DNA from: Dimorphilus gyrociliatus
Taxonomy: Eukaryota; Animalia; Annelida
Assembly (NCBI GenBank): GCA_904063045.1
Contig: CAJFCJ010000014.1
Span: forward strand, 1,547,643 to 1,611,642
Length of the DNA: 64,000 nucleotides
Reading direction: 5' to 3'
Each line of letters starts with the position of its first letter. Within the stretch, counting starts at the first letter, position 1. Both the position numbers and the translations under genes were made by a program. Positions 1-64,000 of the stretch are shown here, in pieces. The notes beneath the pieces were generated by a model. It worked only from the letters and a program-made list of their open reading frames with translations, was not told where the DNA came from and searched no databases.

Positions 1-1
1 A

Positions 2-559
2 GGTTTTGGCAAAGTAATAAACTTTTCCAGTCACCTTTCAAAGGGTTATTGCCCCAGAGGAATGTACAAGACAGCTTCAGAATATATAAACTCTTGGTTT
101 TCATTTGAATCAGACATATTTCTTCCCGAAAAGAACATATTAACCGAAGAAGAAATTAGTCAGTGTCGACGATATTGGATCGAAAACCAAGAGTTTGTCA
201 ATAACGTTAAACAAACAACTCTACTGCACGGCGATGTTGACCTATCGAATATTCGAGTTGATAGTGACGGACAGTTTAGAGGTTTTGTAGACTTCGGAGA
301 TGCGTACATTGGGGATTGCTTAGACGATTTAAGTAGGTTATACGTTCATCTTTATGGTCAAGTTGATTGGACAGCTCTTGTAAATGGATATGAAGAGATT
401 GCCGGCAAGCAAGCTGTTGACGAGAGAAAATTAAAAGTCTACTCTTTCCTCCTCTTATCGTGGATTATCCCACATTCAAAGAAGAATCTAGATATTGAGA
501 AACCGAATAGATATCATTTTTATAAAAGTGTTTTTATTCGTTTAATCTCTAATAAATAA
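2..559 (+). CDS. Aminoglycoside phosphotransferase / choline-kinase-like protein, C-terminal part (5' end outside window)
   Basis: Frame is open from base 2 with no intron seen. Contains HGDVDLSN (Brenner-type catalytic loop) and FVDFGDAYIGDCLDDL, the HGD..N / DFG pattern of the APH family. Confidence 0.75.
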   Translation, partial: GFGKVINFSSHLSKGYCPRGMYKTASEYINSWFSFESDIFLPEKNILTEEEISQCRRYWIENQEFVNNVKQTTLLHGDVDLSNIRVDSDGQFRGFVDFGDAYIGDCLDDLSRLYVHLYGQVDWTALVNGYEEIAGKQAVDERKLKVYSFLLLSWIIPHSKKNLDIEKPNRYHFYKSVFIRLISNK

Positions 560-2071
560 ACAAATAAATATCTCTAATTCTCATATTCATTCCTCTATAT
601 TGGCTAAATATCGATAAAAACTGTATATACAATATATATACAGTCTATATAGATAAAGATGCAAAGAAAACACCATTCATTCATTCCTTACCCCCTCCCC
701 CCTATTTCTCTCAAGAAAATATATACTATTTTTAGCCTATCACATTGTTTCTTCTTTCATCGTTATCTTCACCCTGGATATTTTACCGCAAGGATAGCAG
801 GGCCATCTAGCGTCTTGTGTATAACTACTAATACCTTTGGTTGATAAGCTGAACCTAAGATGCAGAATCTTAGGAAAGCAAATGAGATTTTTAGACGCTT
901 TAGCTGTAATAAAATATTACGTCATTTATTTCGTTTAATAATGCATGAAGCTGTTCTATAGAGGTTATTGTTAGAGACTTGTTGATAAAAACTTGTCAAG
1001 TTGGTACTCTAATGAAATTTTACGTTCGTTTGAATGGATTTAAAGCATTTATTATTCAAATATTCGATAGAAACCCCTTAACGTTAATAATTGTCTTTTA
1101 CAATTCTTTAAATAGAGTATTGTTTATTAATGATTAGCATCACTTGTAGTCCGTTACAAATGGGGGTATCTATCATTAAAATGAAAAAAAAGTGGCAAAG
1201 AGACTACATTAAAGTCCATTTTCCCATGTATTTGATTTTCTCTTTACTTTGCTTTATATTACTATTAGCATATAGATTCTACAGAAATTTTTCCTAATAT
1301 TTTTATTGTTTAAAGTATATTTACACAGAAAGGAGAATATTCATCCTATTGACTTTTTAAATACTAAACAAATATGTAAACCTTTTCCTGATCTTCTTAA
1401 ATTACTCTTCTGCTTATTACATAGATTTAGTAAACATGATATATAAATATCACTTTTAAATCGTTTAAGATCCGATTTAGACTCGTCACAATAATAAAAA
1501 TATCTTATTTTTATTTAGTTTTACATTTCAGTTTTAAGGTTTTCATATCAACTTCTAACATTTTTTGGTCGGATCTTGGTTTTATTTTTTCGCCTAAATT
1601 TTCTGTACTAATATATTTTCCATTTTTTTCCTATTTCATTTTATATTTAATAATATCCATTATGGAAAAAAAAGACTCTTAAAATAGATGAGAAATTTCT
1701 ATCCTTTATAGGCTTTTAATTACCTTGTCTAAGAAAGCAATGTTTATAGAGAGTGTTAATCGAGTATTCTCTGTTATCCGTGAAAATTTAATTAAAATAG
1801 TTTATTAAATAAAAAAAACCGGCGACAAAAATAGTTGTCTTGTACAATGCGTTTTTGTAATATCTTTAAGAGAAAATACTAAAGACGTTTGCGTCTGTCT
1901 ATGCTTAATTAGCGTTTATTATTAATGACATCTATCAAAAAGCTTTGAGAGACGTCACCGCAGTCATTTGTAGAAGATACTATGGGAAAAATTATCATAG
2001 TCAATTTCTAAGAATAGTGGTTACATTAGGAGATTCAGTACAGTGTCAAAGTAATTAAGTCGACTTGCTCG

Positions 2072-2093
2072 CCAATAGTTTCGCGCCGGAAGT
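2072..2093 (+). promoter_or_regulatory. CCAAT + E2F-like + ETS motif cluster upstream of EDF1
   Basis: CCAAT at 2072, TTTCGCGC at 2079 and CCGGAAGT at 2086, about 280 bp upstream of the EDF1 ATG. Motif matches only. Confidence 0.45.
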
Positions 2094-2374
2094 GATGTCA
2101 CGGAAATACAGTCATTACAGAAAGAAAAAATTTAAAATATTACTAAAATAAGTCAAAAATATTTTTACAAATCTAAAAATTAGAATAAAATATTTTAAAA
2201 ATAATTAATGTACCGAGTGCAGATCTACACTTGAAATATTTCGTCATATCCGGCGGAACTTGTTTACCTTCATATTGCACAACCGCTATTAACCTAATAA
2301 TTGCAAGGGATTGCGTTTAAACACCAATCTATATAAATTTTAACTTTCAGTTATTAACATAGTACACAAGCAAA

Positions 2375-2994
2375 ATGAGCGACTGGGACGATGTAACCTA
2401 CCTTCGTAAAAAACCACCAAAAGCTAGTCAACTCAGAACTCAACAGGCATGGACAAAGAAACTACTATTTTTAGTTTGCACTAATTTACCATTTTCTTTC
2501 ATTTACAGGCGATTAATGCTGCCCAACGTCAAGGAGCGTCTATCGATACATCGAAAAAATTTGGTGCCGCCTCGAATAAACAACACTCGGCGAACAAGAA
2601 TACGGCTAAATTGGACCGGGAAACTGAAGAACTTCATCACGATAAGTTGGACATAGATACCGCTAAAATGATTCAAAAAGCTAGACAAAATAAGGAGCTA
2701 ACCCAAAAAGAATTAGCTGCAGTAAGTTAAATATAATTAGAGACTGAAACTCCAAAGTTACAACTTATTATATTGCAGAGAATTAGTGAGCGTCCTCAAA
2801 TCGTAAATGAGTACGAATCCGGCAAGGCAATCCCAAATCAGCAAATACTAACAAAATTGGAAAGGGCACTCGGTAGATTAAAGAGCCTCATTACATTTTA
2901 AGGGTAAAAATTTAACGTATTTCATATTACTACAGGTGTTAAACTACGCGGCAAGGACAAGGGAAAGCCTCTGGTTCTTACAGCCAAAAAGTGA
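2375..2994 (+). CDS. EDF1: Endothelial differentiation-related factor 1 / multiprotein bridging factor 1
   Basis: Exons 2375-2446, 2509-2721, 2779-2872, 2936-2994 splice to [13 protein letters not shown]...[12 protein letters not shown]...[13 protein letters not shown]...[28 protein letters not shown], the classic MBF1 sequence. Confidence 0.95.
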
Positions 2995-3153
2995 GGTTTC
3001 GACTCGAGGTCGTTCTAAGGCATCTGCGTATGCAACAATATTCGCCTTATCTACTTCATTCAGATATAAAACAATATAACAACTAAACACATTTAATCAT
3101 TTATGAAGTTTTGAACTATATTCTAATAAACTGGTTAAACAAAATATTAATGC

Positions 3154-3680
3154 TTAGACCATGGACATAAATTTATCAATCTTGGCTTGAACAGCGTCTT
3201 CGCTCTTGCTAGGATTTTCTTGTATCATCTGAAAAGACGTGCACGTTATCAATGACATACTTTAATAAATACCTGAATAAAAAAGCCTCACCTTTTTTAG
3301 CTCCATGACATAATTGGCCATGGCTTCTTCAGAAGGCATATCACCAAGACCATTCCAAGCGTTCCACTTAGCCTGTAGAATTATTCATGTATTAAAATTA
3401 GAGCAATCAATTTTAACAAGTCTACAACCTTTCCGACTAGGTCCAATGAGAACATTCCAGGTCCGCTAGTATTACATTTGCCAATGGTTGCCTGTTTATA
3501 ATAGCTATAAAACTTCAGGCGAACTTGATCAGTCGGTTTTTGTGGGCCTGAAAATGACAGTCATTTTAAATCAATAAAATTTGAGAGCGGTAGTCATTTC
3601 TTTATTAAACCCGGTATACCTTCTTTTGGGAGGCTCTGGACAACATCAACGGCCATATCAAATTTTTCCTTCAACGACAT
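3154..3680 (-). CDS. Acyl-CoA-binding protein (ACBP/DBI family), 4 exons
   Basis: Spliced product [21 protein letters not shown]...[39 protein letters not shown]...EAMANYV has the ACBP signature (YxxYKQAT.G, KWxAW). Confidence 0.93.
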
Positions 3681-3983
3681 TTTTCACTGAAAGGTGACAC
3701 TTAATTAATTCAGAAGCAAAGCAACGACTGGTGTTAATTGAACCTTCGAAATTCCAAAGTTTAAATATAATGTAGCGGTGACCGTTGTCTGCTATTGACA
3801 TAAAAAAAATCATATTGATAGATGGCGTTCAAGTGAAGTCGCTTTGAGTTTTATCCTAATAATACGAATTACTGTCATCTATTTATATAGAAGTGAAATA
3901 TTTTTGCTTTATAGAGTCTGAAAACATTATAAAACTGATATAATCCCTTTTCATTATCAAATTGTTATTTTTTTAAACGAAAA

Positions 3984-6900
3984 ATGGCTTTTATATTCCA
4001 ACGTTCGCTGGGTTCTTTCAAGGTCGGACGATGGCAACATGTCCCCTTAAATCTATTTCCAAGAAATAGTAGATATAGTCACACTGTTGACGGGCATATG
4101 AAACAATCAGCTCTTTATATTAGTCCATATGACAAGAAAAATTCTTCAGTTGTCAACGTAGATTTAAATTTAAAGGAAATTATTGAAAATGCTAATAATG
4201 TTGCAACTAATATTAAATTACGACAAATGAACGTGAATGTTTATAAATTGGTATCAATATACTTTAATATAAGATTCTTTGCGCTTATAAAGCTTTTATT
4301 TGTTTTAATAGTGTGCGGACCATAAAGCATATGAGGAATTTGAAATAGCCTTGAAAACCATTGAAGACCAAAGAAAAAGTGTTACAGCAAAAGTTTCAGA
4401 ATTAATTGCTGCAAAAGTATCTTAATTAATTAATAATCTAATAAATAATACATTAACTAAAATTACAAATAAAGGATAATTCGAAAGAGACGATCATAAA
4501 GGAGATGATTGAAAAGGGAAAGCTTTTAAGATCTGAGATGAATGATTTAAAGGTTTGTAAATTGCGTAATATTTCTAACTGTTTGATAGGCTTTTGTAAT
4601 TCGTTGACAGAAAAAAATGAGCGAGCTGGAGGAAACAATAATGAAAAGGGCCTTGATTATACCCAATCTTATTCACCCTTCAGTCGTATGTTGTACTCAA
4701 TCGTTATAAAATACTATGTAAACCATCTTTCTCTTTTTGTCAAATGAATAGCCAGATAATGATAAAGTTCTGCGGTCTAAAAATGAAGATCTGTGTTCTC
4801 GTTAGTATAATCATCTTCTTTGGAGAAAAATGGAAATCATTTTTCATATTCCTCCATACAAATTCTTGTTTTTGTTCTATAGAATTAGAGGATAATATAA
4901 AGAGCCATTTAAATATAGGACGTCGGAAAGGTTCTATCATTTACAGGTAATGGATAAAAACTAAGATTTTTGATAAAAGAGACAAATATTTTAATTAAAA
5001 GTTTGTATTGAGTTAATTTCCCGCAGACCATTATCGCCTACGGCTTTCTATTTGCAAGGTGAAGCGGCAGCCTTAGAGAGGAGCCTAACAAGTTTAGTGA
5101 GCAAGCACTTAAGAAGTAAAGATTACCAATTATGGCATTGTCCCCACTTCAACAAAGCATTTATTTTAGTAAGTAAGGGAATGGAAAATGGTCTAAATTC
5201 TAAAGGATGGAAATCAGAGAGGAATAGAAAAAAATATATTCCTATTTGCGCTTTTAAATTTATTTGCTCTCTTGAAACAATTTTTTTATTTTATTTACTT
5301 TATTCCTTTTCTCATTATAGGAGGCTTGCGGTTACGATTTTGCAGATCATAAACAAGTTTGTTTCATCATATTTTCCCTTGCTATCTCGGTCTATCTGTC
5401 TCTTTCTCCTTCCTCTCACTCTCTCTCTCTTTCTCTCTATCTGCCTGTCATTCTGTCTATTTATCTATTTTTTCTGTCGCTTTCCCCCTCTTCCTTATAA
5501 AAGCTTATCATGTAAACAATTACCGTTTTTCTATTTCCCGTGTTTTTGCGACAGGTACTACTAATCGATCAAGAAGTTATAGAAGATGACCAGAAAGTAG
5601 ATACCAACCTCTATCTGACTGGAACATCTTTACCATCGTTTGTTGGTACGTCAGGAGGCAAAAAAAATCTATTTACATACTATATATAAATACGTCTTGA
5701 GATCGTATATCTCTGTACAGCTTTTTTCGCAAGAACTGTCGTTGATCAGAATAGTTTGCCCATCAAAGTTTATAGCGTTGGGGAGGAGTATATTTCCAGT
5801 AAGTTGTAGTCAATGTTTTTGCGTTACAGATTTTTCTCTCTTCAATCGATTTCCTCTCAATTTTTTTACACAGATGTAGATAACAAATCGTTTTGCGCGG
5901 ATGATCTACTATCGACAAGGCAAATAACGAGTGTTAATACTTTTTTGTTATTATTACACAGAGTATAAACGGTTTTTTCGATTTTCCTCAGGTTCGACTA
6001 TTCAGTGCCTCAGCGAATAAGGAAGCTGCATATGACTTATATGAAAACCATTTATCAGATTTATGGGAATTTTATGAAAGCCTTGATTTACCGGTAAAGT
6101 AAGTGTCCTCCGGGTGTCATCTCCAACAAGGAATGAATGTTTAATTTATAAGCTAATCTCCGTAGATTAATTAGTCGTCCTCCCAGAAAGTTAAGACGTG
6201 AAGAAAGTGCTAGAGTAGACATAAAACTTTGGATGCCAAGTTCGAAAGATTACAGAACGGTTAGAGAGTCCATAGTGATCGTTATGACTTATCATGTAAT
6301 TTTCATGCTTCACAGATTGCTACTGTATCGATGCTAGGTGACTTTGTAAGTCGGCGATTGATGAATAAATACCAGGCAGGGCAAACAAACGCTTATTTAC
6401 ATATGGTTAGTTTGTTTAATGTATCGATGAATTTTTCATCAGGAATTTTGCTACGCCGTGCCGCCTTTTTTTTTGTGAAGTTACATAGCTTTTGTACTTG
6501 ACTCGTCGTTTGTTACAATATCGGAGGCAAGTAGAAAATTAGAGCGATCTGTCACTCCTCATTTTCTATTCCTTTTAGCGTAAGGGGAGAAAATGAACGA
6601 AATGCACAAGAAATTGTTATTAAGACTAATAGAAAATATCGACAGTCAAGAATGAAAATGCTCAGCATAATTCTAGAAACGGCTTAACGAACCTAATTTG
6701 TTAGTTCGATTAACGCTCCGCGCTCCGTTATAATGTATACATTGAAGCGGCAAAAAATTCCTCTGCCCAAAAGACTTTTACTTAGCTAAGTTTTCGTTGG
6801 AAAGAAATTCTTTAGGCGCTCTTTTTCAACTTGTCGACTTATGTAGTCAGTTATTTAAAACGCCCGCGTTTTTTTTTTAGTAGCGAATTGAGGCGTTTCT

Positions 6901-7218
6901 TCAACGTTTTAGACATCTCCACACGAATAGTATGAAAATTTTCGCTTCTTTACAGTTGATATATAAAAGGAATTATTAGCGTCTTTGTAGCCTACTGATG
7001 GATGTTTCTTTAATAATCTTTCCGTTTCAGCCGAATTTGTTGAATATTTATCGACATTTTAATTTTTCCTCCTACAGACTCATTCTTGTGCAATGAACGT
7101 AACGAGACTCGTCGCCGCCCTCACGGAATATGGAGCTCTAGAGAAGAAGGTATGCGTTAAAGGAATAACCAATTTCGTGCGCAGATTAGTCTATAGTATT
7201 TTCATAACGAATAAGTAA
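3984..7218 (+). CDS. Mitochondrial seryl-tRNA synthetase-like protein (SARS2 paralog, SLIMP-like); about 15 exons, 3' end uncertain
   Basis: Presequence-like N-terminus and coiled coil. Exons encode ALIIPNLIHPSV, KSHLNIG, FYLQGEAAALE, EACG, LYLTGTSL, LPIKVYSVG, VDIKLWMP, GDFVSRRL and HMTHSCAMNVTRLVAALTE (exon 7078-7149), collinear with SerRS2. Confidence 0.8.
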
Positions 7219-7901
7219 AGCCGCTAGGCACATATACATATCCTCCCGATCTTATTATAAAGGACTATGCGCCTTTCGCTATCAGAAGACAACGCTACAA
7301 ATATAGGCAATTTTCAAGGAAATTACCCAACCTATTTATAGCCAAAGGCAAATTATTATAAGTTACTATTTTCCTACTTTTGCTGATTTAAAATTAATCG
7401 GATAATTCTCCATTTGTTTGAATAGTAAGAAATTGAACTTCCCATTAAATAGATTATTTTTATACGCCGATAAAAGTTCTTGAGACAAAAAAAACGTGAG
7501 GAACTCTTATATCGAATATGTTAATGTACGTGCACGCCACCTGTCGGTGTCGGCCTATTCACTCTTCTCCACGTAGACGGCAGGATTGCGGAAAAGTTTG
7601 TGAAAGAGCTCGCTTTCGTCGAGAGCCGACATATATTTATTTACAAGGAATATAAAAGCTGCCAGTACTAAGAAATGTATATGTGACCTTTATTGACCTT
7701 TTCTATATTGGTTCAATAGTATATAAAAATCTGTAATGAGAAACATGGTTTTTGCAGAATTCTGATTCTTGGACGTGGAAGCGAATCTTGCCCGGAAATT
7801 AGGGAACTGTAGAGAGTGTCGATCGCAAATAGCTTTTATAAACAGAAAATTTTTGGAGGGACGACAAAAAGGTAGTGAAGAAATTAAGTAGATTAAAAAA
7901 T

Positions 7902-7922
7902 AATATATATGTATGCATATAC

Positions 7923-7974
<52 letters not shown>

Positions 7975-7987
7975 TAATATATATATA
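7902..7987. repeat. (TA)n microsatellite
   Basis: Long, nearly pure TA run. Confidence 0.95.
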
Positions 7988-10203
7988 CATTTATTTATAT
8001 TTATACTTACGTATTCTCTTCAGTTTCTTTATTATTTTTTAGTTTGCTTTTTTTAATTCTCTATTATTGTGTCTCTTATTTCCTTTAGTCTTTATTATTA
8101 CTATTATTATTATTATTATTACTTTAACCGCTAATCAATAGAAGTACTCTTAGCCTATTTGAATTATTAAGATAAATTTTTAACGTAGTTTATATTACAA
8201 AATAGGTTGATCTCGTTAATCAAGTGAGGTTTTCATCATTGATCACAAAAGGTTTTTAAGGCGTCGAAGAGAGCTGATTTCGTGATTGATCTAATGGTAT
8301 TTGCAACTCTACAATTTTTAACAAACGCTCTCTCCCCAAATCCTTTACTTTACCTTTCTTCCTCTTTTCTCTATTATTCGCTTACCAGCTCATTTTCCTT
8401 CCTTATCCAACACTCATTTCCTTCACCGCCTTTCAACATCGCTTAGAGGGACCTCAAACTACCTTGGAACGCATAATCGTTTAAAAATAAATTAAGAGAT
8501 TATCTTAAAGGTTTATCGTTAAATTATTTAATATTTTAATTTAAAATAATAAGGGAATCACTGTATTTTTAAGCTAATAAAGCATAGTAGTTTTTTCACA
8601 GTAGGAAACTTTAGTTTACGAAAGATGCTACCGTCAGCATTGTTTGTTTGTAAAAGTGCACCCTTTATTAAAACCACGTCGGAAAAATTTTTACGCTTAC
8701 TACACCCGTAGTATTAGAGATGGGTGGAACTAGTTAGATGCTAAGATCGAGTGTAGAAGAATCTAAATAAAAAAGAAGAGGTAAATATACACTAAGATAA
8801 GATTTAGAGATGTGGAGTAGAATGAATGATATGTAATGTAGAATATGCCAAGAGATTATAGGTGACTTTGCTGTTATGTAAACTCGACTTCTCACTATCT
8901 CTTAGCGATCGAAGTGGGAATTTGCAAGAAGTAACCTTATCGCGTTACTGGTTAATAACAGTAGGATCGCGAGTTGCATAGTCAATAGGCAATGTCAGAT
9001 CGGTTGATACCATTTTTAATTTTATGGATGATGCGCACATGCTCCCAAATCGATGGCACTAAAGAAAAAAAAATAAAGAGACAGGAACCCCTCGATATTT
9101 CTTTAAGCTGCTATTTTTTTATGAGTTATACCAATCTCTTCAACTCACTTTTCACGTCTTTATACTCCTATGTATCTCTTCTTAATAGCCTACTAGATAT
9201 GATTTCTAGGCAGTATTTATTAGTATTGGCTCTTATACTTTTGCTGTAAAAATTCTTAACCTGACAGTTGAAAGAGTCCTCTATAAGAATCAAGTTGCAA
9301 GTTTATCTTTGTTTATCCTTTAGCAAGTATACTTTGGTATGCCACTCTAATTCTGTATTACGCATGCATGCAGCATCTGGATAGAAGATCGGGGCAGGAG
9401 CAATGACTTTTTGTAAGCACGAGACTAATTAAGTTTTCAGCAGTATAATTTTTTTGTAGTTATGGAGTATAAAAGCCTGTATGCGGTGCATAATTACATC
9501 TAGTGGCTCCTGTTAAGTAAATTATTCCTTGAAGGGGTCGGGTTAGAATAGATAAAAAGGAGCGATAGAGCTCCGAATGATTATAGGCCTATCAGTTTGC
9601 TGGTCATTTCCTGCGGCCGACTTAATGGAGCTGGTAATAAACGCGAATCTCAGGAAAGTATAGGGTAGTGTGTTTTTTATTCATTTTTTATTTTGCGCTA
9701 TTTCCTTGTAGAATTGTTAGCGTCGCACTTAGCAGATTAGCACACCTATATAGAAGCAAGTGAAGAAGGACAATATGTACATGAAGAATTTTTAGTACAA
9801 TTATTTATTGCGACCTTTTTTCTAGGTGGATCGAGAATCTTTTCTTTTTTTTATTTTTACGTCATAGCTTATCTTCGTTATCCTCGTCTCCGTCGTTTTT
9901 TTTTTCTTCTCTATTTCGTCTACCTACCATACTACTAATACTGCTCTTTGGCCGTCCTCTCCACCTTCCTCTACTTCTAATTTTACTCCTCTTCCCTCTT
10001 CTTCCCTTCTTCCTATACATCTTTTCTACTTATCATTCATCTCTTGAAAGTTTTTATCTTAATTTTATTCGGGTATAAAAAGTTATTTATTTATTTTTTT
10101 TTTGGTATTTTTTCTCATATTTCAATTTTGATATTAAAAAATATAGTTTAAAATTAGATATCGAAATTAAAAATCTCCTTAAATTTTCTTCCATGTAGAG
10201 ATA

Positions 10204-11298
10204 ATGGCGAATAACAGTAGCCAAGGAGAATCAACAGAAGATAAAGTGTTTTTAATTGTCTCTCGCTACGCCGTTCCCATTGTCTTTGGTATTATAACAT
10301 TGCTTGGAATTGCCGGCAACACCTTGGTTATTCATGTTATTGCAACACGCTCTAAAATGAGAACAGTTACTAACCTCTTACTGCTCAATCTCGCTGTTTC
10401 CGATCTGGCTTTCGTAATTATATGCCCGTTACCGACAGCTTATAGTTTTGCCTATCAAACTTGGCCCTTCGGTTCGTTTCTCTGCAAGCTTATGCATTAT
10501 ACAATCAATTCATGCGCCTACGTGACCGTCTACACACTCGTTGTTATATCAGCATTCAGATTTTTCACGGTGGTTTACAATAGTCAGACAGTACACCTAC
10601 GTACTCATCGTAACGCTGTCATAATGATCGCATTTTTATGGGTCGTCTTCCTTTCTGCCAATTATCCCATTACACAAGCCTACGACGTGGTCGTTAGAAA
10701 CTCGAGCGGCGTGTCATTGGACTGTGACATGAAGTCGGAAGAATTTCAGGCGCCCGTATTCTACTCTTTCTTTGTATTCGGCTATCTTCTTCCTTTATGC
10801 CTTATTGGCTTATTATCCGTTGGTATTATTGCTCATCTTAATAAGCAGAGACCGACAACAATAAGCCAATCGACGCCTTCAGGAATAAGGTCAAACTCGA
10901 GGAAGAAGAGCGCCTCTCGTCTCATCATCCTTGTTGTGGTCCTCTTCGCCATACTCTGGCTTCCTATACAGCTACATCTCGTAATAGCCGTAACTACAGG
11001 CAAACAAATGCCTAAATCATATCTAACCGTAGCCTTCCTCTGGAACCTTATGGCATACGCCAACTCTTGCATCAATCCTTTTATCTATAATCAAGCTAGT
11101 AAAGATTTTAGATATTCCTTCAAGGAGGTAGTTTCTTGCCTGAAGTGTTGTCCAAGAAACCAGAATTCTCGTACACCATCTTTACCTGCCGGTCAAATTG
11201 CTATTGTACCGGCTGGTGCCGACCAAAAGGAACGTCGTCATTTGATAGCATCATCCGGACCTCATAAAGAGGAATGTCAAGCTTCTAGTAATGTATAA
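10204..11298 (+). CDS. Class A neuropeptide GPCR, allatostatin-A/galanin receptor-like
   Basis: Single coding exon of 364 aa with 7 hydrophobic segments: GNTLVI, MRTVTNLLLLNLAVSD, WPFG..LCK, LWLP, NSCINPFIY. A splice acceptor (TGTAG at 10194-10198) just before the ATG implies a 5' UTR intron. Confidence 0.9.
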   Translation: MANNSSQGESTEDKVFLIVSRYAVPIVFGIITLLGIAGNTLVIHVIATRSKMRTVTNLLLLNLAVSDLAFVIICPLPTAYSFAYQTWPFGSFLCKLMHYTINSCAYVTVYTLVVISAFRFFTVVYNSQTVHLRTHRNAVIMIAFLWVVFLSANYPITQAYDVVVRNSSGVSLDCDMKSEEFQAPVFYSFFVFGYLLPLCLIGLLSVGIIAHLNKQRPTTISQSTPSGIRSNSRKKSASRLIILVVVLFAILWLPIQLHLVIAVTTGKQMPKSYLTVAFLWNLMAYANSCINPFIYNQASKDFRYSFKEVVSCLKCCPRNQNSRTPSLPAGQIAIVPAGADQKERRHLIASSGPHKEECQASSNV

Positions 11299-11822
11299 AA
11301 ATTTCATTTATTCATTCGAACTGCGTCTATTTAATGTGCTTTGAGTGTATACTGCAGCTTTTACTTCCTTCCTCTTTTCATCCCAGGTTAATGCATTTTT
11401 GTGCAGTTTTATGCGTTGATGTAAGGTTAATTATCCTTTCTGACCATGTAGTCTAATTAATGTACAATTCAATCCATTCATTTGTTCATTTATGCTTCAA
11501 ATATTCTCCCTATTTCTATTGATTTCGCAACCAACCTCAAATTGTTTCGGTAACATTTCAGTTTCAATTATAATTTAGTCGGTGTTTAATTTCAACTAGC
11601 CAATTAAGGATTGAAATAATTGACATCATTGATGTTATTCTGATGGATTTGATCAGTTTTATGTTCTAATTTTGTTATTAAAAAAAAGAAAAAAATCTTA
11701 AAGCTATTTTAAAGAGCTTCAGAAGAAAAAAATATTTCAAGCAAAAAAGTCGTATTCTTACTAGGTTTGATAGGAAATTACTTGAAGAGAGCTAGTGAGA
11801 AAGGGGAGAGAGAAAAAGAAAA

Positions 11823-11846
11823 AGAGAGAGAGAGAGAGAGAGAGAG
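11823..11846. repeat. (GA)n microsatellite
   Basis: Pure GA run. Confidence 0.9.
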
Positions 11847-12067
11847 AAACAGAGAGTGGAGGTGAGAGATGGACTTAAATTTAAGACGTATGTGGTGGAC
11901 ATCTGATACATATAGAGTACATACATATAAGCATTTTTTCCTCTATTTAACATATACATTATCGTACATATCAGATGTATAAGTGTATATGTTTTAGTAA
12001 AATATTGCATATATAATATACTATATGACTATATTCAAAATACGTTTAAGCACACATAAGCACATAT

Positions 12068-12197
12068 ACAGTATATATATACATATATATATATATATAA
12101 ATGTATATATATAATATACAGCATATATATATATGTATATATACATTTTTATATATTTGAATATATATATATACAGTATATATATATTTATATATAT
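12068..12197. repeat. Degenerate (TA)n microsatellite
   Basis: Interrupted TA-rich run. Confidence 0.85.
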
Positions 12198-12660
12198 ATT
12201 GAAACAGCTTATTGCTAACTGAAACATTATATCTTTCATGTTCGTGCTAATAAAATTCATTCCGTCTCTATAACGTTAACATTTTAAAGAGAATTTTACA
12301 TTATTGTCTTTCATGACTTTCGCATGCCATGTTTAAAGAAGTATATACGTTCTGCGCAATTATTTGCATGAAATACATTGTATAGAAGAGTAAATGGTAT
12401 TGGAATCACCGTTTCAGTGTGGGAGCAGTGTCATGCAGCCTGTCTGAATATGTTTCTGTAATACGTATATACTGGAACAGCCCATTGCTTTTTGAAAGAA
12501 ATATACGTATGGAAGAGAATCATTAAAAGAATAGAAAAGATATATCTTATTCTTTTTTTCTTAAACGATTATCGACAATTTTAATTTTCAATTTTTTTTA
12601 TTTATTCATTCTTACACTCATAAATTAACAAGCGGAATTTTCCCAGTAACCAACAAAACG

Positions 12661-13440
12661 TCATTTCCGTATCACGCGACGTGGCCACGTAGCCGTTAAA
12701 TTTGCCACGGAAGGCCAAGATTCACCTTCCGTATCCTCTAGCGATCTCCTGCTAAAAAGTTTCGCAGAATGATAGAGATCGTCGATTCGCTCTTGTACGG
12801 ATTTAATGCGCAGTTCGTTATCAGTCGTTCCATCTTTCTCCGATTTTATCCCATTACGAGTTTCATATATGTTCTCCAAATTCTTGACCCCCTTGTAGGA
12901 CGATTGTTCAGAGTTCAGATTAACGTACAAAACAGAAATACATCGTTTTCCACCTTGTTCGTCTCTAAAATGAGAAGAAATTACGTCTTTTTCGCAATAA
13001 ACCTTCTTTTTCCGTTCTTTCGCCTTTTCCTCAAAGATATTCTTCAGATTGCTAACACTTGGCAACCCTTGATTGCTGTCGTCGATTGAGGAGGTGTAAT
13101 CGACCTTGAGGAGCTCGTAATTTTTCCTATCGCACATCGTTCCCAAGGATTCATAGTTGGAGCCGTCATTGTCATCTAGTGAATTTGTCGACTGCGACGA
13201 TTCGCCTGTTTCGTACTTGTCAGAATTGAAACGACCACTATCTTCGCTAACAGCAATAAACCCGAAGTCGTTCTCAAACGAATACGTTCGCCTAGTCTTC
13301 CATTTATCATCCCAGCTTTCGCATAAGTTCACTATATCGTTTTCAGTCATTATGTCGGTCGACAGGTTGTACTTTAGTGTCGTTTTTAAATCTCTTTCTT
13401 GATTAAAAGACGTGCGGAGACTAGAAGTTCCCAGATACAT
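12661..13440 (-). CDS. Uncharacterised intronless, acidic/Ser-rich, probably disordered protein (about 259 aa from first ATG)
   Basis: 780-nt open frame with protein-like composition in AT-rich DNA; first ATG at 13440; AATAAA on the minus strand at about 12601-12606. No family recognised. Confidence 0.6.
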   Translation of the reverse strand: MYLGTSSLRTSFNQERDLKTTLKYNLSTDIMTENDIVNLCESWDDKWKTRRTYSFENDFGFIAVSEDSGRFNSDKYETGESSQSTNSLDDNDGSNYESLGTMCDRKNYELLKVDYTSSIDDSNQGLPSVSNLKNIFEEKAKERKKKVYCEKDVISSHFRDEQGGKRCISVLYVNLNSEQSSYKGVKNLENIYETRNGIKSEKDGTTDNELRIKSVQERIDDLYHSAKLFSRRSLEDTEGESWPSVANLTATWPRRVIRK

Positions 13441-13777
13441 CTCTGTTAGCCGCGCAAAACTCTTTTCAGAAAAACTTTGACGATGTCGCAAAACGTAAAC
13501 GACGTTTACAATCAACTTTTTATCCCAGAATAAAAAAGCACTGGAAGAGGAGTTTTAAAATCGACCAAAAGGCGAAAAAGATGGCCAAATCATCGAGGTG
13601 TAAACAGGTAACTAGTAAGTTTGGGCGCGAAAGCGATAAAAAAATAAATATCTGATCTTTTGAGTAACAGAATGAGTACAATCGAAATTTTTTATAGCCT
13701 TTTTATATCGAAACAAGACGAACAGAGAATCAAAGAAAATATATAAAGAAAAAGGTTTAAGTAGCGCAAAAAAAACT

Positions 13778-15255
<1,478 letters not shown>

Positions 15256-16969
15256 TCTGTGACGGGAAACCGGTATAAAATGCGAATTGAAAAAAAAAGC
15301 GGAGCCCGAGTGCGTTCGACAAAGTTCGTGTTTCAGGCCTGAGGGCAGTTCGGCCCTGGGCAAATGCACCGCGTTCTGCATAGAACTACTGCATTTCTCT
15401 TTGTGTTCTCCAATTTGCTTTTTTATTAACTGAATTAGTCTGCTTAACAATATGGCTTATATTATTTTCCAAGCATTGATGAATCTAAAATTAAATAGAC
15501 GAATCGCCACTTCCAACATACCGCAGCGCCATCTGTTATAACCACGAATTTAGTTCAAAGAGTCGTGCTTACCTTTAACTATCAAAGACTGTGATTGTCC
15601 TATCGCCGCGTGGTCATGCCGTCAAGAGGAAGAGGACTGAAGGAGTAGGGTTGTTGACGAGACGGCGCCAGAATGGCGTGTGGTAGCAATGTCTACGGGG
15701 GATGGCTTCAGGGCATTTCGTATTTCGCGCGAGATCTCGTAAACACAAACCAGCTTGGTCGATATAGATCTGCTAGTGCTAAAAATCTCCTCTTCTTTCC
15801 TAATGCAACTATTGCAAGAAAGGTCTTTTCTGTATTATTTCTTTCCTAATAGCTATTTTATTAGAGCAAGCGAAAGCAGGTAAAATGGGCATCCGTCCTT
15901 TCCTTTTAACTACTGTATTACAGTCGTTTACATTCTGTTTTTATCGATATTCTTAAGCTTATAATAACATGCCATTAAAAGTGAAAACCCACCCAATTTT
16001 CACTCTTTCTTATAATTTGAATGGAACACTTTGGGCAATTCTTATCGGTCTTATTTCTTAATAGATGGCGCTATAGGCCTTCATCGATGTTCCTACTTAA
16101 AACGATCAGCAATCGCGCTATTATATTTATACTGAATAGCATGTCATTTTGACCTTTATTATCAAATAGCAGACTAAATAACTTGAGAAGTCAATAACTT
16201 TTAATTATTCATAGTATCCAGTTTAGTAGTCATCATGGCAAGTTTAAAGAGCATATCGTGATACACTTATCCAAAAACCTTATGGGGTAAACAATAGATG
16301 GCGCTCTACTTTTTTTTCTCTTTTTTGAACGCTTGATCATTTTTTTAACGTTGGCAGATGACGCTTTGTATATAGGTCGATCGTACATGTCATTGTTATG
16401 CCCTTTTTCTCAAACTTTGCAAGCACGACACACAAAGACAAGTGAATGAAATCAAATAGTTTTTAGTTAAGTAAATTAACAGATCTCAAAGATCCTTTAG
16501 GGTACCTAGTTATCTGGCGTAAAAAGAATTAATTTAATTGTTTTCATCGGCTTTTTTATGGTAAGGAGTGTAATTAAATATTTTCAGTATTTTACTCACA
16601 GCACCAGTAGTCACGAAAAAAATGATTACAAAGAAAATGTGATTCAATGAAAAAGTCATTGGAAGGTAAAATTTGCAAAAATTTAATATTAAATTACATA
16701 CTCTATTCCGAAATTCGTATATTGCAACATAACTGTACAACCTAGAAAATTTTTATCTGGTAATTTTTTGAAATATCATTATTGCAACATCTTGGAAAAA
16801 TTAGGACATAGGTCATGTCAGTTTATTGCACAATATAACTATGCTTATGATTGTTTCTTAAGGATAAATTTAATATAATGTATATTTTTTTGCGTATATA
16901 CTTAGTTCATTAACCTTTCTTTTAATAAACGCAGAACTGCGTATATATACTGAAAATAAAACAAGAGAC

Positions 16970-17190
16970 CCTGACGTATAAACTTAGTCATAGGATTTGA
17001 GCCTATATTGCTCTGTTTTGTTTACGACGCTAGTAAAAATGACTCATTCTTAACGGCATAACGAACAAAAGGTTGTTTAGGCAATGTTTATTGGGTAAGT
17101 GATTCCTGCTAACCAATCACAGAGCTTGACACAAATATCCGGTTAGTGTTGATTGGCCCCGCCATTTTTTCTGACGTCATACCGGAATTT
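16970..17190 (+). promoter_or_regulatory. Immediate-early-type promoter of the IER gene
   Basis: Half-CRE TGACGTA at 16972, AP-1 TGACTCA at 17040, CCAAT/ATTGG at 17090, 17113 and 17152, full CRE TGACGTCA at 17172-17179, CCGGAA at about 17182. Confidence 0.65.
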
Positions 17191-17350
17191 TAGCTAGAGG
17201 TCATCCACAGTTTCCCCCAAGACTTGCCGGCTGACTATACAGTGAGGAGATTTTAACATTTTATAGGTGAATAGGAATAGGATTATCAACTTGAACATAT
17301 CACTTTAACTTGCTCACTACTATATTCTGAAGAACTAATTGAAAAAAGAA

Positions 17351-17926
17351 ATGGAAGCTCAAAAACTCATCGTTTTATCACTCGGCAAAATGTATGCTTC
17401 GCGCCAAAAACGTACAGGGGTAAACTTACACAAAAACTTACTAGTCTCAACTGTTTTGGTTAAGGCTAGGTCTCAATATGTAACGGATATGGAAAGAACA
17501 GAAGACGACAGTAAGCCAGAAGATGATGATGAAGATGATACTGCTGAAGACCACGTTGTACCTGACCAAACTCCGTCTTTCGATATGGAAAACACAATAG
17601 TAGACTTAGAAAATACTTCGCAAGAAACAGTTGAAGAAGAAACTGACACTACAACCACACTCACATGCGCCAGAGTCTGTAAACGACGACTTACATCAGA
17701 AGAAGAAGAAGAATATCAAACACCTCCCTCAAAAAGACAGAAAAATGTTGAAAGTTATTTGGAACCCATGCAGACTGAACCAGTTCATATTAGTTCTCTA
17801 GTCAATGATTTTAACCACGGATTTACTGGACTGTTAACTTCAGACTTGTCGTGTTCGACATCTGTTAAAGGCCAATCGTCCTTTGCTACATCAGTTTCGT
17901 CGGCGTTAATCGCCTTGACAGTTTAG
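17351..17926 (+). CDS. Immediate early response protein (IER2/IER5 family)
   Basis: Intronless. N-terminal MEAQKLIVLSLGKMYASRQKRTGVNLHKNLLVSTVL.KAR and C-terminal ISSLVNDFNHGFTGLL match the two conserved IER blocks. Confidence 0.9.
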   Translation: MEAQKLIVLSLGKMYASRQKRTGVNLHKNLLVSTVLVKARSQYVTDMERTEDDSKPEDDDEDDTAEDHVVPDQTPSFDMENTIVDLENTSQETVEEETDTTTTLTCARVCKRRLTSEEEEEYQTPPSKRQKNVESYLEPMQTEPVHISSLVNDFNHGFTGLLTSDLSCSTSVKGQSSFATSVSSALIALTV

Positions 17927-18600
17927 ATATATATATATAATAACTGTTTTTTTGCTATTTATTTCGTATTTGGTTTCAAAAAAGATACATTAATCACAGT
18001 ACTCGATGAACTTTCTCTAAATCTGCGTGAGTCATCTGTAGGCGTAACTTTCTATCCACGTGTATGACGTAATAGCAAGGGCAATAGTAAATTTGGCGGG
18101 AAACCTCCCACCTATAGCGTCATAAACATTTAAGGAATTTAGGTCACGCGTCACTACGAGAAAAGCCCTGGTCATACTGCTTTTAACTGGACTCGGGGGG
18201 AATCTCTATCATAGAGTTCAGTAATAATTAGATACCGTTATTTACTTCCTAATGTCAAAAGGAAAGGATTGGTAATCAAGCATGAGTAAGGAAATCCCGT
18301 CCTATTTTTAATGATTCATCTTGCCCGATATCCTTGGTATAGTACGCAATTACAAGATTCCTTCCTAAAGGCTCAGATAAGCCGAATATAACTAAGCACT
18401 CGCAGAAGAGAGTTCAGAGGTCGGTCACAATAGCGCGCATTTGGCAATGTTCCAGGTCGTCCTATACAAAGGCGTTGTTAATAGTTTCCAAGGTTACACT
18501 CTCCCTCTGTTTATAGGCTCACTTTGCTAGCCAATGTATACACCGACGCGTGGCAACGTTCGATCTTGTGCATAATTACTTTTTGCAGAATCATCCCGAC

Positions 18601-20830
18601 ATGACGTCTAAATTAAAGGAAGAGACAACTGTCTTCTTTCAGCGTACGTCTGTGAAAGGGTGCTGGCGTGTTCTTCGCCAAGATAACTCTTTTTTCTTAA
18701 AGAGTCTTTGGGTATTAAGTATCATCGGATTTATTTCTATAGCCCTTTATATGGTTTGTACAATGAGAAATACCAACGAAATAGGCTTATTAAACATGGT
18801 GGTTTTTATCCTTTGTTATATTCACACAGTCAGTGTCAATCTTATTAGAATACTATACATATCCTAAAGTTGCGGTAATGACTGACGACCCAATTGGAGG
18901 GTCATTTGGTATATTTCCATCGATTACAATCTGCAACAATTTCCCTTTTAGTATGGATAAGGTAGAAAATTATTTTTATTCTACAGAATAAAACTACCTA
19001 TTTAACTAAAGTATCGGCTAATAAATGGCGGTCTATAAACTTTTCTTCTTTATTTGCTCATTTATAGATTAATCGACTTAAATTACCAACTATTGATGAG
19101 TTTTATACAAAAGTCGATAAGGCAGCTGAAGCAATTGGTGGAAGTAATAGATTTTTAGAAGGCATAAAGTCAATAGGCGGATATTTTTCATATCTTGGAA
19201 TTAATAACGTTAAGAAAGTAGCTCATAAGAAAGATGAACTCTTCCTGGAATGTAAAGTTATTTTATTGGAAGGTTATCTTAACGATTATAGAAATTGTAC
19301 TACGACTCTGCTGAGTAGAGTTGATCGTTATTTGCATCCAGATTATTTTGCTTGTTACACGTAATATACTTTCCATTCAACTTTTTAAAAGACTTCACAT
19401 TAGCTCATTTTCCTACCTGTTATCGACCAGGATTCGCCCACTATACAATGAATCTTACTCAGACGGTCTCACATCTTTACTCTTAAATGGCTTGCAGACT
19501 GTTCTGCATTTAAAGGAATCTGGAGAAAATCTGAGTTTCAATGGTTCGAAGGGAGCTAAATTTACGGTTGATTCTCAAAGTGTTTCTATTCTATCCAATT
19601 TTCAAAACACCTTCTGCTTTTTTCTTTTCGTTTTCAAAAGTTATACAACATGAATTTACCGTATATATTCTTCTCTTCCAATTCCTATGTTTATAGGTGC
19701 ATCAGCCCGATGCATGGTTTAATGTAAAAATACATGGTCATGACGTTCGTCCATCTTCTATGACTACAGCCCAGATCGCAGGCTCCGCGGATGTAAAACT
19801 TGAAAAACCATATGGAAATTGCTATAATTCATCTTTTATTGAGCCTGTTAAAACTTTGGAAGGTTACAATTTGATGTATTCATCTAGTGCCTGTTATGCC
19901 CTGTGCAAACTAAAAGCTATAGCCGAAAATTGCCAATGTATCGATCCTTATCAATTGATATCACCAGATCACATAAATAAATACAGAAATTATAGTCTTT
20001 GCCATAAATTGCCAGATGTAATTACAAAAGAAAGCATCGAGAAATTCGTGAACAGATTGCAATGCAGGTTGGTAATGAAGACGGGATTTTTTTAATTCCC
20101 TTAATTGCATTGACTATATTTCCCATTAGGGAACGGGAAGTTTTGAAAGCTGAGAAAACTTGTATACCTACATGTAGACCTCCTTGCTTAAGAATGGTGT
20201 ATAAAGTTGATCTAGGAGAGGGTATTTGGCCAGACAAGCGTCAAGTCATGTCCGTGTACGAAGGCCTTATATTAAACAAAGTATTTCATAAAGATTATCT
20301 CGATTACTACGATATATTTAAGAAATGGTCAACAACGAAAGAGCCATCCGATATTCTACTGAACAAAAAAAATAGATTAGAAAAGAATTTAATCTTAGTA
20401 AGGAACCGCACCATTAATAGAATAATTCACTTCATCTCATTTCTTATCCCTTATTATTATAATTACATTATTTCCCTAGCTAAAATTCTACTGGATGTCA
20501 CAAACTGGTTATTTCTCAAGGATCGATCAAAAAGTATATGATGCTGCTGACCTATTTTCACAAATAGGCGGAATTTTAAATCTGTGGACAGGAATTACAT
20601 TTATATTATTAGTCGAGATATTCGAATTCTTATATAGGTTAGTTTAATCCAGTTCGGATTGCATTAAATAATTCAATTAAATATAATGAGATGATATAAA
20701 CAGATTATTTATGCTTAAAACTGCAAAGAAGGCAGAAGAGCGCCTTGGAACATCTCTCCAAAGAACGAGAACGGCACTAAATTTAATAAGAACTGATAAA
20801 ACTCGATGCACGACTGGCCGTCGCAACTAA
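18601..20830 (+). CDS. DEG/ENaC family ion channel subunit
   Basis: Spliced exons give TM1 (LWVLSIIGFISIALYM), FPSITICN, YFACYT, a Cys-rich thumb (PYGNC...YSSSACYALC...ENCQC...CIPTCRPPC) and TM2 (DLFSQIGGILNLWTGITFILLVEIFE). A small upstream exon (ATG 18447) may extend the N-terminus. Confidence 0.9.
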
Positions 20831-21709
20831 ATGGATATGAAAAATTTATAAATGAACTTACGATATTCTCTATTCTTCTGTCTTACGTTCGAAAAAAGAA
20901 CTCAAAAACGGATATGGAAATATGAAATCAGTTGCGCCATCTATATTTTCGAAAACAAACTAAGGTTTTTCAGACTTTACTTTGATCATTGTCTATTAAT
21001 GAAATAATTTTTTAATGGCCCATTCTATTCGCTTGAATAGATGCCACGATGCTTTTAGAATTGTACCAGGCTGGATTATATGTATAATTCACATGTCACC
21101 GCACGAATATCGTTATATTGCTTATCTTGAACTTGTTTTTAGAATATATATTTTCACAAGACAAACAAACTTGCAGTAACATTACAATCCGATTTTGAGA
21201 TTAAAATAACCAATACAAATTATCGTTTTATGGTATTTTCCCACATATATTAAGATCTAAATGGCAAAAAAAGTGAACTTGATCGTTTATCATTTCATCA
21301 TAATTGAATAAACTTTTACTTAACTTTGACAAACATAGCGTTATTTTTTATAATAAGTAGGCGTAATTTCAATTGTAATTCACTCTTAATCTAATAATTT
21401 ATATTAAATTTAATTGATTTATACCTCTATTGTACTTACTTTTCTTTTATGTCCAACGGCAATATAAACATTTCATTGGATATGAATATTTATAATCAGA
21501 AGGTATTACATAACTAGGTCAATATTTTAAAAAAATAATGAACAATTATAATTAAGGAAATAAAAAATTATACATAATTTACTTTATGATATTTATCTAT
21601 TAAATTGTATTTATTGCATAGAACACTCAAAAGTTAAAAAGACACTTTTATATACTGCATGGAAAGATATAAATAATCAGCACTAATCCAGTTCTATCCA
21701 GCACATATT

Positions 21710-22467
21710 TTATTCTGTTTTTATTCTCTTTTCTAAACTAATTTTCTCTTTTCTTTCTTGATCGTTCGCCCGTGGATGAAGTCGTTTTCTCCCTCTTTTT
21801 ATTGGTACGTGGCAGGTTTTTATTGGCTTTATTTCAATTCCTGAGCTCGTTAGGATGGATCTAAAAAAGAAAACAGCGAAAAGAGGGTGATTAGTTAATA
21901 AAAGTTAATTACTGCGTAATTATCAATAAATATTTCTATAATGATATCTTCTATTTAAGGTTTGTTAGCGTAAAAGTTTTGTATGATTATTCTCTAAGTA
22001 TCGTAATTTAGATGAAAGAATGAAGGTTAATTTTAGGGGGAATTAATAAAAAAATAAAAAAAAGTACCTTAAAGCCGAGATATAATGAATAGCCAAACGA
22101 AGAGTAGCAATCTTCGATAATTTTTGATGCTCGCTTAAGTTTGATTTAGGCACAACTAATCTTAAGGCGTCGAAAGCGTCATTCAGCAAATGCATACGAC
22201 TTCTCTCCCTATGGTTTGTTAGTGGGAAAAAATTAATTATAAATGAGGGATTTTTCTTATCATACTAGGGTTTAAATGGACTTACCTTGCTGTTGCTCCT
22301 TGTCGCGAGAGCGGCTTTGGAACTGTCGACTGGGGAATTAAATCGTAACGTTGCTGGGATGAATGAGGTATTAACTGCTGATTGTAGGCGGAATACGCAA
22401 ATGCTTCATCGTAGTAATAATTAGGTTCGTTATTGAAGTTTCTATAATAATTATTCGGCCTCTCCAT
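21710..22467 (-). CDS. Putative 110-aa two-exon orphan protein
   Basis: Exon 22467-22286 ends at a consensus AG|GTAAGT donor; exon 21860-21710 follows a polypyrimidine AG. The join is in frame to a stop. No family recognised. Confidence 0.5.
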
Positions 22468-23196
22468 TATTTCTTAGCAAACTGCCAATAGATTAGGAGC
22501 TTAACGCTCTCTTTGGCCACGCCTTTACTTGCGCATCAGTAGCTGATTGGCTGGATTTAGGACGCTCGAGCGTTTATCTTATCAAACCATTTTATTGACA
22601 AGCCAACGACTTTGATGTAGCGTTGATTGATGTTCGTTAAAAGTTATCACCTTCCATCGCTAATTGTTTGTTGAGTGAGCGTGCGGACCAAATACCGTCT
22701 TTTCTGAGACAAACCGGGTTATCGTTTGTCGTGGGAATGCAAATATATGAAAGTTTTATGAAAATATCATTTTTTATTATAAGACATTGGAAAAAGTTCT
22801 TTTATTCTCTATTTTCCAACTGCAAAAGAGGGTGAAAAGTGATCCGATCAAAAAGCAGGTGCATATCTCGAATTGACAACTGGTTTTCTTTATCTGCAAA
22901 AGTTTGCAGGTGCAGTTTCCTTAAAATACAACTGCGCCATCTGTAATAGAAAAGGGTAAGGCAGGTAGAAGGCGCTTCCAGGCTGTAGTGAATGTATTGT
23001 CCTATTTACAAATAGCAGACGTGGGCAACGTATTTCGACCTATTTTTTTCTATTATTTTTCAATATTTTAGCACAGGGTGACCTCTTTTCTACCGATGCG
23101 TATCGAGACATATTGAAAAATCACGATCTCACGTCCGCCACCCTTCTCAAGTTATTCTTTTGCGCAGAGGAGGCGATAAAGGGAAGAACCAAAAAA

Positions 23197-26100
23197 ATGG
23201 TCCTCACCACTCTTCTTTTGTTTTTATCAGTCAGTCCACTGGTGAAGCCCGAAATGTTTACTGCGTTAGTTCACATGGAGAAGTCTATACATGCGGAAAA
23301 AAGGTTAGCAAAGGAAATTCGCAGCTACGTGACCAAGGAAAGGGAGCGTCTGAACGAACTAGAGCGCATAGCTAACGAATACGAGTCTCATGCCGAATCA
23401 GCAATGGGGGATATGCATGCTACTCTAGCCAATCCAGTTAGTGCCTTCTTACTTGTTAAGAGGTTTACAACCGATTGGAATGATGTTCTCAATAAGTACA
23501 TGACGCCTAATAACACAAATCAGTTTATTGCGTCCCTACCCCAACTCACTGAAGGATTTCCAAGTCCTGAAGATCTTGACGGTGCAGCGGTTGCTCTTCT
23601 GAGATTGCAAGACACTTATGTCTTACCTACTGATAAAGTAGCAAAAGGTACTAATTACTTCTTCTCAACTGTTATTTGACTTTTGCTTAATCAATTTTAA
23701 TTGTCTTTCGAACATCTTCAGGGGAAATTAAAGGAGTTCGTTACTCACCAAAGATGACGGCTCAAGATTGCTTTCAGCTTGGCAAAGTCGCCTACAGCCA
23801 AGGAGACTATTATCATACAATGCTCTGGATGAAAGAAGCTCTCACTATACTAGAAAATGAAACATCTAAAACCATTGAAAAGCCAATTATCCTTGATTAT
23901 TTAGCCTATTCAACTTATATGGTAGAATAGATTAATACTTTATAATGTTTCCTATGATAATCATCTTAATCCTTATCACTATATGTTTCTCTCTTATCCC
24001 AAATAGCAAGGAAATTGGATACACGCCTTAAACTTAACGAAAGAGTGGTTAAATGAAGGTACAAACAGTTTTTATTTGGTTTTCTAATTAAAGACAACAC
24101 AATTATTTGATTTTTCGCACAGAACCCAACCATGTTAGAGCACAGAGTAACCATGATTACTATTCAAAATTAATTAGAGAAGCCAAGGAAAATGGGAAGA
24201 AAGATGAAGAATTAGATGTCGTCAATAATCCTAGACAGTTAGATGAATATAGACAGAGTGAAGAATTTGCAAAATACGAAGCATTATGTAGAGGGGAAGA
24301 AACTCAAGTATATCCATTAGCTCATAAATTAACTTGTCAATACAAGAGGCACCATCCATATTTTATCCTTCGACCGTTGAAAGAGGAGATCATGTATTTC
24401 GATCCTTGGATTGCTATCTATCACGATCTAATGACAGAGTCAGAAGTCAAGAGAATACAGGAAATGGCAGGTCCTAGGGTAAATATGTAACATTCTTACT
24501 ATATCGCTATTTCTTTTTTTCTTAACTTGAAAAAGTTTTAACAAAATGGAAAATGTTACATAGTTAAATCGCGCAACTGTCCAAAATCCTTCTACTGGAA
24601 AGCTTGAATTCGCAACATATAGAGTCAGTAAAAGGTAAAAAAATATGTATATATACTAAGAAACCAACACACATTTGTACCATTCTTCGTGGTGACTGGC
24701 AGATGTCGTTCAGCTGTGTATGACGATATATAATATGTTTCTTCATTGAGGGCGTGTTTTCCTACTCATACACACCGTATATTTTTGATAAAAAAAATTC
24801 CTCTCTTATTTGGGTTATTTATTCTATATCTCCTCTCTACGTTTTTTTTTACATCTTTAGACGAAATTACTTTAAATTTTTCTAGTTACATCGATCAGGA
24901 GTATTTGTTACTGAAGATAACAAAAGTCCAACTACAAATTACCGCACAAGTCAGAGGTATCTTTGGTGTTTGTTATTCCTGACATTTCTTCTCTTACATC
25001 TAACTATTTTTCAATAATGTAATATTGTTTTGTTGCACTTTTCTTATTCAGCTAAAAGCCTCATCGTGTATATACCAACTACTCTATCAATCTTTCTCTA
25101 TTTCTATCTTTCTCTCTCAATCACCCTTTCTCTATTATTTCGTTCTCTCACTCACCCACTCTTGCCAAAAACCTTAAAATTTGGGGAAAAACTCGTTCAA
25201 GCTCATGAATAATTTTGCTGAGTGAAAATATTTCTACGGTGTGTTTTTTTTTTGTAAAAGAAAATAAAAAAAAGCCAGCCCACATGCCAGTCATTACAAA
25301 GGAGAAAATATATGCATATATTAATATATATATATACAGTATATACTGTACAATATTGTTTATTTATAGATATACTATATATATATATAAATTTATATAT
25401 GCTATATATGCTATACATGCTATATATATATATATGTAAATAGTTTGAAAATATTTAAAAGTAATTATAATCATTTATGTAGTGCCTGGTTGAAAGATCA
25501 TGAAGATCCGATAATTGCCCATGTCAGCGGTAAAATCAATAAAATGACAAATTTAACTTTGGAAACTGCTGAAGAATTGCAGGTACTTAAGAAAGAATGG
25601 CAATATATAAATATATATATAGATATTATTCATTAATTGAAAAAAATGGGGAAAAGAGGGCAGCTCAGATCAATGGATATTATTAGATCGCTTAGCATGC
25701 GAGTTTTAATTACCTAAGTTATTGGCTCCTTTTAAAAGCATCCCTTTGATTTGATTTTTATTAGTGCTTTAATATGCTTTCTCGCCCTTCTCCTAATGCC
25801 TTAGTTCACTTATCTAACAGTTAAAAGAGACCTTGACGTTTATTAAACGTCTTCTCCTTCTCTCTCTCTCTCTCTGTCCTTCTCGATTTGACAAAACTAA
25901 GTCATCGAGATATAATTAAAATTTAAAATGAATGGCTATAGTATATTTATACTATATATAAATATATATTGTCTATAAATATCTATAACAAAAACCGAAT
26001 TTTATGGCTTTTCTTAGCGCATGGCTATCAGATAATGATGATCCTCTAATACGAGCATTTTCTGGAAAGATTCACTTGATGAGCAATTTAACATTACCTA

Positions 26101-27264
26101 CTGCTGAACATTTACAGGTATACAAATATCAAAAAGAGCCAAGAGAATATATTGTAATATTGATACGAGCTGCCCCAAGAGATCAAAGTAAATGTGAAAT
26201 TGATTGATAAAAACCGTTATTTCTTGCAACAGGTCGTTAATTACGGTATTGGTGGTCATTACGAACCTCATTTCGACTTTGCCAGGGTAAGAATAGGCAT
26301 AAATTGCATTGAAAAAGGAAAAAGAAAAAAAGAATCAAGAAAAAGAGCAAGAGATAGAGAGAAAATGAGGGATACAGAGACGGGATAAAATGTTAAAGAA
26401 ATATGTATCTTTTTAAATCTTTTCGTCTCTTATTCATTCTCTCTCTCTTTCTCTCAGAATATGATAATTAAATGATCATAGTCAACTTTTAAAGCGATAT
26501 TTTCCTTTGTTTTTTAAAGAAAGTATCGTTCTTAAATAGTTTTCTACTGCACACATCATTTTTTGCAGAAGAGAGAAATAAATACGTTCGAATCATGGCG
26601 TGGTAATCGAATAGCCACTGTCATATTTTATGTAAGTGTCAAAACTCTTCTCCTTTTCTTTGAGGAAAAAAAACAAAAGGAGAAACGGGAAGACGCAAAA
26701 ATGGTGTTGCAGTAGGCCTAAAAGCCTAATAACATGTTTTAGGGTTGATATTTTGCGACTTCTTGTTTTTTTTTTGTTTTTTTTGTTATTTATAGAGAGA
26801 AAATCCAACTGAACTAGAAAAGGCCTGGGGTACAAGGATTGCTACAGCCATTTTCTATGTAAGTCATAGAGCTGGAACAATCGATTTGAGACTTGAATAG
26901 GAAGATTTTTTTTTTTAGTTTTCCGAAGAGATTGAACAACACCTATTTATCTAGCTATTTATTTCCCATAAAGATTATCTTACAATCCTTCGTCAATAAT
27001 TGATTTTTCCTTGAAAACTATTTGCAGATGACTGACGTCGAAGCGGGCGGTGTAACGGCGTTCCCGAACCTGGGCGTTAAATTATATCCAGAGGCTCGAT
27101 CGTGTGCTGTCTGGTACAATCTCATGAAAAGTACAGAGGGCGATTATCGAACCAGACACGCCGGATGTCCGGTTCTGACTGGATCGAAATGGGTGGCGAA
27201 CAAATGGATACACGAAAGAGGTCAAGAGTTCACAAGACCGTGTTCCTTGAAACCGGAAGAATAG
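23197..27264 (+). CDS. Collagen prolyl 4-hydroxylase alpha subunit with three duplicated alternative exon pairs
   Basis: Signal peptide then EMFTALVHME, NPVSAFLLVKR, DLDGAAVALLRLQDTY, DCFQLG, ILDYLAYS, YEALCRGE, YF.LRPLKEE, NYGIGGHYEPHFD, RIAT, RHAGCPVL.GSKWVANKWIHERGQEF. Confidence 0.97.
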
Positions 27265-27752
27265 TAGAAATTATAGTCATTTAAATTTTAGATCGTTAAG
27301 AACTGAATTTTACTATGCAAGAAAATTGTTAATTTACACAAATTTTAATAAACGGTAGATGGCGCTAGCCTCGAAAGTAATTTATTTTCTAATTACGCGG
27401 TCAATCACAAGTCTAGATTGTAATAGTGTTGGACGCAGAGACACTTACGAGGCTTCAACGCTATCTTTGTAAACAGAGACGAGTTTTGTCTTTATCTCAA
27501 GGCATCATTCACTACTAGACGATCTGTCGTCAGTATAGACGGATATATCAGTAAAATAAATTTGACTTTATCATTAAAGACAAATAGCTTTTCTCTCCTA
27601 TTGTTCAGAAATTAATTCAATAACAAAAATTTTTTCCAAAAAGAAAAAAACATTTTAATAAATTATCATGTGAAACGGATCAGGGTAAAGTATCTGGCAA
27701 GTGGAGTAACAAAAGAGATAGAAGGAGTCGAATCATTTATCCACTCTCGTGG

Positions 27753-30700
27753 TCACCGTGGTCGAATTTTTTCGAAAGAGAATTGCGACGGTTGTTGCTG
27801 CAGGTGTCCGTCCTTAAGAAGGGCGAATGTTCGTTTCTTAATAAAATGAAAGTGGTACTTGGCAAATTGGTAAAATTCGTTTTCTAATTTCCAAATTGGA
27901 GAGTCTTGGAATTTATTGATAGTCTCCTCCGACACTGGAAGTTTATTGAAAGTTTTCCTAAGATGTGACTTTCGTCCCGTGCCGTATAAATGTGTTGCTC
28001 CTTTAAAAAATCTAGGCAAAACTGCTTCCAGCACAGCAACAAAATCATTCAATTCTTCCGTCAATCCGACAACGAGGTAATTATTGACTAAATTGTACTT
28101 TGCTTGTTCTAGAGCCCAATTGCTGCCTGGATACCAGCATTCTGCAGCATGGCCACAAAAGAAAGGTATCTGCATCCATAAGTTTTCTGGGTCACAGTCC
28201 TTTCCATCTTTCTCAGCGCATTCGTCAAAAGACTGAAAAGTAACAAAAATAAGAAATAACAATAGCTCTGAGAGCATTGTGTAAAAAAATCAATAATTTA
28301 CTTCTTTATTTCCCGATTTTCTTCTCTTTAAATGGGGCCGAAAGTCGTCACCATTCCGCAGAAAGTAATAATATGAAACCAATCTTTCCAACGGGTCCCT
28401 TATTATATTTATATAGATAGGCTTGATCAAACCCTCTCCTAACCTGCAAACAACACGAATTGCAATTTATAGTTAAATCCCTAAGGGCAGTAAAAAGCGA
28501 CGAACTTGGAAAAGTCTAAATAGGCAATGTGTCCATGATAAAGCGCCGGCTTTTTAGCAACCCATTTGCTTATATTTTGAGCGAAACGCATCTGAAACGA
28601 AATAAGGAAATGATGAAATCTCGTTAGTTCTTCTCGTCACTCATTTTCTCTTTTGCAGTCAATGCAAGTGAAAAAAATGCTAGCAAATGTCATACAGAGA
28701 ACTATAATTTAATGTCATTTCGGCGCGATTTACGGTAAAAACGTCGGATTTATGTCGAATTAATGCAAGGCACGAGGGTGCATGCGTAAAAAATGTTGCA
28801 GATGCCGAACACGATACGCGTTACCGTATAAATAAACACTCCAAAAAGTCGTATACTTAAGAGGGCTACATACCTGATCGGGAAGAGATAAAAGGTGTGA
28901 ATTCTTCGTCACGTTCAAATGAAGAACATTGAAGTGGTTTTTGAGGCATAAATCATAAGCAATTCCAGCGAATGAAGTTGAAGCAGTTTTTGGAACACGA
29001 TTATAAATAACAACCATTTCATCAGAATTCGGTGTCACTTCACCCGTATTCGCCCAAATTTCCTCATTCTGTTTTTTCGAATATTCTGATTAATAGACGG
29101 CTTAGCGGGGAAAAAATGGAAAGCTTTTAGGGCTTTACTGCCAAGTTGTTATAATAACGACTGAGAGAGCACATGCACTATGCCTATCGTTCTTCTCGGC
29201 AGTATATACCGCAATAAATCAATTAGTGACCCTCTCTATAAATCAACGACTAATGTAATGAAAGACTTACGCTGAGCGAGGCTTTCTTGAAACGTTCGGT
29301 TTCTAAACGCTGCACGACGAGTTCTGTAAAGAAGTGAAAAGGTTTTTTCAATAGCCAACGGCGAATTTTGAGGTTATGAAAACCGGTTAGTAGGAATAAA
29401 TCGTTAAAAGATGCTTTCTCGGGGAGTTGGCATGGCTAAATGCAAACATATTTGAAACGTTAAACGCGTATCGAAAACGTATTTGTACACCAGCTAACAA
29501 AAAAGGGCGATCGATTGGAAATCGACCGTAAAAACCGAGCAAACTCTACATTCGGAACGTAATTGAAAAATCTGCTTATTCCTGATTATCGCGAAAGCAA
29601 TTAATCGATAAACATCAATCTTTACCATCAAAGAAGATCAGAGGAACACGCGAAACTCAGCAATATTGCCCCTCGCCTTGCACTTTTCACCTTCCTCTAA
29701 GTTTTACAGTCAGATTTTTCGGACGTCTACAGCGTCTTACACCACCCTACATCACGCCAGATGCCGATTTAATAAACCCAATTAAAGAACCTTGCGACTG
29801 CAAATTTCTCGATTAAATTAACGTTTGAGAGTCTGGTCTGGTTTTTCAACGCGTGAAAAGGCTATCGACTAACGCCGTCGATAATCTACAAACACGTATT
29901 GTTTGCCCAGGCTCACGTATAGCCGTTCGCTGACAAACTAGACTATCGATTGTTTACTTATGTTTTCAAAGATGCAACACGGCAGTCAATTGAAAGAAAA
30001 AACATTAGAGCTATGCGTCAACAGTAATTTCTCGATTGAGTATAGATGAACTGTGATGAAATCTAATTAGACAAGAATACAACACAAACGTGCAGCACTT
30101 TATTTATTTCCTCCTAACCGCGAAAATATTTTAGCATCAATAACGATCTCGATGACACGGTGCGCAACCGTTACGCTTTAACGAAGACGCTTTCACTGCA
30201 AAGAAAAAAAGGGGGCCGTCCTCGACGCTGTAATTAGCTTCTTAATCGTTTTTCGTCTAACGAAGAAATTGCAGACGCGACCTTTTCGCTGACTAGACTA
30301 CGCCCACTAATCACTGAGATTTGCAGAAGGCGCAATCCTTGGAATACTCCTCTAATAAATACACTATCCTTATAAAATATTCAATACAGAGGAGACCGGA
30401 AATGGAAAAACACGAGTTTTTTTCATCAAACACGTGAAAAAAATCTGGCCGGCAGTTTGTTCGACTATTTCAAAAGGCACGCGCGCCTAAATAAATACAC
30501 TCATCTCCAAACAATGTAAACGAATTAAAGATTCATCGACAACAGCCTTTCAAGTGCGCCCCTATTCACTTTGGACTAATCGAAAAACTAGAAGTGGGAG
30601 AAAGTGGGAAGAAACGTTTTATTTCTTATTCACCCACTTTACCCTTAACCGCCCCGCTGACTCCTCTCACTATCTTCCACACATTGGCACTTCCTGGGGT

Positions 30701-31807
30701 TTTTTGCAGAAAGATTTGAAAAGAAAGACTAGATGAGATTATGCGTGCGACTGTACGAAATTTGCATACGAAATTAATTGAATCGCGTTCGCACAGATAG
30801 AACTTCTTCGTACGAATGTCAATTATGCAGAAACGTATACAACACTCACTCTCGAACGTGTATACACGCTGTTATACCAGATTATCAACTACCATTCATC
30901 TTCATTTACATTCCATTCTATCGTTCATTCATAATTCGTAATCTCGTGACTACGGTCATGGAGTATGATACACAATATCAAGCAAATGTTAGACGCAATA
31001 TATGTTTGTCTACACTTCCCGATTATAGTTCGAAAAGAACGCAAACAAAGTTATCAGATAAAAGTCTGTGAGAGGTCGGATTTTAACTGTGGTTTCCCGC
31101 AGTAAAATAGGAAAAAAATAAAGGGCTCTCTGTATTCACTCAGACAGAACAACCTTTTTTTCCCTCAAAGCGAACGACCTGGAGATATAACAATAATGTT
31201 GGATTGAGAAAGAACAGATGCAACGCTCCAAATTCCTTAAATGTTCGACGAAGTGAACACCGTAGTAACAGGAATTGACACGCGCGTAAACAATAGAAAT
31301 CCGCGATAAGCGCGAAACAATCAACCTTCTTATTCTACGACGTTTCCTATAGGGCGCCCGCCCTGTTTCCGGCGTCACTTTGAGTACAATTGTGACTTTC
31401 TTTTACTCCCCTATCAACTACCTATTATGAGTTCAGGCGATAATGTTCGATTTTTATGCGTATCGTGTATGCGCCTTAAAAAGGGAGCGTTTCTCTAACT
31501 TTTTCCTAACTATACTGCCCGTAGGCAGAGCACATTGACGAGTTAATTTTTACGGGTTTTCACATACTGTTCGCTTTTACACCTGTTCTAAATGATAAAG
31601 AACAGGTTTGCGAAACGTGATCTATTCGGAAAAGTGAACATTTAACGGCCTGCGAACAGAGCTGGGTACTTAAACAATGTACGTACCTAAATTTACTCTC
31701 GATTTGTCCAGTCGATTTATTTCCGATTGAATATAAAGAAGCATTATAATGACTATTGGCAGAAGAAATGAAGATAGCAGCCATTGCTTTAATGGAAATC
31801 TTGTCAT
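27753..31807 (-). CDS. HS2ST1: Heparan sulfate 2-O-sulfotransferase
   Basis: Exon 1 (31807-31687) encodes a type II TM anchor [33 protein letters not shown]. Downstream exons encode [57 protein letters not shown]. Confidence 0.95.
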
Positions 31808-32209
31808 ATTTTCCAGTTTCGTTTTTACATCACTATAACTATAATTCGGTTTTAAATTAAATTATCAAGGGTCTTCTTCATGATTCATGGAAGGCAAATA
31901 ATAATAAAAGAGTTCTTAAACAGTTTATCAAAAATTTTCTATTATTCAAATATATAGAGTCAAAGTCTTTTCCTATGTTGTCCGAACTGTCTCACTCTTC
32001 CTCAAATACTGACTGACTGGATAGTTGTTTTATGGCCTTGACCTTGGGCCCCACACATCGAACATATTTTCTCGCGTATAATGATAAAATCATTTTAGAA
32101 TTTGATATTTACACCATCTTTTAATAATAAACAATTTTTTTCACAAACGTTTTAGTTAAAGTATTTTAACTATTTTACTTTATTTCGAAATAAATTGGGA
32201 AAATTGAAA

Positions 32210-35200
32210 ATGGCGACGACCGGTGGCGCAAATATGAGTGAGAAAAAGTATGTATACTTTCCCTGATACAAGATATATTTTTCAATTAATCAGGGAAAAA
32301 TGATCAAAATTTTAGAATTCTATATATATATGTTAAAAAGTCGATGATTTTCTTTTGCAGTGGATATTTAATTGTCTAACAGTATAATATAAACCTTTTA
32401 TCGCTCTTTCCTTAAACCATTATTGACAATGTTTTAAAAATCTTATTCATTTATCATTACAGAATGTCACTTAGAGACTTGTGGCACTGTTTAGCAAACC
32501 CTGATAAAGTGTCTCAGGTATGTAGTTGAAAATTGGATCAAAGTTAATAGAATTTAGTCAATATGAACGTTGCAGGAGCATTTACGTGATCTCTTGAAGG
32601 CTAACAATAACGATTTGTTAAACGGTCTCTTGAAGTATTCAAATGAGAGGTATTTCTCACGAAGTTCGTTAAATAAATCGTAATTAAACTTCCATTTATT
32701 CAGCCCTAATAGCATAAATGACTCTCTCAAGAAATTAAATGTCACTACTTCCAAAGAGATTGATTATTATAAGAAATTAAACAAATTTCTGGTTAGTTAA
32801 TTAGTAGTCTTTTTCGAATCATTTGCTTATAAATTAAAAATCCTATAGACACTAAACGTCACCGTATGTCACAAACTACACAAAGATTTTGTTAAATATG
32901 ATCTTCGCAACGGAGACGAAAATGAAGTTAGTCTTTACTTTCATTTCATTTCCATACCTCACTATGTATATATATTTTATCACTAAATTTTAGGATGATT
33001 TGCTGAGAGATGAGAGAAATGTTAAAATGCTTTTGTATGGAATCAGAGATTTTTATTATACGGAAAGATTACTGTTGTTGCAGTGTATAAAGCATCTTCT
33101 TCATATTTCTATGTGGCCCGATCAAAAAGCAAGTCAGGTAGCGTTGTGTACACATTTCTTCGAATATAATCTTCTAATATAAGAACAAAATTTCGATAGA
33201 AAATACAAAGTCTATTTGATGATACAGTAAAGCAAATGTGTAATAATAATTTGGCTGAGAAACTACTAGAACAATATAAGTTCATTAGCGGATCATCACC
33301 GCCAAATTTGGAAGAGAATGGATCATATATGGTAAATATCCAATAATATCTATCTGGCATTCAACAGAAATTACATTTTTATTCTAATTTTCTCATCTAG
33401 ACTGATCAAGAAATTAATTTATGGCAATTACAAAAATTCAGGGAACTTGAGAGTTTATTAGAGATTTTATTACTCTTTTATAAAAGTATGGAATTAACAC
33501 CAGCCTATTCGTTAAAATATCTCAAACATTTCAAAGTAAATCTATTTATATATTCCCTTAAAGAAATCATTCGCAATTAATAATTATTTTATATTTTCTC
33601 AAGGAGACTTTAGATTGGATGAGAAAATTCTCTAATGGTTATTTCTCTGATTATACAGAAAAAATTAGGTATTTAAAAAATGCTTTAATATTTAATAAGC
33701 TAAAAAAATAATTATCGACATTTCATATTGCAAAATTGTCATATTTTGCAGATTATTGCAAGTATGCATTATAATTGAGGGTTTCGATTTGGAATACTTA
33801 AAATCGTGTAAAGATACAAATGATACAACCAAGCATTCTTATATCACATGTTCCCAATTTCAAGTAAGAAAATTGTTATTTAATGATACCAATCCTTCTA
33901 TCTTATGTCTTTGACGACTTGTTAAGAATTTAACAAGAAATAAAACTAATATAAAATTATTGTCATAGGAAATTGAAAATGAAATAAAGATCTTGGGTTG
34001 TGATACTGGTGGAAGTCCATTGATGTTGTCTTGGGGTTTGGTAAAGTATTGTAAAAGCAATAATGAAGCGGACATAGAAATGTTTGGGGAAGCTGCAATT
34101 TCTATGAATATGTTTAAATATTTATCTCAAATGCTCTCTCTAAAAGAACTTTGCCATAAAACGGTTAGATTTTTAATTTTATACAATACATAGTAGTGCG
34201 ATTTGTATAATAAAATTATACGTATATATTGCTTATTTTCTATTCCTATTAAAATATAGAAAGTGAATTCCATAGTCAAGACAACATATTATGGAATGAT
34301 GCAGCTGTTATTAGATCTATTTGATGCAAGTGTCTTATCTGAAGACGAGGTTTGTTTGATATGTTATTTTGTTTTTATGATGGAATATTCTCAAGATACC
34401 CTTCTCTCTTCTCAACAGGAGGTCTACAATTTAATAGCAAATATACTAAGTGAACCAACTCTTAGCTCCATGTTCTGGGACCAAGTGAGTTTTATTAAGT
34501 TATTCTTATGTGATATGACTATTCCTCGAATATTGATAGGGTTTGGACAATGGTTTGGGATTGATTTTGAAAAGAGCAGCGACTAAATTTCCATCCAATT
34601 TTCTACCTTTTATGGAATTATCTATTGCATTAGCAAAAAGTAGTTCATTCAGCGCTCAAAATGTTAGTAATACATACAAATATATAAAGAAATATAGGAT
34701 TTATCTTCTATTCTTTTATTATCAGATTTTTGAATACATCAAACGATTGGATATTCTATCGATAAAATGTCCATCAAATGCGCTATTTGACTTGAAATCT
34801 AATGACTTTGGTCTGATAGCTACACTTCAAAAAGACTACTATCCCCTCGTTGATTTCTGTGTTGCCAAAAATACTAAGGGCATTTTGTATACGGGTAAAT
34901 ATTTGCTCTTAAAAGTCACTAGATTGTTTTGATAGGAGATTTGATTAAAACCCTTAGATAAAGAAACGGTTGAATGGTACCATAAATATAACGGATTTCA
35001 TTTATTTTCGTCAATGTTAAAGCAGCTATTAAATGGGAATAACGATGGTTGGTTGCTTTTGTTATAATTTATATATTTGAGTTTTATTTCTATAAAAGTT
35101 CACATACAAATTCTTTCATAGGAAACGCATTAGTGCATTTAAAGAATCTGTCTAAAATATACGAATTGGTTTCGTCTATCTCAAACTCTGATAGCAACGC

Positions 35201-38200
35201 GTTACCTTATCTACAACCCATAATTCAAAGCTGCTTTCCACTCCAAGAAGACTGCTTACAGTTTGGAGTTGATGGTTTATCTCTTGCTTCGGCTTGTTTT
35301 GATAACTTTATCGACGCTGAGACGATATTAAAAGTAATATTACAATATTTACATAAAGCTTTAAGATAACTGATGAATTATTTAGGCTTGGACTGAATTG
35401 ACAAAATGTAATTTTCTACCACTTCCACACCGTCTTAATCAAACTATCTCTGACATTGTGGCGGAAAGCAGTGGGAAATTATGTACCTTAACAGAGATCG
35501 TCCACGCAGAGTGTGGTTTGTTAGAGTATAGAGTTGTTAAGAGCTGTTTAAATTATGTCATCAAACTAATTCCGCACCTGGCTGATCATAATCGACTTGA
35601 CGAGTTAATTTCACTTGTTGTATTCATCTTAAATAATATATTCACTGTCTACGTTGGCTGGAGCTATTCAGAAAATTCTGAAAAGGAAACTATTGGAATA
35701 TATTGTTTACAAATCTTTCATAAAATCCTTAATATATTCTCTGATCCCACTGAGTAAGCATTCTTATCTGTTTAATTATTTATATTTAAGTAAATGTCGT
35801 TTAAATAGAGAAAGGCAACAAATTTGCGAAGTATTGTTATACTGCTTGCTGCACTCGAAAGCGGGATTCATCCTTTTAGAACTAATTGGTACCGGTAGTT
35901 CTACCATCAATGCAGCTCTTGTTCAACAGGGAAGGTACATATTAAATATTCTTTTATACTATGTTGAGGCAGATTTCATTAAATTCCATTGCTATTTTTA
36001 GTATAACTGATGGACAAGGAACAAAATTGGTGGAAGTAGTAACAAGAGCCTGCTCATTATTAAATATACTTCTTCTTCTCAGGCCAAACAATGGGGAAGT
36101 GTCTCCCATTGAAACAACACTATGCTCGAAGACAAGTACAAGGTTAAAATAGGTTACAGTTGACAATATCAAATTGCTAACATGCCACTTTCGACAAATT
36201 TCAGATGGAGACATAAGCACGAGGAGCATGTAGTGAGGGTCATTGCGGAGTATGTACTTATTGAATATGATCAAAGATTACCACGGCTTGCTGTTATGCT
36301 ATTAAAAAAACTTGCAAGAGTCCTAAATATATCTATCCTCTCCTGTTTTGAACCATCAGCAAATTTCATACGAGATGTTTATTTCGATCGTTTGAAGTCT
36401 AGAGATCAGGTAATAATTTATACAAATGTCCCCGGCATAATTTACTATTTATTAAATGAAATACAATAATGGAATATCATAACAGCCTTTGGCTATAAAA
36501 GTTGCAATATTGGAATTTCTATCGGCGTGTACAGAATCTCAACCAGGATTGATCGAATTATTTATGAATATAACACATCCTGTTACGCAGGCGGTTTGTA
36601 TTAATCATTTTGTTAATTAGAAAGATATTTTCATTTTTATCTTCTCGTTAGAAGGCTAGTGCAAATAAGGATAGTTGTCTTGATATAACATTAAAGATGA
36701 TAGACGAAAATATTCAAAGAACTGAAGCTTGTCCTTCCGATTTATTGTGTGCGGCTATGCAATTTATTCATTCACTATGGGCATCTAGAAAGGATGCTGC
36801 AATGAATTATCTTTGTTCCAAGTAGGCATTCTAATTTAGACAATTGCAGACGCATCCTGTATATTTATTATGTAACCTTTTTATTAAATTTATAGGCCAA
36901 ATTTCTGGAAGTGCGTTTGTTCTTTGTTGCTACAGAATTTATCTGAAATAGAACTGAAAACCGAACTAAGGGTATTTATAAATATATATTTATTTCTATT
37001 TATTTTAATTAATTCGATTAATTATATAATAATTAAATATATTCATAAATAACTCTATATAGTTAGTTAATAAATGTATGAATTTACAGACTAAATCGTT
37101 TTCTGTTCGAGCATCGTCGTTTATATTTAGTATATTAGCTGAGGAGTTGTACGGAGTTGAAAAAGATGATGAAAAATTAAAGGAAGTATTGAATGTTCTC
37201 GTATCCGAATCCCGTTTTGAACATTGGTCGGAAGTAAGAGATTTTTACTTAAGAGCTTGATCGACATTTTATTAATTACGTTGTCTAAAACAAATTTGTA
37301 GTTTCTCACGCAATCTTTGTGTGAAATTGATATTGAAAAAATACATAAAGAATCGTCTTACGAAGCAAATGTTTTCCAATTATTACTGGGCTGGAAGAAA
37401 TTTGTCTACGTTATTTCTGGTAATAGAGTAAGTAGAAATATCATTGTTTTTTTAGTAAACGATAACATTATTCCTATTATTCCTATAAATACGCATTTTG
37501 TATTTCGCAGCCTGACGTTTTAAGACTGGAGGGTAAAGTACGTGAAAAAATTGTCATACATTTATTGACTCTATTAGAGAAATTGTTGGATAATGGGTCT
37601 TCCGAAAATAAATCTTATAATAAGATAGCAAGCGTTACGTCTTCTATAATACTGGTTTTACTCCGCCATTGGAGTGACTGCTTGGAAAAATGGAAGTTCA
37701 TTATGACAAAAATGAAGACTTTATTGAGTTCAAGTCTTCATTTCCGTCCATCTGTTCAAATCGGAACTGTGACAAGCACGCTAATATGCCTTCAAGAGCT
37801 CTTAAGACGAGGAGGAATAGGTTAATATTAAAAAAATAAAAGAAATTGAAAGTTTACTACGTAAGCTCTTCTCAATTGTTTTTTTACACAGAAAGCTTAG
37901 AAGAAAAGTCTTTACTTAATATACTAGAAATATTATGCCGATATATTAAAGAAATTTCTCATCTAAACATTGAAAGCTCCAACGAAGTTAAAGTCTGTTT
38001 TTACATATGCTAATATACAGTATTTGTTGAAACTGACTGTTTATGATATGACATTTTTTTAGGTTCAAGTTTCCGTTTTATACGCAATAAATGACGGGGT
38101 TTCTTTAATGAAAAGCGAGTTCCCAGATAATTTCCTATGGTTTTCTAATATGAAGAAATATAGCGTTTTCGAAATAATCATTTCTAGTCTTAGTTATGTC

Positions 38201-40160
38201 ATTCAGGTAAGTAAATTAATATAACATATTTTGTTTGGAAATTCTGTAAAATAAGTTTTTTTTTCTTTTTCTCAGAATCGATGCGCTTACGATTACGTTA
38301 GTGCTTCGTTACTTTTCTTATTAAACCTTACAATGTCATCGGAAGTATGTTTATTTATTCAGTCATATTTTATGATATTTGATGTATATACATAAAGACG
38401 ACAATATATTTAATAGTTTTATTCTATTTGATTTAATTATACAGGTTGCTTTATGCATAAGTTCGGCCGGTTTTACACAACATTTATGCTTGAAAACAAA
38501 ATATTTATATTCAAAAGAAAATGGTGAATTCGAATGGAGTGAAGCTATATCAAACGAAAATTCTGTAAGTAGGAAATCGTAAAATAAATATATCAATTAA
38601 TTGAGTATAAATAATTCCTTATCTGTTATTTTATTATACTTTTAGATATTGACGCGTAAAAGTGGCAGTTGGTCTTCGCTTTTCATAAATATTCTAAAAA
38701 TAGTTAGGAATTTATTAGAAACAAGGCGTTTATTTTTTGTCGATGACGCCTTCAATTTCGCCGGTGTTCACGATGATAGAATTTTAGCGGTGAGAATATT
38801 TCACTTTATGTTCTATTTTTAGCAAATTAATTGAATTTCAATATATTTCAGACTATGCAAAGGTTTCGCGAACAGTGTTCGATAGCCTGTTTACCGGAAA
38901 TTGAGGCTTCCAGTGCTTTTATATCTCAATTATCCTTCCATTCAGTCGATTGGAGAACGCAATTACCAAATGTGATGAATAAGTTGATGGTCCGTTTATT
39001 ATCTTTCAGACCCTTTTAATTTATTATAAAGATAATTGTGACGTTTCTTTTTTCCTTAAATAGAAAGAAATAATGCACCTTAGCGAATTTTGCGTTGCTT
39101 TGGTGGTTAAACCGAAATTCTTGCAAACTTGCATTAATGTAAGATATTCCCCATGTGATTTTAAATAACAAACGACTAATTAAACGCTTGTAATACTAAT
39201 TACTTTACAGAAACAAATGGAAAACGATCCAAATACAAAAATAAAAGAAACTAAAAAAGCTATGAGAAGAGCTTTTAGGAGAATATCTTCAATTTCTGCC
39301 TCGTCTGATGATTGTGACGCCCCATCTAGAGAGCTTGCAGTTACACAATACAAGTATACAACAGCCTTTATTGTTATATAATCGATAGAATTCTTTTAAC
39401 GGTTTTTTTTCTCTCTTGTTTTCTCCCATTGTTATATAGGTTATATAAGATTATTGCTCATTGTTTACTGGCCTTAAGAAATTTTTCACCAAATCTTCAA
39501 GATGGAATATTTGATCAAGTTATAGATCTCTCCGATTACGAACCACTATTACTTTTGGTGTTTAGTACACCTTCCTTAGATGAAATGTCGGCTACACCAT
39601 CGTTCGGCACGCTAATTACCATAACAAATGCTTGTTTACGGCTTTTTAGTAAATTGGAACCCCGTCAATCGTCGCCAGCTAAATCCCCTGTATCTTATCA
39701 AGATTTTGCTCCCTTAACAAAGTAAAAACGTTAATTTTTAAGGTGATGTGATGGAGTATCTTTTGTTTCTTTTTTTCTTCCTAACAGATCACTTTTAATG
39801 AATGTTCTTGAAAATTCATTATACTTGCTAATGTCACAGGCAGTACTATTTTTGAGACAGGATTATTTAACTTCTAGAGATAAACAATTACTTAAAAGAG
39901 AGCTAAACGCCGAAGTTGTAAGTGGAATTAATATTGAATATCATACAACACGTTTTATTATTAATTTTCTTTCTCAAATGCAGACATCAATTTTATCAAG
40001 TTTACAAAGAATTTTTAGACGTGTTCCCGGTTCGGTCTCTCCGTCGAATAGTCGAAGATATAGCGGTTCACCGTTACAAAATCAAGTCCGATCTAAGTGG
40101 TCAATTGACCAAGGCCTATTTAAATTAGTTGAAAACTTTGCCACAACTATCTTAGCTTAA
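32210..40160 (+). CDS. NUP188: Nucleoporin NUP188 (many short exons)
   Basis: N-terminal SLRDLW, LRDERN...DFYYTER..LLQCIKHLL, YDQRLPRLAV.LLKKLA; C-terminal FSTPSLD...PSFGTL, ENSLYLLMSQA, RDKQLLKREL..E, all collinear with recalled NUP188 motifs. Not every exon boundary was checked. Confidence 0.88.
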
Positions 40161-40895
40161 TTTAGTGATAAGAAAAGACCGAAGAAGGAGGAAGGAAGAA
40201 GAGAGGAAGGAGATGAAAACAAAAAAAAATTTTTTTTCAGTAACATTATTTTTTACTTGTAAAAATAAATTTGTTAGTAAATTAGTTGTTTAAAAAAAAG
40301 AAGGAAAAAAGCTTTAATTAGAATTTAAAATTAACGGAAAATTTCTGTGACAAATAGCAGCAAAAAAGAGGAAAAAATGGCTTTCTTAATATGTTGCCTG
40401 AAGCGGTTTAGTAAATATTATGTTAAGGAAATATGCGACGCTATTAACTTTGGCAAAAGCATCGTGCTCAATAATATCAACGGTTATTTGAAGATCGTAA
40501 CGAGAATTTGCAGTGCAAATTAACATTTGCAAATACTAGATCTGTAGGATTGCTCGCTCAAACGTTCCAGAGTGGTGTACGATTAATAAGTCCATGCAGT
40601 TAAAGAAAATCAACTATAAACGATCTAATATGTTAAATTCGCTATAATAGATTTCATTTGTTAATTAAATGTAATAAAGATCCTCCAATATTAATGAGCT
40701 TTTCCGTATAATAAATCGAAAGTAGTATTCTAGTAAAAACTGGTAGAATATATATATATATATGTTAAGAGTGTTTTGCCAATTTTATCATTTTTACAAA
40801 AAATCAATCGATTGGGGATAGAAAATTAGGCTAAAATACACGATTATTAACAAATTTTAAGGAATCGTCAATATTAGAAAGAAATTTTAGAAAAC

Positions 40896-41638
40896 ATGAA
40901 GATAAACGACAACATGTTGGCAATGTATGCCAATCACCGAAGTAGAAAACCTACAAAGGAAGGATATTTGTTTAAAAGAGGTAGTGAAAATATGATTATT
41001 GAAATGTACTGATTACATAACGCTATTAAACAGGTGAAATAAATCAGCAATACCAATTGAGACATTGCGTTCTACGTGCTAATATGTTATTTTATTCTGA
41101 GGGCCCAAATCAACAACCCCTTGGAGTTATCATTCTTGAAGGAGCCACTGTTGATTTTCTGGGGATTGAACCTAATCCAAAACTTGTTAATAAGAGCCTA
41201 AACATAAAAAAATTACATTTATTTGTTATCCAATGGAAAGCCTATGGTCAAAATTTGAGAAGGTACACTCTTGGCTGTGAGAAAACAGAAGATATCGATG
41301 ATTGGATGAATAAAATAGTTATGTCTAGTTATTCATTTATGAGAAAAGTTCATACAGAGCTAAAAAAGCAGTTAGATACACTTCAAAATGTTCCAACCCG
41401 ACCACCCTTACCAGAGAAGAGGAAGTCATTTGAAGAACTTCACGAAGACCTTCGACAAAGAATATCGGAAATGTGTCCTAATCTCAATATTATCAGTAAA
41501 TCAGATAGTCAAATAATAGATCTTGGTATAGACGAACCAAATTCACCGGACGTTGAAGATGTAGAAGAAGAAAGTGAAAATAATAGTGGATCTATAGAAG
41601 CCGTAGAACCAGATCAAGAAGAGACTTTATCTGAATGA
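40896..41638 (+). CDS. Sesquipedalian / PHETA (IPIP27/FAM109) PH-domain protein
   Basis: Exons 40896-40980 and 41034-41638: MKINDNMLAMYA...EGYLFKRG...VLRANMLFY...PLGVIILEG, coiled coil, and the F&H motif FEELHE. Confidence 0.88.
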
Positions 41639-41794
41639 AGGATTTTTACAATAGATATTAGACAATAAGAAGATAAAATATAAATCATAAATTTTAAAAT
41701 ATCATAAAAAGTGACGCACTTAGAGAAACATTTGTTTTTGGGTTTTAGATATAGATGAATAATCTACACAAATAAAGATGGAGAGTAACAGAGT

Positions 41795-41821
41795 AAGAGA
41801 GAGAGAGAGAGAGAGAGAGAG
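41795..41821. repeat. (GA)n microsatellite
   Basis: Pure GA run. Confidence 0.9.
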
Positions 41822-42140
41822 GGGGAGAAAAAGGGGAAGACATTCTATAGTATTAAATATATTTAATATATATGCTTCAAATGAAAGGTCTTTTTTTAAC
41901 TGAATTTTAATTAAATAAACGCATTTTGTCAATAGACTAGTTAATATTCATCACATACGCTATATGTTGTGATATATATATATATATATACTTTATAAGT
42001 GCATGTATATACTAACTAATATATAACTTGACATGTGCAAAGCATATAAATCATAACCAATAATACAGTATCTTTTCGCGATGCTATTCAGCATTTAATA
42101 GGCTTAAAGAAGAGAAAAGACACTAAGTACATTCTAGTAC

Positions 42141-42176
42141 GTATCTACTGTATATATATATATATATATATATATA
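42141..42176. repeat. (TA)n microsatellite
   Basis: TA run. Confidence 0.85.
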
Positions 42177-42543
42177 AACTTATAGTCTATATTTCAACTT
42201 ATTATCTAATGTTATAAGTAATAAAATAACAAAATATTTACTCTGATAAACTCTGTATGTATTGAACAATCTTTAAATGGTTAGTCATAACCTATTCCAT
42301 TCCCTCCCTATTTTTTTCTTCTCTCTTCTTTTCTTTTTCTCCTTTCTCTTATTTTTTTATAGCCACTGTGATAAAAGCGTTACTTTTTATTTATTTTTTT
42401 TTTTTATATATGTATGCTTTTCTTATAATCCTTTTTACTAATAACATTATCTTTAGAAGGGTAAATTTGATTATTTTACTAATTGTTTCTTTTGTCTTTT
42501 TTTTTTTAAGTGTTAAAAAGTTTTTGTTTTCTTTCATTCTCAT

Positions 42544-44798
42544 TTAAATTAATAAAAATCTTTCCAAAGCTGCAGATCTTTGTCCATGAATTAGGATAGT
42601 TACTGGAATGAGAGGATGCTGCGTTCCTCTTAAGTAATGCTAAAAGGGGAAACAAAAATAAATAAATAAAAACACAGACAAACAATATCAGGAAAATAAA
42701 TGGAAGGAAAATATATATTTTGTATTGTTATATATGATAGAATAGGAAATAATAATAATGAGATCTTACATGAACCATCTCAATTGCTTTTCGCTTAAAA
42801 GCGGAGGCAGATTGTGACAGCAAAATAAAGCAATGTTGTTGAGTATCAAATATAGTAACGTCATTTGCAAGAATTGTTGATAAAGATGCAGTCTGTCCAG
42901 CACTAATCGGAGTAAAGCTTAGGGGATCAGTTGATGGATTCACACTAAAAAAAATTCCATATTTCCATGCAATATTAATATATAAAAACAATATAAATAT
43001 ACAATAGATATATTGTGTAAATTTACGCAAAAAACTATTTACCTATATATTGCTTTTGTATAATTTTTTATTGTTGAACTTTGGAATTCATCATCTTCAT
43101 CTTTAATAATTCCACTAGCGAATAAACCATCGACAAGTGACGTATAAAAGTAATGCTATATATCAAAAGAAAATTAAAAAGATTTACAGTTATTAATCAT
43201 TTTATTATATAAGATTTTACCTCAAATGTTACTGCAATTTCATCAATAATGTCAACTTTAATTTTAGCCCCTCTGTTGGCTTTTATCTCCTCAATATAGT
43301 TTCTAGCCTACGGGATTAGACAGTATCAAATTGTTTTTCCTGACATTTTTTTTATTATTTTTAAATAGTTACCGCTATTCTGTGATCATTTGCCGAATTT
43401 CTTCCATTCCAGATGCAAAACTTGGTTCCCATGTCTAGAATGTATACAAAATCTGAAGTCAGTTGAGCCTTTTCGGCCGCAACTTCCTTTACTTTGATAT
43501 TGTTCGTATGATCTTTCGGTTTATAGAACCTCAATAATCTGTATTCATATGAGGATTTATCCCTTGTACGTGCAAAGCTTTGCTCAAAGCCGCCTTTCCA
43601 AACGCTTTTAGAAGAGAAAAAGCTGCATTAAGATGACGGTGGAAAAAAAACCACAGAGAAAGACGTTTTCTTTCCTTGTCTAATACCTTATTGGCTGAAA
43701 ATATGAAGTAAACAAATCCGATTCTCTTCCCTGAATTTCCCTATGCAATCTAGCCGTCTTCCTTAATTTCTCATCAAGAATGTTTAATGCCAAAACACTG
43801 ACTACGTAATCTTCCTATAAAAAGGTTAAGTTAATCCCTTAGCCTGAGAAATTTTTCTCATCACGTTTTAAGTACTCACATAAGAGGCTCTTTTACCTAT
43901 CCAAATATGGATATCATACACGATTTCCTCTGAAAACACTTCAGGGCTTGTAGACTGCAAAAATTTAAAACCAATTAAAAGTCTCTTAAGTATCTTACAA
44001 TTCTTGTTTTTTTACTATTAATACGATTACTTCCAATTATCTATATGACGTTTGCTATTGTTAGAATACGTAAAAAAAACCGTATACGTAGGCTTATAAG
44101 AAGAAAGTCATCAGAATATTGAATAGTAGAAAATCTAGACGTACAAAGGTAAAATAATATAATCTCTTACACTTAAAATGATATAGGCATTATCCTCGTA
44201 AAAATTACCATATTCTGTTTCCGGCCAGTAGAATATTCTGTAGTTCTGTGAAATTAAAGAAGTAAGATGTACATGAAAATAAAAGAAAGACTTGTTTTTT
44301 GAGAGAGAGAGAGAGAGAGAGATATCATAAATATCATTTATACCCTAATCTGCCAAATTCTCAAACCATCTTCTTTACCAACATTTTCAAATGGTTCCCT
44401 AGTGTTTGTAAAATTCATAAGACGGGCTACAAGAGGAAGAAAGATAATTATCAATGTCGAAACAAAATGGTGGTAGTTAAGGTTATTTAATAGTAATGGA
44501 AAGAAAAAGTATTAAATCCAATACAAACATTGATACGCTTTCATTACTTCAGGATTATCAACTTTTAAATTTACATCTTTCCATCTGCAAATCTGATCGG
44601 TATGATTTAACATTTTTAAGAAATTATCTCAACAGCTCCACTATTAATGTTGAAGAGAGAGAGAGAAAAAAAAAGAGAGAGAATTTTCGATATGGGCGTG
44701 AACCTTTACCGCTCACGATTTATATTCCAAAAGAATAGACCTTTCGACCGTATTGAACAGTCTCTGTCGTTCATACCGACTTGTATAGAAAATAATCA
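42544..44798 (-). CDS. Divergent three-domain gelsolin-like protein (paralog 3); first exon uncertain
   Basis: Exons encode EPFENVGKEDGLRIWQIR, YGNFYEDNAYIIL, YDIHIWIG, HREIQGRESDLFTSYF, VYILDMG...IWNG, HYLRGTQHPLIPVT; exon layout largely matches the neighbouring gelsolins. Confidence 0.8.
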
Positions 44799-44895
44799 TG
44801 GAACGCCATCTATGTGCTAAGTTTATAATTTATGTGTATTTGTCTATTTTTTCGTTCTACAGTTTTACAATACATAAATAAGAATATCTAGTCTC

Positions 44896-46794
44896 TCAGG
44901 GATTGGTTGAAGCAATAAAATGATCATTCTTCTTCCCTTCAGAAATTACTGTAATAGGTCGAAGGGGATTTGCGGTCTTCTGAAGATAACGATGAGCATA
45001 TCCAAAACCATTCCTCGACTCATTTTCCGAAGCATCCTTCCCTATCCATATAAATACAGTATCTCCAACGTCAACTACGAAAACGTCATTCGAGTCTAAA
45101 CTTGATCTACTTATCTCCTCATCTCTGCTGATTTCCATCATCTCCATTTCCCCTTTAGCATCGGATACTCTAACAATATTGAGGTTATTGAATTTAAAGT
45201 TAATTTTGGATGAGATATTAATTAATTAAAGATAAAAAACCTTATAAGAGCTTTTCCACAATCGGATAAATCATTCTCAATATCTCTTTCATCAATTTCT
45301 CCTTCACCGTCGTCTTCGATAACGTCAAAAAACTCACTCTAAATTTATTATATAATTTATCCTAATGAGATGGATAGAGTATTACTTACGTCCAATTCCC
45401 CTTCTTCAAGGTTATGAATATTGACATTTGACCTTCCGATTTTCAATCTACTAACGCATTCCGCAGCCTATTTTCCATTTAGATAATGTTTAATAACTTA
45501 AAAATAAAGGAACTTCAAACCTTCCACTTTTCATTATGTCTACAACTACCTCCGTTCCATTGATAAATATCCGATCCCTTATCCAAAACATAAACATCGT
45601 CCGACGTTACATAGCGTTTTTTCAATGGGATCTTTGCGTTTGTAGTTGGTTAGTTAATTAATGAATAAATATTTTACTACAATTGAGCATTCTTACTTCA
45701 AAACTCTTGACTGTTTTCCCGTAACTTTTAATTCTATAGAGTCTTATTATAAATTCAGTTTCTTCAACTCGGCGAAATCCAGAATCTACGCCACCTTCAT
45801 TAAAGCTATAAAAGGGATATAATAAAGTAAACGTACAACGAGATTTTTAATATCTTACATCATCGAAGGAAAATAAGAATTGAATAAAGAACTCTCGACG
45901 CCTTGAACTTCTCGATGTTGAATAGCAGCATCATTCAAATAAGTATCGAGTTCAACAGTCTTATAAGCAGCTGTTCCATATTCATCCTATATAAGAAATA
46001 TAGTTAAATAGACATTTCGACAGAATCGTCTATTTCTTTTTTTTTATTTTTACTTGAGAGCTATTTTTACCAATCCAAAAATGGACGTCGTAATTAAGAG
46101 CGTCACTTTCTTCATCTTTGAATGTCTATTAAAACATAAGAAAGAAGATAAGAAACCTAAAAATTGAAAAGAATATAAAATATAAAGCTGAACGTTTAGA
46201 ATGATGTAGGAATCTCCTGAGAAGAATTCTCCATATTTCTCTTCAGGCCAATCGGTAACTTGAAACTTCTGTGGGAGTAAAGTATATCTTGTGTTGAATA
46301 ACTGTCTATTTGTGTGTATATACATATATTAATATTTCTGTAGGTTCATAACAAATAAAGTCCGAAAAATGATTAAACAAATAGAACTTTTTTTAATATA
46401 AAAAGAATGAAGGGAAATCCTATGCTTTTACTCTCGTCATAGATATTATGTATACATTGACTAGTTATTCTATATTTACATTATGAATCAATTAATAATT
46501 AATGAATATTCATTGATTTACCAATATTATTTTTTATTAGTTTAAGAATGTATACTTTACCATTATTCTCCATACTTTTAATCCAACATTTTCTCCGGCA
46601 CCTTCCCAAGCTGGTTCTTGATTGGCAGACTCCTCTATTGCAATTATAAATTCTCTTTTATTGACCTATTATTCTAGGTTTTTTTTTATTTTTATTATAT
46701 AAGATAACATACTTTTAACTTTCTTTTCAGTATCCGATCCGAAAAGAGATAGATTCGTATCTTTCCAATTGTAGCTTTTCGCTTTGATAGACAT
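44896..46794 (-). CDS. Three-domain gelsolin-like (severin/EWAM-type) protein (paralog 2)
   Basis: [88 protein letters not shown]. Only one copy of the DEYG exon. Confidence 0.95.
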
Positions 46795-48185
46795 AGCTCG
46801 AATATTGAAGTTTTCTAGAGAAACAACTATCAATTAATGAAAAATCTTCTATTAAAATCAATATGATCAATAAAAAAAAAGTTAACAATAATTTATTAAA
46901 AGCCTTGATTCACCTGGAAAAAATTTATCTCGCCACGTTTATTTATTTAATGACTTAATTTTATTGAATGGTAGCATTGATGGATTAATAGAAAAGAGAG
47001 AGAGAGAGAGAGAAACAGGATCTTTTTAGAGTAGTCTATAAAAAAATGATGAAAAAGGTAAATAACAAATGCACACACTACAGCACTACAGTATATAAAG
47101 AGTTGGTATAATAGAGATTTTCGGCTTTGGTTAAATTTATTCAAGTTATCCCTTTGAGTTTTACTCACTTTTATAATTAGAAAACACTTGATTCGGGAAT
47201 ATTAGATTAATGCTATATTCTCAATTCGTAGAAGAGGATGGCTACCGTCTAACTTCTAGAAGAAAGTGTTTATTTTCAGCCATTTTTAATATTATTCAAT
47301 AGGAAAATTTGCTTTGAGATGTTAGCCTATGAGTTTCACGACTAGGGTTTTTTTTATAGCAACTATGACATTTAGAAATAGGTTACATAAGAGAGAATTT
47401 GTCATCAATAGAATCCTGTTAGTATAGGTTAGAATAGAAACAAAAAGTTAATTGTTATAACAATGGATTATCATAAAGATAATTCGCCATCTGCAGTATA
47501 CATTTCGGATTAGTTAAAGCTAATAATCAGACAAGTTGCAAATACTATTTCTTTTAAACAATAATGCCTTATAAATTTGAATTAAATGATTCATTATTTC
47601 AAACGTTTTGAACTATTTGCAGTAATAATACCAACACCTCTTCAAATTCTATTTTTAGATGGTTAGTGGTAAGTTTACGATATTCTCATCATTCATTTAC
47701 AATTTTTTCAATCAATTAGCTTATTTGTTACACAGCTTTTAGATTAATTAAACAGATTACCAAATAATTTAGAGATGCAAGGATAGGATTTTCTCTTTTG
47801 TATTTATGTAAGACAGCTCCTTCTGTTTGTTGAAAAAACTTGATAGACACTATCCACGCCTACCTAGGCCTATGAATAAATTTACAATTACATCTAACTT
47901 TCTGTTACTTTAATTTGTATGAGTTATTTTAAATGAAATAAATGTTTGACAACTCAAAGTTTGAAAGGTACATTTCTGCATAAGCTTGAAGTTTATTAGT
48001 AACATACTGTAAACGATCTAGATACGTAAACGCATACCCAATAAACCACATGCAACTATAATTTCATATTCAATCATTTATCTTCAGACAAAAACGGCAA
48101 AAGTTTTCAATAGAAGGATAAACACATCATAATCATTTTTTTCTAAGGCGAAGAACATGTAGGACAAAACTGACAAATACATAAT

Positions 48186-51100
48186 TTAAGCACTAGTTGC
48201 TGCCAAGAAACGAGCATTCTTCTTTCCTTCAGAAATGACAGTAACCGGTCTGAAAGGATGTGCCGTCTTTTGAATGTAGCGATGTGCATAGCCAAATCCA
48301 TTTTTAGATTCTGCATCCGAGGCTCTTCTTCCAATCCAAACAAAGACGCTATCGCCAACATCAGCGATGAAAACATCGCTAGAATCTAGCTGAGAGCGTC
48401 TAATTTCAGATCCACGACTCACTTCAGTCATTTCCATTTTGCCCGAAGCGTCAGAAATTCTGTTTGTTATGTAACATTAGTAAATACCTAATATGAAAAT
48501 TATATATAAGACCTCATTAGCACTTTGTCATTTCCAGTAAGATCTTCATCTTCTTCTTCTTCATCGATTTCAACATCGCTTTGCTTCTCAAACGCTTCGT
48601 TGAACTTGCTCTGAAAATAGCAGTTGAAATCAGGTTGCAACAAGGTAAGTTAACTAATGCGGCATTGCAATCCGATACACCATGCAATTTTGTTACATTC
48701 TTAATGCAGCAAGGTTACTAATTAAAAAAGGTTCAAAGCAATATTTTCATTTAAATAACGCTTGAAAAGTACGATGAATATATCATGGCGCTTTTCTAAG
48801 TTCCTTAGATCAAGTAATACTTTTTAATCATGGATCAGCAAGGATCACAGCAAAAATAACTACCAAGATATAGAAGACTTAAATACGGTTTGAATACCCT
48901 TACCTCTAACTGTGAATGAGACATTCAATATTATATTATAAAGTAATTGTGTACGAGTGGAACAAGAAGAGTTAGGTGCACTTACATCAGGCTCGATGTC
49001 GCCTTCCTCGAGAGTTTCGCTTCTGGCCTTACCACGATCACCCTTGATTTTTTGGACAAACTGCTGAGCCTTTGAAGTTGAAATAATCTTTAGTTTCAGG
49101 ATGGTAAAAATACAGATATGCATACCCTCCATTTCTCATCTTTGTTACACGTCTGTCCATTCCATTGAAAAATTTCTAATCCCATGTCCAAAACATAAAC
49201 ATCGCCTGAGTTTAAGAGATCTTTTCGTATAGGAATCTAAATAAAAAAAGAATTTCTCACTAATCGTATTTTTAGAGTGAGGATAAACAAACTATACCTC
49301 TACAACTTTGACTCCTTTCTTAGATCCATGAAAGTGGAAAAGTCTATTTCTGTATTCCGTCGGTGTGACATGACGGAATCCAGTTTCAGCACCTCCTTGC
49401 ATAATTCTAAAAAAAATATAAATATTCAGACACTTTGAGAAGAATTAACAAATTTTTGTTTATGCAGAATCAGACTCTGAAAATTTGCAGAATTAATTAA
49501 AAAACTCATATGCTATTTGCAACAATCAGAAGATATATACATATAAAATGTATATGTACATATTTGATAGCAATTTTAGAATAGATTGCAATAGCATAAA
49601 GGCCAAACATACAAAATCTAAGAAGCATTAACAAAGCAAAAGACAGTTGAAAAAAATTAAATTTCCTAGTAAAATTTTCTTAGCTACTTGTGTCTAAACT
49701 CACACAATCTCAGTAAAATATTTTTTGAATAAAGCACTCTCATGATCTTGAACTTCACGATGCTGAATTGGAACATCATCTAAATATGTATCCAATTCAA
49801 CCGTCTTGTAAGCCGCTGTGCCATATTCGTCCTGTTACGGGAGAGCATGCCACAAAATCATGAACAGCTTATTAGTAGGATAAATTTATTTCTCTTCAAT
49901 TATCCCTTAGTTTGTTTAAAGTCAAGTGTTTTTTAGACTATAATGATTCCAAGATTGAAAAGTATTATTTAGTTGCGGGTAAAAAAATATGTTATAGGTT
50001 TAATTTGGTTTATTCTACATCTTTTCAATAAAGTTTGAAGACTCTTAAACTACTATATTCTTTTTTAGTGGAGAAAATTTTTTTTATATATTATTTCTAC
50101 TACTCTTTGTGACTACTAATTACAAAAAAGTGAAAGAGTAACATTGCAATAATCAAACTGCGAGAAAAAATTGAATCCATAAATGATTACCCGTAACTAT
50201 CTAAATCATTTTTCTTTTTGAATCATGCTAGTAAGTTATAAAAAAAACTTTTTAACATAAGAGGGGAGCTAGGGGAAGTTAGGAGGTAACCCAGCCGCAG
50301 TAAAGGGGGTTCATAAGATAGATTAAGCATGCATTTGTGAGATACTACACTTTCTTCTCTCAACTTACATAATTTCAGAAAAGTAAGTTTGAAATAATTC
50401 ACTTTCGTTATTCATTACTTCACGGTGTTGGACTGGAACATCGTCCAGAAACGTATCGAGTTCAACAGTCTTGTAAGCAGCAGTTCCATATTCATCCTGT
50501 GTTATTTGCCCGTTTTTGTGACAAACATGCCATGAAAAAGTGCCTAATTTGTTTACTACACGAAGATATTGACAATGCGTGCAGAAAGACGTTGACAAAA
50601 GAATAATAACCAGGGACAAGGTGACGAAATAGTTTATCTGGTCAGTGAAACTTACACAATTTCTTGAAAATATGAATGGAATAATTCACTTTCATGATTC
50701 TGAACTTGTCTATGTTGTACTGGTACGTCGTCTAAATATGTATCCAGTTCTACAGTTTTGTAAGCGGCTGCACCGTATTCGTCCTTTTGATTGGTAAATT
50801 TTTTTGTTTTTTTTTAAATTACATAGGATTTGGGACAACATAAGGCGTATGAATGGGAAGAAATCGGGATATCTTTACGAAGGATGGAGAATACAAAGTG
50901 TTCAAAGAGACCTTACCTGTGTGCTATGTTTACCAATCCAAAAATGAAGATCATGTAAGAGGGCGTCGCTGTCATTATCCTTGTATGTCTGTTTTGCAAA
51001 TTTCATTGTTAATAACAGCTAAAGTAAAAAAAAAATAAAAGTAAAAGAAATATTTTTTATTACGTTCAAAATAATGTAAGAGTCTCCGGAGAAGAATTGT

Positions 51101-51835
51101 CCATATTGCTCTTTAGGCCAATCGGTAACCTTAAATTTCTGTTGAAGGAATTTTTATAAAAAAAGCTAATGTAAATGACTTTCAAAAAGATTTTTTTTTG
51201 TTACTGATACATGTCAATACTTTATGCTTATAACCTTTTTATCAATATGTTAAATAGGAAAAGGAGCTATGTTAATTTCTGATGGTAATTATATTATAAG
51301 ATTATTTTTACATTTTATTTGAGATTATATCTATCTATCTATCTATATAATTATGCATATTATGTATATTCAAGAAGCGATTACTAATATAGGAATTTTC
51401 TATTGAAGAGTCATGGCATAAAATGTGCTTTATAATAACTATAGATTGAGAAGTATAAATAAATACTTCAAAAAATTACAGTGTAATGCAAATAGTGTGT
51501 TAGACGAAGTTCTTTCAACATTTCAACATATGTTTTTTTTGTTTTAATTCAACAGCTACATATAAACAAATTTTTAGAAATTGCTTCACCAAAATAAAAA
51601 TGTCTTACCACAATTCGCCAAATTTTCAAACCGGGTTTCTCACCGCATCCTCTCCATGCAGGCTCAGACTCAGCCGATTCCTCTGATATAAAGAAGAAAC
51701 ATTATTATAAAAATGCTTTTACAAAATTATTTAATAAAATTTATTACTTTTAACTTGTTTTTCTGTATCAGACCCAAAGAGAGCGAGATTCGAATCTTTC
51801 CAGTCGTATTGTTTTGCTTTTACTAAACCACTCAT
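48186..51835 (-). CDS. Three-domain gelsolin-like protein (paralog 1) with triplicated alternative exon
   Basis: [29 protein letters not shown]...EPAW...GLKIWRIV...[13 protein letters not shown]...HFWIG; three copies of the DEYG exon; [29 protein letters not shown]. Confidence 0.95.
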
Positions 51836-53537
51836 ATTGAAAATATTTCTAACGTTTTAAATCTGTTGTGATCATTAACAAATGTGTGAATAAAATAAAG
51901 CATCAAGTTCATAAATAGAAAATAACCGGCCTCATAATAAAGGTTAATAATCAATACACGGCCACGAATACAAACAATGACTCATCAAGCTTATAGTTCT
52001 ACCTTTTTTTCTAGGCTTAACAGATTTTTACGACCTTTTCTTCATATTGATGTAAAACTTAAAATGTAGTGATAAAATGAGCTTATCTACGATATGCCTT
52101 TAGACGAAAATCTGGGTTAACGTCTGCAATCTGTCTGCATTCCACCCAGTTTAAGGAGGCTGCACACGCTATTTTGTAGGCTGAAATTTGCTAGGATGAT
52201 TGTGTACCAAATAGACTTTATATAATGGGCTTTTAATAGCTTGCTATCTAATATCTGCTTAAATAGATTTTTGGAATGAGCCAAAATTAAGTAACAAAAA
52301 TAAGTATGCAAAAAAAATATCGAGGAAAAGAACATTTTTCATAACATAAATTCAGTGTAGAGATAAGCTTTCTGAATAAAAATACAAAGAAAACTGTACA
52401 AATGATTAGCAGGATGTACTACTGTAAAATTCGATTCAAGAATATCGTTTATTCCGAACAATCCTACATCTATTTCCGTAGTCGTATAAAAATACTGTAT
52501 TTGACAGTATCTAAGGTAAAACTGCGAAAAACGGAGTATATATTCTTATCACTATTTAGTGAATTAAGACTTTTTAAGGAAGAGATAAAAAAAAATGCTT
52601 TTTCTTTAGAAAATCCGGCATAGAAGAAATTAGTCATGGAAAATATCTGAAAATTACATATATTTCGATAACCGTTGATTCAGAAATTAAAATTCTTTTT
52701 TTTATCAATTCTTATCGAAAATATTAAAATATTACTAATAATATTCACTAAAACATTCTATTTCTTAAAACATACGTTCGAAAAACTAGAATTTTTACCT
52801 GACAGTTTTCTATGTAGAATGCCGCCGCCCTAGTTCTTTTTACAATTGTAAGGCCTACTCTTTTAGTATGGTAATAATTCCGCAATCGACCGGTTAGTGG
52901 TACTTTTCAGTTGTTTTGAATGATTAGGAAAAAATTCACGAATTTTATTCATTTTCTCCATTCAGAACAAAAATAATAAGAAAAAAAAGATAATTTTGTT
53001 AATTAAGTAGTAACGAAAAAAATAGATATCAGAATGTAATTCAAGCATATCCAGAATATTTATTGAAAACTGCAATTATTCATTTATAAATTAATAAACC
53101 TATTAAAAAGATTGAATTTTACTTGATTCGTTGTTACAATTTCATGAATTCCATAATGATAATTATAAAAGATTAATTAGGAGAAAAGAGGCATTTCTTG
53201 AAAACCTGAATAAAACAAAACTACAAAAAACTGTGAAATACATATTGTATCATAAGAAAACTGAAACCGGCAAAAGAATCTATAAAAATAATACTTCACT
53301 GAATAACACTTACACAATTTTAAAGATTGTAAAAATTAATACAGTTTTAGATAAACAGCGCCATCTTAAAAAATTTATAGCTATTTTTAATAAAATAATA
53401 AAAAAAAAACTCAATTGTTATTATTTTTCAAAGTTCACACAAGTTTTCAGAAGCGCCATCTCAAATGCTTTCTATCACCTAAAAAAACGTTTATAAATAA
53501 AACAGTCACACAAGCTAGTTATCATACTTTTTAAAAT

Positions 53538-56025
53538 ATGAAGGTAACACAACTGTCTTCTTTCATTTTGGTATTTACTTCATTCTTGTCAGGTTTGTTA
53601 TTTTATTATTGTTTCTTTTTTAACTCATACATAAACAGAAATCGTATAATATCTATAGAGGTCGTGCTGCAAGAAATTCAATTTCCACCCACAATTGTTA
53701 ACCATCCGGCTCGTCTAAAAGTTTACGTTGGTAGGGAGAATCTTAATATAAATTGTGGAGCGAAAGTTCCTAATGGTGATCTAGTTGGACCAAGTGGAAA
53801 GCTTGATTATGATTGGTACCACAGGAAAAGTGAACAGGATCCATGGGTAAAGATTAACATTATCGGAGAAGCTGGTTGGGCTTGGACTTCTGAGAACGAT
53901 AACGGAAATATCAGAATCAAACAGGAAATTGTTGCAGATGATCGGGCCAAATATTCGGGAGAATATCAATGTATTGTGTCTCTTGACAATCGCTATAAAG
54001 TTAAATCTAGTATTGGTCTACTTGTCTACTACGGTAAGTTAACAAAAATTACATAAATGTCTTCGTCTATGAGAAATCCTTCTTTTATTCTAACAGCAAT
54101 TCCTCTCACAGGTAACACTCCTGTGCATTTGGATATAAATCGACACACGCACTTCATTATTGAACCAAAATATATAAAACTTGATTGTAATTTAATTGAA
54201 TGTCAAAATTTTCGTATAAGACCTAAAATTGAAGGCAATCCCGATCCTAGTATCTTCCGCTCTTCTCGAATGGTTTATGATAGAGAAACTGGTCATTTTA
54301 TAGTAATGAGAGCTGATTCCGAAGATGATGACAGACGATTTCATATACTTTTTGATTTTATTGAATCAAGTGTAGGTGAAACAAATGACCCACGCGATAT
54401 TAGAATTGAAAACGATCAAAGTAACATCAATAACGATATTATTTATCATACAACTACAAATAATAACAACCAGAACGAATTTCATCGTTTTTCTAAAGAA
54501 GATATTTCATTTACTTGTGCCGTGAAAGGAAAGTAAGTATAAGATAAGCCTAAATCCAAATTTCCCATGATCATTTTTAAAATTTCACCTTTTTTTAGCC
54601 CCCTTCCTTCTCTAAACTGGTCAAAAGAGAATGGTAATATATCATCAAAGGCTGATAGGAGTGAACCATACCGTCTTAAAATAGGTATATGTTAAGCAAA
54701 TATCTAACAGATAATTTCTGGATAATTTTACATAATCTCTAAAATCGCTATCTTTTTATAACCCGATAAAGATGCTCCATAAATGATTATTTCTTTATCA
54801 GCATACTCTGTTTTGAATTTCACTCAGAGTTAACCTCTACTCTCTATATTGACAAGTAAAGAACTAACTTTTCAATCTATTTGCACCTTCACTTACTGTG
54901 CTACAACTAAGAAATATTACTTAATAGGTGATCTTCAACCTGGCGACTCGGGAGTTTATAAATGCTCCATCGGATCTGGAATTGAAAAAACATTCTCTCT
55001 TAAAGTAGAAGGTTCAGTATTTCAGAAAAATAAGTGTATTCCTTCCACATGAACATGTCTTCTCTTCGAAAATAGATTTCTTCGATTTCGAGGATAAACC
55101 TGAAAACCAGAATGCTAGTGTTGGTGACACGAATATACAGTGGAAATGTAGAGGAACACCTGGACAGCACAACTATGAATTTAACGTTAATGGAGAAAAA
55201 CCTGGTAAATTATAATTTATCTTTTCAAGTTTATAATTCATCATTGAAATCCAAATTTTTCATCATTCAGTTAGTGACTTTTATGTTGAAAACTACATCA
55301 TGAAATTGGAGAAAGTAGAAAGAACTCATGAAGGAGTAATTCAATGTAATATCAATAAACCATCGACAAGGGAAAGTAAAAGTTCATCAGCCTACTTTCT
55401 GGTCTTTGGTTAGTATAGTTTAATGTTAGATAAATGGATTACGTTTATATTTATTCATTTTACATTTCTAGAAAAAACAACAATAACTGCTAAAAATGAA
55501 GCTGAAATTAATGTTACTCAGGATATGGATGAGGTTAAACTAGAATGTAAAGTTTCAGTTGATGGTAGATTGCCATTTTCACTAAACTGGTATAAAGATG
55601 AGGTAAGGAAATAGGAGATTTTCTTTTAGAATTGGATAGAATAATACAGTATATTAATAAATATGTTATCATATTACAGAAACAACTAGAGATAGATGGA
55701 AATACATTCATGATCGAAGGAGCTGATAATAAAGAGAAGAATCTAATAATTGATGCAAAAAGTAAAAGTATATTCGGTAGATATCGATGTAAAGGAGATA
55801 ATGGATATTCTGAAGATTTTTCGGATGAAATTTTGTTGTATCAAGGTGTTCTAACACCAGCTCGTAAGATTTCAAGTGAAATTTATGTGTTTAGTTATCT
55901 TTGAGCATGTAATCTTTTTTTCAGCTGTTGTGATGAAAAGTGCAGTACCTTGGTGGATGTTTGCAATAATAGCCGGAGGTCTTATATGCTTCATTGTCTC
56001 TTTATGCATTCTTTTACATGCATAG
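53538..56025 (+). CDS. Five-Ig-domain membrane protein, L1CAM/neuroglian-like but truncated (copy 1)
   Basis: Signal peptide; FPPTI...INC...YDW...GEYQC (Ig1); TC.VKGNPLPSLNWSK...DSGVYKC (Ig3); WKCRG.P...VIQCN (Ig4); LECKVSVD.RL..SLNWYKD...GRYRC (Ig5); terminal hydrophobic exon 55925-56025. Family assignment is from recalled motifs. Confidence 0.7.
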
Positions 56026-57059
56026 GCTACTTTTTTTTAAGTAGGTCAAATGGCCTTGTTTTTAAGTTTGTCATTTGGCACTAGCGATTACGCATTCTTT
56101 TAGATAAGAAACTGTTTTTTTGAAATGGTTTTTTTAAAAAGTTGTATATTTTGCGGATTAGTCGATAATTTGAATCTAATAATTGATGGAAAAAGTAAAG
56201 GTATATTTGGTAAATACCGATGTAAAGAAGTTAATGAATACACTGAAGATGTTCCGACTGAAATAACATTGAAAGTTTTTGTACTGAAGCCCTCACCTAA
56301 TCGTAAGTTTCCAAGTCGATTGTAAATTTCTTACCTTGTTATGAGTGTTTTTTTTCCAGTTGGTACAGCCACTATAATGTCATTTTCGTGGTTGGTTTTG
56401 TTATCTGTAAATTTGGGCGTAACCATCTTCTCTGTATAATCTATAGAGATATTTTTATATTGATTGATTGATTGTTATTTATCCGAGATAAGAAATAAAA
56501 TTAATAAATTCTAAATATTTTTCTCTTTTCTCATGAAACAAACAGTATTTATTAATGAAGTCAAATATACCTTTTTTCTTATTACAAAATTATTTATTAA
56601 TTTCAATAAATAATTGATAGAATGTTACCGCACTTTTGTGTTGAAGTTGACGTTTAGTTTCAATTTATTGTATTTGTGTCTACAGAGAATTAATAGTACT
56701 GATTTTTTTATGAGTATTTTTGATAAAGAATTTATAGGAATAACTTTTTTCTGCAACCAGGATGTAGATAAAAATTGAGAAGAGAATTTTTATTGTTTAA
56801 TTGATAGTTGTTGATTGTTTTAGATATATTTTGCGATTTTTTTCGAAATATTTGTTTAGTTATACGCTGAATAATATGTTATATCATTTCTTCATTTCAT
56901 CTTATGTCATTTGTTTAACTTTTCAAAATGGTAAGGTTGAATATTACTCAACCGCATCTTTTGAACAGTACTTTTTATTAGATTTTTTGGTTTTTAAAGC
57001 AAGTAGAAATTGATTTTGAACTTGAAAATAAAACAAATCAGTAAAAGATTATCATTCAA

Positions 57060-57470
57060 CCTGCTAGGAAAACAACCTTTACAGACAATTGAGTAGTTTT
57101 GTTAGAGTGCGTTTCCAGTGGTCTTAACAGAGAAGATTAGATTCTTTTATTGATAATCCTTGTGATGTTAAGTTTTTTGATGAGAATGATCCCTTGGTTA
57201 TACCTTTCCATCATTGTTTCAACACTGTCCATGATTATTATGATTATACAAATAGTCCATTTGACATGACATTTTCTAATGGTAGTTCGACAGTTCGACA
57301 AGAAACCATCTAGTTTCAGGAAACCTATATTCTTTTTGAAAGATTTGTTAAAGTGGAAAATCTGAAGAGAACGATGACGAATTGAACGTTAATGAAGAGT
57401 AATTCATTATACATTAATTATTTTTCAAAGTTTATAATTTATCATTGAAATCAACCTTTTTCATCATCTA
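57060..57470 (+). pseudogene. Decayed remnant of an older Ig-gene copy
   Basis: 57380-57470 aligns by eye with the Ig4 exon/intron at 55175-55270. Near 57090 a stop-interrupted frame reads VVLLECVSSG (Ig B-strand-like). Confidence 0.4.
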
Positions 57471-58048
57471 ACTGTTTTTAGAATGAATTAGTCCATATTG
57501 ATTTTTTAATTAAAAAATTGTTTATTCTAATCAATGAAAACTTTTTAAATTGTTTTCACCGGATCCAAAATATATATTTATAAAAACTGTAATTATTCAT
57601 TTATAAATTAAAAAACCTCTTCAGTAGATTGAATTTTAGTTGATTCGTTGTTACAATTTCATGAATTCCATAATGATATTTATAAAAGATTAATTAGGAG
57701 AAAAGAGGCATCTCTTGAAAACCTGAATAAACAACAAAAAACTGTGAAATATATATTTTATCATAAGAAAATTGAAACCGGCAAAAGAATCTATAAAAAT
57801 AATACTTCACTGAATAACACTTACACAATTTTAAAGATTGTAAAAATTAATACAGTTTTAGAAAAACAGCGCCATCTTAAAAAATTTATAGCTATTTTTA
57901 ATAAAATAATAAAAAAAAAACTCAATTGTTATTATTTTTCAAAGTTCACACAAATTTTCAGAAGCGCCATCTCAAATGATTTCTATCACCTAAAAAAACG
58001 TTTATAAATAAAACAGTCACACAAGCTAGTTATCATACTTTTTAAAAT

Positions 58049-60109
58049 ATGAAGGTAACACAACTGTCTTCTTTCATTTTGGTATTTACTTCATTCTTGT
58101 CAGGTTTGTTATTTTATTATTGTTTCTTTTTTAACTCATACATAAACAGAAATCGTATAATATCTATAGAGGTCGTGCTACAAGAAATTCAATTTCCACC
58201 CACAATTGTTAACCATCCGGCTCGTCTAAAAGTTTACGTTGGTAGGGAGGATCTTAATATAAATTGTGGAGCGAAAGTTCCTAATGGTGATCTAGTTGGA
58301 CCAAGTGGAAAGCTTGATTATGATTGGTACCACAGGAAAAGTGAACAGGATCCATGGGTAAAGATTAACATTATCGGAGAAGCTGGTTGGGCTTGGACTT
58401 CTGAGAACGATAACGGAAATATCAGAATCAAACAGGAAATTGTTGCAGATGATCCGGCCAAATATTCGGGAGAGTATCAATGTATAGTGTCTCTTGACAA
58501 TCGCTATAAAGTTAAATCTAGTATTGGTCTACTTGTCCACTACGGTAAGTTATCAAAAATTACATAAATCTCTTCGTCTGTGAGATATCTTTTATTCTAA
58601 CAGCAATTCCTCTCACAAGTAACACTCCTTTTCCATTGAATATAAATCGACTAGCACACTTCATTATTGAACCAAAATATATAAAACTTGATTGTAATTT
58701 AATTGAATGTCAAAATTTTCGTATAAGACCTAAAATTGAAGGCAATCCCGATCCTGCTATCTTCCGCTCTTCTCGAATGGTTTATGATAGAGAAACTGGT
58801 CATTTTATAGTAATGCGAGCTGATTCAGAAGATAATGACAGACGATTTCATATACTTTTTGATTTTATTGAATCAAGTGTAGGTGAAACAAATGACCCAC
58901 GCGATATTAGAATTGAAAACAATCAAAGTAACATCAATAACGATATTATTTATCACACAACTACAAATAATAACAACCAGAACGAATTTCATCGTTTTTC
59001 TAAAGAAGATATTTCATTTACTTGTGCCGTGAAAGGAAAGTAAGTATAAGATAAGCCTAAATCCAAATTTCCCATGATCATTTTTAAAATTTCACCTTTT
59101 TTTAGCCCCCTTCCTTCTCTAAACTGGTCAAAAGAGAATGGTAATATATCATCAAAGGCTGATAGGAGTGAACCATACCGTCTTAAAATAGGTATATGTT
59201 AAGCAAATATCTAACAGATAATTTCTGGATAATTTTACATAATCTCTAAAATCGCTATCTTTTTATAACCCGATAAAGATGCTCCATAAATGATTATTTC
59301 TTTATCAGCATACTCTGTTTTAAATTTCACTCAGAGTTAACCTCTACTCTCTATATTGATAAGTAAAGAACTAACTTTTCAATCTATTTGCACCTTCACT
59401 TACTGTGCTACAACTAAGAAATATTACTTAATAGGTGATCTTCAACCTGGCGACTCGGGAGTTTATAAATGCTCCATCGGATCTGGAATTGAAAAAACAT
59501 TCTCTCTTAAAGTAGAAGGTTCAGTATTTCAGAAAAATAAGTGTATTCTTTCCACATGAACATGTCTTCTCTTCGAAAATAGATTTCTTCGATTTCGAGG
59601 ATAAACCGGAAAACCAAAATGCTAGTGTTGGTGACACGAATATACAGTGGAAATGTAGAGGAACACCTGGACAGCACAACTATGAATTTAACGTTAATGG
59701 AGAAAAACCTGGTAAATTATAATTTATCTTTTCAAGTTTATAATTCATCATTGAAATCCAACTTTTTCATCATGTAGTTAGTGACTTTTATGTTGCAAAC
59801 TACATCATGAATTTGGAGAAGGTAGAGAGAACTCATGAAGGAGTAATTCAATGTAATATCAATAAACCGTCGACAAGGGAAAGTAAAAGTTCATCAGCCT
59901 ACTTTCTGGTCTTTGGTTAGTATAGTTTAATGTTAGATAAATGGATTACGTTTATATTTATTCATTTTACATTTCTAGAAAAAACAACAATAACTGCTAA
60001 AAATGCAGCTGAAATTAATGTTACTCAGGATATGGATGAGGTTAAACTAGAATGTAAAGTTTCAGTTGATGGTAGATTGCCATTTTCACTAGACTGGTAT
60101 AAAGATGGG
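58049..60109 (+). CDS. Ig-domain protein copy 2, interrupted in an intron by the retrotransposon
   Basis: Exons match copy 1 with open frames up to the GAT GGG|GTAAGG donor at 60109. The remaining exons are not in the window. Confidence 0.7.
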
Positions 60110-60164
60110 GTAAGGAAATAGGAGATTTTCTCTTAGAATTGGTTAGGTTAATATAGTATATTAA

Positions 60165-63100
60165 TGCAGTAAAGAAGTATATCGCCGAAATTTGGCAGCG
60201 AGCCAAATTATCACGTCATCAATATCGTTACATTTAGTATAATTTTAAACCAACTGCTCTTACCCCGTTATGTTTTTCTTGTGGACATGTATTACTTATA
60301 ATCATCGTTGTTATTACCAGTGTAGACTTTAAAACTAAATATACTGTACTTATAAGTCAATGACATATTGATGACTTATGTGTGCAACCCGCTCAACAAG
60401 TAGAGTAATTATAAGTAAGTATAGGTAATACAATACTGTAATGACAAATTGGAAGAATAGAGAAGAACATTTGAAGAATCGAATGTTCAAATTAGAGTTG
60501 AGATGACAAGAACATTCGAAGAATCGAATTCTAAGAATAGAGCTGCAATGGAAACAAAGTTGGAACAACTCTTTCAACTGGTCAACTCCATTAAGCCCAG
60601 CTCTTTCAAAACCAGGAAGTCAAAAGCTCTTCAAAACAACTCGATCATAGAATCAAAAAACTAAGAAATAATAAAGCTAGTCCAGCTGAAAGGTTTGAAG
60701 GCACCAATTTTCGGAATTTCCGTGAGAACATCACTGCTCCACTGTTGGAAACTGACATAGATGACTCAGAAGAGTGTCAGATTCTAAAGAAATGGTCATG
60801 AGAGGAGACAATGTGCCACAAGTATCATGATATGGCAAATAGTAGAGACAGTAAATAAAAGTTGTTAAGTTTCGTCAGAACTTTAGATTTTGTCTATGGC
60901 AACACTGCTCTACTCTGAGGTAATATGGTGCAACAAATCTTGGACAAAACGGTTGTGTTCCAACCTCAGAAGGTCGCCGATTGGATCTAGTTTAAGTCAT
61001 TTCTTGCATTGTTGAACTTGCCAAATTATGAAGGGCGCCCTCAATTTGAAAAGCATAGACAGTTCTCAAAGAGACTGCCCTTTGACGCTCGATCCCAAGT
61101 CATAAACTCAACTAATAAATATCTGGACAATTTTGGTTCAGCTGTATAAGAGATAGGTCATTATGTATCAAAGGTCATTAAAAGGATTGAAAGGGGATCG
61201 TATGTATGTGAAGATACAGAAACAGGCATCATGGCTTCCAACATGGCCATACCCAATAGCACATTCGTGAGGCAGAGCCCCCTCCCTAAGACCATAGACC
61301 CTTGGCACATGTCAAACTGAAAAATAAGGCGAAGTCTCAAGCTTCGAGCAAAGAATACAGATGTCTGTGTGATGAAAATCACATATGTTTAGTCTATTGC
61401 CTGACTTACATCAATTTTGATGTGAAAGGAAGATAGAGGATGGTCCAAAGGCTAAACAGATGCCAGAACTGCCTACAAGGAGGCATTCAAGTGAAAAAGG
61501 TCTGTCAAAATTCAATTGCAAAAAATGCAATGGAGAAGCAGTGTCCCTGATCAGCAGACAATATCTAGAAACTATATCTTACAACTCAGTAGCTGAAAAT
61601 TGTTGCCGAATCGATAATAATGAGTTCCAAACAATAGCTACAAAAAATGTCAAAATCATATTCCCAAAATTGGGGTGTAAATATGACATCAATGCTTATT
61701 TGGTAGATTCATTATTTACCATACCCAAACAACCCACTATAAAAATCAACTCGCTGTACACTGAACCACCACTTCCAAGCAATAGAATAGATCTACATAT
61801 CGGACATAGCCTAAGTCAAGATAGATCACATGCCCATCTCGGTCCTATAAAACTATATACAACCAAGGACTATACCTTCGTATTGGACCTTCCCTCTCCC
61901 TTTCAAATATGATCTGAATGTATTAACAAACAATTACGTCAGTGCAAGAAATAGATTTCAGGCTATTCGTCGGAAACCCATTTATAATGAAGAAGATAGG
62001 AATTCAATCCCTATTCAATAATAATTATGCTTGGCGAGTGTCACACAATGAAGTTAAGATTTACTTGCCTCATCATGGCGTATCTAATCTGAACAAGAAA
62101 ACAATAAGAATAGTCTTTGACAGCGCCGCAAAATACAAGATCTATTCCCTGAATTATACACTTCTCACGGGACCTTCCTTACTGTCAAACCAAGCTTACA
62201 TCCTTACATTATGGCGAACCCAACCCTATTTCATACTCGCAGACATCCATCAAACAGATGTTTATGAACATATGTGTAGACATAAAACACCAACCCTACT
62301 TCAGTTTCATGTACAAAGACCCTAAAAAGGACAATAATATTTTATCTGCCGTCATGACACATCATATATTCGGTGCAGCTAGTTCCCCGTTCATTACTTG
62401 TACAGCATTAAATGCCACAATTAAACAAGCAGTCTCATTGAATAGTGAAGAAAAGAAGATTATCTTGAAATCCTTCTACATGGACAACCTTATCTTGGTA
62501 GGAGACAATGAGAGACAACTTGAAAATTTAGCCTTCCATCTGCACCAAGAGCTGGCAGCCAAAGGCCTACCCCTAATCAAATACACCACCAACAATGAGT
62601 GGATAAGTACTCATTTCATCTTGAACATCAAGCTCATTCAAGAACCCGTCAAGGTCCTAGGAGTGACATACCAAATCGAGCACCTGAACAACACAAAAAA
62701 AACATCTTTTTTTATTCTCTCATCACGAAAATCTATGATATTATGGGATTCATCGAACCAATAAAGTTACAGGCAAAAATCCTGATAACCTAGTTTCATG
62801 GTCTTAATTGGGATGATACATGTCAAGATCAAGAAAGCCTCATAAAGGTACTGAAGGACATATCAGGCTCAATCTCGAGATACATACCACCTCCTGAAAA
62901 TATACATATCTATGCCGACGCCTCAGATATCGCCTATGGTGTGGCAGTATATGGCGTCCACGCCGGAAAGGGCTATCTTTTGGCTTCATCTTCCCGCCTT
63001 TTCTCCTTGCCAAGGTCATCAATCCCACAAGCAAAATTGACATTGCAGTCAATATCTGCTCCATGGAATTCACATTCGAAATATTGGGATAATGGAGTAA

Positions 63101-64000
63101 AATGAGATGGACCCTGGCGTGGCTGTTAAGATTTAAATCAAACACGCTGTCCCCCGATCCTGTGATAGAGTAAAAAAATCGAAGCAGCCGAGCAACAATT
63201 ATTCAAACTTGTTCAGACCACTATGCCAATAAACAAATTAATGGATCTGTACTCGCTGCTGGAGGACAAAAATGGCGTCTACATCACGATGGGAAGGCTA
63301 GATGACACAACCGAAAAGAAAAAAGTTATAGTCTATGCTCGTCATCCTATAATCAGTAAGCTGATATACTATACGCATCACGAGATGAAACATGTCTCAT
63401 TAAGAGCCATTTTGGCAAACTTAGTCAATAAATTAAATCTTCTATATGCAATGTCAGGGCTCACGAGTGTTTTAAAAAGGTTTAAATTGTGCACTTCGAG
63501 GAATCACAAGAAACTGGTCCTACAAATGGTTAATTTACCAGAGCCCCGAACTGGAGAGTTTACCAATCTGTTTGAAAACATCACCATGGATTTTACCGGA
63601 CCTATATGCAAAACTATGGAGGGAAACAAAGTTTACCTACTCGTCACCTCTTTCTTGAGATCTAGAGCAGTACAAATTCTACCTACCACTTCCCTCTCAA
63701 CGAAGGTACTAATGACAGAGATCCAAATATTTATGAACAACTGGAGCTGGCCCAAGTCGATCATTTCAGACTCAGCTACAACCTTCAAAAAACTGTCCAA
63801 ATTAATCAACAATCACTACAAAAAACAATCTAAAGTGAAACACATTCTTAGGAAATTTAATTCCCCTCATTCCACTCACAAAATGGAAGTTGTCGAGAGG
63901 ATCATCGGATTAATCAAACCAATGATACAACCGAAAAAAGAAAGAATACCTGCCTCGATTGGGACACTATACATCTCACAATCTCGGCCATCGAGAACCT
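60165..64000 (+). mobile_element. Degenerate BEL/Pao LTR retrotransposon (runs off window)
   Basis: Frameshifted fragments in BEL order: gag (coiled-coil repeat, CKKC knuckle), protease-like LVDS, RT YLPHHGV...RIVFDSAAK...GPSLL, FGAASSPF, FYMDN, RNase H YADASDIAYG, integrase-like MDFTGPI. Starts with TG at the point where similarity to copy 1 ends. Confidence 0.9.

Follow-up and report, generated by a model that had tools for sequence, protein, structure and literature searches.

The window analysed here is a stretch of 64,000 nt from the genome of Dimorphilus gyrociliatus, a marine annelid with small introns. Judging by its domains and homologues, the gene at 23197-27264 of the forward strand is a collagen prolyl 4-hydroxylase (P4H) alpha-subunit gene (EC 1.14.11.2). 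The prolyl 4-hydroxylase identity proposed in the preliminary description is upheld by the Pfam domains P4Ha_N (PF08336, E=3e-32, on exon 1) and the peptide-substrate-binding TPR_P4H (PF23558, E=6e-22, on exon 2), and by a C-terminal 2OG-FeII_Oxy_3 dioxygenase fold, in which the His-x-Asp, the second His and the 2-oxoglutarate Lys are all present (the last exon alone scores 22.9 bits in Pfam, under the cut-off of 27). The PHFD motif of exon K and the RHAGCP and SKW motifs of the last exon occupy columns that are invariant across 40 homologues, and the same holds for the PDI-contact cysteines (LTCQY, RPCSL). Comparison of the closest homologue with the human alpha(II) chain 7zsc_A gave 7e-84. 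The hydrophobic N-terminus (MVLTTLLLFLSVSPLVKPE) is a putative signal peptide, and the product is predicted to form an active tetramer with PDI and to hydroxylate X-Pro-Gly. Coordinates of all features are given in Table 1.

Table 1. Exons and candidate control element of the P4H alpha-subunit gene; coordinates are those of the window
Feature	Coordinates	Strand	Basis
Exon 1: start codon, putative signal peptide, N-terminal dimerisation domain	23197..23647	+	Pfam P4Ha_N; donor G/gt
Exon 2: peptide-substrate-binding (TPR) domain, single copy	23722..23921	+	Pfam TPR_P4H
Short exon 2b (QGNWIHALNLTKEWLNE)	24007..24058	+	tblastn of P0005, splice sites
Exon 3: linker and N-terminal extension of the catalytic domain, terminus ...EMAGPR	24123..24478	+	gene model
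Exon A1, 71 nt, canonical hairpin-loop exon (LNRATVQNPSTGKLEFATYRVSK)	24564..24634	+	aligned to the variable bird P4HA1 segment
Conserved block in the intron separating A1 from A2 (candidate element for splicing control)	24685..24765	+	identity to sister contig L001
Exon A2, 71 nt, divergent hairpin-loop exon (LHRSGVFVTEDNKSPTTNYRTSQ)	24886..24956	+	sequence; sister-species identity
Exon B1, 100 nt, strand and helix between hairpin and betaI	25483..25582	+	model of homologue P0182
Exon B2, 100 nt, alternative copy of B1	26018..26117	+	sequence; B1 similarity
Constant exon K, 54 nt (VVNYGIGGHYEPHFDFAR), His-x-Asp iron ligands (GGHYEPHFD)	26233..26286	+	single copy
Exon C1, 63 nt, betaII-betaIII loop and betaIII strand (KREINTFESWRGNRIATVIFY)	26569..26631	+	alpha(II) residues 436-456
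Exon C2, 63 nt, divergent copy of C1 (RENPTELEKAWGTRIATAIFY)	26796..26858	+	sequence; C1 similarity
Last exon: second iron-ligand His (RHAGCP), 2-oxoglutarate Lys (SKW), C-terminal Cys, stop	27028..27264	+	single copy

Six of the exons form the pairs A, B and C. Re-reading of the sequence confirmed their coordinates, peptides and lengths (71/71, 100/100 and 63/63 nt) as first described, together with the intact AG/GT sites, equal phases and open frames in every pair; the exons with the Fe/2-oxoglutarate ligands are indeed single-copy, GGHYEPHFD, RHAGCP and KW each occurring once. In the full gene model, all 8 exon combinations give an open frame of 527 aa. Inclusion of both copies of A or of B, or of neither, results in a frameshift and an early stop in the gene model (for the double inclusions this had been predicted beforehand), since two or zero copies of exons of 71 and 100 nt shift the frame. 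The frame would thus account for exclusivity within pairs A and B, and mRNAs with double or zero A or B would be non-productive. Joint inclusion of C1 and C2, or omission of both, keeps the frame in the gene model, so that pair C has no frame safeguard against double inclusion; the RefSeq model of one ribbon worm carries both C copies at once.

The copies within a pair have diverged to different degrees, with identities of 30% aa and 44% nt between A1 and A2, 64% aa and 60% nt between B1 and B2, and 43% aa and 49% nt between C1 and C2. BLAST within 6.5 kb links B1 to B2 (E=5e-12) and C1 to C2 (E=0.003), and gives no match between A1 and A2, the divergence being too great. A2 has matches (E about 2e-4) in Lingula and Helobdella, where the A exon concerned is either an alternative or the only one. 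No extra copies of any exon, exon 2 included, were found by BLAST within the gene. These comparisons support the interpretation that the members of each pair are homologous and arose by tandem duplication, around a Fe/2-oxoglutarate core that is present once.

Mapping on known structures places two of the pairs at the substrate. Pair A corresponds to the hairpin substrate loop, as the alpha(II) loop R363-V376 (RATVRDPKTGVLTV) lies inside A, and the alpha(II) betaII-betaIII loop R435-G448 (RNDERDTFKHLGTG) aligns with the last residues of K and the first of C. In the AlphaFold model of the homologue P0182, A is a low-confidence hairpin, B a strand with a helix, and C a loop with a strand. The initial suggestion that the pairs encode substrate-binding loops is borne out for A and C, which cover both published loops, but not for pair B. 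In vertebrates, variants of P4HA1 alter the hairpin, and variants of P4HA2 alter the betaII-betaIII loop (PMC9676403). Moreover, collagen P4H isoenzymes have recently been proposed to differ in the X-Pro-Gly triplets that they hydroxylate, with these two flexible loops setting the X-position preference (bioRxiv 10.1101/2023.06.28.546674).

Taken as a whole, the locus is probably best explained as a P4H alpha gene with several isoforms, each using one exon per tandem pair, so that loops are remodelled on a constant core. Under this explanation, one exon would be picked from each of the three tandem-duplicated pairs, yielding several enzyme isoforms. Choice within pair A would alter the beta-hairpin loop, and choice within pair C would alter the betaII-betaIII loop together with the next strand; these two flexible loops would close on the collagen peptide, forming the substrate tunnel. 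In pair B the choice would affect the strand and helix lying between them, with the ligands of iron and 2-oxoglutarate left on single-copy exons. The isoforms may consequently differ in the X-Pro-Gly triplets they accept.

The pairs, and B especially, might instead tune folding, assembly with PDI or with the N-terminal domains, stability or regulation, rather than substrate choice. Pair B, being a strand and a helix, lies outside both substrate loops; its copies differ mainly at helix positions off a conserved hydrophobic stripe, which likely faces the protein core, and the N-terminal helices have been suggested to modulate the active site in the published tetramer model. Still, we consider such a role for the pairs rather unlikely, as none of the published PDI contact sites (around Cys311, Ile324, Glu330, Ser492 and Cys529) falls in the B region, and A and C encode the very loops that contact the substrate.

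Selection on the second copies bears on whether all of them are in use. For B1/B2 dN is 0.34, and for C1/C2 it is 0.56, with dS saturated in both cases, which indicates purifying selection on both copies of B and C. The sister-species contig L001 ends about 370 nt past A2, hence the comparison with that species covers A and neither B nor C. For A1 it yields dN of 0.05 and dS of 0.59; for A2 dS is 0.14 and dN/dS is about 1, over 23 codons only. The latter ratio would be expected if the system were only partly live, with A2 and/or C2 being decaying or rarely used relics and the gene making one or two isoforms (B1/B2). This would also agree with the high divergence of C2, which is unlike the C exon of any other species, and with the probability of 0.18-0.20 that 21-23 codons contain no stop by chance in the AT-rich DNA of this region. 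However, both A1 and A2 share 87% of their nucleotides with the sister species, compared to 28-50% for the intron on either side of the conserved block between them, and A2 has zero indels and retained splice sites there. Its dS, low in comparison with that of A1, suggests constraint on the RNA itself, and the A2 type is an expressed form in other annelids and Lingula. Exon C2, in turn, has kept its length and phase exactly; its pyrimidine tract is strong, its donor conforms to the consensus, and the R-I-A-T motif is preserved. A system reduced to such relics therefore appears unlikely. As for the neutral evolution of the second exons that had been raised as an objection to the original proposal, the B and C values speak against it, and A2, with its ratio of about 1, is yet conserved in an exon-like manner. 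The locus P0151/L008, considered as a further point of comparison, turned out to be a different gene; C2 is absent from the 255 nt upstream there.

The use of the alternative exons in mRNA, assumed in the preliminary description, is borne out in part. Among sampled words of the B2 sequence, 4 of 6 occur in RNA run X2 (assembled contigs of a metatranscriptome), but none in run X1, which contains as much of the gene; the RNA runs with the gene are marine or coral samples. The evidence for expression is thin. Use in mRNA is also supported by the conservation of A2 in the sister species and by homologous A and C alternatives in RefSeq isoforms of other phyla. Protein searches with the last exon, P0005 and P0182 yielded no transcript-derived protein of D. 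gyrociliatus, the best full-length match being 62% identical. P0339, also of 527 aa, was rejected as the product of the gene, since an identity of only 56% assigns it to another species. A scan of JGI metagenomes with the last exon retrieved loci of other annelids and invertebrates only, and no contig of D. gyrociliatus.

In other species, A and C alternatives are both present in the tube worm Lamellibrachia (genome) and the brachiopod Lingula (RefSeq isoforms), and those of C additionally in RefSeq models of molluscs and ribbon worms. The A2 type, 'RS.VF...YRTSK', is found in Lingula, Lamellibrachia, Helobdella and Owenia. As judged by sequence comparison, the A and C clusters are old; the exon duplication of P4HA1 has been published as bilaterian in age, and equivalent exons have been reported for a nematode (PMC8373072). 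The alternative of pair B is absent from every other species examined, and no recognisable orthologue of B2 or C2 was found elsewhere, including the A2-type proteins of other annelids. The arrangement, initially regarded as unusual, is so with respect to B, which looks new, but not to A and C, both of which have been described from vertebrates and occur widely among lophotrochozoans.

Coupling of the choices, such that the gene would encode two enzymes, a canonical A1B1C1 and a specialised A2B2C2, rather than 8 combinations, is improbable: in every pair the first copy (A1, B1, C1) resembles the sequences of other animals more than the second does, and B segments are slightly less B1-biased in A2-type than in A1-type annelid proteins (mean score difference -6 vs -20), but this signal is weak and is missing for C, and A and C variants are freely combined in the RefSeq models of Lingula, which may be computed combinations.

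Several features of the gene resemble those of known systems. Pair A has the same place in the protein and the same boundaries (L..R...YR.SK) as exons 9/10 (9a/9b) of vertebrate P4HA1, which likewise encode the hairpin substrate loop and of which one of the two is used in vertebrates. In particular, bird P4HA1 isoform pairs differ solely in the block aligned to A, with identical boundaries. Helaakoski et al. are said to have given in 1994 a length of 71 bp for each of the vertebrate exons. In vertebrates the two copies both belong to the canonical 'RAT' type, while here the second copy is of the very divergent type 'RSGVF...YRTSQ', shared among lophotrochozoans. Since the vertebrate copies are both canonical, the A duplication was possibly separate from that of exons 9/10; a tree of A exons would be unreliable, as 23 residues are too short.

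Pair C covers the betaII-betaIII loop, as do exons 12a/12b of vertebrate P4HA2 (Nokelainen et al. 2001, as quoted in PMC9676403), a match made by protein position and by the statement in PMC9676403 only. In vertebrates this switch and the hairpin switch are on different paralogues, whereas here both are in one gene. The human P4HA2 variants reportedly have nearly equal kinetics.

The RefSeq sets of lophotrochozoan P4HA (Lingula anatina X1-X11; Lineus, Tubulanus, Biomphalaria, Crassostrea, Mercenaria, Ruditapes, Patella) are similar in having multi-cluster alternatives in one gene, with A and/or C at the same positions. In most of them, however, the peptide-substrate-binding (TPR) exon is switched as well, of which D. 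gyrociliatus has one copy, and a B alternative is seen in none of them. The literature searched contained no comment on these isoform models. With other tandem-duplicated exon substitutions (PMC8373072, PMC9741552) the gene shares equal exon length and phase, ancient origin and the swapping of a functional loop, but it differs from them in having three clusters within 4 kb and no demonstrated competing-RNA-structure element.

If the favoured explanation of alternative exons on a constant core is true, the D. gyrociliatus gene and its brachiopod, mollusc and ribbon-worm relatives would switch loops by splicing inside one gene, and such natural loop-swap variants would provide test material for the idea that the loops set triplet preference. 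Pair B would add a part of the catalytic domain previously not known to vary. The distribution of the switches also suggests that those of vertebrate P4HA1 and P4HA2 may be remnants of one ancestral gene with both, which, if true, would be a clean example of splice forms divided among paralogues. A broader scenario, in our view a long shot, joins these points: B would be a lineage-specific third switch acting with A2 and C2 to make a second specialised hydroxylase with a remodelled peptide tunnel and another triplet preference (e.g. for cuticle collagen), and an ancestral bilaterian gene with A and C switches would have been later split between vertebrate P4HA1 and P4HA2 and resolved elsewhere into separate or intronless paralogues (leeches, Capitella).

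Inverted-repeat and duplex-folding searches revealed no significant competing RNA structure in the gene, a 13-bp candidate having a chance expectation of about 0.3; most of the inverted repeats consist of (TA)n. The matches in Rfam all stayed below threshold; they are plant-miRNA-like and lie on a GA/TC hairpin at 26333-26460. The conserved block between A1 and A2, for which 25285-25297 is a candidate partner, has no Rfam match and folds no better than shuffles; being 84% identical to contig L001, without gaps, against the 28-50% of the flanking intron, it is a candidate splicing control element.

The gene lies on the plus strand, and homologue-guided modelling places its start codon at 23197 and its stop codon at 27264 (see the table below). 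Its Pfam domains (P4Ha_N, the peptide-substrate-binding TPR domain and the 2OG-Fe(II) oxygenase fold) identify it as a collagen-type prolyl 4-hydroxylase (P4H) alpha subunit. On reading 24300-27200, the exon coordinates, peptides and splice sites of the preliminary description all matched, and no extra copies of any exon were found in the introns of the gene. Neighbouring genes occupy 17339-22467 and 27753-29038. Those on the plus strand, an IER-family gene and an amiloride-sensitive sodium channel gene, lie upstream; those on the minus strand are a bHLH gene and one of the sulfotransferase family, the latter convergent with the P4H gene.

Exons of the P4H alpha gene and TA-rich self-complementary intronic tracts (window positions)
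Feature	Positions	Strand	Length	Annotation
Exon 1	23197-23647	+	451 nt	Pfam P4Ha_N
Exon 2	23722-23921	+	200 nt	Pfam P4H peptide-substrate-binding TPR domain
Exon 2b	24007-24058	+	52 nt	
Exon 3	24123-24478	+	356 nt	
Exon A1	24564-24634	+	71 nt	
Exon A2	24886-24956	+	71 nt	
TA-rich tract	25300-25440			before B1
Exon B1	25483-25582	+	100 nt	
TA-rich tract	25592-25630			after B1
TA-rich tract	25940-25985			before B2
Exon B2	26018-26117	+	100 nt	
Exon K	26233-26286	+	54 nt	constant
Exon C1	26569-26631	+	63 nt	
Exon C2	26796-26858	+	63 nt	
Last exon	27028-27264	+	237 nt	Pfam 2OG-Fe(II) oxygenase fold

All eight combinations with one exon per pair yield an open frame of 527 residues. With all combinations modelled, inclusion of both A or both B exons causes a frameshift, as had been claimed, and with it an early stop, and so does skipping of both copies of either pair; the gene model and the frame tests thus uphold the proposed architecture and its frame logic. 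For A and B, this rule would eliminate transcripts with two copies or none, the frameshifted ones presumably being cleared by nonsense-mediated decay. The frame is preserved when C1 and C2 are included jointly or when no C exon is present, and a Lineus model with the two C exons together, still in frame, demonstrates that the C pair is not strictly protected against double inclusion.

RNA runs of marine and coral metatranscriptomes contain 13-14% of the words sampled from 24300-27300, about the yield expected from one spliced isoform and not from introns. When exon B2 was queried alone, one run (X2) had four of the six sampled words and another (X1) none, yet X1 covers as much of the whole gene. 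This suggests, from few words in assembled contigs, that B2 is present in the mRNA of one sample and absent from the other. No transcript-derived protein of D. gyrociliatus was found in protein databases or the metagenome scan.

The pairs differ in internal similarity. B1 and B2 are the closest (64% protein and 60% DNA identity, mutual match E=5e-12), followed by C1 and C2 (43% and 49%, E=0.003), while A1 and A2 share just 30% of protein and 44% of DNA positions. With synonymous sites saturated in both pairs, the copies have a non-synonymous divergence of 0.34 (B) and 0.56 (C), and both members of these pairs have therefore been kept by long-standing protein-level selection. A2 is of a recognisable exon type, RS.VF ... 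YRTSK; in Lingula, Lamellibrachia, Helobdella and Owenia, an exon of this type serves as an alternative A exon or as the only one.

The A region could be compared with a close relative through a Logan genomic contig (about 80% identical in DNA and with the same genes nearby), which spans the gene through about 370 nt past A2 and ends in a repeat ahead of B; the IER and channel genes lie upstream of the P4H gene there too. Both A1 and A2 are 87% identical to the relative, with no indels and intact splice sites. A1 evolves conservatively (dN 0.05, dS 0.59); in A2 the rates are roughly equal (dN 0.15, dS 0.14), which, on the basis of 23 codons only, would mean that the loop changes rapidly while its silent sites are unusually quiet, as is often the case in alternative exons. 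The intron segment directly 3' of A2 (24966-25007) translates to VFVIPDISSLTSNY, resembling the middle of A2 at 8 of 14 residues (E 0.03, from a tiny search); the segment, unconserved in the sister species, is probably a chance likeness or a decayed fragment.

The A1-A2 intron contains an 81-nt block (24685-24765) that is 84% identical to the sister species without gaps, an exon-like level of conservation, whereas the flanking intron outside it is 28-50% identical. Rfam gave no match for the block, and it shows no stable fold. Within it lies a 13-base complement (not significant, chance expectation about 0.3) to 25285-25297, a partner segment situated past the end of the sister contig; their pairing would loop out A2 and is a candidate control structure only. 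A search for competing RNA structures also revealed self-complementary (TA)n tracts around B1 and ahead of B2, which might pair alternatively, but are of low complexity and self-pairing by nature. In the K-C1 intron, a GA-rich/TC-rich inverted repeat (26333-26460) gives weak plant-miRNA-like Rfam matches (E 0.1-1, far under gathering scores), probably a meaningless hairpin.

Two substrate-binding loops have been described in the human alpha(II) chain, the hairpin Arg363-Val376 and the betaII-betaIII loop Arg435-Gly448 (Murthy et al. 2022, PMC9676403). According to that paper, splice variants of P4HA1 alter the former and those of P4HA2 the latter. In the alignment to its structure (7zsc_A), the hairpin corresponds to RATVRDPKTGVLTV in the middle of A, and the betaII-betaIII loop to RNDERDTFKHLGTG, i.e. 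the final residue of K and the beginning of C. This predicted assignment is in line with an AlphaFold model of P0182, the nearest full-length homologue (62% identical; mean pLDDT 86.5), in which A forms a two-stranded hairpin (low confidence), C a loop and then a strand, and B a strand and a 14-residue helix. Hence the proposed exchange of substrate-binding loops around a single catalytic centre is an apt wording for A and C, which align with the two published loops, but not for B. The 12 differences between B1 and B2 are all away from the hydrophobic positions of the helix, and the B region is absent from published PDI contact sites. In Cr-P4H, the hairpin and betaII-betaIII loops make a peptide-enclosing tunnel, and both are proposed to determine the X-position preference of C-P4H-I versus C-P4H-II (bioRxiv 10.1101/2023.06.28.546674). 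The suggested cuticle-collagen enzyme is speculation; judging from its nearest homologues and from the marine and coral RNA runs, the animal seems to be a marine annelid and not an earthworm.

Alternatives at A and C occur in other phyla, and these two switches are thus less unusual than the preliminary description supposed. In bird P4HA1 isoform pairs (three species), the sole differing block, LSRATVHDPETGKLTTAHYRVSK versus LRRATISNPITG.LETAHYRISK, aligns with A with identical boundaries. Some bird P4HA1 models (P0274, P0290, P0310-P0322; 575 aa) contain the constant-exon peptide NYGVGGQYEPHFDF twice, 21 residues apart, which could reflect a duplicated catalytic exon or an intron retained in annotation. 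The P4HA1 exon duplication is reported to have equivalent exons in a nematode and is hence of bilaterian age (PMC8373072). The Lingula anatina gene (locus L006, 12292-19036) has five A versions, four in the genome and the fifth in an isoform only, and two C exons; its 11 RefSeq isoforms also switch the peptide-substrate-binding (TPR) exon and the short exon after it, giving four clusters of alternatives. Lamellibrachia has A1, A2 and two C exons of 63 nt. C alternatives are found in RefSeq isoforms of Lineus, Tubulanus, Biomphalaria, Crassostrea, Mercenaria and Ruditapes (the last also with a second A exon) and in cuttlefish GenBank models. The same six genera, Patella and Haliotis have an alternative peptide-substrate-binding exon (P0219-P0308, P0371-P0463), a second route to altered substrate handling; in the D. 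gyrociliatus gene, unlike in these ribbon worms and molluscs, this exon is single.

Judged by these comparisons, the gene appears to unite P4HA1-type and P4HA2-type switches, and what seems new is the B switch, as no B alternative turned up in the other species, genomes and isoform sets examined. No orthologues of B2 and C2 were recognisable among A2-type proteins of other annelids, and the insects examined have no alternatives at the switch positions described here. One Helobdella gene has the A2 type only; A, B and C are each present as one exon in oligochaete-like metagenome contigs. Capitella teleta has two tandem intronless P4HA genes (locus L093, 3001-6932), and a metagenome annelid (L005; L090-L092) has intronless genes of both the A1 and the A2 type; these paralogues, each either A1-type or A2-type, may be "frozen" splice forms that arose by retro-copying.

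Follow-up and report, generated by a model that had tools for sequence, protein, structure and literature searches.

In tandem clusters of mutually exclusive exons generally (e.g. PMC5740500, PMC9741552, PMC9013439), homologous exons that agree in length and phase, and that each carry splice sites of their own, arise by old duplication and stay under purifying selection; one exon enters each transcript, and co-inclusion breaks the reading frame. The locus described here, in a gelsolin-like gene of the annelid Dimorphilus gyrociliatus, appears alike in all these respects but differs in lying in another gene and at another site, and its three copies are less common than two. The papers found by our literature searches on mutually exclusive exons do not mention a gelsolin-family cluster, and full-text searches (gelsolin mutually exclusive exons, earthworm actin modulator, annelid exon duplications) found none described at this position, which agrees with what an earlier note on this DNA had stated. 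We regard the locus as a mutually exclusive cluster of the textbook type at a site not described before; this is solid for two of its alternative exons, B and C, and very probable for the third, A.

Domain 1 of gelsolin (G1) is the best-studied actin-severing module. The gelsolin genes of vertebrates and insects also give several proteins per gene, the plasma and cytoplasmic isoforms, by means of alternative promoters and of 5' exons through which a signal peptide is added, but they are not known to swap part of the G1 core. In annelids, the earthworm actin modulator (EWAM) is a 40-kDa three-domain relative of gelsolin with named isoforms, and EWAM-P1 and EWAM-P2 (Lumbricus terrestris 'gelsolin-like protein 1/2') are the source of the family names. 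The leech Helobdella, the only clitellate examined, has one copy of the exon that is multiplied here (exon 5). For the earthworm actin modulator, PMC5031758 cites Kruger et al. 2008. A case in the same family is provided by the 'gelsolin-like protein 1/2' RefSeq isoforms of the oysters Crassostrea virginica, Ostrea edulis and Saccostrea cucullata, in which a long-helix exon is likewise swapped. The oysters differ, however, in that the swapped exon lies in G2 (residues 224-248, corresponding to exon 8 here) and has two copies about 40 nt apart, whereas their G1 exon is single; the oyster and annelid events are thus separate.

With regard to control, exons 5A and 5B of C. elegans egl-15 are mutually exclusive exons controlled by Rbfox/FOX-1. 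A (U)GCAUG site downstream of an exon activates that exon through Rbfox, and an upstream site represses it. Exons under this control have (U)GCAUG between or beside the alternatives, at positions kept across species, and candidate sites of the same kind are present at the locus described here.

The window, that is, the whole stretch of D. gyrociliatus DNA that was analysed (64,000 nucleotides), holds three tandem gelsolin-like genes on its minus strand, the first of which carries the cluster. Gene 1 has 10 coding exons with the exon-5 cluster and, assembled in silico with one exon-5 copy, encodes 370 aa. Its protein aligns end to end with family members of 365-373 aa that bear three PF00626 repeats, and PF00626 was also matched by the gene 1 exon pieces of G1, G2 and G3. 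These relatives, from molluscs, annelids, brachiopods, echinoderms, cnidarians and sponges, are named gelsolin-like protein 1/2 or actin-modulator, and one of them (P0079) is 54% identical to the gene 1 protein over the full length. When compared with the 76-position Pfam Gelsolin repeat, the peptides of exons 5A, 5B and 5C fall on its positions 41-75, and in the PDB, at E-values as low as 1e-13, they match the first domain of gelsolin, villin and fragmin. Gene 1 can be assigned to the gelsolin/villin superfamily, in its three-domain 'actin modulator' subgroup. The coordinates of the features are collected in the table.

Table. Features of the gelsolin-like genes and of the exon-5 cluster (positions in the window, except for the three exons on L001 of the related species)
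Feature	Position	Strand	Evidence or remark
Gene 1, three-domain gelsolin-like ('actin modulator') gene	48189..51835	-	spliced RNA contigs and in-silico assembly
Gene 1 exon 1	ATG at 51835, ends 51748	-	spliced RNA contigs
Gene 1 exon 2	51682-51609	-	spliced RNA contigs
Gene 1 exon 3	51138-51064	-	spliced RNA contigs
Gene 1 exon 4, constitutive, donor common to the cluster	50988-50917	-	joints 50917|50496 and 50917|49831 (RNA contigs); single copy
Gene 1 exon 5, one of A, B, C	see next three rows	-	RNA contigs for B, C
Exon 5A, 128 nt, Ala at position 5, Gln at position 26 (HRQVQ)	50656..50783	-	RNA: unspliced X3 contig only
Exon 5B, 128 nt, HREVM variant	50369..50496	-	spliced RNA
Exon 5C, 128 nt, HREVQD variant	49704..49831	-	spliced RNA
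Gene 1 exon 6, constitutive, acceptor common to the cluster	49406-49298	-	RNA contigs; single copy
Gene 1 exon 7	49236-49126	-	spliced RNA contigs
Gene 1 exon 8	49069-48986	-	spliced RNA contigs
Gene 1 exon 9	48610-48513	-	spliced RNA contigs
Gene 1 exon 10	48459-48189	-	spliced RNA contigs
Block I2, A-B intron	50570..50591	-	21/23 columns identical to related species
Block I4, upstream of B, GGCATG 29 nt before B acceptor	50513..50552	-	37/41 columns identical to related species
Element I5, TGCATGC, 10 nt, 36 nt after B donor	50326..50335	-	related species: same place, 37 nt
Block I9, 24 nt, ends 10 nt before C, GGCATGC 14 nt before C acceptor	49841..49864	-	22/24 columns identical
Gene 2 (about 46833-44899), tandem paralog, single exon-5 equivalent	45859..45986	-	sequence comparison
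Gene 3 (about 44511-42500), tandem paralog, single diverged exon-5 equivalent	about 43689..43778	-	sequence comparison
A', ortholog of exon 5A	L001 7036-7163		dN/dS 0.039 at dS 1.05
B', ortholog of exon 5B	L001 7320-7447		dN/dS 0.018
C', ortholog of exon 5C	L001 7980-8107		dN/dS 0.036

The three 128-nt units lie on the minus strand exactly where the earlier note had put them, and its description of their anatomy holds. Each unit begins in phase 0 and ends after the second base of a codon, has intact splice sites (AG before, GTAAGT or GTGAGT after) and is translated into the 42 residues plus two bases that had been given for it; the flanking exons 4 and 6 are single copy, as is the exon-5 equivalent in each of the downstream tandem paralogs. 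Such an arrangement of tandem homologs of equal length and phase, with their own splice sites and constitutive flanks, fits mutually exclusive exons. In pairwise comparisons the copies share 94-98 of their 128 nt and 33-34 of their 42 aa, so that they are 23-27% different from each other in DNA. Each pair shows 15-17 synonymous vs 8-9 non-synonymous codon differences; synonymous sites between A, B and C are saturated, and dN amounts to 0.12-0.14 (Nei-Gojobori).

We then considered what each combination of copies does to the reading frame. The productive state is the inclusion of one copy only (128 = 2 mod 3), and zero copies also shift the frame. With two copies the frameshift that the earlier note had pointed out does occur (256 = 1 mod 3), and in silico A+B stops inside B and B+C inside C. 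Its statement that all three copies restore the frame proved wrong: 384 = 0 mod 3 leaves the frame shifted, and A+B+C stops inside B in silico. The frame thus enforces exclusivity more strictly than had been held.

Taken with the evidence below, the probable explanation in our view is a long-ago tandem triplication of exon 5, with exactly one copy spliced into each transcript to give up to three 370-aa isoforms and with an Rbfox-type choice between the copies. The unit triplicated would be the second half of G1, which comprises the long actin-binding helix, a strand and a short helix. The spliceosome would insert a single copy between exons 4 and 6, and transcripts with 0, 2 or 3 copies would be removed by nonsense-mediated decay, as their predicted frames suggest.

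The use of the copies in RNA was investigated with contigs from three public runs (X1, X2 and X3) placed on positions 48000-52400. X1 is a coral-tank metatranscriptome whose contigs are mostly 95-99% alike to the window. For X3 the library type is not recorded; ten GT..AG introns are spliced out of its contigs, with a depth of thousands in exons and of a few hundred in introns, and X3 behaves as RNA of D. gyrociliatus. X1 and X3 come from separate studies. The joint between exons 4 and C (49831|50917) was present in both of them, and the joint between exons 4 and B (50496|50917) in X3, in each case with GT..AG ends. On the other side, exon C is joined to exon 6 in X1 (49704|49406), and a loose end at 49704 in X3 gives the first 15 bases of exon 6; the joining of B to exon 6 rests on an X3 loose end at 50369, which likewise gives the first 15 bases of exon 6. 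Moreover, a single 185-nt X1 contig consists of 29 nt of exon 6, exon C and 29 nt of exon 4, and the X1 contig with B has a loose end after 50502 that spells the end of exon 4. The sides of the supporting joints measure only 28-29 letters, which is the maximum for a 31-mer graph at a branch but falls short of the length at which the read-placing method counts a joint as comfortable. Thus B is spliced directly to both flanking exons, 4 and 6, and so is C; the joints listed from the RNA contigs, which are all but one, include none between A and B or between B and C.

For exon A, no spliced junction was found in the contigs of X1, X2 or X3, a kind of data in which rare forms can drop out and in which depth cannot rank the exons, since amounts are not comparable. 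A was covered in X3 only by an unspliced contig (50502-50931), which has intron-level depth and crosses A without a branch, and it had no coverage in X1. Of the three-exon cluster that had been proposed, then, RNA bears out the part concerning B and C, each being joined to both flanking exons, and gives no spliced joint for A; in the same way, junctions from the upstream exon, which the earlier note had named as the check for each variant, were obtained in the three runs to B and to C and not to A. This pattern is what one would see if the locus were a two-way switch, with B and C as the working exons and A as an unused or nearly unused relic that persists by chance, or as a decoy or regulatory pseudo-exon that is non-coding. 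Also in line with such a switch, two near-invariant positions of the family are occupied by rare residues in A, and when public collections were searched for protein fragments like A, the matches were exon-level pieces from other animals, with at most 85% identity and none with HRQV, an outcome that says little either way.

The cluster of a related species bears directly on this point. A protein search with the last exon gave two fragments, both from one related species (L001, L002, L004 and L005); over the aligned stretch from exon 6 to the 3' end, its DNA and that of the window are about 76% identical. Its orthologous gene carries A', B' and C' with order and borders unchanged, and the private residues of each copy are kept: A and A' share Ala at position 5 together with HRQVQNH..HSYF, B and B' share HREVMN..QTYF, and C and C' share HREVQDH..LFK.YF. 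Fittingly, in a tree of all exon copies A grouped with A' (support 100/99) and B with B' (92/90), and C was nearest to C'. For A, B and C compared with their orthologs, dS was 1.0-1.6 and dN/dS 0.02-0.04, which substantiates the purifying selection on all three copies that had been proposed from the window; the constitutive exon 4 had a dN/dS of 0.019.

Exon A is therefore very probably used somewhere as a coding exon, because its frame and its A-specific residues have been kept and its dN/dS is 0.039 at a dS of about 1. We consider the two-way switch rather unlikely on the same grounds. A has retained an open frame, AG and GTAAGT borders and its own residues at a synonymous divergence of about 1 per site, and its dN/dS is as low as those of B, C and exon 4, whereas in a decoy without coding function the non-synonymous sites would have no such protection; moreover, the RNA sampled amounts to three small runs. 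Under the three-isoform explanation A would also be translated, in a stage, tissue or condition outside the available RNA, as its conservation suggests.

The cluster of the related species also bears on a further reading, namely that one and the same protein contains all three copies as an internal repeat, or else that the copies are artefacts of the assembly or of haplotypes. The bare tandem arrangement is the one thing that would fit either, and we hold the chance of this reading to be negligible. Two or three copies shift the frame and meet stops, and the RNA joints tie single copies to both flanking exons; for an artefact, the copies are too different from each other, and they are found again in the related species, which was sequenced independently, and in the genomes of three other annelids. 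The RNA joints, the in-silico stops and the related-species cluster together refute it.

We next mapped the differences between the copies on the protein, using a model of the homolog P0079 (32-sequence alignment, mean pLDDT 86). In this model, positions 1-16 of exon 5 form a long helix, positions 22-27 a strand, positions 33-37 a short helix and positions 42-43 the start of the last strand. By alignment, positions 1, 14 and 26 correspond to Asp96, Asp109 and Glu121 of human gelsolin. The long helix of human G1 inserts between subdomains 1 and 3 of actin, Asp109 binds calcium together with Glu167 of actin, strand residue His119 faces the short helix, and Glu121 is engaged by nearby positive charges (PMC5368644). 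The PDB matches and the P0079 model, read with that structure (PMC5368644), agree with the earlier identification of the segment as the long actin-binding helix of G1 and the HREV strand.

A, B and C vary at 12 of 43 positions (5, 16, 22, 26, 28, 29, 30, 33, 36, 37, 40 and 43). The long helix varies at 2 of its 16 positions, and the other 10 variable positions lie beyond it, in the strand, the loop and the short helix; in the model the variable face, formed by the strand and the short helix, is behind the actin-binding helix. The equivalents of the calcium ligands Glu97 (position 2) and Asp109 (position 14) are identical in A, B and C, as are the residues at the backbone-ligand positions of G1. 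Of 142 family members, all or nearly all have Glu at position 2, Asp at position 14 and QHR at positions 23-25, as A, B and C do. Exon A has Ala where 134 of the 142 have Thr and Gln where 139 have Glu, and the related species keeps both. These two substitutions at near-invariant positions can also be read as a sign of relaxed constraint.

A tuning of calcium sensitivity or severing by splicing, as the earlier note had suggested, is possible, but calcium tuning is not indicated, because A, B and C have the same ligand residues. We would expect the isoforms to keep actin binding and calcium ligation, and to differ at the G1 face made up of the strand and short helix and at one normally buried, salt-bridged Glu, which is Gln in A. 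They may thereby tune activity or regulation with the basic function unchanged.

In a further step, the introns of the cluster were compared between the two species. Islands of conservation stand out from introns that have otherwise diverged. The 159-nt intron between A and B is conserved over most of its length, including the 40-nt block I4, which ends 17 nt before B, and neutral intron sequence is much less similar. Three of the conserved elements contain GCATG. There are 4 GCATG in the window cluster vs 0.69 expected and 5 in the related-species cluster vs 0.75 expected (mononucleotide shuffles), and three of the sites, which flank B and C, are at matching positions in both species; upstream of C, the related species has its GCATG 10 nt before the acceptor. 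By the same kind of shuffle, GCATG was enriched in all five annelid clusters examined, including those of Capitella, Lamellibrachia and Ridgeia, and Capitella has one GCATG 22 nt after copy 1 and one 3 nt before copy 3. The pyrimidine content of the acceptors is poorest for B (0.24 in both species), and some constitutive exons are poor too.

The conserved GCAUG intron elements suggest Rbfox-type control of the exon choice. The choice of copy would then be steered by intronic (U)GCAUG, of which one follows B closely and others closely precede B and C, an arrangement that Rbfox-type switches typically show. Alternatively, the exons might be chosen by competing RNA structures of the docking-site/selector type, as in insect Dscam or 14-3-3 xi, with the blocks before B and C as selectors. 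I4, I9 and I5 can indeed pair, the I5-I9 duplex reaches -17.6 and -15.9 kcal/mol in the two species vs shuffled means of -10.2 and -7.4 (z about -3 in both), and the conservation of the A-B intron is unusual. However, the core common to these elements, GCAUGC, is self-complementary, so that any two copies pair trivially, and the register of the extensions differs between the two alignable species, in which no compensatory change was seen. Duplex scans of the cluster introns gave candidate pairings without a register conserved between the two species and found no single docking site complementary to all selectors, and exon A has no matching element before it. We regard a choice by RNA structure as unlikely, and control by a protein as the more likely of the two.

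The distribution of the cluster was then followed in other animals. Capitella teleta has three exon-5 copies, one of which is 131 nt long, and the siboglinid tubeworms Lamellibrachia satsuma and Ridgeia piscesae have two copies each, those of Lamellibrachia being orthologous with those of Ridgeia; AG/GT borders are present in all three species. Lingula and Crassostrea virginica have one copy each, like Helobdella. The exon-5 cluster is not peculiar to D. gyrociliatus, being found also in Capitella and in siboglinids. Over the 128 nt, the deep nodes of the exon-copy tree do not resolve whether the triplication is shared with Capitella or separate. Other members of the three-domain family swap other exons: besides the G2 long-helix exon of the oyster RefSeq isoforms, the isoforms of the bryozoan Watersipora swap the last exon. 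To judge from these gene structures, exon swapping arose more than once in the three-domain gelsolin family.

The locus leaves the general understanding of mutually exclusive splicing or of gelsolin unchanged. What it offers is three natural versions, two of them proven, of the helix-strand-helix half of G1 in an otherwise identical protein, long kept and mirrored in other annelids. This is a ready-made panel of isoforms for the role of the face behind the actin-binding helix and of the conserved strand glutamate. From outside the customary model species, it also adds a clean case in which the frame enforces exclusivity and GCAUG elements are conserved. More speculatively, there might be an annelid-wide three-way G1 switch, read by an Rbfox-type factor, that gives muscle, nerve and a third context (that of exon A, with its invariant strand Glu changed to Gln) severing proteins with different regulation, helix-exon swapping having come about independently in G1 in annelids and in G2 in oysters. 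We put this forward tentatively and hold it to be doubtful; if it were true, the helix-strand unit would be an evolvable control module of gelsolin repeats. Finally, the analysis corrects existing gene models, as in Lamellibrachia, where a 423-aa protein model fuses two exon-5 copies.

The three-domain gelsolin-like gene 1 contains a 6-nt microexon in intron 8, which inserts Leu-Glu between gelsolin domains G2 and G3. We observed this microexon in RNA contigs from both the coral-tank metatranscriptome (X1) and X3, a run without recorded library type that behaves as RNA of D. gyrociliatus. A second gene 1 form lacking it was seen in X3 alongside the form that includes it. The microexon and its splice sites are kept in a genomic contig of a related species (L001 8897-8902). 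In the related species, both gene 1 and a gene-3-like copy were present, and no gene-2-like matches were found between them (L001 9625-12750). Gene 2, the first of the two downstream paralogs, was either gained in the lineage of the window or lost in that of the related species.

One X3 contig of 2206 nt extends from gene 1's final exon and 3' UTR across intergenic DNA into spliced gene 2 exons. This reflects either read-through transcription or a long gene 2 5' UTR overlapping the end of gene 1. It accounts for the odd "joints" at depth 1212 among the RNA contigs placed on the window.

Table. Coordinates of the microexon, the spanning RNA contig and the oyster exon pair
Feature	Location	Strand	Context
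Microexon TTAGAG, 6 nt	window 48904-48909	minus	gene 1 intron 8; cacag|TTAGAG|gtaagg
X3 contig, 2206 nt	window 48000-48321, downstream to about 46100		gene 1 end to gene 2
G2 long-helix exon, two copies	L010 9672-9761 and 9802-9900		Crassostrea virginica

In an X1 contig (record 4, at window 50370-50502), an exon that is 91% similar to exon B of gene 1 is joined to a downstream exon of another kind (..MEGGAST..). This contig may represent an unknown paralog or derive from another species; oddly, the likeness is greater in the alternative exon than in the constitutive one.

In the deposited Lamellibrachia satsuma protein KAI0221917.1 (423 aa; L003 34183-36885), the 26 initial residues from exon copy 1 are fused to copy 2, a gene-model error that stems from the exon being duplicated in this species. 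In Lingula anatina (L009 3318-10566), the block of exons 1-4 occurs twice in tandem, as nearly identical copies about 4 kb apart, before a single exon 5; the two blocks could represent either alternative 5' modules or a duplication in the assembly. RefSeq isoforms of Crassostrea virginica, Ostrea edulis and Saccostrea cucullata carry one or the other copy of the G2 long-helix exon. In oysters the two copies are separated by only about 40 nt, an intron so short that steric hindrance could enforce their exclusivity.
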